IMG/VR virus record: IMGVR_UViG_3300044711_000113
Location: 1 to 55,743 of that record
From: a virus
Taxonomy: Duplodnaviria > Caudoviricetes
DNA: 55,743 bases
Reading direction: 5' to 3' (one strand)
The notes beneath the pieces are model-generated. The model was given only the letters and a program-made list of their open reading frames with translations. It searched no databases and was not told where the DNA came from. Below are positions 1 to 55,743 of the stretch, one piece after another. A program made the translations under genes and the position numbers. The first letter of the stretch is position 1; the number at the start of each line of letters is the position of its first letter.

Positions 1-487
1 GAACCAAGATCCCCCAGTCGACGTGGGTGTCGGCGCAGCACCGGGCGGCGCACCGCCGGACCCTTCGGCCGTGGCCGAAACACCGGCCGCGGCGGATGCC
101 CCGACTGTCGACGACCAGCCGGTCGACGACGAGCTCGAGGACGACGAGGCGCAAGTTGTGCACCTGGCCGTGACCGAGGTTGTGGCGGTAGGCGACGGGC
201 CTGGCCTCGAGCCGCTCGCCCGGCTCCTGCTCGACATCGCCGCCGCGCTCGGCATGCACCCGCATGTGGTCGACTACCAGCCCCGCGCGGGCGGCTTCGT
301 CGTCCCGCGTGAGCTCGCCGAGGCCTACGCCGCGCACACGGCAGAAACCGGCGACCATGGCCCGGTCGAGGCGCCGAAAGGCTCCCGGCAGAAACGAGCC
401 GCCACCGTCAAACCGCCGGTAGCCCGCAAGGCGACCGGCCGCAAGGCGGCGGCGAAGAAGGAAGGCGGCGACGGCGATGGCCGATAA
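1..487 (+). CDS. Hypothetical virion-region protein, probably 5'-truncated
   Basis: The frame is open from the window start; acidic, Pro/Ala-rich N-part and Lys-rich C-terminus; overlaps the start of the major tail gene. Confidence 0.55.
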   Translation, partial: NQDPPVDVGVGAAPGGAPPDPSAVAETPAAADAPTVDDQPVDDELEDDEAQVVHLAVTEVVAVGDGPGLEPLARLLLDIAAALGMHPHVVDYQPRAGGFVVPRELAEAYAAHTAETGDHGPVEAPKGSRQKRAATVKPPVARKATGRKAAAKKEGGDGDGR

Positions 488-1439
488 GACGTTCAAGATG
501 GCCGGCGGAACGGTCATGCGTGTGACCGCCGTCGACGCCTGCGGTGTGCCGCAGAACTGCTCGATCGTCAGCCGCTGCGTCGCCACCGTGCAGATCACCC
601 CGCAATATGTGGACCCGCAGGACTTGTCCCCGGTCAACATGGACGGGTCGCTGTGCTGGGTGTTCCAAACCCCGCCGCAGCTCAAATGGGAGCAGTACAC
701 GATCACGCTCAACGCGGTGAACCTGCGCGCGTGGGCGATGCTGACCGGTGCCGCGCTCTATTTCAACGAGGCGTCGCCGACACCCGAAGCTGTCGGCGTG
801 TCCACCAGCCGCAACCAGGTGATCAACGCGAACGCGGGGATCGAGCTGTGGAAGCGGCAGGCCAACGAGCCCTGCGTCGATCCGACTCAAACCCCGTATG
901 TGTATTGGGTCGGGCCGTGGATCACACAGGGCAAGATCGGCGAGCAGACCGTCGGCAACTCGGTCGTCACCGGAGTGATCGAAGGTGCCCGCTCGGGTGT
1001 GCCGTCGCCGTGGGGTGTCGGCCCGTACAACGTCGAGCGGTTCGCGGCCGGTGTGAACGCCGGCAACCCGCGCCCGCTGTTGACCGCGATCGGCACCACG
1101 CAAGGCGACGAGGAGCTCTCCCGGGAGCTGGTGACCACGCTGCCGCCGCCGGCACCGTACGACGTGTGTCTCGACCCGACATCGCCGGTCTTTTCGGTCA
1201 CGCCCACGTCCGGGGCGTCGCCGCTGTTGGTGACCGGCACCTTCCCGCTCTACCCGGGGACGTCCACGCCGATTCTGCCGGCCCGCATCGACTGGGGCGA
1301 CGCTACCGCGGTCGACGTGGTCACCTCCGGGACGACCAAGACGCACACGTACGCCACGCCGGGTACCCGGGTGGCCACCTTTACCCCGACGGCGTACAGC
1401 TCGCCGAACTACGTCTCGGCGTCCATCACCGCCTCGTAA
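477..1439 (+). CDS. Major tail (tube) protein with C-terminal PKD/Ig-like domain
   Basis: N-terminal 'MRVTAVDACG' resembles cluster B-type actinophage tail tubes; C-terminal 'IDWGD...THTYATPG' is a PKD signature; position upstream of adaptor and tape measure. Confidence 0.8.
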   Translation: MADKTFKMAGGTVMRVTAVDACGVPQNCSIVSRCVATVQITPQYVDPQDLSPVNMDGSLCWVFQTPPQLKWEQYTITLNAVNLRAWAMLTGAALYFNEASPTPEAVGVSTSRNQVINANAGIELWKRQANEPCVDPTQTPYVYWVGPWITQGKIGEQTVGNSVVTGVIEGARSGVPSPWGVGPYNVERFAAGVNAGNPRPLLTAIGTTQGDEELSRELVTTLPPPAPYDVCLDPTSPVFSVTPTSGASPLLVTGTFPLYPGTSTPILPARIDWGDATAVDVVTSGTTKTHTYATPGTRVATFTPTAYSSPNYVSASITAS

Positions 1440-1457
1440 CCACGAAGGGAAACGATC

Positions 1458-2027
1458 ATGGCATTGGCGAAACTGCCCTTCAGCGTGGCGGCGGGTGCGA
1501 ACGCGACGCTGTTCACCGGGGCCGGCGGCGTCTACGGGATCATGGTTAAGGAAGTGACCGGCGTCGCCGCGGCTGGGCTGCTGCAGGTCTTCGACAACAC
1601 CGCCGCATCCGGCACCGTCCTCGCGCCGCTGCGGCTGCCCGCCGACGGCGAGGACTATTTCGAGTGGGACAAGGGCGTCAAGTTCGGCACCGGTCTGACC
1701 GTTGCCGCGACCGGCGCCGACATCCAGGGCATGATCCTGTACGGGTCGAGCGGTGGCCTGCGCGCTAAGCCGTTCGCGGGCGCCGACCTGGGCCTGTTCA
1801 CCGGGGCGTGTTTCCTCGACTCGGTGCTCGCCGCCGAAACCGCGGGCGCTGCCGCCGAATGGCGGCTCTACGACAACACGGCCATCTCGGGTACCCCGAT
1901 GATGGGCATCACCCACGCGGCGAATGAGACACGGCATCTCAAGTTCCGCAAGGGTGTCAACATCGGCACCGGCCTGTTCTACGACCAGCAGAGCGGCGCC
2001 GCCAGCGGCGCGGCCTACATCTACTAG
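1458..2027 (+). CDS. Virion structural/decoration-like protein made of two tandem ~90-aa repeats
   Basis: RBS AAGGGA; internal duplication LFTG...FDNTAASGT...KGVKFGTGL and LFTG...YDNTAISGT...KGVNIGTGL. Confidence 0.6.
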   Translation: MALAKLPFSVAAGANATLFTGAGGVYGIMVKEVTGVAAAGLLQVFDNTAASGTVLAPLRLPADGEDYFEWDKGVKFGTGLTVAATGADIQGMILYGSSGGLRAKPFAGADLGLFTGACFLDSVLAAETAGAAAEWRLYDNTAISGTPMMGITHAANETRHLKFRKGVNIGTGLFYDQQSGAASGAAYIY

Positions 2028-2038
2028 GAGGTACGGCC

Positions 2039-2593
2039 ATGGCCGGCGGATCGCTCACACTCACGGTCAACTCTTCGCGCAAGCTGCAGCAGGTCGCCGA
2101 GCGGCTCCTGTGCTGGGTTGCGGCAGGCAACCGGGACAAGATCCAGGTTCAGATGAGCCCTGGAAACCTCAAGTTCGGCCTGCGGGTGCCCGAGGAAGTC
2201 TTCGGTGCGGGCGCGCTCAACTTGAAGCGCGGCGGCACGAACCTGGTCGCCGGCTACGTCGCCGGAACCAACATCGTCGTCGACGTCGCCGACGCTGACG
2301 CCATCTCGCAAAACGTCAACACCTGCCCGGCGTCGACGCTGCAGCCGACCACCACGGCCAGCCTCACCAAGTCGGTCGGTGGTGATCCGCGCGCGGTCAC
2401 GCTCGCCTACGCAAACGCGGGCGGCGCCGGCACCGTCAACATCAGCTGGGGTGACGGGACGTCGACGCTCGGCGCGGCCGAATCGGGCAGCTCCAACCAC
2501 ACCTACCCGGACGTGGGCACGTGGACGATCTCGGTAGCTGACGCGTCGGACACGACCGCGCCGGTTGCCACGTTCGCTGTCGCCATCCCGTAA
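2039..2593 (+). CDS. PKD-domain virion protein
   Basis: RBS AGGAGG; 'ISWGDGT...NHTYPDVGTWTISV' PKD motif. Confidence 0.7.
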   Translation: MAGGSLTLTVNSSRKLQQVAERLLCWVAAGNRDKIQVQMSPGNLKFGLRVPEEVFGAGALNLKRGGTNLVAGYVAGTNIVVDVADADAISQNVNTCPASTLQPTTTASLTKSVGGDPRAVTLAYANAGGAGTVNISWGDGTSTLGAAESGSSNHTYPDVGTWTISVADASDTTAPVATFAVAIP

Positions 2594-2612
2594 CACCGTC
2601 CAGGAGACGCGA

Positions 2613-2682
2613 AGGGCGGCGGCGCCGCAGCCTGGGGGACTGCCTATCCCCTAAAGCTGACGGTCGCCGCCGCCCTGTTTTG
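2613..2682 (+). terminator. Putative intrinsic terminator
   Basis: Long GC stem AGGGCGGCGGCG...CGCCGCCGCCCT followed by GTTTTG. Confidence 0.55.
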
Positions 2683-2788
2683 CTCGGCGCCAAAGCGTCT
2701 TGTTTGACGGTCCAGCCGGGGCCGTCGACGCCTTGCCGCCGATCTCCCGGCCACCTAGCCCGTGGCCTGAGAAAGGAGCAAGATCCGT

Positions 2789-3355
2789 ATGTCTGCTGTC
2801 CCCTATGATCTCGTCCCCAAGTCCCGTGGTGTTACATACGACGGAACGAACTCGGCGGACCTGGACGCCCTGCTCGACATCGTCATCACGGCAGAATCGG
2901 GTGGCCGACTGGACTTCACCAGCGACACCGGAATCTTCTACGCGCTAGAAGGCTGGTGCCTGACCTACCGTCAGGACGGCATCGTCACCGATTCGGTGGA
3001 CCCCACCCGGTTCTCCCATGAGCTGGTGAGACTGCCCGATTTCGCCGCGCAGCAAACCAACCTGACAAGTCTTGACGACCGCATCGACGGCCTCGAGGGG
3101 CAGCCGGTCGTGCTCGGCGCCGGGGTGCTCACCCTCACCGCCGGGCCGGGCGACACCACCGTCACCGTCGACATCCAGCCGGCGCAAGCCGACAGCTCGT
3201 GGACGCCGCGGGCGCAACTGTTCGGCGGGGTCAACCTGGGCAACCTGTCGGTCACCGCCCTGTCGGTGGTCGACGAGAACACGGCCAGCGTCACCATCCA
3301 CAACACGGGCCTCGTCGGGCTCGGAGTCAGCGTGCTGGTTACGGCAATCCCGTAA
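2789..3355 (+). CDS. Hypothetical virion protein
   Basis: RBS AAAGGAG; 188-aa ORF within the structural module. Confidence 0.6.
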   Translation: MSAVPYDLVPKSRGVTYDGTNSADLDALLDIVITAESGGRLDFTSDTGIFYALEGWCLTYRQDGIVTDSVDPTRFSHELVRLPDFAAQQTNLTSLDDRIDGLEGQPVVLGAGVLTLTAGPGDTTVTVDIQPAQADSSWTPRAQLFGGVNLGNLSVTALSVVDENTASVTIHNTGLVGLGVSVLVTAIP

Positions 3356-3394
3356 CGTAAACTGCTGATCAAATCGCGCGGAAGGGGCAGCAGG

Positions 3395-4201
3395 ATGGCA
3401 GCACCTTGCAACTGGACCGTTGACACATCCTGTTGCCCCGGCTGGGCCGAAATCGATCAAACGATCCGCGACAACGCGGTCACCCTGTCGTCGTATGTGC
3501 TGTGGGCGTTGACCGGGCGCCAGTTCGGCGACTGCCCGATCGTGGTCCGCCCCTGCGGCCAGCAAATCGGGCAAACCTATCGAACCTATGGTGTGTGGAC
3601 CGACGGGTACTACGACGGGTCGATCGGCCCGAACTGGACACCCTACGTGGATGTTGGCGGCGCATGGCGTAACTGCGGCTGCGCGTCCGCCTGCAGCTGC
3701 GTGCCCAGCTCGCAAGTGAAACTGGCCGGGCCGGTCACCGCGATAACCGAGGTGCTCGTCAACGGCCTGGTCGTCCCCGCCTCCGACTACCGCGTCGACG
3801 TCGCGCAGGGCATCTACTGGCTCGTCGCCGAAAACGGGCGTGTCTGGCCCGACTGCCAGGACTTCAACCAGCCCGCGAACGGGTCTAACGCCTTCCAGGT
3901 CACCTACACGCGCGGGCACGCGCTGCCCGCGGGCGGACCGCAAATCAACGGCCTGTTGGCGTGCGAATTCGCGAAGCTGTGCGCCGGGCAGGCGTGCGCC
4001 CTGTCGCCGGCCGCGACGTCGATCAGCCGCGACGGGGTCACCTACGAGATCCTCGCCGCCGAAGATTTGATCGCCAAAGGGTTCACGCCGATGGCGAACG
4101 TCAATCAGTGGGTGTTCGCGGCGAACCCGAGAGGCCTGATCCAACGGCCGCGGGTGTTCTCCTTCGACGACGACGAACCCCGCTACACACTCATCTCCTA
4201 G
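3395..4201 (+). CDS. Head-to-tail adaptor
   Basis: 'LWALTGRQFGDCPIVVRPC', 'WPDCQD', 'LACEFAKLC', 'SISRDGVTY' match cluster B-type adaptors; synteny. Confidence 0.75.
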   Translation: MAAPCNWTVDTSCCPGWAEIDQTIRDNAVTLSSYVLWALTGRQFGDCPIVVRPCGQQIGQTYRTYGVWTDGYYDGSIGPNWTPYVDVGGAWRNCGCASACSCVPSSQVKLAGPVTAITEVLVNGLVVPASDYRVDVAQGIYWLVAENGRVWPDCQDFNQPANGSNAFQVTYTRGHALPAGGPQINGLLACEFAKLCAGQACALSPAATSISRDGVTYEILAAEDLIAKGFTPMANVNQWVFAANPRGLIQRPRVFSFDDDEPRYTLIS

Positions 4202-4212
4202 GAAGGTGATCT

Positions 4213-4623
4213 ATGGCGATAGGACTGGCCACGCCGACCCGTAACGCCAACACCGACGCGACCACCGCCCGGTTCGACGCCGGCCCGGGCGCGGCCACGA
4301 TCGAGGTGCGTACGGGCGGTAAACCGGCCAACCCGCAAGCCGGGGCAACGGGCACACTGCTGTTCACGTTCACCCTGGCCGACCCGTCGTTCAGTGTGGC
4401 CGCGGTCGGTGTCGCGACCCTCGACGCCACCCCTGTGATCACCGCTGTGGCTGTCGCCGCCGGCACCGCAGGATGGTGGAGGGCCAAAGACTCGACCGGC
4501 GCGACGGTCATGGACGGCACCGCGGGCGTTGCCGGCACCGACATGATCCTCGACAATGCCACGGTCGCGATCGGGCAGAACATCAACCTGACCGCGGGCA
4601 CCATGACCACACCCGAAACATAG
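4213..4623 (+). CDS. Conserved phage structural hypothetical protein
   Basis: RBS AGGAAGG; Ala/Thr/Gly-rich, 'GTAGWWRAKDSTGATVMDG'. Confidence 0.6.
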   Translation: MAIGLATPTRNANTDATTARFDAGPGAATIEVRTGGKPANPQAGATGTLLFTFTLADPSFSVAAVGVATLDATPVITAVAVAAGTAGWWRAKDSTGATVMDGTAGVAGTDMILDNATVAIGQNINLTAGTMTTPET

Positions 4624-4638
4624 GGGAGGTGACAGGCG

Positions 4639-5835
4639 ATGGCTGTCGAACGGCTGCTCACTAACACCGCAAACCTTCAGTCGATCAACCAGGTTGGCGC
4701 CATCGGCGGCACCTCACATCAACTCGGCTGGAACTTCAAAACCAACGCGGCGGGTAAAAAGGTCGTCGCGATGTACGTCAAAATGAACAACGCCGGTGTG
4801 TTCGCTGCAGGAACCCGGGTCCAGCTGTGGAAGCGAGCATCGCCCATCAGCGCGTCGACGCTGATACAGAACATCGATATTGGTGGTCTGGCCGGAGCAG
4901 CCGGGCTCGAGATCGCGGTCCCCGGCGTTGCCCAGACGGCGTTGGTGCAGAACGACTTCTACTTCGCTACGATCTTCCACCCCGACACCGAGACATCGAA
5001 TTATTGGTTTAAGGGCGGTTTCGGTAATCCGGTCAATGGAAGCCTGTCGGGTAACTGCATTTTCAAAGACGGCGGCGTAGCCACGGTCCCACCCGACGAT
5101 GAGACGTTCGTCCTCGGCGGGTTCGCGGTCGACATCGCGATCGACGATGCAGCCGCCGACATCACCGCCACCCTGGCAATCACCCTGCCAGTGCCCACCG
5201 TCGCGGCGGCCGTCACCACCGCAGCCACCGCCACCCTCGACATTGTGCTGCCCGTCCCCGTCCTGGGCATGACCGCGACCGCGCCCGGTGTGGTCGTCGA
5301 CGACACCCTGTTCTCGCCGATCGCGCAACGCCTGCTGGACTGCTGGACGGCCCAGCTCGAGGCGCTGCCCGCCGCGCAACGCCCCGCCCGGATCGGGTTC
5401 CGCTTCGACGCGACCTTGCCGTCGATGGGCATCGCGTTGAACGAGGACGAGTGCAAATGCGGCTCGGCGTGGGTCCGTTTCGTCGACTGGTTCATCACCT
5501 CCGACGAAACCTTTCCTTCCTCCGACACTTCGCTGCAGGCTCAAATATGCCCGGCCGCGTACGGTCTTGTGCTCGAGCTGGGCATCGGCCGTTGCCCGCC
5601 GATCGGCACCGAGCAGGTCCTGCCCACGATCGCCGAGCTCAACGCCTTCCACGCGCAGGTGCTCGCCGACGTCCAGGCCATGCGCAAGACGATCAACTGC
5701 TGTTTCAACGCCATACCGTTGACCGTGCCCGACGATATGGTGATCGGGTCATGGCAGAAAACCGGCCCCGACGGCGCCTGTTTCCAACACGCGCTGTCCA
5801 TAACCATAAAGGTGATCAACTGCAATGAGTGCTGA
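4639..5835 (+). CDS. Tail terminator-like protein with an extra N-terminal beta-rich domain
   Basis: C-terminal 'LLDC...CKCGSAWVR...LELGIGRCPP...GPDGAC' resembles cluster B-type tail completion proteins; ~170-aa N-terminal domain plus Ala/Thr linker. Confidence 0.55.
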   Translation: MAVERLLTNTANLQSINQVGAIGGTSHQLGWNFKTNAAGKKVVAMYVKMNNAGVFAAGTRVQLWKRASPISASTLIQNIDIGGLAGAAGLEIAVPGVAQTALVQNDFYFATIFHPDTETSNYWFKGGFGNPVNGSLSGNCIFKDGGVATVPPDDETFVLGGFAVDIAIDDAAADITATLAITLPVPTVAAAVTTAATATLDIVLPVPVLGMTATAPGVVVDDTLFSPIAQRLLDCWTAQLEALPAAQRPARIGFRFDATLPSMGIALNEDECKCGSAWVRFVDWFITSDETFPSSDTSLQAQICPAAYGLVLELGIGRCPPIGTEQVLPTIAELNAFHAQVLADVQAMRKTINCCFNAIPLTVPDDMVIGSWQKTGPDGACFQHALSITIKVINCNEC

Positions 5836-6202
5836 CGAAGAAGTGACCGCGCAAGAGGCCGCGGAAGTGATCGCGATCCGTCTGGTGTTCTCGGTCGTCG
5901 GTGTGGGCGTCAAAGGCCAGATCGTCGACGTCGCACCCGAGCGGGCAGCCGAGCTCGTTTCGGCGCACGCCGCAGTGTTCCTCGACCCGCCCGCCGAGCC
6001 GGCGGCCGACACCGAGGACGTCGAAGCCGCCCCAGCCGGCGAGGAGAGCACGGAGGAGGCGACGACCGGTGGCAAGAGTGCGCGTCCGCGTGAAAGTCGA
6101 CCGCGCTCGAGCACGGGCCGACTCGATGCAAGTGGCGGAGCGGCTGGTGCTGCAGACGACACGCGGCACACAGAACCGGGCGAAGGTAACCTCGCCGGTT
6201 GA
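5825..6202 (+). CDS. Hypothetical acidic protein
   Basis: Start overlaps the upstream stop; 3' end overlaps the next gene. Confidence 0.5.
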   Translation: MSADEEVTAQEAAEVIAIRLVFSVVGVGVKGQIVDVAPERAAELVSAHAAVFLDPPAEPAADTEDVEAAPAGEESTEEATTGGKSARPRESRPRSSTGRLDASGGAAGAADDTRHTEPGEGNLAG

Positions 6203-6500
6203 TACCGGCCTGATGCGGGCCTCGCACGTGGTGAAGGTGGTCCGCCACTTCACCCGCGTGGTCGGTACCGTCCGCGTGCTCGTGCCCTACGCGGTGCCCG
6301 TGCACGACGGATGGTCACGCACCGAGCCGATCTTCCCCGTGAACAAGAAAGCTCTCAAGTTCAAGATCGCCGGCCGGACGGTGATCGTGAAAGCGGTCTA
6401 CTCGCCCGCCCACGCGCGCGGGCGACCGTGGCTGTACGAGTCGCTGGTCGAGGTCGCCACCCCGCGCGGGTTCCGCGTCAGCCGGACACACCACCTATGA
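6069..6500 (+). CDS. HK97 gp10-like neck/tail completion protein
   Basis: GTG after GGAGGAGG; 'SPVDTGLMRASH', 'YAVPVHDG', 'RGRPWL' motifs. Confidence 0.7.
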   Translation: MARVRVRVKVDRARARADSMQVAERLVLQTTRGTQNRAKVTSPVDTGLMRASHVVKVVRHFTRVVGTVRVLVPYAVPVHDGWSRTEPIFPVNKKALKFKIAGRTVIVKAVYSPAHARGRPWLYESLVEVATPRGFRVSRTHHL

Positions 6501-6507
6501 TGTCGGT

Positions 6508-6966
6508 GTGACCACCGTAGACACACCCACCGAGTTTCAGATCACGTTCGAGAACCGCGACATGCGGGTCATCCTGCCGAACGAAGACCAGCTCGCCGTG
6601 CTGATCGCCTCCCAGGAGTTCTTCCGCCGGCACATGCGCCGCATGGACGAGATCCTCCCCGAGCTCGAGGCGCTCGGCGCCGCCCGCACCGCCGAGCATC
6701 CGGTCGTGCAGGAAGCCGCTCGGCTCAACCGGGAGGGCATGAAACACGCCGGCCGGTTCCAAACCATCCTGCAGACCCTGCTGCTCGACCAGGCCGACTG
6801 GGACTTCATCCAGGACGGCATGGCCGACAAGTCGATCAAGTGGCAGCACGTCGCCGACATCCCGGCCCTGATCATCGAGGCGCACAACGCCCAAACCGGC
6901 GAGCCGCTCGGCGGCAACCGCGCGACGCGCCGGGCGAAGAAGACCACCGGCCGACTGGCCCGATAA
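6508..6966 (+). CDS. Tail assembly chaperone (G-like)
   Basis: Two ORFs before the tape measure; C-terminal 'NRATRRA' motif typical of actinophage chaperones. Confidence 0.65.
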   Translation: MTTVDTPTEFQITFENRDMRVILPNEDQLAVLIASQEFFRRHMRRMDEILPELEALGAARTAEHPVVQEAARLNREGMKHAGRFQTILQTLLLDQADWDFIQDGMADKSIKWQHVADIPALIIEAHNAQTGEPLGGNRATRRAKKTTGRLAR

Positions 6967-6969
6967 CCC

Positions 6970-7542
6970 ATGGAGGCGCTCGCAGCCCTGCGCCTGTGGG
7001 CGTACGAGAGAACCTTCCCGAACGTGCTCGGCGCGAACGGCTACCCGCACATCTTCCGTATCCCGCCGCTACCCGCCGCCGACTGGCTCATCGCCAGCTT
7101 CGAAACCGGACACCTGTCCTACCTGCCCGGCCTGCTCGGCGACGACGAGCGCGAGCTGCTCATGGACGCCCAATACGAAGGCCACGTCACCCACGACGAC
7201 CTTGTGCAGGCCAACCGCGACGCACTCGAGATGATCTCAGGGTGGCCGTGGTGGTCGGCCGGGAAGCTAATGGGTGTCCTCTACCACCAGTTCGACATGG
7301 TGGGCGGCCTGCTCATCATGTCCGGTGTCGACCTACAGCGGCAGCCGCTCGCCGCCGTGCTCGCCGCGGTGAACGCGAAAATCCTCGAGTACAAGTCGAA
7401 GGAAGACCGGACGAAGTGGCTCAACGAGCTGGCCATGCCACCGGCCGACATGCTCGACCACGACAACTGGAACGAAGAGGCCGCCGAGCGTGCCCTCGAA
7501 ATGATGATGGCCAACGGCGGCGCCGGCTACGGCGACGAGTAG
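6970..7542 (+). CDS. Tail assembly chaperone (T-like)
   Basis: Directly upstream of the tape measure; same frame as the preceding ORF. Confidence 0.6.
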   Translation: MEALAALRLWAYERTFPNVLGANGYPHIFRIPPLPAADWLIASFETGHLSYLPGLLGDDERELLMDAQYEGHVTHDDLVQANRDALEMISGWPWWSAGKLMGVLYHQFDMVGGLLIMSGVDLQRQPLAAVLAAVNAKILEYKSKEDRTKWLNELAMPPADMLDHDNWNEEAAERALEMMMANGGAGYGDE

Positions 7543-7616
7543 AACACCTCGAGCAAAAACCCGACGCCCCACGTCACCTTGCGTGCGTGGGGTGTTTGTG
7601 TCTCTAGGGTGATCGT

Positions 7617-9353
7617 GTGGCAGTCGGGCGGAAGGAAGGCGAGGCCTTTATCGAGGTCGTCGCCGAAACCGAACGGTACGAGCGTGAGCTTGAACGCTCG
7701 ATCGACCGTGCCACCCGCGCCGCCTCGAAAAGCGACAAATACGACGGTCTTGTGCATGCGCTCGGCGACGCCGGGGAGCGCAGCGGCGACGAGTGGGAAG
7801 TCCGGTTCCTGCGCGCGTTGCGCCGGCACCGCCCCGAGATCGTGCACGACCTATCCAAGGTCGGTGAGGTGGCCGGCTCCGGGTTCGCCGAGCTGTTCAC
7901 CGGGGAGATCTTCCGGGCCGGGTCCTCGTTCTTCGGTCAGGGCGGCAAGCTAGGCGAGTTCTTCTCGTTCCTCGGCTCGGGCATATCGAAGATCGGCGCG
8001 GCGTTGATCGCGCCCGAATTCCTGGCCGGCCTCGGCGGGTTCCTCATCACCGCCGGCATCCTCGTGGTGGTCATTCCCCTATTGACCTCGGCCGTGTTCG
8101 CGCTGGGCGGCGCGCTGTTCTCGCTGATCGGCCTGCTCGGCGCGGTGCCCGGCATCGGGCTCGGGCTGATCGCCACCTTGGCGCCGCTCGTGCTGGTGTT
8201 CATCGGATTGGGCGACGCGATAAGCGCGCTCGTATCCGGCGACATGGACAAATTCAACGAATCGCTCAAGAAGCTGACACCGTCGGCCGCGGGTGTTCTC
8301 CGCGAATTCAAGTCCCTTATGCCCGTATTCTCACAGATCCGTAAGAGCGTGCAGGAAGCGTTCTTCGGCCGGATCTCTGGCGACTTCACGCGCCTGATCA
8401 ACGCGATAGCCGGCCCGCTCAACGGCGGACTGTCCAACGTGGCCTTTGCCCTCGGCGGGGTCGTCTCCCAGCTGCTCCAGCTGCTGGCCACCCCCAAGTT
8501 TGTGACCTTCCTGGCGAACCTGTTCGAACATGTGGCCGACGGAATCAACCGCGGCGGCCCCGTCCTGATCCACTTCCTCGACTCGATGTTCACCATCGCC
8601 AATGCGTCGCTACCTGCCATCTCGGCATTCTTCGACCGGCTCGGCGAAGGCGTCGAGAAGTTCGCGAGCTTCCTCGAGCGCTCGGTCGCCGACGGCTCCT
8701 TTCAGAGCTTCCTCGAGTCGGCGTTCACCACCATGTCCGACCTGGGCGACGTCACAGGCGAGCTTCTGGGCCTGCTCAAAGACATGTTCGGCACGACCGA
8801 CGAGGCGGGGCAGCGGTTCCTCGAGGACGTCGCCGAGTCGATCAAGCGGCTGCGTGAATTCTTCCAGTCCCCGGACGGTAAAGAATTCATCGAAAACATG
8901 ATCACCTTGGCGCACGATTTCGGCATCATCCTGATTTGGGTAGCCGAGCAGGTCGCTAACCTGATCCACCTTTTCGCGATGGCTATCGAGGCTTTCGATG
9001 ACGCAGGCGACGCCCTCGAGCGGTTCTTCAACCGGACTAAAGCCTTCGGCGGTAACCCGCTGGTCGGGTTCATCGCCGGGTTCCTGCCCGGATTCGCCCG
9101 CGGCGGCATCACCGACGGCCCGTCGCTGGCCGGCGAAGCCGGCGACGAGGCGATCATCCCGCTCGACGATCCCGCCCGCGCCCGCGCGGTCGCGCAGGAC
9201 CCGCGCGTGACTGCGGTCCTCGGCGACCCGAACATGACCGTCTACGCCGTGTTCGACGGCGAACCTTTCCAGGCCCGCATAGTCAAGACCATCCGCAGCT
9301 CGAACAAGGGCACCGCGCGGACCCTGGCGCAGCAACCGAGGTTGGTGGGATAG
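7617..9353 (+). CDS. Tape measure protein (578 aa)
   Basis: N-terminal 'GEAFIEVVAET', hydrophobic stretch, helical repeats with periodic F, C-terminal 'FARGG...AGEAGDEAIIPL'. Confidence 0.85.
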   Translation: MAVGRKEGEAFIEVVAETERYERELERSIDRATRAASKSDKYDGLVHALGDAGERSGDEWEVRFLRALRRHRPEIVHDLSKVGEVAGSGFAELFTGEIFRAGSSFFGQGGKLGEFFSFLGSGISKIGAALIAPEFLAGLGGFLITAGILVVVIPLLTSAVFALGGALFSLIGLLGAVPGIGLGLIATLAPLVLVFIGLGDAISALVSGDMDKFNESLKKLTPSAAGVLREFKSLMPVFSQIRKSVQEAFFGRISGDFTRLINAIAGPLNGGLSNVAFALGGVVSQLLQLLATPKFVTFLANLFEHVADGINRGGPVLIHFLDSMFTIANASLPAISAFFDRLGEGVEKFASFLERSVADGSFQSFLESAFTTMSDLGDVTGELLGLLKDMFGTTDEAGQRFLEDVAESIKRLREFFQSPDGKEFIENMITLAHDFGIILIWVAEQVANLIHLFAMAIEAFDDAGDALERFFNRTKAFGGNPLVGFIAGFLPGFARGGITDGPSLAGEAGDEAIIPLDDPARARAVAQDPRVTAVLGDPNMTVYAVFDGEPFQARIVKTIRSSNKGTARTLAQQPRLVG

Positions 9354-10799
9354 GTGCCGACGATCACCGCGACGACTTTCCCCGACGAGGCGTATGTGCG
9401 CATCGACGTCGACTGGTCCGACCAGCCGGCCGTGCAGTACGCCCGTGTGATCCGGATCAACACCGTGACCGGCGAGCAGGTTCTGCTGCGCCCATATGTG
9501 GCCTACAACGCGGCCGGTGATCTGCTGCTCAACTGCTCCAAGGGCGTCTGGTGGGACACCGAACCGCCGCTGAACACAGCCGTGCAATACCGCACCGAAC
9601 CGGCAGACTCGTACGTGAACAAGGCGCTCAACTCGTCGTTTGAGGCAGGCACCGCACCGTGGCAGGGCATCGGTGGGACGCTCGTCCAGTCGGCGACGTT
9701 CGCCCACTCGGGCGCCAACTCGGGCCGGCTCACCCCGGCCGGCTCGCCGACGTTCTCCAACGTGATCCGCCAGGATGCGATCCCCGTCGACCCGACCCGT
9801 GACGTGACCGTGTCGGCGTGGGCGCTCACCCCGCAGGGCTGGAATTCGGTCCGGCTCTCCATCAAGTTCTTCACGGCCGGCGGCACACAGACCGGCACGA
9901 CCGTGGTCACGCCGCTCGAGGTGCTCGACGACGCCGAATGGCGTTACATGTATCTGACCACCACCCCGCCGACCGACGCCGCCACAGCCCAGATCAATTT
10001 TGAGGTGACTGGGATCGCGCCCGCGTCGACGCTGTTCTACGTCGACCAATTCGAGCTGGGCCAATACCAGCCGTCCGGGTTCTTCGCCCTCTCGGCCACG
10101 GTCACCGTCACCGCCACCTTCCCGTTCTACCTGAAAGACCCGGTCTACCCGTGCCACGACCGGGCCATGACCAAATGCATGGCCGGCCCGCAGATCGCCT
10201 GCGACACCTCGTCCGGGATGATGGTCCAGTCCTACGGGCCGCAGGAGCGTGTTGGTGCGGGCACGGTGCTGTTCGAAGGTGTCAACCGCGAGTTTCCTGT
10301 GCCCCACGTCCGCAAACGCAGGTCGGGCGAATCCACTCTCACGGTGATCACGCGGCTGTTCACTGACCGCGACGACCTCAAGGCGACGCTCAAACCCGGA
10401 ACGGTGCTGTTCTTCCAGGCCCCCGCCGAATACGGCATCGCCGAACGGTACATTTCGGTCGGCGATTACACGGTAGATCGGGCGTTGGCCGACCACCGTA
10501 TCCCTCCGCGGATCTTCACCCTGCCGCATCGGCTCATGGCCCGCCCCGCCGGCCCGGCCAACGGTGTGTGTGGCGCCCGTGTCAACGACTTGTGCGACAC
10601 GTACACCTCGTGGAATGCGATCAAAATGGCCGGGCTGACCTATACCGACCTTCTCTACGGCAACGCCTCCCCGTACGGGCCGGGCCAGGTGTCGTTCGCG
10701 TCGCTGCGCACCTTCGACGAGATGAACGCCCAGTTTGCGTCGTTCAACGCCGTCAACACTGGCGGGCGTACCTTCACGCAGCTGCGGAACGGTGCCTGA
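9354..10799 (+). CDS. Minor tail protein (Dit-like) with inserted carbohydrate-binding domain
   Basis: Follows the tape measure; 'WDTEPPLNTAVQY'; 'NSSFEAGTAPW...AHSG' CBM4/9-like insert. Confidence 0.7.
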   Translation: MPTITATTFPDEAYVRIDVDWSDQPAVQYARVIRINTVTGEQVLLRPYVAYNAAGDLLLNCSKGVWWDTEPPLNTAVQYRTEPADSYVNKALNSSFEAGTAPWQGIGGTLVQSATFAHSGANSGRLTPAGSPTFSNVIRQDAIPVDPTRDVTVSAWALTPQGWNSVRLSIKFFTAGGTQTGTTVVTPLEVLDDAEWRYMYLTTTPPTDAATAQINFEVTGIAPASTLFYVDQFELGQYQPSGFFALSATVTVTATFPFYLKDPVYPCHDRAMTKCMAGPQIACDTSSGMMVQSYGPQERVGAGTVLFEGVNREFPVPHVRKRRSGESTLTVITRLFTDRDDLKATLKPGTVLFFQAPAEYGIAERYISVGDYTVDRALADHRIPPRIFTLPHRLMARPAGPANGVCGARVNDLCDTYTSWNAIKMAGLTYTDLLYGNASPYGPGQVSFASLRTFDEMNAQFASFNAVNTGGRTFTQLRNGA

Positions 10800-11965
10800 T
10801 GCTGACTGGTGGAGACGACCCGCTGTACCGCGACATGCTTGTCACGCAGCCCATTCACTACCTGCGTGTCGAAGTGTGGGACGACGTGCAGCGCCTCGAG
10901 GTGCTCGAGGAGCTGCGCTCCGATGTGCCGCGCGAGGACGCCAGTCTCGTCGTGCTGCCCGGGTCGATGGTGACCGCGACCCTGCAGTCGCAGGTGGCCC
11001 GCAACGCGACCCTGTTCGTGCCCGAGCAGCTCTACCCGGAAAGCGACGACGACCTGCTCGCACCGAACGGGAACGAGCTGCGGATCTGGCGCGGTGTCCT
11101 GCCGGCCGACAGATCACTCAGCTACATTTGGCAGGTTTTCAAGGGGAAAATCCAGGATGCCGACATTGAGGACACCACCGGGCAGGTGACGATCAACGCA
11201 TCCGACCCGGCGCAGGACGTCCTCGACGCGAACTTCGTCACCCCCGTCAACTCGATCAAGGGCGCGGACCGTATATCGGAGTTTCAGCGGCTCGTGACCG
11301 CTGCCGTACCGTCGGCCCGCTTCGGCGCCTCCGACACGTTCAACCAGCCGATGCCTGGTCTGAGCTGGGAATTCAACCGCGGTTCGGCGTTGGACGAAAT
11401 GTTTTCTTCGGTGGGTGGCCTGTGGTATCCGCTGGCCGACGGCGCGTTCGTCGCCCGCCGCTACCCGTGGGCCAACCCCGGCGCGCCGATCATGACCCTG
11501 TCCGACGGGCCGACCGGGGTGATCCTGTCGACGAACCGGCGCCGCTCCCGCCGTTCCATGTTCAACTCGGTCACGGCCACCGCCGAACGGCTCAACGGAG
11601 ACCTTCCGTTTGTGCGCACCGCGCAGGACACCAACCCGGACAGCCCCACCTACGTCGGCGGCAAGTTCGGGCTGAAGTCGATGCTGATGCGCCGTGTGTC
11701 AGCCACCACAGACGGCGGCACGCTCGCCGCCGCGCAGGCCCGCCTGCGCACCGGCATCACCCCCACCCACCAAATCACGTGGACCCAAGTGCCCGACGCG
11801 TCGGTCGAGCTCGGCGACATCTACCAGATAGAGATCACGCAACGTGAGGTGAGCCGGGTTCAGGTCGTCTCGTCGCTGGCGATGCCGCTCGACGTCGGGT
11901 CGCCGATGTCATGCGTCGGCCGGTCGCAGGTCATCGGCAATATCGAGGAGGGAGGTTTCGTGTGA
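10799..11965 (+). CDS. Minor tail protein (baseplate hub-like)
   Basis: ATG overlaps upstream TGA; 'LLAPNGNELRIWRG', 'MFNSVTATAE', 'VPDASVELGD' typical of actinophage hub proteins. Confidence 0.7.
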   Translation: MLTGGDDPLYRDMLVTQPIHYLRVEVWDDVQRLEVLEELRSDVPREDASLVVLPGSMVTATLQSQVARNATLFVPEQLYPESDDDLLAPNGNELRIWRGVLPADRSLSYIWQVFKGKIQDADIEDTTGQVTINASDPAQDVLDANFVTPVNSIKGADRISEFQRLVTAAVPSARFGASDTFNQPMPGLSWEFNRGSALDEMFSSVGGLWYPLADGAFVARRYPWANPGAPIMTLSDGPTGVILSTNRRRSRRSMFNSVTATAERLNGDLPFVRTAQDTNPDSPTYVGGKFGLKSMLMRRVSATTDGGTLAAAQARLRTGITPTHQITWTQVPDASVELGDIYQIEITQREVSRVQVVSSLAMPLDVGSPMSCVGRSQVIGNIEEGGFV

Positions 11966-12555
11966 CGACGCTCGATTTGAACTACACGCCGCTGATGGGC
12001 CTGCCCTACCCGAACGGTTTGGACGCGCCGTGCGACTTCGACGAGTCGTGGTGCACGTTCACCGGGGCGATCGACGACGTGTTCACCCGCTGGGAGGCGG
12101 CGATCAACCGCACCACCCCGGCCGCACCGTTCGCGATGCTGCAGCTGACCACACAGATCACGATCGGCAACTCCAACCTCGTGCCCTACGACACGGTGGT
12201 CGCCGACACCGCCGGCATGACCGACCTCGACAGCGACTTGTACGGCATCACCATCGTGAAGGGCGGCCGGTACTCGATCGCGTTCTACGCCAAGCAGGCC
12301 ACGGGCGGCATCGTCAACGCCCAAATCTCGGCGACCGCAGGCGGGCAGAGCCTGGCGCAGCAAAACACAATCAACCATCTGATCTTGGATCGGGGGGCTG
12401 GGATCAACTACGGCAACAACTGCGACTTCGAAGTGTTCACCTTCCTGGCCGGCGAGCGGATCACCATGTCGACGTTCGAGTCCGGTGCCAACTCGCGCAC
12501 CCTGCAAGAGGCGTGGCTTGCCGTGTGCTGGCACGCCGACCAGGAGGTGCAGTGA
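11962..12555 (+). CDS. Minor tail protein
   Basis: GTG after GGAGG, coupled to upstream stop; 'TPLMGLPYP' N-terminus. Confidence 0.65.
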   Translation: MTTLDLNYTPLMGLPYPNGLDAPCDFDESWCTFTGAIDDVFTRWEAAINRTTPAAPFAMLQLTTQITIGNSNLVPYDTVVADTAGMTDLDSDLYGITIVKGGRYSIAFYAKQATGGIVNAQISATAGGQSLAQQNTINHLILDRGAGINYGNNCDFEVFTFLAGERITMSTFESGANSRTLQEAWLAVCWHADQEVQ

Positions 12556-13214
12556 TGACCGTTGACCTGACCGACCTGTCGTGTATGGACGGCGAAAACG
12601 TTGCCGCGATCGCGTTGCAAATGCAGAACACCGCCCTGCAGGCAGAGGCGCGCATCCTCGCTCTCGAGCAGCTGCTACGCCGCGCCGCGAACCCGTACAC
12701 GATCATCCAAACGTCGACGGCGAACATCACTGGCCTGGTCGCCAACCTGACCGGCGAGCAGTACGTCGGCCCGCAGGGTGGTGGCACGTTCACGATGACG
12801 TTCAACAACACCCCGTCGAACCGCAACATCGACGAGACCGGCCGCAACCTGATCGGCGAGCTCGGCGAAGGCATGTACGAGATCGGCATCTTCTGCGCCC
12901 TGCAGCCCTCGGGCGTGGTCGACGACAACAGCTTCCGCGCGCTCACCATCGGCGTTGACCGGCTCGACCCGACCGTCATCTCGTCGATTACCCCGTCGTC
13001 GCGTCGTGTCGTCTCATCGCTTTACACCGAGTTCGAGGCGAACGCCGGCATCCCGATGGACATGACTTGCACCCTGCGTTACCGGCTCACCGCCCTGGAT
13101 CAGATCAAATTCCTGGTCGAGCACGGCAACACGTCGTCGACGTTGAACGCGCTCGCCGGCACAATCGTGTGGCTTACCAAGATCGGAACAGCTGACTCGG
13201 TGGTGGTGGTCTGA
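12555..13214 (+). CDS. Minor tail protein
   Basis: TGATG coupling, RBS AGGAGG. Confidence 0.6.
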   Translation: MTVDLTDLSCMDGENVAAIALQMQNTALQAEARILALEQLLRRAANPYTIIQTSTANITGLVANLTGEQYVGPQGGGTFTMTFNNTPSNRNIDETGRNLIGELGEGMYEIGIFCALQPSGVVDDNSFRALTIGVDRLDPTVISSITPSSRRVVSSLYTEFEANAGIPMDMTCTLRYRLTALDQIKFLVEHGNTSSTLNALAGTIVWLTKIGTADSVVVV

Positions 13215-13720
13215 TGCCGAAGAACACAGACATCTACGGCTTCACCTACCCGTGCCCCGGCGACACGATCGACCCGCTCGCGTTCAAGACGTTGGCCGAG
13301 CAGATCGACACCAAAATGTTCGACGTCAACGCCGACTGGACCACGGCCCTGAACCGGCGCAACTACGACCTGTTCTCGGCGCAGCAGTCCGGGATCGCCT
13401 CCGGTGTCGACACGGTCATCACCGCGACGGACTCCCAGTACACGATCCCTGTCGCCGGCATTTGGCTGTTCTCGATCCAGGCGACCCATTTCGGCTGGGC
13501 CACGATCAACGTCGCGCGGATACGTGTGCGGCAAAACGGCACCCTGCGGTGCGCGCAGGCGGTGAACTGTGAAAACAATTCGCAGCAGCTACCCCACGCG
13601 AGAGGGCCGATGGTCGCCGCCGCAGGCGACGTCATGTCGACGGCGTTCTTTTTCACCGGCACCGGTACCGCCGCCGTGCAGGTGCAGATCAGTGCAAAAC
13701 TCATTGTCCGACTCGCGTGA
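13214..13720 (+). CDS. Minor tail protein
   Basis: TGATG coupling; 'TDIYGFTYP...D' N-terminus shared by actinophage tail-tip proteins. Confidence 0.65.
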   Translation: MPKNTDIYGFTYPCPGDTIDPLAFKTLAEQIDTKMFDVNADWTTALNRRNYDLFSAQQSGIASGVDTVITATDSQYTIPVAGIWLFSIQATHFGWATINVARIRVRQNGTLRCAQAVNCENNSQQLPHARGPMVAAAGDVMSTAFFFTGTGTAAVQVQISAKLIVRLA

Positions 13721-13729
13721 GGTGAACCA

Positions 13730-14425
13730 ATGTCGACGACAACCCCCGACCAAGGGCTAACCCGGCCGCTCGGCGCGGATGCCGCCGACGTGCCCGCCGC
13801 CGTGCTCAACCTGCTGGCCCAGATGGAAACCCGGCTCGCGCTGAAGTACGCCAACTTCGCCGACCGGGCCAGCCGGCACACCGTCCCCGTCGAAGGCGAC
13901 GACAGCGACCTCGCCGCCGAGGACCGCGCCGACGCCTACGACGGTGCTGTGTGGGTGTCCCGCGCCCGCCGCGGCTACTACGCGTGGAAGCTGCGCACCA
14001 CCAACGCCGCAGCGATCAACAACAGCACCGTGTTGGTTGCCGACTCCACACTCACCGTCACCCTCGGCGAGGCCAACCGGACGATGCGGTTCGGCGGCCG
14101 GCTCTACTACGACGGATCGTCCGCGGGCGACCTGAAGTTCACGCTCGTGTTCCCCGCGGGCACCACCCTGTCCAAATGGGCTGTCATCTCCGCCGACAAG
14201 ACAACCCCGGCCAGCGTTTTCCGGCAGGTCGTCACCGCCTCGGGCACCACCGCGTCGGTCGCTGCGACCGGCGTCGGAACCAACATGTTCGTCGACTTCG
14301 AAGGCGTACTCACCCTCGCCGCGACCACAGGCTCGCTGCAGGTCCAATATGCGCAGGACACTGCCGACGCCACCAACCTGACCATTCAGGCCGGCTCCGA
14401 GCTGTGGGTGCTGACCCACTCATGA
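13730..14425 (+). CDS. Minor tail protein
   Basis: RBS GAGG; 'TTPDQGLTRP...D' N-terminus and beta-rich C-domain. Confidence 0.65.
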   Translation: MSTTTPDQGLTRPLGADAADVPAAVLNLLAQMETRLALKYANFADRASRHTVPVEGDDSDLAAEDRADAYDGAVWVSRARRGYYAWKLRTTNAAAINNSTVLVADSTLTVTLGEANRTMRFGGRLYYDGSSAGDLKFTLVFPAGTTLSKWAVISADKTTPASVFRQVVTASGTTASVAATGVGTNMFVDFEGVLTLAATTGSLQVQYAQDTADATNLTIQAGSELWVLTHS

Positions 14426-15135
14426 CCTCACCAGACGAACCGCTCGCCGACCAGACCGCGGCCACACCCGGGCAGCCGTCGACCGTCCGCGTCGGCACCG
14501 TGCAAGCCATCAATCCGATCCAGATCTTGATGGGTGGCACGGTCATCGACAGGGATTCCCTCGGGTTCCTGACCGACTACAACCCGGTCGTCGGCGACAC
14601 CGTGGCCATCCTCGGGCAGGCCGTTGAAGGCGCCAACTCGTCCGCGTCCACGTGGCTCGTGTTGGGCGCGATCAACGCCGCCGCACCGTCGCGGCGCCCG
14701 GAGCTGCAAATCCTGGCGATGACCCAACGCGCGGCGCAGTTCGACTCGCCCACCTACACGGTCGCCGCGGGCGAGCAGCTCATCGGCGGCAACATCACCC
14801 TCACGGTGCCGCTCAAGGCCGGCCACATCATCGGCCTGCACGCGACCTGGCACCACGCCAACACGTCCGGGGTGGCCGCGCTCACCGTCGTCAGATTCCG
14901 GGAAAACAACCTGGCAGGCGCGCAGGTCGCCGGAAAGGACTACGTGCCAGGCGTCGGTAACGCCTACTACGGCGGCCGGCTCGACGCGTGGATACGACCC
15001 ACCGTCACCCAAAACCAGCTGTATGTGATCACCACGCAGGCTGGTGTCGCCGGCACCGGACAGTGGGGCATGTCCCCATCCGACGCGTTCTTCGCAGTCG
15101 ACCACGGCCCCGCGTACGCGTTCCCGCTAGTCTGA
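14422..15135 (+). CDS. Minor tail protein (OB-fold spike-like N-terminus)
   Basis: ATGA coupling; 'VRVGTV...YNPVVGDTVAIL...WLVLG'. Confidence 0.6.
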   Translation: MTSPDEPLADQTAATPGQPSTVRVGTVQAINPIQILMGGTVIDRDSLGFLTDYNPVVGDTVAILGQAVEGANSSASTWLVLGAINAAAPSRRPELQILAMTQRAAQFDSPTYTVAAGEQLIGGNITLTVPLKAGHIIGLHATWHHANTSGVAALTVVRFRENNLAGAQVAGKDYVPGVGNAYYGGRLDAWIRPTVTQNQLYVITTQAGVAGTGQWGMSPSDAFFAVDHGPAYAFPLV

Positions 15136-15177
15136 TCCACAACAAGCAAACCGCTCGGCTTAGGAGGGTCGCCGAAA

Positions 15178-15495
15178 ATGAATCTTGATCAATTGCAGGG
15201 CTTATCTGACCTCGACCTGTGGTCGGGGCTCGTCGGCTTTTTGATGCCCGCGCTGATCGCCGCGCTCGTGCAGTCGCACTGGTCGTCTCAGGTCAAGGGC
15301 GCCGCGACCGTCGGCGTGTGCATCGTGGGCGGCGGAGTGACCGCGTGGCTTACGGGGTACCTACACGGCATCACCGTGATACGCGCCATTCTGGTCGTCC
15401 TCGGCGCCGCCCTGGTCTTCTACCAGATCTTCTGGAAGCCTTCCAAGATCGCACCCTCGATCGAGAAGGCGACCGACCTGGCCCCCCCACGGTGA
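15178..15495 (+). CDS. Holin
   Basis: RBS AGGAGG; 105 aa with about three hydrophobic segments and 'FYQIFWKPS' C-terminus; upstream of the endolysin. Confidence 0.75.
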   Translation: MNLDQLQGLSDLDLWSGLVGFLMPALIAALVQSHWSSQVKGAATVGVCIVGGGVTAWLTGYLHGITVIRAILVVLGAALVFYQIFWKPSKIAPSIEKATDLAPPR

Positions 15496-15572
15496 CCGCG
15501 GTGCAACCGCGATCCATCAAGGAGGTTCCAACATGCTGTGGATCGATCACCTGACCGCGGCCGGGAGGGACC

Positions 15573-15821
15573 GTGTGGGGCCAGTATCTTGGCCAGATCT
15601 TGACTGGCCTCGCTGGGCTCATAACCGCCATTGGTGGAATCGTTCTCGCACGTACGCGACAAGTCTCGGCGGACTTGGCCACGTGCCAGAACGACAGCAC
15701 CTTGCGGGAAGCAGCCCAGCGTCAGTGGCGTATCACCGCGTTGCGCCACATCGCGCAGCTCGAAAAGCACCTGCATCAGACCACTATCTCGGTCCCCGAC
15801 AGGCCAGACGAGCTGCTCTGA
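15573..15821 (+). CDS. Small membrane/coiled-coil lysis-cassette protein
   Basis: GTG after GGGAGGG; N-terminal TM segment followed by coiled coil. Confidence 0.55.
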   Translation: MWGQYLGQILTGLAGLITAIGGIVLARTRQVSADLATCQNDSTLREAAQRQWRITALRHIAQLEKHLHQTTISVPDRPDELL

Positions 15822-15927
15822 AGTCTGCCCGTAAGGTCCGTTCGGCGCGGTGGGTCGCGCGGGCCGGCTGGGCTGTTGTCGTGTTCGCCGGGCTGTGGAC
15901 GCTCGCGGCCATGTTAGGAGTGATCAA

Positions 15928-16890
15928 ATGACGTTTGCACCGGCCACCATGCTCGAGGTGCGCGCCTTCGTCGTCGCCGAGGACAAGGCCGCCCCGGTAC
16001 TCACGACGGACGAGGTGGGCATCGTCGGCGACGGCCCGCACGTCATCGCCGGCACCGGCTACCACCTCGGCAAAGATCAGCTGAAGTTCGACAAGAACCC
16101 GTACTCGGCCCGCACCGCGCGGGACAAGGCCGGCCTCGCCGACGCCGCGATCGCGAACGCCGCATGCGCGATCGACCTCGATGACGACTGGGATGAGCTG
16201 CGCCGCTTCTCCGGCTGGGCCGTCGAGCAATGCCGCAAGTCGGCGCCGGACACCCTCGACATCCGCGAGATCATTTACTCGCTGGATGGGGTCAACGTGT
16301 TGCACTGGGATCGGGAGAACGGGGTCACCTCAGCCCCGCAGCCTTCCAACCAGCTCGACCACCGCACCCACTCGCACATCAGCAAATACCGCGACTCGAC
16401 CCGCCGCTCGCTGCTGCCGCTGTTCAAGCGGTTCTACCGCGAGGTTGTGGGCGTCAACATTCCAGGAGACGACATGTCCATGTTCGTAAGCTTCGGCGAC
16501 GGCGAAAACGTGCCCGGCGGCCTGGACGAGGTGGCCGACTTCCAAACCGACCTGCGAGACCTCGGCGCCGACTTCACCCCTGTGGGCGGCATCGACGGCA
16601 AGTACGGCAAGGGCACACAGGCCCGCTACATCCAAATCGTGGGGGCTGAGCTGGCCGGCGACGGCACCCACTACAACTACCGCGCCCGTCGCTGGGTCAA
16701 GGACGAGCTTGAGAAGCGCCACATACTCGCCGTGGTCGCCGCATACCTCAAGGCCAACCCGCCCGCGGCCGGCGGCACCGTGCCGCCCGGCACCACGTTG
16801 AAGATCGGCGCCCACACTTTGGTGATCGAAACGGTGGAGGCGCACATCCCCGAGCAGACCGTCACCGTCATTGACCCTGCGACCACGTAG
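15928..16890 (+). CDS. Endolysin (putative Zn-peptidase plus peptidoglycan-binding domain)
   Basis: RBS AGGAG; 'GIVGD..H...GYH', 'ACAIDL', 'HRTHSHIS' metal-ligand motifs; PG-binding-like 'VADFQTDL...IDGKYGKGT'. Confidence 0.7.
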   Translation: MTFAPATMLEVRAFVVAEDKAAPVLTTDEVGIVGDGPHVIAGTGYHLGKDQLKFDKNPYSARTARDKAGLADAAIANAACAIDLDDDWDELRRFSGWAVEQCRKSAPDTLDIREIIYSLDGVNVLHWDRENGVTSAPQPSNQLDHRTHSHISKYRDSTRRSLLPLFKRFYREVVGVNIPGDDMSMFVSFGDGENVPGGLDEVADFQTDLRDLGADFTPVGGIDGKYGKGTQARYIQIVGAELAGDGTHYNYRARRWVKDELEKRHILAVVAAYLKANPPAAGGTVPPGTTLKIGAHTLVIETVEAHIPEQTVTVIDPATT

Positions 16891-16898
16891 GCGGCAAC

Positions 16899-16938
16899 AA
16901 AAAAGGGGCACCGTCCACATTGGACGGTGCCCCTTTTT
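16899..16938. terminator. Bidirectional intrinsic terminator
   Basis: AAAAAGGGGCACCGTCCA-CAT-TGGACGGTGCCCCTTTTT between convergent modules. Confidence 0.9.
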
Positions 16939-17085
16939 CACCCCAGGTAGGGGAATCGTGATCGGCGATTCCGGCAGTGCCCCGCCTGGCCTAGGCCGCG
17001 TTGGAGCATTCGAGCCTTCTCCTACCTGGGGCATGCCCACCGGTCCCGGCCCGGTGATCAAATCCGGTCCGCCGGCAGGTAGCCA

Positions 17086-17259
17086 TCATCTCGTGAAGAA
17101 CACGCCGGCCCCGATGCCGCAGCAGCACACAGCCACAGCCACGGCCACGGTCGCGCCGAACGCGAACCAGCAGCCCAGCTTGCGGCGGCGCTGCTGCTCG
17201 CGCGTCAACGTGCCGTAAGGCTGCCCATAGTGCCGCTTCGGGCGTCGCTGCTCGTTCAT
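17086..17259 (-). CDS. Small membrane protein
   Basis: ATG overlaps upstream stop; basic N-terminus then hydrophobic C-terminus. Confidence 0.5.
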   Translation of the reverse strand: MNEQRRPKRHYGQPYGTLTREQQRRRKLGCWFAFGATVAVAVAVCCCGIGAGVFFTR

Positions 17260-17546
17260 GCCGCCACCCGCGCGCGGGCGAGCGCGGGCGCGTAGTCCGC
17301 GCGGCGCACCGCCCACCATTCGACTAGTGCCGTCATGCTCTGCCGCTCGCGCTCCTGCTCGGCCCGCGCGGCGGCCCAGCGGGTCGACAGGCGGCCGTAC
17401 AGGGTCGGGGCGCGGTGACGGCCCACATACCGGCTCGGCCGGTTACGCAGCTTCCTGAAGCCATCCGCGGCCCGCTCGAGCAGATCGCCGACCATGCGGT
17501 CGATGCCGTTCAACGCGCCGGCCAGTTCGTCGATCGAGTTCATCAC
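17256..17546 (-). CDS. Hypothetical protein
   Basis: Coupled to the ATPase stop, RBS GGAGG; 'YVGRHR' motif. Confidence 0.55.
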   Translation of the reverse strand: MMNSIDELAGALNGIDRMVGDLLERAADGFRKLRNRPSRYVGRHRAPTLYGRLSTRWAAARAEQERERQSMTALVEWWAVRRADYAPALARARVAA

Positions 17547-18436
17547 TTCACCTCCGTCTTAGCCGCTGCGATCATGTCGCGGAGCAGCCTGGTCGCGATG
17601 TCGCCCAACGTGGACGGCTCGCCATGCTCGTCCGTCATGGGAGCGTTCCACTTGTTCAGATACAGCGCCTTAGCGCGTAGCTCGCGCAGCTCATCGGGCG
17701 TCTTGGCCTCGAACACCTCATCGCGCAGCTCCCACACCGTCACGGGCGCCTTGCCGTCCTCAAGCCACACCCGGTACTCGCGGCCCAGCTCCTCGGTGGG
17801 CCGCTCGACGATGCGACCGTCGAACCCGGCATAGGGCGACTTGGTGAACCGCAGGGTGTGCTCGCTGTCCAGCGTGGACACGATGCCCATCTCGTAGTCG
17901 AGCTTTTCGCGCTGGTCAGGTTTGGTGCCCATCTTGCGCGGCGTGTACTTGCCGTCCGGGCCGGGCTGCACCACCCACTCGGTCTTGACCCGCAACGTGA
18001 GGATCAAATGGCCGGCATGGGCGAGCATCGCCTCGACCATCTTCCGCTCGATCGGCCCCATCTCCTTCCAGCCGTTGGAGAACGTGCCACCCGACCGGCC
18101 GTCGGAACGCAGGTCGACCTGCTCGAGCATGCCCAGCGGCCCGGACCAGAACGACGACAGCGTGTCGACGATGGTCGTGTCGTAGGCGCAGCACGTCCCG
18201 AGCGCCTCGATGAGCTGCTCGGGATGGAAGTTGTCGGACATGTGCAGCACATCGAACTTGAACCGGTCGGCGAACACCAGCGATTGGCGCTGCACGGTGT
18301 CAATGACCGCGATGGTGTCGCCGAGCCCGGACGCGATGCTCAGCGCGGTGAACGTCTTACCGCTGCCGGCAGGCCCTTCCAAGACCCACCGGGCTTTTGC
18401 CTGCTCTTTGACGGCAGGCTCGAGAACGAACGCCAT
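17543..18436 (-). CDS. AAA-family ATPase, Sak4-like single-strand annealing recombinase
   Basis: Walker A 'GPAGSGKT', 'IAVIDT', Walker B 'IVDTLSSFW', 'HLILTLRVKTEW', 'KPDQRE..DYE' (AAA_24-type). Confidence 0.75.
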   Translation of the reverse strand: MAFVLEPAVKEQAKARWVLEGPAGSGKTFTALSIASGLGDTIAVIDTVQRQSLVFADRFKFDVLHMSDNFHPEQLIEALGTCCAYDTTIVDTLSSFWSGPLGMLEQVDLRSDGRSGGTFSNGWKEMGPIERKMVEAMLAHAGHLILTLRVKTEWVVQPGPDGKYTPRKMGTKPDQREKLDYEMGIVSTLDSEHTLRFTKSPYAGFDGRIVERPTEELGREYRVWLEDGKAPVTVWELRDEVFEAKTPDELRELRAKALYLNKWNAPMTDEHGEPSTLGDIATRLLRDMIAAAKTEVK

Positions 18437-18467
18437 GATCTTCTCCCTTGCTCTCCTGATTCGTGGT

Positions 18468-18527
18468 GCCCCGGGCGCGCTGCCCTCTACAGGAAGGAGA
18501 GCTATTCGCGGGCGCGCTGCCCGGGGC
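18468..18527 (-). ncRNA. Long hairpin displaying anti-leader loop CCUUCCUGU
   Basis: Minus strand: GCCCCGGGC(A)GCGC ... CTCT-CCTTCCTGT-AGAG ... GCGC-GCCCGGGGC. Confidence 0.5.
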
Positions 18528-18598
18528 CGTGGGGCACTCGAGCGTCTTGCTTTGGCGGTCGGCGGCCCGCCGCAGATGGTCCACGCTCGTGTGCCTCG

Positions 18599-18755
18599 CG
18601 GGGATGCCGGGAGTCGAACCCGGACCGATCCTGACGGCCGTTGGCGTATCGGGGCTGCGAACCATGGGCGACTACCGACACCTCCTTAGAAGTGACGGGG
18701 TGCCCTCCGATGTGCCTCGGGCTACCAGCTGCTCTGCCGATTGAGCTTCATCCCC
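18599..18755 (-). ncRNA. 157-nt tRNA-like RNA with anticodon arm replaced by an extended structured domain
   Basis: Acceptor GGGGATG/CATCCCC plus G; D-arm GCTC-AATCGGCA-GAGC; T-arm CCGGG-TTCGACT-CCCGG; CTGGTAGCC/GGCCGTCAG closes the insert. Confidence 0.75.
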
Positions 18756-18814
18756 TCCGTGACCTGCAGGCCCGCCAACGGGGAACCGCGGAGCCTGCAG
18801 GCCGAACACCCGGT

Positions 18815-18839
18815 GGGTGTCTACACGGAAGATACACCC
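18815..18839. promoter_or_regulatory. Palindromic operator overlapping leftward -10 (TATCTT)
   Basis: GGGTGT-N13-ACACCC. Confidence 0.65.
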
Positions 18840-19024
18840 TCGGGTGGGTTGTCACCTCGGGCCTCACCAGCCCGAGCCGCGGCCGTGGCGCACTCGTCAC
18901 GCCCGCAGGTCCACCGCCGCCACGACCCCAGATTGCCCGGATCGATACGCAACGGCCGACCACACCACACACAGACCGAAGCCCCCACAGCCCGCAGACC
19001 GGACTGTGAGGGCTTCGGCGTCAC
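18821..19024 (-). CDS. Small putative Zn-binding protein
   Basis: GTGA coupling; CVWC...CGRDEC. Confidence 0.45.
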   Translation of the reverse strand: MTPKPSQSGLRAVGASVCVWCGRPLRIDPGNLGSWRRWTCGRDECATAAARAGEARGDNPPEGVSSV

Positions 19025-19404
19025 CTCTGCACCGCCGTACGCATCGACGCCGTGGACGGCGACGGTGTGGGCTGCGGCGCTGGATTCTTACGGTGCGGGC
19101 ACGCGGCCACAGCGGCGATCACCAGCACCACCAGCAGGACGAATCCGGCTTTGTTACTCCGCGACATCGGAGGAGGCTTGCTCATCTCCGACCCCCAACC
19201 ACCCGGTCGACCATGGAATTCTGGTCGTCGACGATCGCCTGCCCGGTTCTGCAGGCGCACGCCTGCCCGCGGGGCAAGCAGCACGTTCTCGATGACACGC
19301 CAGACCAGGCCGAGCTTGACCACCTCGTCGCCGCATTCCAGCGTGCGCAGGTGGACAGCCCCGGTGAGCTGGGGGCCGATGTCGGTGTCGAGCACCTTGG
19401 CCAT
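19021..19404 (-). CDS. Hypothetical protein with C-terminal TM segment (may be two genes)
   Basis: ATG after ACAGGAAGGGAG leader; internal ATG (MSKPPP) precedes a hydrophobic stretch. Confidence 0.55.
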   Translation of the reverse strand: MAKVLDTDIGPQLTGAVHLRTLECGDEVVKLGLVWRVIENVLLAPRAGVRLQNRAGDRRRPEFHGRPGGWGSEMSKPPPMSRSNKAGFVLLVVLVIAAVAACPHRKNPAPQPTPSPSTASMRTAVQR

Positions 19405-19435
19405 TTGGTTCTCCCTTCCTGTGGGTTTTCTTGCG

Positions 19436-19487
19436 CGGGTGCCCGGGAGTCGAACCCGGGCAAGACCGGCCTGGTTACCGGTCACCC
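19436..19487 (-). ncRNA. Mini tRNA-like element (52 nt, no anticodon arm)
   Basis: GGGTG ACCGG-TAACCAGG-CCGGT CTTG CCCGGG-TTCGACT-CCCGGG CACCC G. Confidence 0.7.
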
Positions 19488-19578
19488 TCCTTTGGCGCTG
19501 GCTTAGCTCCGGCCAGGATCAGCACGCGGTACCAAAATGTGCTGACTGTGAGCCGAATCCAGGGCTTAGACATCGTCG

Positions 19579-19812
19579 TCACCCCTTCGCCTTGCAGTAC
19601 GGGCTCCTGCACCCGTGCCCTTCACCGTGCGCTTCGTCCCAGACGCTGTCGATGACCGCGCCGGCCACCGATCCCACGACGTCGATGAATTCGTCGCGTT
19701 GAGAACCGCTCAGCTTGGCAAGCCAAGCCTTCATCTCCGGCACCTCGAGCGCGACGCCTGAAGCCTTGAGCCGGGCGACGTCCTTCACGGTCAAACCACG
19801 CGGTATAGGCAT
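19579..19812 (-). CDS. Small hypothetical protein (array cargo)
   Basis: ATG after ACAGGAAGGAG leader; 77 aa. Confidence 0.65.
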   Translation of the reverse strand: MPIPRGLTVKDVARLKASGVALEVPEMKAWLAKLSGSQRDEFIDVVGSVAGAVIDSVWDEAHGEGHGCRSPYCKAKG

Positions 19813-19835
19813 GGCCTGCTCCTTCCTGTTGGGGC

Positions 19836-19901
19836 TGCTCTGCGTGGGCGCCCGGGGCTTGAACCCGGGTGCTTGCCTGCCTTTCGGCCGCCCGTGGTGC
19901 T
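19836..19901. repeat. 66-bp exact direct repeat, copy 1
   Basis: Identical to 21104-21169; contains a mini-tRNA. Confidence 0.9.
19845..19893 (-). ncRNA. Mini tRNA-like element (49 nt)
   Basis: GGGCG GCC-GAAA-GGC AGGCAAGCA CCCGGG-TTCAAGC-CCCGGG CGCCC A. Confidence 0.7.
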
Positions 19902-20145
19902 AGACGAGGAATCTGGTCTCCAACGCGAGCTGATAGCCCATGTTCGCGAGGCTGGTCTCGATGATCTCGCTGTCGCCGTCGTTGCGTCCGTCGAACTCCT
20001 CGGTGCGTACAACCTGCTGACGCACCGAGCCGCCGCCGGACGTGTAGGTGACCACGACACCATCGGGTGTGAAGAGCACGACCGCGAGCTCGATGCGCCC
20101 GTCTTCGCCTTCACGCCGCCACACCTCGTTGGTGACCTGCATCAT
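19900..20145 (-). CDS. Small hypothetical protein (array cargo)
   Basis: ATG after ACAGGAAGGGG leader; 81 aa. Confidence 0.65.
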   Translation of the reverse strand: MMQVTNEVWRREGEDGRIELAVVLFTPDGVVVTYTSGGGSVRQQVVRTEEFDGRNDGDSEIIETSLANMGYQLALETRFLV

Positions 20146-20165
20146 TTCCCTGTCCCCTTCCTGTC

Positions 20166-20190
20166 GGGTGTATTCCCCGCGAACACACCC
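20166..20190. promoter_or_regulatory. Palindromic operator inside the array (no clear -10)
   Basis: GGGTGT-ATTCCCCGCGAAC-ACACCC, next to a strong hairpin at about 20194-20229. Confidence 0.65.
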
Positions 20191-20234
20191 GAGGTTGCGA
20201 GGGTACGGCCGAAACCGCACCCTCGCAACACCCG

Positions 20235-20411
20235 CTAGTCGTACAGGGCCTCGACGCCCGCGCGCATGCGCAGCACGTCCTCGACCTTGGATCGGATTTC
20301 CCGCGCTCGCGCGTCGACCGATTCGGCCGTCGCCCGGATGACGCCGCTCCGCTCGTCGACCAGCGACGCCGCAGCGACGGCGATAATCAGGTATTCCTTC
20401 AACTCGTCCAT
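20235..20411 (-). CDS. Small hypothetical protein, 58 aa (array cargo; not in ORF track)
   Basis: Manually translated MDELKEYLIIAV...EALYD*; RBS GGAAGGAGG. Confidence 0.6.
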   Translation of the reverse strand: MDELKEYLIIAVAAASLVDERSGVIRATAESVDARAREIRSKVEDVLRMRAGVEALYD

Positions 20412-20427
20412 GGTGGACCTCCTTCCG

Positions 20428-20475
20428 CAGGTGGCCGGGAGTCGAACCCGGAAGGCCCCAACTGCGGCCCCACCC
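20428..20475 (-). ncRNA. Mini tRNA-like element (48 nt)
   Basis: GGGTGG GGCC-GCAGTTGG-GGCC TT CCGGG-TTCGACT-CCCGG CCACCT G; GCAGTTGG resembles a D-loop. Confidence 0.7.
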
Positions 20476-20484
20476 TCCTTTTGC

Positions 20485-20829
20485 CTAGCCCTCGATCCAC
20501 GCTGGCGGCGCTGTGCGCGTGACCGGCTGACGCTCCTCGAGCGCCGTCCACACGTCGCCAGAGGCGAGCCTGCGCTGCCCGTTGGGCACCGTGAGCCCGA
20601 GCGCTTCCTCGGCCTCCATCGAGACGATCCAGCACACCCGGTAGAGCATGCTGGGCTCGTCGAGCTCCGGTATCCAGCCCTGCGCCCAGTCGGCGCCGAG
20701 CGAGACGGCCATGTCCGCGATCTCGCGGGCGTGGTAGCGCCAGTTCTCCGGCGAGCGGTGCGAGCGGTGATGCGACACGTACATTTCGTCGCCGAACTGC
20801 GCGCGGATCGTGATCGGCTTGTCGTTCAT
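20485..20829 (-). CDS. Hypothetical protein, 114 aa (array cargo)
   Basis: ATG (MNDKPITIRAQ) after ACAGGAAGGGG leader. Confidence 0.65.
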   Translation of the reverse strand: MNDKPITIRAQFGDEMYVSHHRSHRSPENWRYHAREIADMAVSLGADWAQGWIPELDEPSMLYRVCWIVSMEAEEALGLTVPNGQRRLASGDVWTALEERQPVTRTAPPAWIEG

Positions 20830-20860
20830 GGTTCTGGCCCCTTCCTGTGGGTTGTTTGCG

Positions 20861-20907
20861 CGGGTGGCCGGGAGTCGAACCCGGTGAGCTCCTGGTGCAG
20901 CCCACCC
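20861..20907 (-). ncRNA. Mini tRNA-like element (47 nt)
   Basis: GGGTGG GCT-GCACCAGG-AGC TCA CCGGG-TTCGACT-CCCGG CCACCC G. Confidence 0.7.
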
Positions 20908-20914
20908 TCCTCGT

Positions 20915-21085
20915 TCAGTTGATGCAGCAGAGGTAAGATCCACACGGCTGGTCGGGTAGCGGATGTAGCCCGTCGGCCACTCGGTGGATGTGCCCGCAGT
21001 CGGGGCAGAACCCCGGCTCGTCGGGCGCGACCACCTCGTAGACACCGTCGGCCACCTGCACCGTGGGTCCCTGGTACTCGTCCAT
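20915..21085 (-). CDS. Small Cys/His-rich protein, 56 aa (array cargo; not in ORF track)
   Basis: Manually translated MDEYQGPTVQ...CPDCGHIH...CGSYLCCIN*; RBS GAGGAG. Confidence 0.6.
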   Translation of the reverse strand: MDEYQGPTVQVADGVYEVVAPDEPGFCPDCGHIHRVADGLHPLPDQPCGSYLCCIN

Positions 21086-21103
21086 GACGCTCTCCTCTCG
21101 TTG

Positions 21104-21169
21104 TGCTCTGCGTGGGCGCCCGGGGCTTGAACCCGGGTGCTTGCCTGCCTTTCGGCCGCCCGTGGTGCT
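21104..21169. repeat. 66-bp exact direct repeat, copy 2
   Basis: Identical to 19836-19901. Confidence 0.9.
21113..21161 (-). ncRNA. Mini tRNA-like element (49 nt)
   Basis: Identical to the element at 19845-19893. Confidence 0.7.
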
Positions 21170-21426
21170 CAGTGATCCATGCCGATCATTCGCCCGAACC
21201 AGACTGCGGCGGTCGCGACGGCGTTCCCGCGGGCGCCGGCTTCGCCCATGTACTTCGCCGCGATCGCCTCGGCGAGCGCCATGTCAAGCGAGTGGTAGTA
21301 CGTGCTGCTTGGCTTGGCGTCGCCGATGGTGAAGCGGAAGAGGTTGGGCTCGTCACGGTTCCAGTTGGGTACCTCGTCGATCGTGTACTCGCCGACGGTC
21401 CAGCTGTTGACGATGCGGTCGTTCAT
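21169..21426 (-). CDS. Small hypothetical protein (first array cargo)
   Basis: ATG after ACAGGAAGGA leader; 85 aa. Confidence 0.65.
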   Translation of the reverse strand: MNDRIVNSWTVGEYTIDEVPNWNRDEPNLFRFTIGDAKPSSTYYHSLDMALAEAIAAKYMGEAGARGNAVATAAVWFGRMIGMDH

Positions 21427-21460
21427 GATCTCTGTCCTTCCTGTTGGGGATCGTGCTGCG

Positions 21461-21564
21461 TGGCCCTGGAGGGAGTCGGACCCTCCCGCGTGCTTCTCGG
21501 TGGCTCGTAGTGCGCCATTGCCCCACCGCGTAGGTGGAAGCCGCTGCTTTCATGCCCGCGGGCC
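21461..21564 (-). ncRNA. 104-nt tRNA-like element with expanded central domain
   Basis: GGCCC ... GGAGGG-TCCGACT-CCCTCC A GGGCC A, followed by CGCA like the other elements. Confidence 0.55.
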
Positions 21565-21570
21565 GTGCTT

Positions 21571-21595
21571 GGGTTGCTACATCAAGGATACACCC
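21571..21595 (-). promoter_or_regulatory. Operator overlapping -10 (TATCCT) of the putative array promoter
   Basis: GGGTTG-N13-ACACCC; TATCCT on the minus strand at 21590-21585, about 20 nt upstream of the first tRNA-like element. Confidence 0.6.
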
Positions 21596-21696
21596 GAACC
21601 TGACGCGGGGCGTTGGGGCTTGTGTCGGGTTCCCGACTGAGCGTCCACGGCGCGGGCACCGTGCCCTGGTAGGCGCGGTGCCCGGCCGGTAGGCGA

Positions 21697-21900
21697 TCAG
21701 GCGATGATCAGGTGCGGGTTCAGCTCACGGACCGCCTCCTCGAGCGCGAGCGCCTGCTCGAGCCGGCCGTAGAACGCATAGCCGATCTGGCAGGCGTAAC
21801 TCGGTTCCGACTTGGCCCCGAGCCTGCATGAGGCGCAGATCTCGAGGTGTGTGTTGAGGTCGTCGATAGCGAGCTGAATGTCGTCCTTGATCTTTAACAT
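21697..21900 (-). CDS. Small hypothetical protein
   Basis: RBS GAGGAGGAG; MLKIKDDIQL..., H/CxxC/C residues; hairpin follows at about 21654-21683. Confidence 0.6.
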   Translation of the reverse strand: MLKIKDDIQLAIDDLNTHLEICASCRLGAKSEPSYACQIGYAFYGRLEQALALEEAVRELNPHLIIA

Positions 21901-21967
21901 GTGATCTCCTCCTCTGATTGCCCACGGCGTGTGCCCCGCCGCCGAGCGGGGCACCACCGGTAGACCT

Positions 21968-22270
21968 TCAGCCTTGAAGTTCTGCGATCTCTTCGGCCTG
22001 CATCTTCGGCAGGATGACCTTGTAGTAAGGCCCGTAGTCGCCTGCCCATTCAGGTCCCGTTCCGTGGTTGTAGATCGTTGCCCAGGGGCCTAGCCACCAG
22101 TCCCGATCGTCGGTCCAGACCTGCCACTCGTACCCGTAGGAGTCCTCGGGCGTCTCGCCGACCCACATCGCGTTGACGCTGTATCCGGCTTGCTTGAGCA
22201 TCTCTGCCCAGCGGCGGCACTCTGCGTTGGTGGGGTCGATCTCTCGCTGCGCTTCCTCGCTGTACTGCAT
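21968..22270 (-). CDS. Hypothetical Trp/Tyr-rich protein
   Basis: RBS AAAGGAG; 100 aa; own AT-rich upstream region. Confidence 0.65.
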   Translation of the reverse strand: MQYSEEAQREIDPTNAECRRWAEMLKQAGYSVNAMWVGETPEDSYGYEWQVWTDDRDWWLGPWATIYNHGTGPEWAGDYGPYYKVILPKMQAEEIAELQG

Positions 22271-22299
22271 TGTGCTCTCCTTTGTTCTGTTCTTTCCCT

Positions 22300-22350
22300 G
22301 TGCTTACTATTCTACCCTATATAACGCCCTGCGTTGGGTTTTTGTTCCAC
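22300..22350 (-). promoter_or_regulatory. Putative strong leftward promoter
   Basis: AT-rich island with -10 TAGAAT at 22314-22309. Confidence 0.5.
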
Positions 22351-22379
22351 CTAGAACTGTCGGATGGGCGACAAAACAA

Positions 22380-22412
22380 GCGAGGCCCTGACCGCGCCGG
22401 TCAGGGCCTCGC
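22380..22412 (-). terminator. Putative terminator
   Basis: GCGAGGCCCTGACC-loop-GGTCAGGGCCTCGC followed by TTGTTTT on the minus strand. Confidence 0.7.
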
Positions 22413-22425
22413 TGTTCACCAGGGT

Positions 22426-22617
22426 TTACATGGCCTCCCAGCTAACGAGCTCGATCTCGTTCCACCGTGACCGGAGCATCGTCTCCGCGTGCGATGCCGC
22501 CTCGCGTAGCCGCCGCTCGATAAGCGCCTCGGTGGGCTCGAAGGGAATCTCGACGCGCCGATGTGCCTCGTAACCCTGGAAGCGGTAGGTGAGCCGATAA
22601 GCCAGCGACTTCGCCAT
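22426..22617 (-). CDS. Small hypothetical protein, 63 aa
   Basis: ATG after GCAGGAAGGAG leader. Confidence 0.6.
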   Translation of the reverse strand: MAKSLAYRLTYRFQGYEAHRRVEIPFEPTEALIERRLREAASHAETMLRSRWNEIELVSWEAM

Positions 22618-22634
22618 GCGCTTCTCCTTCCTGC

Positions 22635-22659
22635 GGGTGTGTCCGACGAGGATACACCC
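22635..22659. promoter_or_regulatory. Palindromic operator overlapping leftward -10 (TATCCT)
   Basis: GGGTGT-GTCCGACGAGGAT-ACACCC. Confidence 0.7.
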
Positions 22660-22670
22660 GCGGCGACGGA

Positions 22671-23291
22671 TCAACCAGGGTCAGCACCAACCAGCGAACC
22701 TGCGATCGCGTCGGCGCGGCATTGCGGGCACCGCAGCTCCCCGTCGAGCTTCACGCCCGCGAGCCCGTGCACGCATGCCGGCGCCCGCGCGCCCGCGCGC
22801 GAAACGGACGGGATCTCTACGGACTGTATTGGCGGACTTCCACGTCCGCCTGACGGCCCTGTAGGTCCTCCTAGGCGGACTTCCACGTCCGCCTGACGGC
22901 CCTGTAGGTCCTCCTTAGCCGGCTCGGGCATCGGAAGGGGGACCAGGAAGTCCGCCTGCCTGCACCTGCGGCAACGGCAATCACCCGCGGCCGGGGTGAA
23001 ATGCGGCAGGGTGAACACCCGCGGCCGTCCAGGAACCGCGTACACCGGCCGTCCCCGCCGATCCCGCCCGAACTCAAGACGCACCTCGAAACCCCGCTCA
23101 GCAAGCCGTGACAGGGCGTGGCGCAGCCCCCGCTCATCTAGGCAGCAGCGGCGCAGCATCTCGGCACCGTCGATCGTGGCGGCCCGCTCACCTACACGGC
23201 TGCGCTCGGCGATCGCCAACAGGATCAGCCGCTCAGCCGCAGTCATGTCGGGAGCATTGCTGAACACCTCCTCGACCAGCTCATAGGCCAT
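22671..23291 (-). CDS. Replication initiator-like (winged-helix Rep) protein
   Basis: 'MAYELVEEVFSNAPDMTAAERLILLAIAE...LRHALSRLAERG' resembles phage Rep N-termini; internal iterons; C-terminal C/H-CxxC. Confidence 0.6.
   Translation of the reverse strand: MAYELVEEVFSNAPDMTAAERLILLAIAERSRVGERAATIDGAEMLRRCCLDERGLRHALSRLAERGFEVRLEFGRDRRGRPVYAVPGRPRVFTLPHFTPAAGDCRCRRCRQADFLVPLPMPEPAKEDLQGRQADVEVRLGGPTGPSGGRGSPPIQSVEIPSVSRAGARAPACVHGLAGVKLDGELRCPQCRADAIAGSLVGADPG
22830..22957. repeat. Iteron array, putative replication origin
   Basis: 42-bp direct repeat (22831-22872, 22874-22915) built from AGGCGGAC-N6-GTCCGCCT-like units; a further variant at 22936-22957. Confidence 0.7.
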
Positions 23292-23452
23292 CAGGCACCC
23301 GCGCAGGTATCGAGGAAGTTCCACCGTGTCGGCGGCGCACGGTAATATGCATCAGGTACCTCCGAAGTCGTCGTTTGGAGGGTGTTTCCACAGGAGGCCA
23401 CCCGTTCGCGGCGGGTGGTTTCCGTCTTTCTAGGCCCGGATCATGCCACGGT

Positions 23453-23743
23453 TCACGCGTCGCGTTCACCTAGCCGCGCGGCGTCCATCGCCCGCCACTG
23501 CGCCCGTGACGCCTCATCCTGCGTGACATGAATCCTGTTCTTCTTCGGCAACGGGCACCGTGCGCAACGCACCGTGTAGCCGTCCCACGCCCGCGCGAAC
23601 ACATGCTCACGCAGACCCAACTCCTCCAACTCCGGCGCGGGCGCCGGCACAAACCTGGTCGCCATCAGGGACCTGCCCGAAGGCGATAACCATCCAGGGC
23701 TCGCGGCACCCCGCCGGTAGAAAATCGGTAGATCATGCTGCAC
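23453..23743 (-). CDS. Hypothetical Zn-binding protein
   Basis: 'HVF...CARCPLPKKNRIH' motif; coupled to neighbours. Confidence 0.5.
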   Translation of the reverse strand: MQHDLPIFYRRGAASPGWLSPSGRSLMATRFVPAPAPELEELGLREHVFARAWDGYTVRCARCPLPKKNRIHVTQDEASRAQWRAMDAARLGERDA

Positions 23744-24128
23744 TCCTCTCGAGCACCGCGACGTCGCGGGGCAACGGCTCCTGGTATGACCCTTCGCACG
23801 GCCACAGTCGGCCGTCCTCCGGATTTTCCTGCCACCCGTGCGGGCGCAGAACGGGATTACTCGGCCCGTAGGTCGAGAACATGCCCTTGCAGTAAGGGCA
23901 TTGGTGCTGGTCGACTCCGGGCGGCCACAGCCCCTGTGAGCGGCCCCACGACTCGACGGCGTGCTCGGACCACAGCGGCGGCTCCTCGGACACGTCGGGA
24001 GGGCACAGCCGGCGCGCCTGCGGGTCGGTGTTGTTGTTCAGCGCGTTCTTGCGCCACCTGCGCGCCCGGAAGTAGCGCACCTGCAGCTTCTCGGCTACAC
24101 CCATCAGGTTTAACGGCTGCCTGCTCAC
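23733..24128 (-). CDS. HTH DNA-binding protein with C-terminal Zn-binding motif
   Basis: 'LNLMGVAEKLQV...RWR...PPD...PLWSEHAVESW' resembles AlpA/Xis-type HTH; CPYC...H...C. Confidence 0.6.
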   Translation of the reverse strand: MSRQPLNLMGVAEKLQVRYFRARRWRKNALNNNTDPQARRLCPPDVSEEPPLWSEHAVESWGRSQGLWPPGVDQHQCPYCKGMFSTYGPSNPVLRPHGWQENPEDGRLWPCEGSYQEPLPRDVAVLERSAA

Positions 24129-24142
24129 GGTCGGGTCTCCCT

Positions 24143-24226
24143 ATCTGTGTTCTCCAAGAATACATTTCACGATCGTGGCGCGCGCGAACCCGCGCGGCCT
24201 TGCATGTATTGTCTGTGAACACACTC
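24143..24226. promoter_or_regulatory. Divergent promoters, each overlapped by an operator
   Basis: TGT-GTTCTCCAAGAAT-ACA (24146-24164; leftward -10 TATTCT) and TGT-ATTGTCTGTGAAC-ACA (24205-24223; rightward -10 TATTGT). Confidence 0.65.
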
Positions 24227-24250
24227 CAACTCCCAAGAAAGCAGCCCGTG

Positions 24251-24388
24251 ATGTGTGAGTCCAGCCCTTGGCAGATCCTGCTCTCGCCCCTGTTGTGGCT
24301 CGTCTCAGGCTTCGTCGTCGGCCAGATCGTGCGCTTGACCGTGCGGCGCATGGTCCGAGAAGAGCTCGACCGGAGGGCGTCCAAGTGA
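24251..24388 (+). CDS. Small membrane protein
   Basis: First rightward ORF; hydrophobic segment. Confidence 0.45.
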   Translation: MCESSPWQILLSPLLWLVSGFVVGQIVRLTVRRMVREELDRRASK

Positions 24389-24606
24389 TCCACAAAAAGG
24401 AAGAGGCGCTCGTCGCGGCGGCGGTCGACCGGCTGCTGCGGCACATGCACGGCTTCGACCCGTCAACGCAGTCGTCGGCGGCCATGTCCGCGGCGAAGGC
24501 CGACGGCGCGTTTAAGGAGCGCCTCGAGGCGGCGTTCCGGATCGTGGTCACCAACTTTGACCCGGCGCCGCTCGTCGCCGCGGCGCTCGCCGAGCTGGAC
24601 CAGTAG
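24385..24606 (+). CDS. Hypothetical protein
   Basis: GTGA coupling, RBS GGAGG. Confidence 0.5.
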   Translation: MIHKKEEALVAAAVDRLLRHMHGFDPSTQSSAAMSAAKADGAFKERLEAAFRIVVTNFDPAPLVAAALAELDQ

Positions 24607-24615
24607 GGCTATGCC

Positions 24616-25011
24616 GTGCCGAGGACCTTGTCGAAGCGGCTCACATACGAGGCGAAACGTGGCCGCGACCGTGATGTGCGATCGGTCACCGAGTCTCGGC
24701 TGCTCGGCCTGGTCAGATGGGTTCGCATCACCGCCGGCCTCTACACGCTCGGGGCGACGCAGGGCACCCTGCACATACTCGCCTACCAGCAGTTTTATGT
24801 GTGCCGCGCGGTGCAGGCGTGGCAGCTCACCGAGTCCACCTTCGCGACCGTCTGGATCGATGCCGGCCACGAAGGCGTTCACCTGTTCTACGGCGAGCAA
24901 CTCGCCCTGGAGAAGTTCGCGCTCCTATGCGCGGCGCTCGGGGCCAAAGGCGACCCGTCGAACTACCGCAGCCACATCTACGAAGGAGACGACGACTATG
25001 ACGACGAGTAA
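24616..25011 (+). CDS. Hypothetical protein
   Basis: 131-aa ORF in a tightly packed operon. Confidence 0.5.
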   Translation: MPRTLSKRLTYEAKRGRDRDVRSVTESRLLGLVRWVRITAGLYTLGATQGTLHILAYQQFYVCRAVQAWQLTESTFATVWIDAGHEGVHLFYGEQLALEKFALLCAALGAKGDPSNYRSHIYEGDDDYDDE

Positions 25012-25516
25012 CCCGCTCTCGACCGCAGAGGACGCCGCCGGCTACCTGCAGGAGCGTTCGCGGGTCCGGCCCCATCCAGTGTTCAACGACGACGCCCTGC
25101 ACAACCTGCTCGCCGCATGCGCTGCGTGGGCCGCGCAGGCGCGCCAGGTCCACAAGCTGGCCGACACGGTCACGATGGACGTCCGGGTGCCCTACGACCC
25201 GCCGCTGCTTGACCTGTGGGAGCAAGCCGAGCCTTTGCTCGCCGCCGAATTCATTGGCCTGGACTGGTCGGACTGGCAGGTGTGGACTGTCGACCGGTCA
25301 CTGATCGGCGACGATTGGAACCCCGACTCGTTCGTGCTCTACGCCCGAGGCGAATACCGCGTCGGCGTGAGCTGGATCGGCCTCGGCCTACAGAACGCCA
25401 CCGTCAACCGGGTCGAGCCCGAGCTCGCCCGGCGTGCCGCGGCGCGGCTGCTCGCGATCGCCGAGCTGGCCGAGCGCCGGCAGGCCACCGCCCTCGAGGG
25501 TGGTGTGCGGCCGTGA
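24998..25516 (+). CDS. Hypothetical protein
   Basis: ATG after AAGGAG. Confidence 0.55.
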   Translation: MTTSNPLSTAEDAAGYLQERSRVRPHPVFNDDALHNLLAACAAWAAQARQVHKLADTVTMDVRVPYDPPLLDLWEQAEPLLAAEFIGLDWSDWQVWTVDRSLIGDDWNPDSFVLYARGEYRVGVSWIGLGLQNATVNRVEPELARRAAARLLAIAELAERRQATALEGGVRP

Positions 25517-26781
25517 CCACGTTCGAGACGCGTCTACGCGACGCCATCCATAAGGCCCTGGCCCGCAACCCCACCGATGGAAGCCACCGCTACGTCAGCA
25601 CGTGGCAGATCGACTCGGTACTCGGCGCGGTCCTCGCCGAGCTGGGCAACTCTGCACCGATCCTCGCCGTCCCCGAGCTGGACGAGGCGGAGCTCGAGGC
25701 CGCGATGGGCCGGCTCCGCGAGCACAGGACACCCCGGTTCTTGGTGAACCTGCCCGCGCCGACGTTCCACACGATCGCGCCCAAGAAGATGCCCGACGGG
25801 TCGATCGTCGTCGCGCTGCCACCCGATGGTGCGCTGGTACGCCACCGCCACGTGTGGCACCTCGACAAGACGACTGTTGTCCGCTCCTGGAAGGGCAGCT
25901 GCTACCGGTGCGCGTTCGAATACCTTGACGGTTCGGTCTGCGACCAAATTTGGACCACCTACGGCGGCGCCCAGATGCCCGACTGGGGCGAGCGCATGTT
26001 CACCTCCGGGCCGTACTTCGAAACCCCGCCGCAGGGTGACCTGTTCGACCAGATCGAGAAGGCCGCCACCGACTACCGGTATGAGCACCGCGTCCCGCCC
26101 GGCACCATGCTCAAGGTCATCGTCACGGGCAATATGGGTGCCCTGCGCGCGGCTGCCGGCGGCCGCGGTCTCCCGGTCGTCTCCGACGACCACATCACCA
26201 TGTGGTTGGACATTCGCCGCCTGGAGCTCGCCGAGGTCTACGGCCCTACCGGTCCGGCCGCGGGCGTCATGGTCTACCAGCCGGGCACCTTCGTCGCCGG
26301 CAAGCCCAAGCGGACCGTCACCCGCGAAGAGGCGCTCGCCGACCCCCGCGGCCGAACAGCGCCCTACCCGAAACCGGACTGCACACAGTGCGATGGCAGC
26401 GGCGTCGCCGGCATCCCGAACAGTCACGCGCTCGGCCCGTGCCCCAATGAGGCCTGCTGGACCGAACCCGGGCCGGGCCGGGTGAGGCTACCCGAAAACG
26501 CGGTCGCTGAGGCGATCGCAGCGGCACCGCGCCGCTACGACGGCGAAGACTGGACGATCACCGTCCAAGGGGCACCCGGCGAGCAAGAGCTCGCCATATC
26601 TCACGTGCACTGTTGGCGCCCGTCGATGGAAGATGGCCAATTCTGCCTGTGGGTCGACCCCGACGGGCAACGCTGCGCCGTCCCGTGGACGCTCGCCGAG
26701 GGCAGCAGCCGAACCGTGTGGTGGTCGATGCCCCGCACCATTGCTGTTTCGTCGGTCGTCGAACCGACCGAACCCTCCTAG
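25513..26781 (+). CDS. Hypothetical multi-domain protein with Cys/His motifs
   Basis: GTGA coupling; CTQCDGSG and repeated H-x-H-x-W...C segments. Confidence 0.55.
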   Translation: MTTFETRLRDAIHKALARNPTDGSHRYVSTWQIDSVLGAVLAELGNSAPILAVPELDEAELEAAMGRLREHRTPRFLVNLPAPTFHTIAPKKMPDGSIVVALPPDGALVRHRHVWHLDKTTVVRSWKGSCYRCAFEYLDGSVCDQIWTTYGGAQMPDWGERMFTSGPYFETPPQGDLFDQIEKAATDYRYEHRVPPGTMLKVIVTGNMGALRAAAGGRGLPVVSDDHITMWLDIRRLELAEVYGPTGPAAGVMVYQPGTFVAGKPKRTVTREEALADPRGRTAPYPKPDCTQCDGSGVAGIPNSHALGPCPNEACWTEPGPGRVRLPENAVAEAIAAAPRRYDGEDWTITVQGAPGEQELAISHVHCWRPSMEDGQFCLWVDPDGQRCAVPWTLAEGSSRTVWWSMPRTIAVSSVVEPTEPS

Positions 26782-26796
26782 GAAGGACTACAGGTT

Positions 26797-27711
26797 GTGA
26801 AGCAGTACGAACCGTGGCGCGGCCCGCACTGCCCGACTGGGCAGCACGCCGCGACCGACCCGACCGACGGCGCCGGGGAGCCGATCTCGCCGGACGAGGC
26901 GGCGAAAACGCACAGGTTCAACGAGGAGTGCACCTGCCCGTGGCTGACCGTGACGTCGACGACCCCGGTCGCGCACATGACCTCGTGGACCCGCCGCGAG
27001 CTGGACCGTCTGATCCTCGAGGCCGACAACGGCTACTTCGACCCGCGGCACTACCCGCCGCGCAGGAATCAGTCGCGGTTCTTGCCGCCGCTGCAGCAGC
27101 GGCTCCTCGAGCTCCTCGACGGCGGCGACGAGCTGGCCGCGGTGCAAACCCTGCTCGGCAATGTGAGCTTCGACCGGGTGACGTGGCATGCCGAAACCCG
27201 GTGCCTGTCGCTGCGCCGGCAGTCGTTCGGCGCGGCCGGTGTCGAGCACGAGTGGCTGCAGCTGTTCCTAGAGTCCGACGCAGGCCAGTACACGGCCCGC
27301 GCGGACGCGCCAGGGGGCGACGTCGACACGATCGATGGGCTGTGGGAAGAACGGCCGGTCGAGCTCGCCGAGGCGGTCCAGACGCGCTCGCTGGTCGACG
27401 GTGCCCGCGGTCAGGTGCGCTCGCTGGTCCGCGGTGTAATCCAGGCCGGCGGTGTCCGGGTGCCCGTCGACGTGACGGACATCAGCGAACAGGGCGGCAT
27501 GACCGTCGCGCATGGCACGTTCCCGTCGGGGGAGGCGTTCGTGATCGCGCAACAGGGAGACAGGACGGCCATCGGCATCGATCCGGCGCTGCTGGCCACA
27601 GGCGGTATCGTCACCGGCCCGGTGTTGGTGGGCGAAGGCGACATCGCGCAGGGGTGGCGCGACGAGCCGCTGCCGCTAGACGAGCTGCGAGCGGACGATG
27701 ATGGATCATGA
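26797..27711 (+). CDS. Hypothetical protein
   Basis: RBS AGGAAGG; 304 aa. Confidence 0.55.
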   Translation: MKQYEPWRGPHCPTGQHAATDPTDGAGEPISPDEAAKTHRFNEECTCPWLTVTSTTPVAHMTSWTRRELDRLILEADNGYFDPRHYPPRRNQSRFLPPLQQRLLELLDGGDELAAVQTLLGNVSFDRVTWHAETRCLSLRRQSFGAAGVEHEWLQLFLESDAGQYTARADAPGGDVDTIDGLWEERPVELAEAVQTRSLVDGARGQVRSLVRGVIQAGGVRVPVDVTDISEQGGMTVAHGTFPSGEAFVIAQQGDRTAIGIDPALLATGGIVTGPVLVGEGDIAQGWRDEPLPLDELRADDDGS

Positions 27712-28040
27712 GCGCAGCGATCCTGTATGACGTTCGCAGTTTCGATTTCGGCTGGGCTGTCGGCTTCTTTGAAGGCGAGGGTTCCGTTAGCGCGAGCTTG
27801 AACGGAAGCGGTCGCCGCTATCTTCTAGCCGCCGTCCCGCAAAAAGATCTCGATGCGCTGGAGCGCTTCGCGCTGATTGTCGGCGTGGGCAAGATCTACA
27901 GCCCGACTCAATCAGGCCTTACCTGCTCGCGTTGGCAAGCGCGTGGCGCGGCATGGCCGTTTCTAGAGGCGGCCTATCCGTTCTTTTCCAGCCGTCGGCA
28001 GGGGCAAGTCGACGTAGTCAGAAGGCTGACGGGAAGATGA
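27708..28040 (+). CDS. Single-motif LAGLIDADG homing endonuclease-like protein
   Basis: 'WAVGFFEGEGSV' LAGLIDADG motif; 'LERFALIVGVGKIY'. Confidence 0.7.
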   Translation: MSAAILYDVRSFDFGWAVGFFEGEGSVSASLNGSGRRYLLAAVPQKDLDALERFALIVGVGKIYSPTQSGLTCSRWQARGAAWPFLEAAYPFFSSRRQGQVDVVRRLTGR

Positions 28041-28621
28041 CAATTCTCTATCACTACACGTGTGTCCACGCGGCCGAGAAGATCGCCGCGGCGGGCCGGC
28101 TGGTCGGGCACCCGCACAAGCACCTGCCGCAGATCGCCCCGCTGATCTGGCTGTCGAACCTGCCGATCGTCGGCGAGCCGATGGATGTCGAGCGGGTCGC
28201 GTTGGGCATGCCGCACCAGCCTGAGGCGGAAGCGCAGGGCTGCGACCGGTTCTCCCATCGGGTGACGGTCGCGACCCGCGGGCAGGTGTTCCACTGGCCG
28301 CGCTGGTCGCGGCGCAACCTGGAGACGGCGCAGCGGCAGGCGATCGAGCTCAACGGGCCGGGCATCCTGCCGGCGCACTGGTGGGTCGGATTCCGTGACC
28401 TGCCCGTGCTCGCCGTGCAGCCGACGGGTGAGCCGCTGGTGTGGGTGGCCGGCGAGCCGCTCCTCGACCTGTCTGTATTCTTCGAGGACACACCCACATT
28501 GTTGGGGGAGGAGGTATCAACTCATGGGCCAGCCGAACCCGTTCGACACCGACCCGGCCGCGCTCGCGCAGCTGGAAGGCGCGTACACGGCAATGCGCGA
28601 TCAGGTACTCGCCGTCGCTAA
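28037..28621 (+). CDS. Hypothetical protein, possible ADP-ribosyltransferase fold
   Basis: 'LYHYT...AEKIAAAGRL...IWLS' pattern. Confidence 0.4.
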   Translation: MTILYHYTCVHAAEKIAAAGRLVGHPHKHLPQIAPLIWLSNLPIVGEPMDVERVALGMPHQPEAEAQGCDRFSHRVTVATRGQVFHWPRWSRRNLETAQRQAIELNGPGILPAHWWVGFRDLPVLAVQPTGEPLVWVAGEPLLDLSVFFEDTPTLLGEEVSTHGPAEPVRHRPGRARAAGRRVHGNARSGTRRR

Positions 28622-29099
28622 ACCGTTCGCCCACGGTGTGCTGCGCTCGGGTGCACCGCGGACCTTCTACGAGATCTACACGACCACCGCCCAGTCGGGG
28701 GTGCACTATCTTGCGCTCGCGCAGGGCTACGCCTGCGCGCTGATCGAGGTGGCCCGGCTGCGTAACCAGATCGACGGCGTCGCCCTGGACCCGATGCCCG
28801 AATGGCCGGCCGACGACGACCCGCGCGAGCAGGCCCGCAAACGGGTCGCCGCGTTCACCGACGCCCTGATGCGCCTGTGCATGGACCACCAGATCCTGAT
28901 CCACCCGGGCGAGGCGCCGATGCCGTGGCTCGAGGACATGGCCGCCGACGAAGGCACCCGGCTCGCGTCCAACTTCCACTGGTGCACGACCGTCCACGCC
29001 TACGCCGCCGCTGAACCGGTCGACCAGCCCGGCTACGCCGACGAGCTCGCCTCGGGCGCGATCGCCGTCCCGTGGGAGGTACCCGATGACCACCATTAA
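28524..29099 (+). CDS. Hypothetical protein
   Basis: ATG after GGAGGAGG. Confidence 0.55.
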   Translation: MGQPNPFDTDPAALAQLEGAYTAMRDQVLAVAKPFAHGVLRSGAPRTFYEIYTTTAQSGVHYLALAQGYACALIEVARLRNQIDGVALDPMPEWPADDDPREQARKRVAAFTDALMRLCMDHQILIHPGEAPMPWLEDMAADEGTRLASNFHWCTTVHAYAAAEPVDQPGYADELASGAIAVPWEVPDDHH

Positions 29100-29225
29100 C
29101 AAGCACGGCCTGCCCGTCCAGACGTGGTATCGGCCGCATTGGGCCAGCTGCCCCAACGCCGAAGAGTTCCGCGAACAGCGCGAGCGTCAGCAGCGGGAGC
29201 TGCGCCGCAGACTGGCAGGGCCGTG

Positions 29226-29507
29226 ATGAAACCGACAATCTACCTGTTGTGCCGCAACGTGCAGGAAGCGGAGGAGCTCGCCGCCCGGCTGCAGCTCAGC
29301 CGCGGACACTGGCGGCCCATCACCAACCCGCATATGCTGCGCGGCTTGACCAAACCGCAGGTCACGCGCACGCCCTGCTGGTCATATGGCCGGTCGCGCG
29401 AGGAGGTCCAAGACATCAGCGAGCATTTGACCATCACGCAGGCTGTCGTGACGACGGTGCGTTGTACTGCCCATTCACCCGCCCTCTCCGCCGAAGACGC
29501 AGCCTGA
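29226..29507 (+). CDS. Hypothetical protein
   Basis: Coupled small ORF. Confidence 0.45.
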   Translation: MKPTIYLLCRNVQEAEELAARLQLSRGHWRPITNPHMLRGLTKPQVTRTPCWSYGRSREEVQDISEHLTITQAVVTTVRCTAHSPALSAEDAA

Positions 29508-29590
29508 CCCGCCTCCACCACCGTTCGGTGTTCACCTAAACAATCCGGGCCTAGATCGGCCACCAGCAGCGCAGAGCAGGAGCAACCCCG

Positions 29591-30145
29591 ATGGTCAAAC
29601 GGCAAACCCGCATCCCAGACGAGGAGCACGCCCTACTCGTCGGCATCCTTGAATACGCCCAGCTGAAACATGTTCTCGCCAACCACCAGCGCCCGGCACG
29701 CACCGAACAGGGATGGCGCACCGCCATCGAAGGCGACGAGGGATTCTTCGACATCACCATGATCGGGCCTGGTGGCATTCTGCTGGTCGAGCTGAAACGC
29801 CGCAAAGGCGCGAAACACAGCGACATGCAGCTCAAGTGGCTTGAGATGGCGATGCGCGCGAAGCAGGCGATCGGCTCCCCGCGGGTGATCGTGGACACGT
29901 GGACGTTCGACCAGTGGCCCGACCCGGGCAAGACGCTGATCGACACCATCGCCAAAGCTCCCGCGCCCGCGAACGGTCTCCTGCGTGAGCCGCCACCACG
30001 ACCGAGCAGCCCGCCCGGCCCGCCGCCTACCCCGATCGTCGTCGTGCAATCCGGGCCGGGCCTGTCGGCGTTCCGGCGCTCGGCCGCGCAGGTCCGCGAC
30101 TTCGCCCGCGGCGGCATCGTGTCCGACGGCCCGTACCTCGCCTAG
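29591..30145 (+). CDS. VRR-Nuc / PD-(D/E)XK nuclease
   Basis: 'GFFDITMI...LLVELKRRKG...QLKWL' signature. Confidence 0.75.
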   Translation: MVKRQTRIPDEEHALLVGILEYAQLKHVLANHQRPARTEQGWRTAIEGDEGFFDITMIGPGGILLVELKRRKGAKHSDMQLKWLEMAMRAKQAIGSPRVIVDTWTFDQWPDPGKTLIDTIAKAPAPANGLLREPPPRPSSPPGPPPTPIVVVQSGPGLSAFRRSAAQVRDFARGGIVSDGPYLA

Positions 30146-30154
30146 CCCCGCCCC

Positions 30155-30179
30155 GGGTGTATCGTGAGCGCACACACCC
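30155..30179. promoter_or_regulatory. Palindromic operator overlapping rightward -10 (TATCGT)
   Basis: GGGTGT-ATCGTGAGCGCAC-ACACCC, intergenic. Confidence 0.7.
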
Positions 30180-30220
30180 AGGTATGTGTCCCGGACCAAC
30201 GATCACGGAAGGCTTTTGAC

Positions 30221-30616
30221 GTGAGCATGATGACGCTCGACTCGGCATGGCGCCAGCTACGAGGCGCCACCCGAGACCAGGCCACAGCAGACGAACGGGT
30301 AGCCGGCGCACGCAAGGTGTGGCTGATGACGCTGCTCGAGCAGATGGCCGAACGCCTCGAGGAGGCCCGCGACCTCGGCGTCGACGTGACCGCCGAGAAG
30401 GGTCTGCTCTCGATCGGTGTCCCGTGCACCAAGTGCATGACGATCGTCACCGCCAAGACCCGCGGCGTGAAACACAAGATCTTTCTCGGGGGGAAGGACT
30501 CCCCGGCCGTGTACGCCGAATGTGACCGTCTCCCGATCGACGCGCTGCCCGACAAGGACGGCAACGCCGCCGCAATGCCCGAGTGGCCGCCGCTGCCTAA
30601 GCCGGTGATCGAATGA
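30221..30616 (+). CDS. Hypothetical protein
   Basis: GTG after GGAAGG; CTKC...H...C; start uncertain. Confidence 0.5.
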   Translation: MSMMTLDSAWRQLRGATRDQATADERVAGARKVWLMTLLEQMAERLEEARDLGVDVTAEKGLLSIGVPCTKCMTIVTAKTRGVKHKIFLGGKDSPAVYAECDRLPIDALPDKDGNAAAMPEWPPLPKPVIE

Positions 30617-30939
30617 GGGACAACCAGCTCGACGAGGCAGCGCAGCCCGACGACGACGACGCCCGCATCAGTCACCAGACCCGGCGCGTCATGTCCGAGC
30701 ACCTTTCGCGTGAGGCGTCGCGTCACTCCCATGCACCCGCCGCTAAGACGGTCGGCGAGACGATGGCCGTGTACGCCCGCCAAATGCACCTGCGGCTGAT
30801 CTGGTCGCAGGAAGAACTTGCCGCGGCAAGCCCTGGCGCACTCATGACCGTCGTGCGTGGCGGCTTCCCGCGCTTCACCGGCCCGCAACGCCGCCGCCTC
30901 ACCAAACGGATCAACCGGATGAAAGGCCACCAGCCGTGA
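30613..30939 (+). CDS. Hypothetical protein
   Basis: ATGA/GTGA coupling on both sides. Confidence 0.5.
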   Translation: MRDNQLDEAAQPDDDDARISHQTRRVMSEHLSREASRHSHAPAAKTVGETMAVYARQMHLRLIWSQEELAAASPGALMTVVRGGFPRFTGPQRRRLTKRINRMKGHQP

Positions 30940-31532
30940 CCGCCACCCCGCCTGCGCTCGTTTTCTTCGACACCGAAACGACCAGCCTGCGCCCCGATCG
31001 GCGCATGTGGGACGTTGCCGGGGTACGCCGCGAACCCGACGGCAAAGAGACCGAGATGCAAATGTTTGTCCAGCTCGACGACCTCGACCTCGGCAACGCC
31101 GACCACATCAGCCTGACCATCGGCAAGTTTCACGACCGGCACCCGCAGATGGGCAAGGCCGGCCGGCTCGGGCCGCAGCTCGGCCACGGGCTGACGCACA
31201 CCGAATTCGACGTGCTCCAGTCCCTCGAGGTGTTCACCCGCGACGCGATCATCGTCGGTGCGGTACCCAACTTCGACACCGAGGTAGCCGCCGCCCGGAT
31301 GCGCCGCCATAACCTGTGCCCCTCCTGGCACTACCACCTCGTCGACGTCGAAACGCTCGCCGCCGGGCAGCTCGGGCTGCGCCCGCCGTGGTCGTTCGAC
31401 AGCATCCTTGCCGCGTACGGGATCACCGTCGACGAGCAGCTGCGGCACACCGCCCTCGGCGACGCCTACCTCAACGTCTACCTCTACGACGCTGTCTACA
31501 GCGGCCAGCGCTGGAAGGCCACACGACCATGA
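30936..31532 (+). CDS. DnaQ-like (DEDDh) 3'-5' exonuclease
   Basis: ExoI 'FFDTETTSL', ExoII 'GAVPNFD', ExoIII 'HTALGDA'. Confidence 0.85.
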   Translation: MTATPPALVFFDTETTSLRPDRRMWDVAGVRREPDGKETEMQMFVQLDDLDLGNADHISLTIGKFHDRHPQMGKAGRLGPQLGHGLTHTEFDVLQSLEVFTRDAIIVGAVPNFDTEVAAARMRRHNLCPSWHYHLVDVETLAAGQLGLRPPWSFDSILAAYGITVDEQLRHTALGDAYLNVYLYDAVYSGQRWKATRP

Positions 31533-33136
31533 CCGACTTCCCGATCCTTGACACTGTCAGGCACAAGCACGGGCAGCACGACTGGCACAACCACCCCGCA
31601 GCCGAGTACGCGGAACATCAGCAGCCCATCGACAACGAGGTCATCTCGGACCTGCCGCCCAAGTGGAGCCAGCCGCTCACCCCCATCGGCTCATCCGGTG
31701 CCGCCGTCGCCCCGGCCAGCGGCGTCTTGCACGCCTCCGAAACCGGCGTCGAGCCGCGCTACGAGCCGGCGCTCGGCCTCGACCAGTGCCCGGCCATGAC
31801 CGACGCTTTCACCGTCGGCGACGGCGAGCGGCTCATCGGCATGCGCTGCACCCGCCGCGCAGGCCACCTCGAGGGCCTGGACGTCCTCGGCGGCGCGTAC
31901 CCGGGCCTCGAGCCGCGCCTGCACGCGATCACCACAAACAAGCTCATGTTCTGCTGGACCGACGACGAGCTGTACTGCGCCCGCTACCGCAACCTGCGCC
32001 TCGAGCAGGAGGGGCCGGTCCCTTCGCTGCACACCGAACCGACCGGTAAAGCCGAGGCCGAGACGGCGTGGCTGGACAACAACGGGCGCGTCTGGGTCGA
32101 GTCCGGTGCCACCGGAAGCCGCAAGCTGCACCTCGCCGGCTGGGCGAACGGCATCGACGTGATCCACCCCGACGACGGCGATCACCGCGACCGGATGACC
32201 CCGCTCTACGCCCCGCTGGACTGGGCCGACCAGGACGACGACGAGATCGACTTCATGGTCGCGAAGATGTGGCACGAAACGTTGACCGACGTCCTCACGC
32301 AGGCCGGGATCGAACCGGCCGGCGGCGGCCCGTTCCCGTCATGGCATGAGGTGCCACACACCGACAAGGTCATCGCCGCCCGCGTCGCCCACCACGTCTA
32401 CCGCGTCCTCAACGTCACCTTCATCAAGCTCCGCCTCGGCATCCCCGAAACCGTCCACGACCACGACAACATCGCCGAGCAGCTGGGCAAAACCATCCGG
32501 GAACGCGACAGCCTCGCCCGCCGCCTCAACGTCCGCTTCGAAGAGCTCGAGAAGGAACGCGGGCGCCTAATCGCGGTCGACCTCGCCGCCCGCGGGTTCT
32601 GGAACGACCTGCAGACCATCCTCGGCAACAGCGGCCACCCGTACTGGTCGCCCGCGCTCGACGCCGTAGCCGCGCTCACTAGCCAGCCGGCCGCCTCAGC
32701 CGCCGGCCGCCCCGACTCGTACGTGCCCGAAAAGCACACCTGGTCACAGCCACGCCCCGGCGTGTTCGTCTGCCTCGAGTGCCCGCGCACCACCCCGCCC
32801 GACGACGAGCACGGAGAATGCGCACCCTGGCCGTGCCCAGGCGCGCTCGAGGGGAAGCCGGCGCTCGCGCACTACAACGAATACTGGCCGGTCGGCACAC
32901 GTGTCCAATTCCGGCCCAACGGTGTCGGCGACTGGACCGACTCCAACACCATCACACCCGTCTGGCTCGGCCGCGACCTGCAACCTTATGTGTCCGTGGC
33001 TGCCTACCCGCCGCAAGCCGGCGCCGCCGTCAAGATCGGCGACCTCCGGAAGATCTACAACGACGGCGACGGCGACGACAGCGGCCCACTCGAGCCGCTG
33101 GGCGCGGTAGAGCAGCTCGATCGGTACGGCATGTGA
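31529..33136 (+). CDS. Hypothetical mosaic protein
   Basis: ATGA coupling; 535 aa with coiled coil and C/H motifs. Confidence 0.55.
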   Translation: MTDFPILDTVRHKHGQHDWHNHPAAEYAEHQQPIDNEVISDLPPKWSQPLTPIGSSGAAVAPASGVLHASETGVEPRYEPALGLDQCPAMTDAFTVGDGERLIGMRCTRRAGHLEGLDVLGGAYPGLEPRLHAITTNKLMFCWTDDELYCARYRNLRLEQEGPVPSLHTEPTGKAEAETAWLDNNGRVWVESGATGSRKLHLAGWANGIDVIHPDDGDHRDRMTPLYAPLDWADQDDDEIDFMVAKMWHETLTDVLTQAGIEPAGGGPFPSWHEVPHTDKVIAARVAHHVYRVLNVTFIKLRLGIPETVHDHDNIAEQLGKTIRERDSLARRLNVRFEELEKERGRLIAVDLAARGFWNDLQTILGNSGHPYWSPALDAVAALTSQPAASAAGRPDSYVPEKHTWSQPRPGVFVCLECPRTTPPDDEHGECAPWPCPGALEGKPALAHYNEYWPVGTRVQFRPNGVGDWTDSNTITPVWLGRDLQPYVSVAAYPPQAGAAVKIGDLRKIYNDGDGDDSGPLEPLGAVEQLDRYGM

Positions 33137-33378
33137 TGGGCGCCCTCATCAAAAAGTGGCTGCTCGCGGCAGGCGGCTGGATCGCCTGCCGCCTCAGCTA
33201 CCACAACTTCACCACCGCCGACCCGCCCCGCAAGGCGTTCGGCTACACCGTGTTCGTCTGCACCCGCGGCTGCAAGGGCGACTGGGCGCGCGAGCGGTTC
33301 GACTACCAGATGTACTTCTTCCGCATCCAAGGCAACCCACAACGCGGAGATCAAAATGGAGTCACGTACTACTACTGA
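33136..33378 (+). CDS. Hypothetical small protein
   Basis: TGATG coupling; C-R-x-x-x-H...CxxxC. Confidence 0.45.
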   Translation: MGALIKKWLLAAGGWIACRLSYHNFTTADPPRKAFGYTVFVCTRGCKGDWARERFDYQMYFFRIQGNPQRGDQNGVTYYY

Positions 33379-33673
33379 TCTCACCCCGGTAGAGCGCCCA
33401 AACGGGCGCCTCTACCGGCCCCGCAAACCACCAGCGGCCCGGCTCGTCCCCGATATCGACAGCCTGTTCGCCTACATCTACGTGCTACGCACCCATGACG
33501 TCGACATCGCGCTCGAGCTGGCGAAAGTACTTGCCGTGTGGGAAGGTGTCGAATTCCGTGAGGACCGGCCGCCGCGGCTGATCTGGACCCGCATCGCCAT
33601 GCGCGATTACGAGCAGCAATACGTCGATGACCCCGTGTACGGCGTGCCGGCCGTCTGTTTCGAGGTGTGGTGA
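33356..33673 (+). CDS. Hypothetical protein
   Basis: RBS GGAG; 'RPNGRLYRPRK...VLRTHD'. Confidence 0.55.
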   Translation: MESRTTTDLTPVERPNGRLYRPRKPPAARLVPDIDSLFAYIYVLRTHDVDIALELAKVLAVWEGVEFREDRPPRLIWTRIAMRDYEQQYVDDPVYGVPAVCFEVW

Positions 33674-34140
33674 GAACCGTGGCAGAACCCCCAGTGATTG
33701 AGGCGATCGCCCCGTCGTGGCAGTCGTCGAAGATCCACCTTCACGTGGCCGGCTACCTGCCCCGCGGTCGCCCAGGTCGCCGGCCGAAGGAACGCTGCCT
33801 CAAAGTCACCCCGATGTGCGGGGCATCCGCTGCAGGATCGACGACAGCGGCGCGGGTCCCGCTCAAGGATGCGTTGCACTGGCCGACGTGGAAGCCGGCA
33901 TGTGACGGCGAGCCGTTCCCGACTCCTGCGGTGCCCGAACGGCGTTGGTGTGTCGCCTGCCTCGGCCATGCCGCTGACCTGCTAGGACTCGCCGACGATC
34001 TCGTGCGGGCGTTGGTGTCGGAGGAGGGAATTCGCAGCTCAGACGGCCTGAATGTCCAGGGTCAAATGGTCACGTCCGGCGTGGATAATGGCAGTTCAGC
34101 AGGGGTGGTAAGGGCCGATACGGGGGTTGGTGGTGACTGA
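33667..34140 (+). CDS. Hypothetical protein
   Basis: H...CG...WCVAC motif. Confidence 0.45.
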   Translation: MVRTVAEPPVIEAIAPSWQSSKIHLHVAGYLPRGRPGRRPKERCLKVTPMCGASAAGSTTAARVPLKDALHWPTWKPACDGEPFPTPAVPERRWCVACLGHAADLLGLADDLVRALVSEEGIRSSDGLNVQGQMVTSGVDNGSSAGVVRADTGVGGD

Positions 34141-34370
34141 TGGAATGGAGCGCTCCCATGGATGTTGATAGCCGGCCCTGGGTCAACTTCGCGCCCGGCC
34201 GTGTCGTCTGCCCGTTCGAAGGCTGCGGCACGGTCATCCCCGTCATGGTCGAGGCGTGCGCCGCTAAACCCCTGCAGGCTATCGAGCTGCGACCCAACCT
34301 GACCGACGTGTGGGCTCACGTGTGGGCCTGCCCCTACAACCCTGGAGAGGAGCCCGACGATGCCGGGTAA
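34140..34370 (+). CDS. Small Zn-finger-like protein
   Basis: CPFEGC...H...C; TGATG coupling. Confidence 0.45.
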   Translation: MEWSAPMDVDSRPWVNFAPGRVVCPFEGCGTVIPVMVEACAAKPLQAIELRPNLTDVWAHVWACPYNPGEEPDDAG

Positions 34371-34920
34371 GTCGCCGCTGCCGCGCTCGTTCTCACCATC
34401 GGCAACCACCGCCCGGCAACGCCGGGTGATCGAGCTGCTCGCGAACGGGAAGAAGGCACGCGAGATCGCCCACGAGCTCGGCGGGATCACCGAGAACGGC
34501 GCCCGTAAGCTCATGGCCCGCGCGCTCGCCGCACAGGCCCGCCGGCTCCTGTCCGAGGAAGCGTTCGAGCAGGCCGCCGCAACCTACCTGGGATGGCACG
34601 AGCGGCTGTTCGAAGCGTGGATGCCCTACGCGGTCGGCTACGTCGACGGGCAGACTATGAAGCCCGATAAGGACGGCGCCGACGTCGTGCTCAAACTGAT
34701 GAAGCAGTACGCCGACGTCTACGGGCTCAACGCGCCGATCAGGGTCCAGCCTGTCGCCGCAGACGATCCGGGCGCGGTGCGCCCCGAGGCCGATATCGTG
34801 ACCGCGGTCATGACCCACCTCGACGAGCTGTCCGAGCGGATGGGGCTGATCGGCGGGCCGCCTCCGGTGGTGATCGAAGGCGAGTCGACCCCGACGGAAT
34901 CACCGTCCGTGACCGGATGA
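34360..34920 (+). CDS. HTH protein, probable terminase small subunit
   Basis: 'RQRRVIELLANGKKAREIAHELG...ARKLMARAL' and 'YGLNAP', as in actinophage TerS-like proteins. Confidence 0.55.
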   Translation: MPGKSPLPRSFSPSATTARQRRVIELLANGKKAREIAHELGGITENGARKLMARALAAQARRLLSEEAFEQAAATYLGWHERLFEAWMPYAVGYVDGQTMKPDKDGADVVLKLMKQYADVYGLNAPIRVQPVAADDPGAVRPEADIVTAVMTHLDELSERMGLIGGPPPVVIEGESTPTESPSVTG

Positions 34921-34979
34921 AGATCAATCTATGGCCTAACGCCGGGCCTAGACCAAACACGATATACGGAGAGTGAACA

Positions 34980-35408
34980 ATGAAGCGTTACCATCTCGCG
35001 GTCGAACCCGACGAGCAGGAAGAAATCGACCACGCCATCGAGCGGTACTTCGCCGATCACCCCGAGCTGAACCCCGAACGGGTCTCGGTCGTCCTGCGCG
35101 CCGTCGACGACGGCACCTACGAGGCGCTCGGGCACACCGTCGTCGGCACGGGCGCCCCGATCGAGCAGCCCGTCGAGAAGCCGGTCGACATCCCGCTCGA
35201 GCTGCTCGCCGAGGATGCGTTCATCGCCTACGCCAACCGGCTCAGCCACGCGAATCACACGATGGACGTCGCCGAAGGGTGGACCAACCAGGGCGACGAG
35301 ATCCGCGCAGGCTTCACCGCCGCCGCGCAGGCCATCCGCGACCGGGTGCTCGGCGCGCCCACGCCGACGGCCGCGCCGGGCCTCGCGCACCTCAAGGAAG
35401 GCCAGTAG
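34980..35408 (+). CDS. Hypothetical protein
   Basis: RBS GGAG; 142 aa. Confidence 0.55.
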   Translation: MKRYHLAVEPDEQEEIDHAIERYFADHPELNPERVSVVLRAVDDGTYEALGHTVVGTGAPIEQPVEKPVDIPLELLAEDAFIAYANRLSHANHTMDVAEGWTNQGDEIRAGFTAAAQAIRDRVLGAPTPTAAPGLAHLKEGQ

Positions 35409-35494
35409 GCTCAACGCCGGACCCGGGGGCAGTTCGGAACGCATAGCGCAGCCGCCCCGGCCCACACCAATAACCCGAGATGGGAGACGGCGAG

Positions 35495-35860
35495 ATGCCA
35501 GCAGAAAAGATCCACGACCCCGGACTGCCCGGGGACACCGACCACCCGCACGTGCGCATTTCATGGGCAAGGGACTATGGCGACATCCAGGTCGCCACCC
35601 TGTTCGACTCGAAGCACGGCGCCGACGTGATCATCACCATCGTCAACGACTGGCTCAAGGCCGCAGGCCTCGACCAGATCCCCGGCCGCGAAGAGCTGCA
35701 GAAGCTCATCGACGAGAAGGCGAACCCCGACGATCTGGTGCGGCAGTTCGGCATCGGCTTCGACGGATTCCATGTGACCCTGACCGACCGGCGCAACGTC
35801 AACCGCGCGATCAAGGTTCTCAAGAATGCCCGTGATGACTCGATGGGCCGCGACGAGTAA
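35495..35860 (+). CDS. Conserved actinophage hypothetical protein
   Basis: 'MPAEKI...VRISW...IQVAT...GFHVTLTDRRNVNRAIKVLKNARDDSMGRDE'. Confidence 0.6.
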   Translation: MPAEKIHDPGLPGDTDHPHVRISWARDYGDIQVATLFDSKHGADVIITIVNDWLKAAGLDQIPGREELQKLIDEKANPDDLVRQFGIGFDGFHVTLTDRRNVNRAIKVLKNARDDSMGRDE

Positions 35861-36063
35861 CGTGATCGTCGGCCGCGGGTGTCCGGCACCATCGCGCGCC
35901 GGGTGAGCTCGAGCTCAGAAATCCCCCGGGCGCCCACGGCCACACCAAGATCAACCCCGACTACCCAAATATAGATGAGTAAAGTCGCCCTACGGGTTTT
36001 CCCGGTCGAGCCAAAACGCAACGCCCTAGGCTTGCTGGAGCTGGAATGGAATTTGGGGCAAAC

Positions 36064-36101
36064 GAGAGGCCCGCCTGTACTCGACCGCAGGCGGGCCTCT
36101 C
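36064..36101. terminator. Hairpin terminator between convergent blocks
   Basis: GAGAGGCCCGCCTG...CAGGCGGGCCTCTC. Confidence 0.7.
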
Positions 36102-36112
36102 ACTGTGCACGA

Positions 36113-36487
36113 TCAGTCGACGTATAACGCCATACCGATGACGTCCACGACCGCCGCTCGGGGCAGGTAGTCGCCGTCCGGGATGCCCATGTGCTCGGCA
36201 CCACCGAAATGTATCGGCTCAAGATCCTCGATCGCCTTCATGGCCTTCTCAAGATCGTCGACCCGGCTCTCAGCCGACGTCGTAACCATCTCGCGCGCGT
36301 ACGCGAGACAGGCGACCGGCACCGCAAACACGGCCCGCTGGGCGCCGTCGACCTCCTTGTCGTCGACGTAGAGCACCATCACGACCTCGGGGCCTTCGTT
36401 GTGGTACCCGATACCGTCGGCCTCGATCTCATGCCGACGGTGGGTGATCGGCTCGGCCAGCGACAGAACGACCTCGTACTTTCGCAC
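36113..36487 (-). CDS. Hypothetical protein
   Basis: RBS AAGGAG; 124 aa. Confidence 0.6.
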   Translation of the reverse strand: MRKYEVVLSLAEPITHRRHEIEADGIGYHNEGPEVVMVLYVDDKEVDGAQRAVFAVPVACLAYAREMVTTSAESRVDDLEKAMKAIEDLEPIHFGGAEHMGIPDGDYLPRAAVVDVIGMALYVD

Positions 36488-36511
36488 AGCTGTTCTCCTT
36501 TTCCTCCCCGC

Positions 36512-37084
36512 TCACTCGGCGGGAAGCTTCTCCTCTTTCGGCTTGCCGGGGCACACCGGCTCGTGCTCGGCCACCCATGCGGTACCCCGCTCGAGGTGCT
36601 GCTCCACGGGCGCCTGGATCGTCTCAGCGAAGCCGCACACCTGGCAGCGCATAAACACCATGGGCGCGACCTCCCCGGCCGGCTGGGTGAACGCAGGCTG
36701 GGCCGCGCCGGGTGTCGCATCGTTGGGCACGAGCAGGAGCGCCCGCATCTTCAGCTCTTCCTCGGTCACACCGCGGATCGCCGCCGCCCGCCGCGACAGC
36801 CGGCCAGACATCTCCCGGAGCAGACGCACCTGCCCGTCGATGATCGCCGCCGCCGTTTCGTCGCCGTTGGCGTTGAGCACCTCGAAGGTCTTCTCGAGCA
36901 TCGTGCCGTGTTCCCACAGGAACCGGGATTGGGCGTCGAGCTCTTCGCCGATCGCCTCGTCGCGCAGGCGGGTGATGTGCCCCGAATAGGTGCGCATCAC
37001 GTCCACCTGGTCGGCGCCCTTCGCACCCATCGCCTTGCCGATCAAGTCAATCAGGGCGGCATGTTCCATGTCGTTGCCGGCCAT
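36512..37084 (-). CDS. Hypothetical protein with C-terminal Zn ribbon
   Basis: RBS GGAGG; CQVC...H...C. Confidence 0.55.
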   Translation of the reverse strand: MAGNDMEHAALIDLIGKAMGAKGADQVDVMRTYSGHITRLRDEAIGEELDAQSRFLWEHGTMLEKTFEVLNANGDETAAAIIDGQVRLLREMSGRLSRRAAAIRGVTEEELKMRALLLVPNDATPGAAQPAFTQPAGEVAPMVFMRCQVCGFAETIQAPVEQHLERGTAWVAEHEPVCPGKPKEEKLPAE

Positions 37085-37206
37085 CAGAAACCTCCCATGA
37101 TCCCGACGACGAACGAGAACCCGATCGTGGCCACGCCGAGCGCGATCAGCACGCCGAGGCCGAGCAGCTTGGCGAGCCCGACTAGCCATTTGAGAACGGT
37201 GCCCAT
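37084..37206 (-). CDS. Small membrane protein
   Basis: 40 aa, hydrophobic, coupled both sides. Confidence 0.5.
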   Translation of the reverse strand: MGTVLKWLVGLAKLLGLGVLIALGVATIGFSFVVGIMGGF

Positions 37207-37691
37207 TAGCCGGCTGCCCTTCCGTGTAGGTGCTCGCGCCCCGCGTTGTAGATGATCTTCTCGCGGACGGCTGCCTCGATGTCGATGTCCCACGCCGCGC
37301 AGGCGTCGAGCACGCGGATGATGATGTCCGCCAACTCGGAAGGGACACCTTCAGGTTTACGGCGGTAGCCCAGCTCGAGCCACATGTCGTCGGTCATGGG
37401 AGTGCGCCGCTCGTGGCCGGCGAAGGTCTCGACCAGCACATGTGGGCCGCCTGGCCGCGACTCGATCGTGTGCGAACCGTGCCGCAGCCTGTCGCCAAAG
37501 TTCGGCCCGGACACCCACGATCCGCGGGCCTCGTTCAGCGGCCGGCCGTCGCGGACCTCCTCGAGCGCCTCGGCTGCCTCGGACACGATGAGCATGAGCA
37601 CCTCGGCCGGATTCCTGTCCGCCTGCTGCCAATAGCCCTTCGACTTCGATATGCCGTGGATCTCCTGCGCAAGCTGGTTCAAATACGTCAT
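37206..37691 (-). CDS. MazG-like nucleotide pyrophosphohydrolase
   Basis: 'LMLIVSEAAEALEEVR...GVPSELADIIIRVLD...EKIIYN'. Confidence 0.8.
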   Translation of the reverse strand: MTYLNQLAQEIHGISKSKGYWQQADRNPAEVLMLIVSEAAEALEEVRDGRPLNEARGSWVSGPNFGDRLRHGSHTIESRPGGPHVLVETFAGHERRTPMTDDMWLELGYRRKPEGVPSELADIIIRVLDACAAWDIDIEAAVREKIIYNAGREHLHGRAAG

Positions 37692-38104
37692 CGGTCGTAC
37701 CTCATTTCCATGTCGGGCGCCCACAGGTGACGGGTGCACTCGTCGAGCCACAGCGCGCCGCACACGCACCGCGGGTCCGGGTAGTCCATCGGTTCGGTAC
37801 CGGCCCACAGCGGCCCCGGCCCGTACGGTTTGCCGGTTGCTGGGTTGAGCACCGACGCGTCGTCGAAGTAGTGCTCGGACTCGATCCCGTCGCGCCACCC
37901 GTTCCTGTAGGCCCGGAACGTGCCGGACTCAACACCGGTCGAGGCGGCCGAGAAGATCAGCAGCGCTGTCACCACGGCGAGCGCGAGCCGGTCGTGCCGC
38001 ATGTAGGCGACACCGACCCCGATCGCCGCCACGACGGTCGCGGCCGTCCACCATCCGCAGGCGCGTGAAGCCCGGCGCAGTGTCTCCGCGCGCCGGGCAT
38101 CCAT
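37688..38104 (-). CDS. Membrane protein
   Basis: Two hydrophobic segments; ATGA coupling. Confidence 0.5.
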   Translation of the reverse strand: MDARRAETLRRASRACGWWTAATVVAAIGVGVAYMRHDRLALAVVTALLIFSAASTGVESGTFRAYRNGWRDGIESEHYFDDASVLNPATGKPYGPGPLWAGTEPMDYPDPRCVCGALWLDECTRHLWAPDMEMRYDR

Positions 38105-38234
38105 CGCCTTGTTCCCGCTCACGAGATGCGCCCTTGCAGCCACAGCACGTCAACGACGATCGTCGCGATGTACCACGGCCATGCGAACTCGGGGCCGATC
38201 TGGTGAACGTCGCAGAACGCCGCAATCAGGGTGA

Positions 38235-38669
38235 TCATGATTGTGGCTCCTTCGGGTCGAGATCGATCCGGTAGCGAGGGTCGCGGTCGATGACCCCAAC
38301 CACGCGCCCTATGCCCGGAACATCCTGATCGACATATTCGACGTACCTGTCCTGGACCTGTTTACGGACACGGGCGTCGAGCTGCGCCCACAACGCGTCA
38401 AGCTTGCCGGCCGCGTCTTTCGCCTCGGTCGCGTCGAGCGACGCGGTCTGGTCGTCGCGGTCGATCCAGCTGTGCTGGGCCGCGTAGCGTTGCCCGTCGA
38501 CGACCGTTACCGCGGTCAGGGTGACGTGCCATTTGCCGCCGCCGTGCGGTTCACGGCCGCGGGTGACACCCGGGCAGAAAGGCCCGTACTCCTTGTCTTC
38601 CATGCCTTTGGGCCATGCCCACTGTTCATCCCGTTCGTGCTCGATGACGAGCTGAGCCGGTTCAGACAT
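38235..38669 (-). CDS. Hypothetical protein
   Basis: RBS GGAGGG; 144 aa. Confidence 0.55.
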   Translation of the reverse strand: MSEPAQLVIEHERDEQWAWPKGMEDKEYGPFCPGVTRGREPHGGGKWHVTLTAVTVVDGQRYAAQHSWIDRDDQTASLDATEAKDAAGKLDALWAQLDARVRKQVQDRYVEYVDQDVPGIGRVVGVIDRDPRYRIDLDPKEPQS

Positions 38670-38976
38670 CGGTCTTCCCTCCTGCCGGATGCTTGCCGAG
38701 CCATTCGAGGCCCGGGTGCGGATGCTGGCCGCGGCACGCGAGGAGCTCCTCGGGTAGATCCATCATCGCGGCGAGGCGGCGCAGCCCGGCCGATTCGGCG
38801 AGCTGCCGCTCGGCGTCGAGCATCCACGCCGGCCGGTTCTCGCCCAGCGCGAGCGTCATCTTGACGAGCCGGTCGATGTGGGTGCGGGACAGGTCGAAGA
38901 TCCGGCCGCCCATCGCCCACGCGTGTTTGAGCTCGGTCGGGCCGGGCCAGCAGGCGATGCTCACAGGTTCAGTCAC
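38662..38976 (-). CDS. Hypothetical protein
   Basis: Overlapping coupled ORF. Confidence 0.5.
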   Translation of the reverse strand: MTEPVSIACWPGPTELKHAWAMGGRIFDLSRTHIDRLVKMTLALGENRPAWMLDAERQLAESAGLRRLAAMMDLPEELLACRGQHPHPGLEWLGKHPAGGKTDV

Positions 38977-39532
38977 GGCCGATCACCCCAACCTCTTCGC
39001 CGTCCAGCTGACCCCACATGCCGGGGTGCGGGTGACGTTCCGCGCACGCCTTCGGCAGGTAGTCCATGCGCCCGATGGGCGCCCGCTCGTTGCCGGCCTC
39101 GGCGCGCCGTTTGGCGCAGTCGGCCGGGTGGGTGCGCATCCAGTCGCGCAGGTTCGCGATGTCCACGGTGTCGCTGTTGGGGCAGCGTGTCCGGAATTCG
39201 CGCATGACAAGCCGCCACACCCGCTCGGGCATGAGCGGGTCGGTCGAGCGGATGTACTCGACGTGGATGCAGTGGTGCTCGTCGTAGAGCACGAGCGTCC
39301 AGCCGGTACCCTCGCCGGCCTTACGCTCGGGACGGGGCAGCACCATCACCGACCAGCCTGCGACGCAGGCGGCGTGGGCGTTGGTCCACAACACGGCCGG
39401 CTGATGCTGCTCGGGTGGCCGGCTGTCGTTCTTGGACCGCCTGCCTGCCATGAAATCGGCCTGCGGCCGGCCCTGCGGCGTGCCGTCGCGGGGCTTAGGC
39501 GGTCTCGGATGCGGGTGGTGAGTGTCAGCCAT
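38969..39532 (-). CDS. Hypothetical protein
   Basis: ATG after GAGGAG; first gene of the leftward block. Confidence 0.55.
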   Translation of the reverse strand: MADTHHPHPRPPKPRDGTPQGRPQADFMAGRRSKNDSRPPEQHQPAVLWTNAHAACVAGWSVMVLPRPERKAGEGTGWTLVLYDEHHCIHVEYIRSTDPLMPERVWRLVMREFRTRCPNSDTVDIANLRDWMRTHPADCAKRRAEAGNERAPIGRMDYLPKACAERHPHPGMWGQLDGEEVGVIGRD

Positions 39533-39555
39533 GGGAGGCTCCTCAATTCGGGGTC

Positions 39556-39580
39556 GGGTGTATTGCCAAACGATACACCT
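39556..39580. promoter_or_regulatory. Palindromic operator overlapping leftward -10 (TATCGT)
   Basis: GGGTGT-ATTGCCAAACGAT-ACACCT, between the leftward block and the terminase. Confidence 0.65.
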
Positions 39581-39585
39581 GGGCT

Positions 39586-41184
39586 GTGATCGCGTTGTGC
39601 GACCATGGTGTCGTGACCACGACACTGCCGGCACCATATGCGCTCGCGCAGCTGCCGCTCGCCGAGAGGTCACCGAAAGAGAAGCTGGCCTCGCTGCCGC
39701 CGGATGTGCGCCGGGCGTGGCTGATCGCGCAGGACCCGGTGGTTATCGAGTCGATCGGCCGCGGCGACTGGTGGTTTGAGCGGCGCGCCAAACAGACCGA
39801 ACCGGCCGGCCAGTGGCTGGTGTGGGTTGTCGGGTCCGGGCGCGGCTGGGGCAAGAACCGGGTGGGCGCTGAAACCCTGATCGAGTGGGTGGAGAGATAT
39901 CCGCGCGATCGGGCAGGGAACCGAACCGAGTGGATGGTCGTCGCCGAAACGTTGAAAGATGTCGTCGACCTGAACATTGAAGGCCCGTCGGGCATCCTCA
40001 ACGTGCTGCGCCGGCTCGGCTACCGCAAGATTTACCGGCCGCCGCGCGACGATGCTAAACCCGGGCGCGTGTTCTTCTACACGAAAGCCCCGAAACCGAC
40101 AATCACCCTGTATCCGAGTCAGCAGGTTATCCACTTCGACAGCGCCGACAACTCCGACGTCGGCCGCGGATACAACCTGTCCGGGCTGTGGTGCGACGAG
40201 CTGGCCAAGTGGGGTGCGATGGCCCACGACGCCTGGTATGAGGGCCTGCTGCCCGCCCTGCGCGCCGACATCGGCGGATGGTCGCCGCGGTGCATCGTCA
40301 CCACCACCCCGAAACCGATCGGCCTGCTCAAAGAGTGGTACACGCGCGCCCGCGCAGGCGACCCCATGTACCACCTGACCATCGGCTCCACGTACGAGAA
40401 CGCCGCGAACCTGAACCCGATCACGCTGCGCGAGTTGATCCGCGAGCTCGAGGGCACCCGCAAAGGGCTGCAGGAGCTGCACGGCCACCTACTCGACGAG
40501 GTGGAGGGCGCCCTGTGGACTCGGCAACTACTCGAGGACACCCGCCACCTGGTCCACAAGCTGGGTCCGCTGCCGCCGCTGGTCGAGATCGCGCTCGGCT
40601 GCGACCCCGCCGGCACCGGCACAGGCGACGAACAGGGCCTAATCGTCATCGGGGCCAGCGCAACCTACGAGCAGTTCGTCCTCGAAGACCTGTCACGCAA
40701 GATCGCCGGGCTGCCCGCGGCGCGGCTCGCGTGGAAGGCCGTCCTCGACGCGCGCCGTCACTGCGTCGACCCACGCCGGATGCCCAAGCTGATCGTCGAA
40801 GAGGACTACGGGAAGAAGTGGCTCAAAGACACACTTCAGGTCGTGTTCGAGTCGATGCAGGCCGAAGGCTTGTTTGACCGGTACGACCGGCCGCCGATCG
40901 AGTTCGTCAAAGCGGCCGAGCAGGGCGGCAAGCTGCTGCGCGCCGAGCCCATCGCGATGCGGTACGAGGTGCGCCGCATCCACCACGCCGGCATCTTCCC
41001 CGGCCTCGAGGACCAACAGTGCACGTGGGACCCGAAAGACCCCAAGGCCAAATCACCCGACCGCGTCGACGGGCTCGTCCACGGCGCCACCTACCTCAAA
41101 GGCCGCGAGAACCGAACCTCGTCCGTGTCGGACCGGCTCGACCACGCGTCGCTGCCCACCACACGCTTGACGCCTTTAGGCTGA
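39586..41184 (+). CDS. terL: Terminase large subunit
   Basis: Walker A 'SGRGWGKN', Walker B 'LWCDELAKW', 'VTTTPK', nuclease 'GCDPA' and 'SPDRVDG'; exact start uncertain. Confidence 0.9.
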   Translation: MIALCDHGVVTTTLPAPYALAQLPLAERSPKEKLASLPPDVRRAWLIAQDPVVIESIGRGDWWFERRAKQTEPAGQWLVWVVGSGRGWGKNRVGAETLIEWVERYPRDRAGNRTEWMVVAETLKDVVDLNIEGPSGILNVLRRLGYRKIYRPPRDDAKPGRVFFYTKAPKPTITLYPSQQVIHFDSADNSDVGRGYNLSGLWCDELAKWGAMAHDAWYEGLLPALRADIGGWSPRCIVTTTPKPIGLLKEWYTRARAGDPMYHLTIGSTYENAANLNPITLRELIRELEGTRKGLQELHGHLLDEVEGALWTRQLLEDTRHLVHKLGPLPPLVEIALGCDPAGTGTGDEQGLIVIGASATYEQFVLEDLSRKIAGLPAARLAWKAVLDARRHCVDPRRMPKLIVEEDYGKKWLKDTLQVVFESMQAEGLFDRYDRPPIEFVKAAEQGGKLLRAEPIAMRYEVRRIHHAGIFPGLEDQQCTWDPKDPKAKSPDRVDGLVHGATYLKGRENRTSSVSDRLDHASLPTTRLTPLG

Positions 41185-41189
41185 CCGCC

Positions 41190-41525
41190 ATGACGACGAG
41201 CACGATTCGCGATTCGCGATTCGCGACCCACCACCACACCGGCCACCAGGTCGGCGGCACCTGGCAGCCGGCGAAGCCGCTGCGTTTCCGCGGGTGGCTC
41301 GGCTGGTGGCATCAATGGCGCCGCGAGGCGCAATGCGCGCGTACCCTCGGCCACTGCTGGCACCTCGAGCACGGCCATTGGATCGACTGGTATTGCTGCG
41401 CCTGCGGCGGTGAAGTCGACGGCTGCCCGCCGAAGGAATGCCGGGCCTGCGACGCCATACACAAGGTGCTGCCGCCCCGCCCCGCGATCACCCCGGGCGC
41501 CTGGCTGGCAGGCGAACGGCAATGA
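41190..41525 (+). CDS. Cys/His/Trp-rich hypothetical protein
   Basis: C..GHCWH...CCAC...CP..CRAC. Confidence 0.5.
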   Translation: MTTSTIRDSRFATHHHTGHQVGGTWQPAKPLRFRGWLGWWHQWRREAQCARTLGHCWHLEHGHWIDWYCCACGGEVDGCPPKECRACDAIHKVLPPRPAITPGAWLAGERQ

Positions 41526-41752
41526 CCAAACAGTGTGATCACAAGGTGTGCAACCGCAACAACCACCATTCGAAGCCGTGGCATTGCTTCATGAGCCCGG
41601 CACCGAAACCGCGCGACTACACCACGTACTACTGCCGGTGCGGCACCCACACGCAGGGAGGACGCGCCGGGCTCATGGCACATCAGGAGACCGTCGGCTG
41701 CCAGGACGAGCCGATGCTGCCGCTCGACCGGCCGGTAGTGACACGCCGCTGA
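41522..41752 (+). CDS. Small Cys/His-rich hypothetical protein
   Basis: ATGA coupling. Confidence 0.45.
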   Translation: MTKQCDHKVCNRNNHHSKPWHCFMSPAPKPRDYTTYYCRCGTHTQGGRAGLMAHQETVGCQDEPMLPLDRPVVTRR

Positions 41753-41779
41753 GAAACATCGACATGTAGGCTCCGACGC

Positions 41780-42076
41780 ATGGACGCAAACGAATTAGCG
41801 AACCGGTTCAGGTTCCACCCGGCCACCACCGACGAGACCCGTTCACGCCACGAGCAGGTGCGCGGCAATGTCGGCAACCTGGCCCAGGTGCTCAACGATC
41901 TGTTGCCGGAAGGCCGCGAGAAGTCGCTCGTGATGACCCACCTCGAAGAGGCCATGTTCTGGGCCAATGCGGCGATCGCCCGCACGAGCGGAGTGGCGGG
42001 CAGCTCGATCCCGGGCACCAGCGGCCCCACGGGCGCCCCCGACGCGTTCAAGGCGACCGAGACACACAGCGCCTAG
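41780..42076 (+). CDS. Acb2/Tad1-hairpin-like protein (candidate nucleotide-signal sponge)
   Basis: 'RFRFHP...HEQVR...LPEGREKSLVMTHLEEAMFWANAAIAR'. Confidence 0.6.
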   Translation: MDANELANRFRFHPATTDETRSRHEQVRGNVGNLAQVLNDLLPEGREKSLVMTHLEEAMFWANAAIARTSGVAGSSIPGTSGPTGAPDAFKATETHSA

Positions 42077-42185
42077 GCTGCTTTTCTCCCGGTGCTGGGA
42101 GGAGCGCGGCCTGCTCTTGACCCTCCAAGGTGGGCAGTGCCGCGCTTCTCCCTTTTGCGTTTGGTCATCCCCTACAGTTATTGCC

Positions 42186-42557
42186 ATGTCGGAGCTGATC
42201 ACCCTAGGCCTGTATGCGCTGGCTACAGCGCGGCTCGTGCGCCTGGTCATGGAAGATCGGATAACGGGCGGAATCCGGGCGTGGATCATTCGTCGGGCAA
42301 CGAACCATTCGACGAAGCGCATGATGGTCGCCTACCTGATTAGCTGCGGCTGGTGCACCTCGATTTGGGTCGCGGCCCCGTGCGCCGCCGCATACGTGCT
42401 GGTGCCGCACCATCCGGCCGCGTTGATTCCCGCCGCGTTGCTCACGTTCTCATGGCTCGCGGTCATGGCCGCCGACCTGCAGCGCCTCGTCAATGGCAAG
42501 GCGACCCTCTACAACCAGCCCATGCCGTTACACGATGACCAGGAGGCGCACCGCTGA
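42186..42557 (+). CDS. DUF1360-like membrane protein
   Basis: 'LATARLVRLVMEDRIT...LISCGWCTSIWV'; directly before the portal; -10 TACAGT 7 nt upstream of ATG. Confidence 0.7.
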   Translation: MSELITLGLYALATARLVRLVMEDRITGGIRAWIIRRATNHSTKRMMVAYLISCGWCTSIWVAAPCAAAYVLVPHHPAALIPAALLTFSWLAVMAADLQRLVNGKATLYNQPMPLHDDQEAHR

Positions 42558-44509
42558 TGGCGCTCACGTTGCGGAAGAAGACCGCAGCCGTAACCCCGGC
42601 CGTCATGCCGAAACAGCGGCCACGTAACCAGACCGCCGCCGCCGCATCCATGACGTTGGAGGGGGTCGGCTGGAAAGATTTCAAGTTCGGGTCTTCGGCG
42701 TGGCAGCTCGAGACGATGCGCCACTACGACCGGTGCCCCGAGCTGCGGGCGGTAGCCAACGCGATCGCGTCGATGGGGTCACGCTGCGAACTGTTCATCA
42801 CCAAGAAGGAGAACGGCGAGCCGGGTAAAAAGGTCACCGAAGCGAAGATCGCCGAGCTGTCCGACCAGATCTTCGGCGGCGCCGAGGAACGCCCAGAGCT
42901 GATCCGCCTCGCGATGCTCAACCTGTACGCGCCGGGCGAATACTTCCAATTCGTCGAAACCGGGCAGGGCGAAACCGTCGACCGGTGGATGATCCTGTCG
43001 GTGGCGCAGATCAAGCAGGCGCCAGGCGAGCCGGCGCTCGAGTTCGAACGGCCCCACAAGTACGGCGGCGGCAAGGTCAAATATTGGATTCCGCAGGGCA
43101 AAGACAAGGCCGTCGACGCCGCACGGGCCAAGCAGAACACGGGCCTACTCGGCCGGTGTTGGACACCGCACCCGCAGAAACCCGATCACGCCGACTCGTC
43201 GGTGCGTTCCGCGCTGACCCTGTTGAACCTGATCGAGCAGTACGACAAACGCTCGAGCGCGCAAAACGACTCCCGTCTCGCCGGGGCTGGGATCATCTTC
43301 CTACCCGACAGCCTGGACTTCCCCCGCGGCGACGACGAGCCGAGCAACCCCGGCGAGGCGCTCGAGGCGCGGCTCGCCGACGTCGCCGGCCGCACGCTGA
43401 AAGATCAGGGCAACGCCCGATCGTTGGTGCCTATCTTCGCGACCGTCCGCGGCGAAGACATCGACAAAATCAAGTGGCAGACGTTTGAGACGCCGCTCGA
43501 CCAGGAGACGAAAGACCGCCTCGACCAGTGCATCCGCCGGCTCGCGCTCGGCCTCGACGTCCCCCCCGAAATCCTGCTCGGTTTGGGCGGCATGAACCAT
43601 TGGGGTGCCTGGCAGGCCGAAGCCAGCACCCACACCGACTTTGTTGCGCCGCTGCTCGCCCGGGTATGCCACTGCCTGACCGAGACATGGCTGCAGCCGC
43701 TACTCGCAGCGATGGGCGTCGACCCGAACGAGTACATGGTGTGGTTCGACATGTCCCCGCTGGTCGTGCACGCCAACCGGCTCGCCGACGCCATCCAGCT
43801 GTGGGAGCTCGGCCTGCTCTCCGACGACGCGGTGCTCGAGGCGGCCAACTTCCCCAAGACCGCCGCCCACACCCCGGAATCGTTCCAAAAGTGGCTGATC
43901 ACGAAGGCGATCCTGTCTAACCCGCAAATGCTCACCGATCCGGCCGTCACGAAGGCGCTTGGGCTCACCTTCACCGCGACCGCGCCCGCGGCCCCGGGCG
44001 CGCCCGCGCTGCCCCCGGGCGAGACACAGCCGGCATTGGAGGCGGCACCGGCCGGCGGCGCCCCGCAGGAACCGCCGACCACAGCCGGGCAGCTGGCCCT
44101 GCTCGCCGCGGTCGAGGTCGCCGCCCTGCACTCGCTCGCGATCGCCGGTAAGAAGATGCTCACCCGCGGCGTACGCGACGACCTGATGACGGCGTTCGCC
44201 GGCCGCACGTTCGACCTGCACACCCGCCTGCAGGTCGAGGACGAGCAGCACGCCCTGCGCCTGCTCGACGGCACATTCGACCTGCTGCCGCAACTGGCGG
44301 CACGCACCGGCACCGACCCGGGCATCCTCGGCGACATCCTGCGTTTCTACTGCTCGGGGCAGATGGTGACCGGCGCCCCGCACGATGCGGGCACGCTCGC
44401 GTTCCTGCTCTCCGAAGGCGTCCTAGCAGCCGGTCATCGGCTGTGCACCCTCGAGCGGTGCGTCAACCAGCAACACCCGCAGCCGTGCCGTATCCCGGTG
44501 CCCGCATGA
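42557..44509 (+). CDS. Portal protein
   Basis: 'WQLETMRHYD..PELR', 'WTPHP', 'DSRLAGAGIIFLP', 'IRRLALGLDVPPEILLG...NHWGAW'. Confidence 0.9.
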   Translation: MALTLRKKTAAVTPAVMPKQRPRNQTAAAASMTLEGVGWKDFKFGSSAWQLETMRHYDRCPELRAVANAIASMGSRCELFITKKENGEPGKKVTEAKIAELSDQIFGGAEERPELIRLAMLNLYAPGEYFQFVETGQGETVDRWMILSVAQIKQAPGEPALEFERPHKYGGGKVKYWIPQGKDKAVDAARAKQNTGLLGRCWTPHPQKPDHADSSVRSALTLLNLIEQYDKRSSAQNDSRLAGAGIIFLPDSLDFPRGDDEPSNPGEALEARLADVAGRTLKDQGNARSLVPIFATVRGEDIDKIKWQTFETPLDQETKDRLDQCIRRLALGLDVPPEILLGLGGMNHWGAWQAEASTHTDFVAPLLARVCHCLTETWLQPLLAAMGVDPNEYMVWFDMSPLVVHANRLADAIQLWELGLLSDDAVLEAANFPKTAAHTPESFQKWLITKAILSNPQMLTDPAVTKALGLTFTATAPAAPGAPALPPGETQPALEAAPAGGAPQEPPTTAGQLALLAAVEVAALHSLAIAGKKMLTRGVRDDLMTAFAGRTFDLHTRLQVEDEQHALRLLDGTFDLLPQLAARTGTDPGILGDILRFYCSGQMVTGAPHDAGTLAFLLSEGVLAAGHRLCTLERCVNQQHPQPCRIPVPA

Positions 44510-45342
44510 GCAGCCCCACGCCGCCGCCGTTGCCGCCCGGCCAGAACGGCTCACCCCCGTCGGCGCCCACCGAGCAGGAAATCGGCGCGGCCCGGTTCGC
44601 TTTCCTCGCCGCTGTCGTCGCACCATGGTTGGCCGCGGTCGCCGGGCCGATGTTCCCCGCCCCGGCGATCGTCGACCCGCTCGGCGTCCTCGCCGCCGCC
44701 GGCCTGTGGAAGCAAGCCGTCACCCGCTGGATTGAGACGCAGGTGCTGCCGCAGCTCCGCAAACCGTTGACTGTCCTTTTTGGACAGAAGGAGGGCGAGG
44801 TGCTGTTTGACCAGTTGCCCTTCGCGGTGCAATACGCTGACACGCTGCAAAACTTCCTCGTCCAGGTACCCGACGAGCTGTTTCGGAAGATCCGCGCGCA
44901 GGTCCAGACCGCAGCCGACCAAGGCACACCGATACCTGATCTTGCGGCGCAGATCAAAGGAACCCTGCTCGACGGCGGCTCACCCTACTGGACCAACCGC
45001 GGTGAGACGATCGCCCGCACCGAGCTACGCGCGGCCACGCAAGGCGGCTTGGTCAACGCCTACACGGAGCTCGGCGACCGCCGCGACCTGGAGTTCATCA
45101 AGCAGTGGCTCGACTCCCACGACACACGGGTACGCCCGGCACACGTCGACACCGACGGGCAACGCCGCAAAATATTCGAACCCTATTCGGTCGGGCTCGA
45201 CGGCGGCCCGAAGTTCCCGGCCATGTTCCCCGGTGACCCGATCCTGCCGCCCGCGTTGCGGATCAACTGCCGCTGCGATCAGCTTATCGAAGAGGTCGGC
45301 GAGCGGATGACGCTGCCAACCAACCGCGGATATCGGGGGTGA
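44506..45342 (+). CDS. MuF-like head morphogenesis protein
   Basis: 'IARTE', 'KQWLDSHDTRVRPAH...DGQ', 'FPGDP...RINCRC'. Confidence 0.85.
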   Translation: MSSPTPPPLPPGQNGSPPSAPTEQEIGAARFAFLAAVVAPWLAAVAGPMFPAPAIVDPLGVLAAAGLWKQAVTRWIETQVLPQLRKPLTVLFGQKEGEVLFDQLPFAVQYADTLQNFLVQVPDELFRKIRAQVQTAADQGTPIPDLAAQIKGTLLDGGSPYWTNRGETIARTELRAATQGGLVNAYTELGDRRDLEFIKQWLDSHDTRVRPAHVDTDGQRRKIFEPYSVGLDGGPKFPAMFPGDPILPPALRINCRCDQLIEEVGERMTLPTNRGYRG

Positions 45343-45345
45343 GGC

Positions 45346-46623
45346 ATGCCTACCCTCACCGAATTCACGCTCGCGCAGTTCGGCCTGACCGGCGCCGAGC
45401 TGAAACGCTTCAACGACCTGCACCACCGCGGGAAAGGCGGCAAGTTCGGCGACGGCGACGGCGGCCCGAGCGTGCATGCGGTCAAGGCGGCACCGGACAA
45501 GCCCGGACGGTCCCGGACACGCAAGGCCCGCGTGCCGGCCGAGGCGCCCGAGCCGGATGGGGTGCAGCAGGCGCGCGCACGGCAGGCCGACATCGACCGG
45601 GTACGCGCACGCGCTGACCTGATAGCCGAGGCGGCCCAGCTGATCGACTACCAGGCCACGCCCGAGGCGTTGGCGCATCGGCTCAACGCCGACGCCCGCC
45701 GTCACGGTGTGCAGGACGACCCGGCCGTGCGTAAGCTGCTCGCCGCCGCGGACGCCCACGACATGGCCGCGCTGGGCAAAGCAATGACGGCGCTCGGCAA
45801 AAAGTTGAAGGTTCAACAAACGGCGGGTGCGGGTGAAATCGCCCCGTTCGACGGCCACGCCATGCGCCACATCGGCGGCAACCCGCAACGCGGAACCCCC
45901 GTCCACGTCATCCGCCCCGGCTTCACCTACACCCGACCCGACGGCGAACAAATCCAGGTCATCAAGGCCGACGTCGAGCAGGCCGAACCGGAAGAAATCG
46001 ACGCGTTCCGCCGCGCCAGGCAGACCGCGATCAAAGGCGCCGAGCCGCTGCCGCCCGCGTCGCCGTCCATCCCTCGCGCGCGTCTGCGCGCGATGACCGA
46101 CGACCAACTCGCCGCCCGGTTCGCCGACATCTCACGCCAAGACCAGCTGGACGAGCCGGCGCTGCGCGAGGTCATCGGCGAAATGGACCGTCGTGAGAAG
46201 AAACCACGCCCACGCCGCCCGACCAAGGCGCAGCAGGATCTCGACGCCCAGCTCGAGCAGGGCCGCGACTACCGTTCGGCCGCCGCCGCAGTAATCGACC
46301 GCAAGCCCGGGGAAACCCTCGACGCTGCGGTGCGCCGCTACCACGACGAGTGGCTCGACCTGTCCTACCTGCAGGCCGAACAGAACACGTCCGGGCACAT
46401 GCTCTCCCCGGAAGGCAAAGCCGCCCGTATCGACCCGCGGAGCCTGTTCACAGGCCCGCTCACCCGCGCGCGTAAATACGCGTCCGAGGAGCTGCTGCGC
46501 TGGTGGGCCGACAACCCGCGCCTGAACCGGACCCAATTCCGGGCGCAGCTGCTCGCCCGCCCCTCCGATGTGAAAGCCGCAAAGGCAACAAAGGCCCGGT
46601 CGAGTGGGAGGGACTTCATATGA
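45346..46623 (+). CDS. Putative minor head/internal protein
   Basis: N-terminal 'FNDLHHRGKGGKF'; GrpE-like 'FD...H...VHVIRPGF' segment; C-terminal 'AE..TSGHML...IDPRSLF...KYASEEL..WW'. Confidence 0.6.
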   Translation: MPTLTEFTLAQFGLTGAELKRFNDLHHRGKGGKFGDGDGGPSVHAVKAAPDKPGRSRTRKARVPAEAPEPDGVQQARARQADIDRVRARADLIAEAAQLIDYQATPEALAHRLNADARRHGVQDDPAVRKLLAAADAHDMAALGKAMTALGKKLKVQQTAGAGEIAPFDGHAMRHIGGNPQRGTPVHVIRPGFTYTRPDGEQIQVIKADVEQAEPEEIDAFRRARQTAIKGAEPLPPASPSIPRARLRAMTDDQLAARFADISRQDQLDEPALREVIGEMDRREKKPRPRRPTKAQQDLDAQLEQGRDYRSAAAAVIDRKPGETLDAAVRRYHDEWLDLSYLQAEQNTSGHMLSPEGKAARIDPRSLFTGPLTRARKYASEELLRWWADNPRLNRTQFRAQLLARPSDVKAAKATKARSSGRDFI

Positions 46624-46805
46624 GCGAGACGCTCAAAGACGCCGCCTACACCGCCGGCAAACACGCCGCCGATTCCGGCCTGCCGCTGTCCGCATGCCCG
46701 TTCGACCCCGGCGACGGGCAACCCGAACAGGTGCTCGCCTTGTGGTGGACGCGTGGGTACCGGGCCGATAATGAGCCTGCCGATCAACCTGTGGAAGGGG
46801 CATGA
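46620..46805 (+). CDS. Rmf/CrpP-fold-like small protein (61 aa)
   Basis: ATGA coupling; 'AYTAGKHAADSG...CPF...WWTRGY'. Confidence 0.55.
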   Translation: MSETLKDAAYTAGKHAADSGLPLSACPFDPGDGQPEQVLALWWTRGYRADNEPADQPVEGA

Positions 46806-49800
46806 TGCGCGTTTTCGCCGTCGCCACCGCCGACACTGCAACCGTGCTGGACCTGATCGTCATCGACCCGGCCACGGGCGAGGTCGCGTTCGGTACCGGC
46901 GCGGCCGAAGACCTCTTCGACGAGCTCGCCCCGATCGATACCGAAGACCTCACCGTCGACCAGGTGCTCGAGCGGATCGACGGATGGTCAAACGACCTGC
47001 TCGACATCGCCGAGATCCCGTACGAGGAACCCGTCGGGCAGGTCGCATCGCTGGCAGGTTTGGCCAGGGCCGAATTCAACAAGAAACACCACCGCGGCAA
47101 GGGTGGCCTATTCGCCCACGCAGACGCGCCCGACACCCCGTCGGCCGCCGCGGTCAAGGCGAAAGCGGAAGGCGACTCGGGTGGTGTCGAGGAGGTCAAA
47201 CCGTCGCAGGCTGTCGCCATCCGCGGACACAAGGGCTATGTGCCTGGCGCGTTGCGCGGCGCGCTGCGTGAGGCGCCGCCGCCTGCGCCCGCCCCGGCCG
47301 TGGTGAACAAGGCTCGTGAGCGGCTGCGCAACGCCGAACGGATGCATGGTAGCGACCGGTCGAAGTGGTCGAAGAAAGATCAGGCCGCCGCCGGCAAGCT
47401 CGATGCGATCATCGCCGCCGACAAGGCCGCGCAGAACGCCCGGTCGGCGAAGCTGCATGAGCAGGTTGGCCACATGACCGAGGCCGTGAAGACAGCGCAA
47501 GGCCGGCTAAACCCTGACGCCGGCCTGAAGCCGACCAAGGCCACACCGCCCGGTGATCATGCGAGCCATCTCGAGGGGCTCGAGTCGCGCGAGGACGCCC
47601 AGAAGTATTTGGCTGGTGTCAAGGGCGCAAGTCTGGCGGCGCTCGCTAAGCACTACAGCGTGCCCAGCGATACGACCGCCGACCAGAAACGTACGATGAT
47701 CATGGATGCGTCTGTCGGTGCGAAACTCGATTCACGCGCGATCCGGGGCAACGCGACCCTCGAGTATGGTCCTCCTCCGGTGCCTAAGAAGCGCCCTAAG
47801 ACGGTCGATGCTGCGCTCGAGTCGGGCGAGCACGACGCGTTGAACGGGTTCTCTAAGCGGTCGCTGGTGGCCGCTGTGCGCCGCCGCAAGCTGGCCGTGG
47901 GCGACCCGAACAAGCTGACCGTGGACGAGCTGGCCGCGGTCCTGTCCGACTCGCACGTGCAAGGCCAGCCCGCCGCCGGCAACCTGCCCAATATCCGCGA
48001 GGTGCAGCGGCAGGCCCGCGATCTCGGCATCGACATGAGCGACCTGCGCACCAAGCAGGAGATCCTCGACCGGATCGAACATGTGAAGGCGAACCGGCCC
48101 AAGTCGCACACGTCGAAGATGAACGCGCACTCGCTCAGCGTCGGCGACCAGATCGAAGAGAACGGCGAGACGCTCCACATCCGCGGCACGAAACGCGACA
48201 TTGTGGGAGGTCAGCCGGTCATCGTGTTGGAGACGGTCGACAGCGATGGCCGCCGCAAGCGGCTGATCAAGAACCTGAATGAGCCTGTGCCCCGGGTGGT
48301 GGGTGGCCGCACGGGCGGCGCCGGCACGTTCACACTCGAGCCGCTCGAGGCCGACAGCGTGTTCGGCGAGACCGCCGCCGACGTGGTGGACCTCATCGCC
48401 GGCTGGGAATTCGCGCTTTCCGGCGCCGACCTGGAGGACTTCAAGAGCAAACACCCGCGCGGTGTGGGTGGCCGTTTCGGGCATTCCACGGCCCTGTTTA
48501 ACATGCTCAAGGCGAAAGCCGCCAAGGCCGGCAACCGCACTGGCGACGATGCGATCGACTTCGACGGCGCCGGCTCTGACATCCCCGACGGCCAGTACTA
48601 CAACCGGTCGTTCGACTGGTCGCAGCGCGATCGGGACGTCACCCGCCGCGGCAATCAGGAACACCTGCTCGACATCACCGGCCCGTCACAAGGCGAGGTG
48701 GAATACGACGAAAACGACGAGGTAGTCAGCGAGGATTGGGAGGAGAAAACCGCCCGCCTGCACCTGTCCGACGGCGACATGCGCAGCCTGGCCGCGTTCG
48801 TCGGAACCGAATTGTTGCGCCGTGAGCTGCAGACGCAGCCGTTCGAAGGCAACGACCCTCGCGCGCCCTACATGGTCGCGCTCATGGATCTGCAGCCGCG
48901 CACGTGGCACCCCGAAGACCCCGGCTACGACGAGCACTTTTCGATCTACCCGAAAGAGGGCAACGCCGGGTGGCACCTGTCCGCGCTCGGCGACGACGGC
49001 GACGAGGTCAACTTCGACATGACCAACGACGAGATGGACGCCCTATATGGGCAGTTCGCCTCGTACCTGCTCACCCCGCGCGGGATGGAAGCCGAGGCGC
49101 AGCAGACCGCCGCCGCCCTGTTCCAGGCCGACCTACTCGACTACGCCGAAGCGTTCGCACAGTGGGCGCTCACCGAATTCGACATCTCCACCATGCCCGA
49201 GCATTTGCAACGGTATTGGACCGAGGGTGAGGGCGCGGCGAAGGTGCGATGGGGTACCCGCGGGTCGTTCCGCCGCGCCCGCCGGCTCCTGCTGAAAGAG
49301 GGCGTCCCGCTGCGCATGGTGAACGGCACCGTGGCCAACCTTTACAAGCGGGCCACCGGCAAACACCCCGGCCCGCACGGGCGCCGCCGCAACCTGACTG
49401 GACCTGGAAGGATGGCCGCTATGGGGACTCGGATCATGCTGCCGATGCAGACCGCCTGCGCCATGTGCGGAAACGATCAGATGATGGTCGACCTCGGCGA
49501 CGACGAAACCACAGCAGCGCCGGACCTGGATGCGCCGTCGCCGTCGATGGGTTGGCGTGGCCCGCTCGCCCCGGTCGACGTCAAAACCGGCGACCGGCGC
49601 GAGTTCACCGCCGAGGCGTTGGCGACCCGCAGGCTTCCGCTGCCGTTCCGGTGGCAGGAAGAACAGAAGTCCGGTCACGACGGCGCGGTCGTCGTTGGTG
49701 CGCTCACCGGATATTCGGTGCTCTCCGACCCGTACACCATGCCGAACGGCACCGTACTGCCTCCCGGCACGATCATGGGCGAAGGGTATTTCCTGGACCC

Positions 49801-51262
49801 GGAGAAGATCCCGCAGGCCGAAAAGGCGATGTACCTCGTCGAGCACGGGCTGATCGGCCCGTCGGTCGACCTCGAGCCGGACATGGATGTCAGTTTCACC
49901 GACGAGGCAGGCAACACGTTCAACCCGCACACCTGCGCCATGGACGGCAGCTGCCCCACCAAACCCACCGCGTTGATCACCAATGCGACGGTTGCCGGCG
50001 CCACCCTCGTCCCGATCACCGCGTTCGCGGAAGCACGCGCCCCGCAGCTGTACACGCGCACCGCCCGCGACGACATGGCCGTCATGGGTTTGATGCGCCC
50101 GTCGTGCGGCTGCTCCGACCAGGTGGCCGCGGTCCGCGCGAACGGCTGGGACGATCTTCCGTTCGCCGACCGCGATGTCGAATGGGACAAGGGCGCCGCT
50201 GTGGGCCGGCTCGTCGAATGGGCCAGCGACGGCGACCAGCTGGACTTGGACAAGTACGGGCGCGCGTTCCTGTGGCACGACGACCCGGCCGACGCGCAAG
50301 GCGCGTTCAAACTGCCGATCGCCGACGTGATCGACGGCGAGCTCACCATCGTCCCCCGCGCTGTGTTCGCTGTGGCGGCCCGGCTCAACCAGACCGACAT
50401 CCCGGCCACAGCGAAACAGGACGTCCGCGACGTCCTCGACGACCTGTACGACCAGATGGCCGACGAGTTCGACGACGACAGCCTCCAGGCCCCCTGGGAC
50501 GCTTCGACGTCGAACGAAATGGCGCTCGCCTCCGACGGTTGCGGCTGCGCCGAAAAGTGGGCGCGCTCCCTCGCCGGGGACGGGTCGCAGACCGCGGCTG
50601 CCGTGTTCGCCGGCCTCGACCCGTACCCGGCCGACGCGTTCCGGGTGAAGGCCAAAGGCCTGACGCCGATGACGCTCGACGACCGGCCCGACGAGCCGTT
50701 CACCCGCGTCTACGGGCACATCGGATCGTGGTCGTCGTGTAACCGCGGCCACCGCGGCGTATGCGTCCCGCCGCCACGCTCGCGCAGCGGCTACAAGGAG
50801 TTTCACCTCGGCGAGCTGCGCACCACCGAGGGACCCATCAAAGCAGGCAAGATCGTCATGGGTGAGGGTCACGCCGACGTCAACGGCACCCCGCGCGTGG
50901 TGCGCGCCTTCTACGACGCCACGTCGAAAGAGTTCGCCTACGGCCGGGTCGTCGACGACGAGTTCGGGCCGTTCTTCTCCGGCGTGCTCGCCCCGGACGT
51001 GACCGCGGTCGACGCGACCCGGTTCATGATGTCGCCGCCGTCGGGGCACTGGACGAACTTCGAGCTGATGGCGATCCTCGCGGTGAACGTGCCCGGCCAC
51101 GTTGTCCCCCGCGCGCACATCATCGACGGGCAAATGGCCAACATGGTCGCCGCCGGGCAATGGTTCGACGAGCCGGCCGACGACCTGGGGCAGATCGCCG
51201 CCGAGCTGGACGCGCTCGCGTGGGCCGACGAATCGGCCGCCCTGGTCGGCGCATTCGAATAG
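46802..51262 (+). CDS. Capsid maturation protease-containing multidomain polyprotein (1486 aa)
   Basis: 'WRGPLAP...TGDRREF...LPLPFRWQ...GHDGAVVVG...GPSVDL...GATLVPITAF' protease-like domain; C-terminal 'RVYGHI..W..C...CVPPPRS..GY..FH'; position between portal/MuF and capsid. Confidence 0.7.
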   Translation: MMRVFAVATADTATVLDLIVIDPATGEVAFGTGAAEDLFDELAPIDTEDLTVDQVLERIDGWSNDLLDIAEIPYEEPVGQVASLAGLARAEFNKKHHRGKGGLFAHADAPDTPSAAAVKAKAEGDSGGVEEVKPSQAVAIRGHKGYVPGALRGALREAPPPAPAPAVVNKARERLRNAERMHGSDRSKWSKKDQAAAGKLDAIIAADKAAQNARSAKLHEQVGHMTEAVKTAQGRLNPDAGLKPTKATPPGDHASHLEGLESREDAQKYLAGVKGASLAALAKHYSVPSDTTADQKRTMIMDASVGAKLDSRAIRGNATLEYGPPPVPKKRPKTVDAALESGEHDALNGFSKRSLVAAVRRRKLAVGDPNKLTVDELAAVLSDSHVQGQPAAGNLPNIREVQRQARDLGIDMSDLRTKQEILDRIEHVKANRPKSHTSKMNAHSLSVGDQIEENGETLHIRGTKRDIVGGQPVIVLETVDSDGRRKRLIKNLNEPVPRVVGGRTGGAGTFTLEPLEADSVFGETAADVVDLIAGWEFALSGADLEDFKSKHPRGVGGRFGHSTALFNMLKAKAAKAGNRTGDDAIDFDGAGSDIPDGQYYNRSFDWSQRDRDVTRRGNQEHLLDITGPSQGEVEYDENDEVVSEDWEEKTARLHLSDGDMRSLAAFVGTELLRRELQTQPFEGNDPRAPYMVALMDLQPRTWHPEDPGYDEHFSIYPKEGNAGWHLSALGDDGDEVNFDMTNDEMDALYGQFASYLLTPRGMEAEAQQTAAALFQADLLDYAEAFAQWALTEFDISTMPEHLQRYWTEGEGAAKVRWGTRGSFRRARRLLLKEGVPLRMVNGTVANLYKRATGKHPGPHGRRRNLTGPGRMAAMGTRIMLPMQTACAMCGNDQMMVDLGDDETTAAPDLDAPSPSMGWRGPLAPVDVKTGDRREFTAEALATRRLPLPFRWQEEQKSGHDGAVVVGALTGYSVLSDPYTMPNGTVLPPGTIMGEGYFLDPEKIPQAEKAMYLVEHGLIGPSVDLEPDMDVSFTDEAGNTFNPHTCAMDGSCPTKPTALITNATVAGATLVPITAFAEARAPQLYTRTARDDMAVMGLMRPSCGCSDQVAAVRANGWDDLPFADRDVEWDKGAAVGRLVEWASDGDQLDLDKYGRAFLWHDDPADAQGAFKLPIADVIDGELTIVPRAVFAVAARLNQTDIPATAKQDVRDVLDDLYDQMADEFDDDSLQAPWDASTSNEMALASDGCGCAEKWARSLAGDGSQTAAAVFAGLDPYPADAFRVKAKGLTPMTLDDRPDEPFTRVYGHIGSWSSCNRGHRGVCVPPPRSRSGYKEFHLGELRTTEGPIKAGKIVMGEGHADVNGTPRVVRAFYDATSKEFAYGRVVDDEFGPFFSGVLAPDVTAVDATRFMMSPPSGHWTNFELMAILAVNVPGHVVPRAHIIDGQMANMVAAGQWFDEPADDLGQIAAELDALAWADESAALVGAFE

Positions 51263-51274
51263 AGGAGGTAACAG

Positions 51275-51445
51275 ATGGCATGTGGATGTGGTGGAGGTGA
51301 CGCCGCCGCGGCGGCAGCCCCCGCGACCGTGTATTCGGTGCAGCTGCTCAACGGCACCAAGATGGGCCGCTACCCGACGGCCGCGCACGCCGAGGTGGCT
51401 TTGCGGACCAGCTACAAAGGTCAGGGCAAGGTGGTACCCCGCTAG
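51275..51445 (+). CDS. Small 'MACGC' protein (56 aa; not in ORF track)
   Basis: RBS GAGGAGG; manually translated MACGCGGG...KVVPR*. Confidence 0.6.
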   Translation: MACGCGGGDAAAAAAPATVYSVQLLNGTKMGRYPTAAHAEVALRTSYKGQGKVVPR

Positions 51446-51517
51446 CCTGATAATGTGCTGCCCGGAAGTCTTGGTAGGGGTGTGTTCAGTCATAAGAAAC
51501 ACCTGCCGGGGCAATAG

Positions 51518-51552
51518 AAAAGCCCGAGGGACTGGAGACCCCTCGGGCTTTT
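51518..51552. terminator. Bidirectional intrinsic terminator
   Basis: AAAAGCCCGAGGG...CCCTCGGGCTTTT. Confidence 0.85.
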
Positions 51553-51554
51553 CG

Positions 51555-52136
51555 TCATGCCGGCTGCACTGCGGTGCGCCGGGTCAGCTTGCCGACATCC
51601 CACGAGTGCGCGGGTGCGACCGGCTGCATCGTCGACGCGTCCGGCTGCAGGGTTTTCGCCCACCGCGTCCACCGCGGATAGCGGCGCACGTAATCGCGCA
51701 CGCCCGCGGGCGTGAGCACGAGCCGGCCTTCCTTGACGGCCGTCGAAGCGACCGACCGATTCAGGTTGCACACCGCTGCAGCTGCCCACACCGGCACCAC
51801 CGAATGGGGGTAGCCGATGAGCCAGGCGACGTCTGCGCCCAGCGGTGTCATCCAAAACTGGGCCGGCGGGTGGAGCTCGCCGAACAGCACGTGACAGACC
51901 GCGTTGGCCTGCAGGATGGCGTGCCATTCGAACCCGGGGTTGACCGTGCGCAGGCGGCACGCCCGCAGCTCGTCGACGACCTCGTGCGCGCGCGTCATGA
52001 CGTCTCGCCGGGCGTCGGTGTACCCGTACCCGGTGAACGCCTCGATAGCGCCTAGCCGCATGTGGACCGCCTCGGCAAGCTGCTGAACTGTCGTGAGGTC
52101 GACAGATTCGCCGACCGGCAGGGTTGTATTGTCCAT
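51555..52136 (-). CDS. Putative DNA-binding regulator (C-terminal HTH-like), candidate operator-binding protein
   Basis: 'VPVWAAAAVCNLNRSVASTAVKEGRL'; leaderless start 6 nt after -10 TAGGGT; operator overlaps its start. Confidence 0.5.
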   Translation of the reverse strand: MDNTTLPVGESVDLTTVQQLAEAVHMRLGAIEAFTGYGYTDARRDVMTRAHEVVDELRACRLRTVNPGFEWHAILQANAVCHVLFGELHPPAQFWMTPLGADVAWLIGYPHSVVPVWAAAAVCNLNRSVASTAVKEGRLVLTPAGVRDYVRRYPRWTRWAKTLQPDASTMQPVAPAHSWDVGKLTRRTAVQPA

Positions 52137-52146
52137 GGACACACCC
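52122..52146. promoter_or_regulatory. Operator overlapping divergent -10 elements and a start codon
   Basis: GGTTGT-ATTGTCCATGGAC-ACACCC; TATTGT (+) and TAGGGT (-). Confidence 0.6.
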
Positions 52147-52188
52147 TAGCATGGAAAGCCAACCACCCGCGTTAGGAGATAGGGAGGC

Positions 52189-52566
52189 GTGATGTCGGAG
52201 AGCATTACCGACTGGATGTGGACCCGAGACACCGGATCGGGCCACGTAGCCCACAAAATCGTCGAAGGCACACCGGTACCGTTCTGGTCCGTGCCACTGC
52301 CCACAGGTGTCCGAGGTCTTCTGTTCCGCCTCCTGCACCGCTGCATCCCGCAGTCTAAAGGCGTGTTCGGCTGGGAGGTCACCGAGCGATGTCCATGCGG
52401 CGCGGTCCGTTTCGCGGACCTGCCGCCGACACAGCCCCGTGGCGGCATCCCCACCGTCGCCTACCAGGCAGGGCCGTGGCTGGACCGTAACAACCGGTTC
52501 ACCGGAGATGCGTGGGCCTACCAGGGCGGAATCCGCCTGATCGACAGCACAAAGGGAGGTGTGTGA
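52189..52566 (+). CDS. Hypothetical protein
   Basis: RBS GGGAGG; HRC...RCPCG. Confidence 0.55.
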   Translation: MMSESITDWMWTRDTGSGHVAHKIVEGTPVPFWSVPLPTGVRGLLFRLLHRCIPQSKGVFGWEVTERCPCGAVRFADLPPTQPRGGIPTVAYQAGPWLDRNNRFTGDAWAYQGGIRLIDSTKGGV

Positions 52567-52691
52567 TGAATGACGGACATTGGATCTTCCACGCGTCCGA
52601 CGTGATGGTGCCGCTCGTCGGCCTCGCCGGGCTGGCCCTCTCGCTCCTGTTCTCGTGGCTTGCCCCGTGGAGCACTCGCCGCAAGGTGTAG
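52566..52691 (+). CDS. Small membrane protein (41 aa; not in ORF track)
   Basis: TGATG coupling, RBS GGGAGG, hydrophobic core. Confidence 0.45.
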   Translation: MNDGHWIFHASDVMVPLVGLAGLALSLLFSWLAPWSTRRKV

Positions 52692-52723
52692 CGGAGTAGG
52701 CTCGGCCCGGTACACCTCTCCTC

Positions 52724-52764
52724 AAAAGAGCACCCCCGCCCGGGTAAGGCGGGGGTGCTTTTTT
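52724..52764. terminator. Intrinsic terminator
   Basis: GAGCACCCCCGCC...GGCGGGGGTGCTTTTTT. Confidence 0.85.
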
Positions 52765-53013
52765 GTGCCCCAAACACGCGGCGCTACTATGACGGGTATG
52801 CGCACGTCGTGATTTTCTTCCTTCCTGATAGACCGCTCCCGGACACCACGACCCCCGTGGCCGGGAGCGTTCTTTGTGTCTGGGGAAGGTGACGCTATCC
52901 TGACCGTGTCGATCACCGATGGTGATCCATGTGTCGCAGGCGCAGCGCTAAGGGCCGGCCGGACCGGAAACACCGCGAGATATTCCCGTCCGTGTTTAAG
53001 GAGCCCTGCCGCA

Positions 53014-54738
53014 ATGTTCGATTTCACCCGTTGGAAGGACGCCGCAGCGTTCGCTGCCGCGACCGACGAAGAGCTCACCGCCGTCAAAGTCGCAGCGGCG
53101 ACCGAAGCCCGCCCGCTGCTGGCACCCGACCGGATCAACACGCTGACCGAGGCCGAGCGTGCCACCGTCCGCGAGTTGCACACCTACGCCATGCAGGCCA
53201 AGACCGAGCTGGACGGCCGCATCGCCAAGCGCGCCGAGGACGCCGCCGAGCGTGAGAAGATCGTCGCCTCGTTCGCGGCGCTCGACGAGGAGCTCAAGCC
53301 AACCACGCCCGCAGCACCTGCCGCGCCGGCCGAGCCGGCACCTGCCGCGCCCGCACCGGTCGTCACGCCTGCCGCCGACCCGACGTTCGCGTTGCCGCGC
53401 GCCGCGGAGGCCACCGCACTCGTGCCCGCCGTCAACCCGGGCGGCGCCGTCGCCGCACCCGAGCGTGAGCTGTACGGCCGCGCCCGCTACATGATCAAGA
53501 ACCCGACGTCGGGTGACTTCGCGCCGCTCAAGCTCGACGAGTTCACCGGCATGAAGCAGCTCGCCGGGGCGTTCATCAAGCAACTGGACCGCTACCGCTC
53601 CGTCGGTCAGGGCCGGCTGCAGGACCCGCTGATCGAGTTCGTCCGCGACTACCCGACCGAGTTCCGCCTCACCACCGTCGAAGGCGCAGCCGACCAGGGT
53701 GTCGAGTTCGCCGCGCTCATGGGCGCGGTCGACAAGTACAAGGCGGAGAACGCCAACCAGACCGCCGCCGCGGCCTACTGTGCGCCCTCGCTGACGATCT
53801 ACGACCTGTGCGAGCTGGAAACGTCGACGGGCATCCTGCCGATCACCGAGATTCAGATCTCGCGCGGCGGCATCTTCTTCACCACCGGCCCCGACTTCGC
53901 GTCGATCTTCAACGGTTCCGGCTACTGGAACTACACCGAGGCCCAGGTCATCGCGAACACGGTCAAGCCGTGCATGGAGATCGACTGCCCGGCGTTCACC
54001 GAGAAGCGGCTGCGTAACCTCGGCGTGTGCATCACCGCCGGCATCCTGCAGCGGCGCGGCTACCCGGAGCTGATCGCCCGGTTCATCCGCGGCGCGATGA
54101 TCGCCCACCTGCACATGGTCAACGCCTTCGTCATCTCCGAGATGGCGGCAGGCTCGACCCTGGTCGACCTCGACCCGATCCCGGTCGGCTCGCTCGTCGG
54201 CGACGTCACCACGTCTGGTCTGCTCGCGGCGGCCGAGATGGTGGCAACCGACATGCGCTACCGCAACCGCATGGACCCGACCGCGACCCTCGAGGCCGTG
54301 TTCCCCGTGTGGGCGCTCGCGCAGATCCGCGCGGACCTGTCCCGCCGCACGGGCGTCGACCTGCTCTCGGTCACCGACCAGGCCATCGCCGGGTTCTTCT
54401 CCGACCGTCACCTGTCGCTGCGGCTCGTGTACGACTGGCAGGACGCCTACAGCGGTGTCGCTGGCGGCCCCGGTACGGCCGCTCCTGGTATCACCACGTT
54501 CCCCGCCGCGATCGAGTTCATGATCTACCCGGCCGGAACTTGGGCAAAGGGTGTGGATGAGACTATCCGCCTCGAAACGGTTTACGACAGCGCCAAGCTG
54601 TCCACCAACCAATACACCGCCCTGTTCACGGAGGAGGGGGTCCTCGTCGCGAAGACCTGCCCCGACTCCCGCCGTGTGGTCTACACCATGTGCCCGACCG
54701 GCGCGACGAGTGACCTGGTCACTCGGTCCTGCGCCTGA
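53014..54738 (+). CDS. Major capsid protein (hexamer type) with N-terminal scaffold-like domain
   Basis: ATG after AAGGAG; coiled-coil and Pro/Ala linker, then 'YCAPS...YDLC...RGGI', 'KPC..IDCP.F', 'YDWQ', 'YPAGTW', 'YDS..L..NQYTALFTEEG'. Confidence 0.85.
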   Translation: MFDFTRWKDAAAFAAATDEELTAVKVAAATEARPLLAPDRINTLTEAERATVRELHTYAMQAKTELDGRIAKRAEDAAEREKIVASFAALDEELKPTTPAAPAAPAEPAPAAPAPVVTPAADPTFALPRAAEATALVPAVNPGGAVAAPERELYGRARYMIKNPTSGDFAPLKLDEFTGMKQLAGAFIKQLDRYRSVGQGRLQDPLIEFVRDYPTEFRLTTVEGAADQGVEFAALMGAVDKYKAENANQTAAAAYCAPSLTIYDLCELETSTGILPITEIQISRGGIFFTTGPDFASIFNGSGYWNYTEAQVIANTVKPCMEIDCPAFTEKRLRNLGVCITAGILQRRGYPELIARFIRGAMIAHLHMVNAFVISEMAAGSTLVDLDPIPVGSLVGDVTTSGLLAAAEMVATDMRYRNRMDPTATLEAVFPVWALAQIRADLSRRTGVDLLSVTDQAIAGFFSDRHLSLRLVYDWQDAYSGVAGGPGTAAPGITTFPAAIEFMIYPAGTWAKGVDETIRLETVYDSAKLSTNQYTALFTEEGVLVAKTCPDSRRVVYTMCPTGATSDLVTRSCA

Positions 54739-54817
54739 TCACCTCTGACGCCAACTAACTAGCGCCCACGCCCGCCTGCAAAGCGGGCGTGGGCCACCGA
54801 AGCGAAGGAGGGATCAC

Positions 54818-55743
54818 ATGGCATTCGGAACAGTCGGGTCGACCCGGCTGCACCCCGAGGAGGTGCCCCAACCGGGGAACCTGCGTTACGGCATCTTCAA
54901 CGTGGCCCCGCCGCAGAGCCTGCCCACGTCCGTCAGCGACGACCCGAACCGCGGCGGCCACGCGTTCGCCGCCGGCATGTACTACGACCCGGTCGGCTGC
55001 GGCTCGGCCCACCCGTACGCGATCGTCTGCCCGCCCTCGGGCGGCGCCGCGAAAAGCTTCGACGCCAACTCGGCCGAGCGGCAGGTGCTGCCGTTTTCCG
55101 TGTACGCGACGATCAAATGCAGCAAAGGCGGCTACTCCGTCGAATATCTGACCAGCAAGACGCAAAAACGGCTGTTCGCTTCCGAGCAGCAGGCCGTCGA
55201 GGCGGCTCTGTGGTCGGGTGGGTTCGGCAACGCCCCGTTCATCATCGACAACTCGACCAGCTTGAACGTGGGCGGCGCGGGCACCTACGCGAACATCACC
55301 GACGCTGTGGCCGCGCTCGAGCAGGCAGCCTACGGCGGCGCGGCAGGCCCGCCTGTCATCTCGCCATACGGCTACTTCGGGGTGCTGCACGCCATCCCGG
55401 CCGTGCACGCCTACGCGGCGCAAGCAGCGTTGGTCGTCACCGCGAACACGCACGGCGCGGTGTGGGGTGTCGGCGCGAACGAGGCCATGCTGCGTACCCC
55501 GCTCGGGTCGAAGTGGGTTTTCGGCGGCGGCTATGCCGGCACCGGCCCAGGCGTTGCCGGCGCGGGTGCTGCACCCGGCGCCGGGAACACCTACATCTGG
55601 ATGACCGGCAACGTGGCCCTGTGGCGCAAGCCGGAATGGACACCACCAGACGCGCTCGAGGTCATGGACCGTTCCCTGAACCAGCTCCAGATTTTGTGGG
55701 AGCGCGAGTACCTGGCCACATACGACTGTTTCAACATCACCGC
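54818..55743 (+). CDS. Second capsid protein (pentamer type), 3'-truncated; not in ORF track
   Basis: ATG after GGAGGG; MAFGTV...'LRYGIF', 'PFSVYATIKC', 'RL..SEQQAVEAALW', 'RTPLGSKWVFGGGY', 'EREYLATYDC'; no stop seen before the window end. Confidence 0.7.
   Translation, partial: MAFGTVGSTRLHPEEVPQPGNLRYGIFNVAPPQSLPTSVSDDPNRGGHAFAAGMYYDPVGCGSAHPYAIVCPPSGGAAKSFDANSAERQVLPFSVYATIKCSKGGYSVEYLTSKTQKRLFASEQQAVEAALWSGGFGNAPFIIDNSTSLNVGGAGTYANITDAVAALEQAAYGGAAGPPVISPYGYFGVLHAIPAVHAYAAQAALVVTANTHGAVWGVGANEAMLRTPLGSKWVFGGGYAGTGPGVAGAGAAPGAGNTYIWMTGNVALWRKPEWTPPDALEVMDRSLNQLQILWEREYLATYDCFNIT

Follow-up and report, generated by a model that had tools for sequence, protein, structure and literature searches.

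Why would a phage that sets the same short motif ahead of five or six of its small genes also carry one copy of that motif in reverse, and carry it in the loop of a G+C-rich hairpin? The hairpin in question belongs to an uncultured soil phage represented by a 55,743-bp virus record, which we analysed over its whole length and refer to as the window. The record has a G+C content of 66.7% and a completeness of 86% (CheckV), and its G+C content and protein matches point to an actinobacterial host. A sequence-only reading of the locus had proposed that the hairpin ends the transcript of the tagged gene array, is released as a small RNA and shuts off the tagged genes by pairing with their leaders. 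We find that the complementarity behind this proposal is real and that the proposed release is not supported, and we consider it possible, at a probability of about 0.4, that the hairpin is an anti-leader RNA element, comparable to the c4 and 6C RNAs, that damps translation of the tagged genes; that it is a structural leader hairpin or a relic is nearly as likely.

Results

The hairpin lies between a tRNA-like element and an ATPase gene

The plus strand of the phage carries tail genes up to ~16.9 kb, and a block of minus-strand genes extends from ~24,128 down to 17,256. Since the hairpin sits inside this block, we take the minus strand as its RNA sense. Along the direction of transcription, the last ORF of the gene array (19021-19404, minus strand) is followed by a terminator-like hairpin, a 25-bp palindrome, the tRNA-like element, a further hairpin (18597-18533), the hairpin studied here and, finally, an AAA-ATPase gene, so that the hairpin has the 157-nt tRNA-like element on its 5' side and the ribosome-binding site of the ATPase on its 3' side (Table 1). 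Two minus-strand genes (17543-18436 and 17256-17546) come after the hairpin, which therefore does not stand at the far end of the transcription block; the earlier reading had put it at the distal end of the array transcript. A consensus scan for sigma-70-type promoters found none in 16500-25000; by eye alone, a putative -35/-10-like pair can be read near 18839.

Table 1. Features of the hairpin locus and the tagged gene array, with positions in the window
Feature	Position	Strand	Details
96-aa ORF	17256-17546	-	next after the ATPase gene
AAA-ATPase gene, 297 aa	17543-18436	-	PF13479; phrog_1366, E 1.4e-58; directly 3' of the hairpin
ATPase leader	18437-18467	-	AGGAGAGC at 18450-18457; GGGAG Shine-Dalgarno 7 nt before ATG
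RNA hairpin	18468-18527	-	G+C stem of 17 bp at the base (9 + 8, an A bulged out on both sides); above it an internal loop and a weak 4-bp helix closing the 9-nt loop
14-nt direct repeat GGGCAGCGCGCCCG, 3' arm copy	18472-18485	-	from the repeat scan
Exposed CU-rich apical segment CUCUCCUUCCUGU	18489-18501	-	18489-18497, its core, perfectly complements ACAGGAAGG
Segment absent from one X11 contig, 211 nt	18501-18711		481-nt contig, depth 3.4, joins 18500 to 18712
14-nt direct repeat GGGCAGCGCGCCCG, 5' arm copy	18509-18522	-	from the repeat scan
Second hairpin	18533-18597	-	between the tRNA-like element and the hairpin at 18468-18527
tRNA-like element, 157 nt	18599-18755	-	intact (perfect) acceptor, D and T arms; 93 nt instead of the anticodon arm
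Terminator-like hairpin	18976-19018	-	arms of 19 nt with 89% complementarity; tail rich in GU; follows the last array gene, ahead of the tRNA-like element
ACAGGAAGG leader	19414-19422	-	9 nt before the ATG at 19404
ACAGGAAGG leader	19821-19829	-	gene 19579-19812; 8 nt before ATG; 11-nt match to the loop
ACAGGAAGG leader	20156-20164	-	gene 19900-20145
ACAGGAAGG leader	20840-20848	-	gene 20485-20829
ACAGGAAGG leader	21436-21444	-	gene 21169-21426
Sixth leader CAGGAAGG	22626-22633	-	gene 22426-22617; 11-nt match including GAG A
Palindromes, ~25 bp	6528, 18814-18839, 20165-20191, 21570-21595, 22634-22659, 28495, 30155, 39556, 51478, 52146		

Several of the elements around the hairpin are unusual in themselves. 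The tRNA-like element scores 37.5 bits against the Rfam tRNA model (gathering threshold 29); 93 nt take the place of the 13-nt anticodon region, leaving no cloverleaf with an anticodon arm, and ARAGORN reports 0 tRNA genes across the window. The insert holds a strong Shine-Dalgarno-like run, UAAGGAGGUG. Fragments corresponding to the T arm and the 3' side of the acceptor stem of a tRNA-like structure recur on the minus strand at 19437-19469, 19836-19901, 20429-20461, 20862-20894 and 21104-21169, where they stand just upstream of several small-gene leaders, and the two 66-nt fragments among them (19836-19901 and 21104-21169) are 100% identical; they look like tRNA-type punctuation or the cassette borders of a mosaic array. 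A further family consists of ~25-bp palindromes of the form GGGTGTRTY-N7-RAYACACCC, with ~10 copies in the genome, several of them intergenic and two directly adjoining leaders (20164 and 22632). These look like operators for a phage regulator and may be compared with stoperators or the ESAS inverted repeats.

A rigid stem exposes a CU-rich loop

A long GC stem with a CTCT/AGAG apex had been described at this place, and the sequence is indeed as described; we computed its fold on the minus strand. Positions 18527-18519 pair with 18468-18476 (9 bp) and, past a bulged A on either side, positions 18517-18510 pair with 18477-18485 (8 bp), all pairs of the resulting 17-bp stem having a probability of ~1. 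The apex is closed by one of two alternative and weak 4-bp helices, CUCU/AGAG or AUAG/CUGU, and under either of them the CU-rich run 18493-18501 stays unpaired at 0.72-0.99. The 17-bp stem is retained in folds of 91, 192, 394 and 588 nt, the energy of the hairpin in the 91-nt fold being -41.7 kcal/mol. Considering its G+C content, the energy of the hairpin alone is ordinary (z -1.47; equalled by 18/200 shuffles); the folding of the non-coding 588-nt stretch 18437-19024 is exceptional (z -5.05, 0/100 shuffles), and minus-strand RNA of this stretch is 30 kcal/mol more stable than plus-strand RNA.

The two arms of the stem are direct copies of the 14-nt repeat GGGCAGCGCGCCCG, which can pair together because the repeat is nearly palindromic. 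These arms are exactly the two perfect copies that the window holds, and a role of the repeat as a dispersed operator is thereby discarded. A covariance-model search finds no Rfam family that matches the hairpin.

The 17-bp stem supplies the G+C-rich hairpin expected of an intrinsic terminator, and neither a U-tract 3' of the stem nor the end of a transcription unit goes with it: the sequence 3' of the stem starts with CACCACGAAUCAGG, and the hairpin is absent from the intrinsic-terminator hits of a consensus scan. It is also unlike the phage's own terminators: A/T runs border at least three of these, and another one, at 22379-22413, is followed by a T-rich tail. The hairpins 16900-16938, 51517-51553 and 52723-52765 are perfect or near perfect, are bordered by A runs at one flank and by T runs at the opposite flank, and look like canonical bidirectional terminators, the first of them standing where the late genes of the plus strand converge with the minus-strand block. 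Because the U-tract is absent and the ribosome-binding site of the ATPase follows within 31 nt, we read the hairpin as part of an mRNA leader, and the notion of a released small RNA finds no support.

The loop is the antisense of a tag shared by small genes

The window contains six copies of the motif ACAGGAAGG, five of them minus-strand and one plus-strand, where 0.18 copies are expected and none of 100 shuffles reaches six. All five minus-strand copies sit 8-11 nt ahead of an ATG. A sixth leader, at 22626-22633, reads CAGGAAGGAGA and matches the loop over 11 nt, and the tag is thus carried by five or six small genes, all of them, like the hairpin RNA, of minus-strand sense. The lone plus-strand copy, at 18489-18497, lies inside the hairpin, and the 55.7 kb hold no other reverse copy; its uniqueness, previously claimed for the surrounding region, holds for the whole window. 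Read as RNA, the 9-nt loop CCUUCCUGU (18497->18489) is the perfect complement of the shared leader ACAGGAAGG, and the 11-nt pairing earlier noted with the leader of gene 19579-19812 is likewise correct.

The products of the tagged array give few clues of their own. Apart from the product of 19021-19404, the array proteins belong to no PHROG families, and their sole Pfam hit, PF22689, is below threshold (16.9 vs 27 bits). The ORF 19021-19404 runs from a plausible N-terminus of 40 aa through an Arg/Pro/Gly-rich stretch into a lipoprotein-like signal peptide; contigs of two sequencing runs have an 11-nt insertion at 19234, so that in the window a deletion may have fused two genes into one frame.

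We computed the pairing of the loop with the phage leaders, to which the apex is complementary over 9-13 nt in all six cases. Between the 24-nt apex and the six leaders, the predicted duplex energies average -21.8 kcal/mol (from -18.7 to -28.3); for shuffled apices the value is -11.2 +/- 2.1 kcal/mol, and 0/500 equal the real apex. When 69 putative gene starts, a set that left out two leader-bearing genes, are ranked by their pairing with the apex, leader-bearing genes take ranks 1-4. The earlier claim of an exposed loop complementary to the leaders has thus survived its test. The apex also finds a partner closer by: its segment GCUCUCCU is complementary to AGGAGAGC (18450-18457) in the ATPase leader, with a duplex energy of -16.0 kcal/mol.

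The hairpin resembles an inverted array unit

On the plus strand, the sequence 18455-18510 can be aligned with the T-arm 3' half and the leader of the unit at 19829. The alignment score of 21.75 is not reached by any of 300 shuffles (null mean 12.8, maximum 19.8); the 11-nt motif is unbroken in the alignment, and the flanks contain gaps and mismatches. Given this alignment and the 14-nt direct repeat that forms the arms, the hairpin probably goes back to an inverted duplication of the 3' end of one array unit, the copy having been shortened and subsequently closed to form a stem.

Close relatives are few and their arrays are mosaic

Among metagenome contigs, we found two relatives only, L002 and L003, whose identity to the window is 97-99%. 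Both have exactly the same hairpin as the window, which is uninformative at so high an overall identity. Upstream of 19555, L002 diverges into another cassette in which the tRNA-like 3' end is followed by GAAGGAGG and not by the tag; behind this 3' end and the GAAGGAGG leader, positions 1-240 of L002 hold a different, small Cys-rich ORF. The array is thus mosaic among relatives, with the L002 break at 19555 and, in sequencing run X11, joints within the array; the latter connect 19555 with 20405 and 19623 with 19818, cassettes having been swapped or rearranged at unit borders.

The comparison with sequencing runs covered 4 of the 24 listed runs, in the form of contigs and with low word shares. 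Over the parts covered, the hairpin is unchanged (18509-18527 in X14, 18468-18500 in X11). One contig of X11 has a gap at the hairpin (Table 1), and the depth of the run is zero across 18611-18711. The gap removes the 5' arm of the hairpin, the whole hairpin 18533-18597 and the 3' two-thirds of the tRNA-like element; since the acceptor stem of the tRNA-like element spans the gap, we read the X11 form as a deletion. In the fold of this form, the motif is predicted to be paired, with 11 of its 13 positions unpaired at only 0.00-0.24. Being a single contig of low depth, it may be erroneous; should it be genuine, the stem would be dispensable in one population.

Searches farther afield returned little. 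Near and distant DNA searches of the phage collection gave no relative and one partial match of 8%. The ATPase protein found no match among viral contigs, and neither the protein nor the alignment found one among genome contigs; with an alignment of eight ATPases, 41 loci were recovered from viral contigs, the top identity being 47%. Relatives P0002-P0008 of the ATPase are at 65-79%, and the best match in the phage collection comes from Cluster F-type phages (~41%). In L004, the sequence upstream of the ATPase is coding and holds zero copies of CAGGAAGG. Scanning viral contigs for exact patterns, we obtained 0 matches for the loop, 0 for the 5' half of the tRNA-like element and 2 and 0 for two leader architectures, the two matches being unrelated low-G+C phages with ordinary tRNAs.

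Cluster K mycobacteriophages show a parallel layout

A similar arrangement exists in mycobacteriophages of Cluster K, to which the window phage is unrelated. In these, a 13-bp start-associated sequence (SAS) occupies the ribosome-binding position of 11-19 non-structural genes, and four K1 phages are reported to have one SAS copy each in the opposite orientation with no gene attached (Pope et al. 2011, PMC3203893). In more recent work, SAS are still described as having no known function (PMC11373665, PMC12699233), and according to the RNA-seq study of Adephagia, late transcription begins in the gap between genes 92 and 93 (PMC11373665). The portions of main text available to us from these three papers (PMC3203893, PMC11373665, PMC12699233) contain no discussion of a hairpin context of the reverse SAS. 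We find that the reverse SAS of Anaya lies within the 10-nt loop of a G+C hairpin and that the reverse SAS of Adephagia (record position ~58,682-58,694) is likewise in a 10-nt hairpin loop, in the 432-nt gap between genes 92 and 93 (z -8.15), both at places with no canonical gene start. This gap (L063 1948-2379) is strongly structured throughout.

The two systems share a private, asymmetric motif at the ribosome-binding position, in one orientation and in front of a subset of non-structural genes with long upstream gaps, about half of which have an inverted repeat upstream; they also share the one extra reverse copy that has no gene start and stands in a hairpin loop, in Anaya and Adephagia as in the window. 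The sequences themselves are different: the SAS motif GGGATAGGAGCCC is absent from the window, with 2 matches at 2 mismatches (1.35 expected), and the elements upstream of the leaders are tRNA-like 3' halves or 25-bp palindromes in the window and ESAS in Cluster K.

The Cluster K region has 150 matching records, from which we sampled 15 genomes with identities from 100% to ~70%. An anti-SAS loop is present in 7 of them, another CU-rich loop in 3 and an unrelated loop in 1, and 4 have no alignable hairpin. Across 14 distinct sequences of the stem, 92.2% of 204 cells pair, a level reached by 0/500 shuffles (slid controls 36-49%), and the covariation score of 0.231 is reached by 1/500; compensatory changes on both sides are seen at 4 of the 16 pairs, a count that 56 of 500 shuffles also reach. 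Across this sample, we looked for covariation between loop and leader and found none, the loop varying and the leader motif being constant: Amohnition keeps 17 SAS copies, 12 of them exact, yet has a different CU-rich loop that would pair only with a bulge. A further hairpin, GGCCCCGGC...GUUGGGGCC, can be recognised in the alignment of the 15 genomes, Anaya among them, and visibly shows compensatory changes when subclusters are compared. The Anaya region (L047 34680-35080) matched no Rfam family.

Discussion

Our preferred interpretation places the hairpin within a leftward early or replication operon, where it would be both the trailer of the tRNA-like element and part of the 5' leader of the AAA-ATPase. 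The rigid 17-bp stem would present the CU-rich loop for a pairing of 9-13 nt with the extended Shine-Dalgarno tag ACAGGAAGG; the pairing would occlude the ribosome-binding sites, and the tagged genes would be damped as a set, either in trans or inside one long transcript. We infer that the hairpin is transcribed with or after the array, that the pairing takes place in the cell and that it lowers translation. What favours the anti-leader interpretation is the combination of five motifs at the ribosome-binding position with a single reverse copy in an exposed loop, the duplex energies, the top ranks of leader-bearing genes, the strong minus-strand structure of the surrounding stretch, the unlikeness to the phage's own terminators, the unbroken state of the motif amid decayed flanks and the parallel in Cluster K. 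Several observations weaken it. The X11 form without the 5' arm means that a related population may do without the stem, and descent from an inverted unit could explain the reverse copy with no need for a function; the energy of the hairpin is ordinary, there is no terminator to release it, the cassette of L002 is untagged (GAAGGAGG) and a full anti-SAS loop is found in just 7 of the 15 Cluster K genomes, among which loop and leader do not covary.

Among known RNA systems, the hairpin may be compared with the c4 RNA of phages P1 and P7, which is described as being cut from a longer operon transcript by RNase P and as having loops that pair with mRNA sites within that operon, one loop covering a ribosome-binding site (PMC5320573). 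The window hairpin resembles it in having a loop complementary to the ribosome-binding regions of genes in the same operon; in the published account, however, c4 has three stem-loops and two target-binding loops and lies upstream of its targets, whereas the window has one loop for several upstream genes. The 6C RNA (B11), on the other hand, is reported to be a chaperone-independent small RNA of high-G+C Gram-positives whose C-rich hairpin loops pair with purine-rich mRNA sites (PMC6486639). It is a stand-alone host RNA with its own ends, while the loop in the window is CU-rich and fits a tag private to the phage. Rfam searches gave no C4 match (E <= 1 for 16000-26000 and E <= 5 for 18400-19100) and no 6C match in the same two regions, where tRNA was the sole Rfam family matched, and the hairpin belongs to neither family. 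That the hairpin RNA may be processed is suggested solely by the adjacent tRNA-like element. In Escherichia coli, 3'ETS-leuZ is an RNA derived from a tRNA trailer that is released by RNase E and acts as a sponge for small RNAs. The likeness to the window lies in a base-pairing segment directly 3' of a tRNA-type structure in the precursor; in the window, however, what stands upstream is a tRNA-like RNA of non-canonical form, and the RNA further downstream runs into a protein-coding gene.

Other explanations of the hairpin do not need the loop to act on the array. It could be a purely structural element of the ATPase leader, such as a 5' stabiliser, a processing site for RNase III or another enzyme, or a pause or attenuation hairpin, with a loop that is incidental. 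This account, which we regard as unlikely though deserving serious attention, agrees with a long rigid stem placed 31 nt before the ATPase ribosome-binding site, behind the tRNA-like element and the second hairpin and in a stretch that is structured overall, and the loop content may then have been inherited from the inverted unit copy; it leaves unexplained why the motif is intact over 11-13 nt when the flanks have decayed, and why it is placed exactly at the apex, and it turns the Cluster K parallel into a coincidence. A less likely rival, still a serious one, is that the hairpin has no function at all and is the relic of an inverted, internally deleted T-arm 3' half and leader left by recombination among array units, in which the local direct duplication of a near-palindromic 14-mer made a stem by chance. 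The alignment score to unit 19829, above the null maximum (21.75 and 19.8), the arms made of a 14-nt direct repeat, the mosaic array (L002 from 19555 and the X11 joints) and the X11 contig lacking half of the stem would all be expected of a relic; a perfectly kept motif would not, nor would an element unchanged in L002, L003 and the covered parts of X14 and X11, in a compact phage genome and amid strongly strand-biased structure.

The complement in the ATPase leader makes it conceivable that the apex acts in cis, with a pseudoknot of GCUCUCCU and AGGAGAGC just upstream of the ATPase Shine-Dalgarno sequence tuning translation of that gene. The 8-nt complement is perfect and only 37 nt downstream, so that proximity would favour the pairing, and its energy is -16.0 kcal/mol; the duplex is nevertheless weaker than each of the six leader duplexes, the paired site is upstream of the likely Shine-Dalgarno sequence, the latter is mostly open in the ordinary 192-nt fold, and CU-rich loops match purine-rich leaders generally, all of which makes a cis role quite improbable. 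We give even less credit to an intrinsic terminator or attenuator lacking a U-tract that would end the tRNA-like or array transcript ahead of the ATPase. Strong G+C hairpins behind a tRNA-like gene do invite the idea, and terminators of the early region of actinophage phiC31 are said to lack poly-U tails. Here, however, the tail CACCACGAAUCAGG differs from the A/T runs or the T-rich tail of the phage's own terminators, and the next gene begins 31 nt further on, no promoter-like site having been found; moreover, mycobacterial RNA polymerase reportedly requires a U-tract (PMC3993855). Finally, the plus-strand sequence ACAGGAAGGAG could simply be the ribosome-binding site of a plus-strand gene, an objection already foreseen in the sequence-only reading. 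It makes a good Shine-Dalgarno sequence, and an ATT 6 nt downstream opens a frame of 61 codons; but there is no ATG, GTG or TTG within 30 nt, the nearest being 31 nt off, the third-position G+C of the overlapping ORFs is 0.63-0.76 (0.78-0.89 in two real genes of the block), and these ORFs are antisense to the tRNA-like element and the start of the ATPase. The chances of this explanation are very slight.

Should the hairpin turn out to be merely structural or a relic, the finding would be an ordinary one, though even then it would show how recombination of cassettes bounded by tRNA-like elements can create antisense copies of regulatory tags. If the loop does pair with the leaders, on the other hand, a single short RNA would control an entire class of phage genes by way of their ribosome-binding sites, as a one-to-many antisense switch within an operon. 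The anti-leader idea is testable because Cluster K1 shows the same layout: these phages can be cultured on a laboratory strain and engineered, RNA-seq data exist for them, and the purpose of SAS has been a question since 2011. More broadly, and as a tentative and on the whole doubtful proposal, actinobacterial phages may more than once have evolved a two-part translational regulon, in which a private ribosome-binding tag on early accessory genes is matched by an antisense-loop hairpin that heads the next operon. That operon would hold the replication genes in the window phage and would be the late transcript in Cluster K1, and the switching-on of the next stage would silence the tagged genes together. 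If this were true, the start-associated sequences of mycobacteriophages would gain their missing partner.
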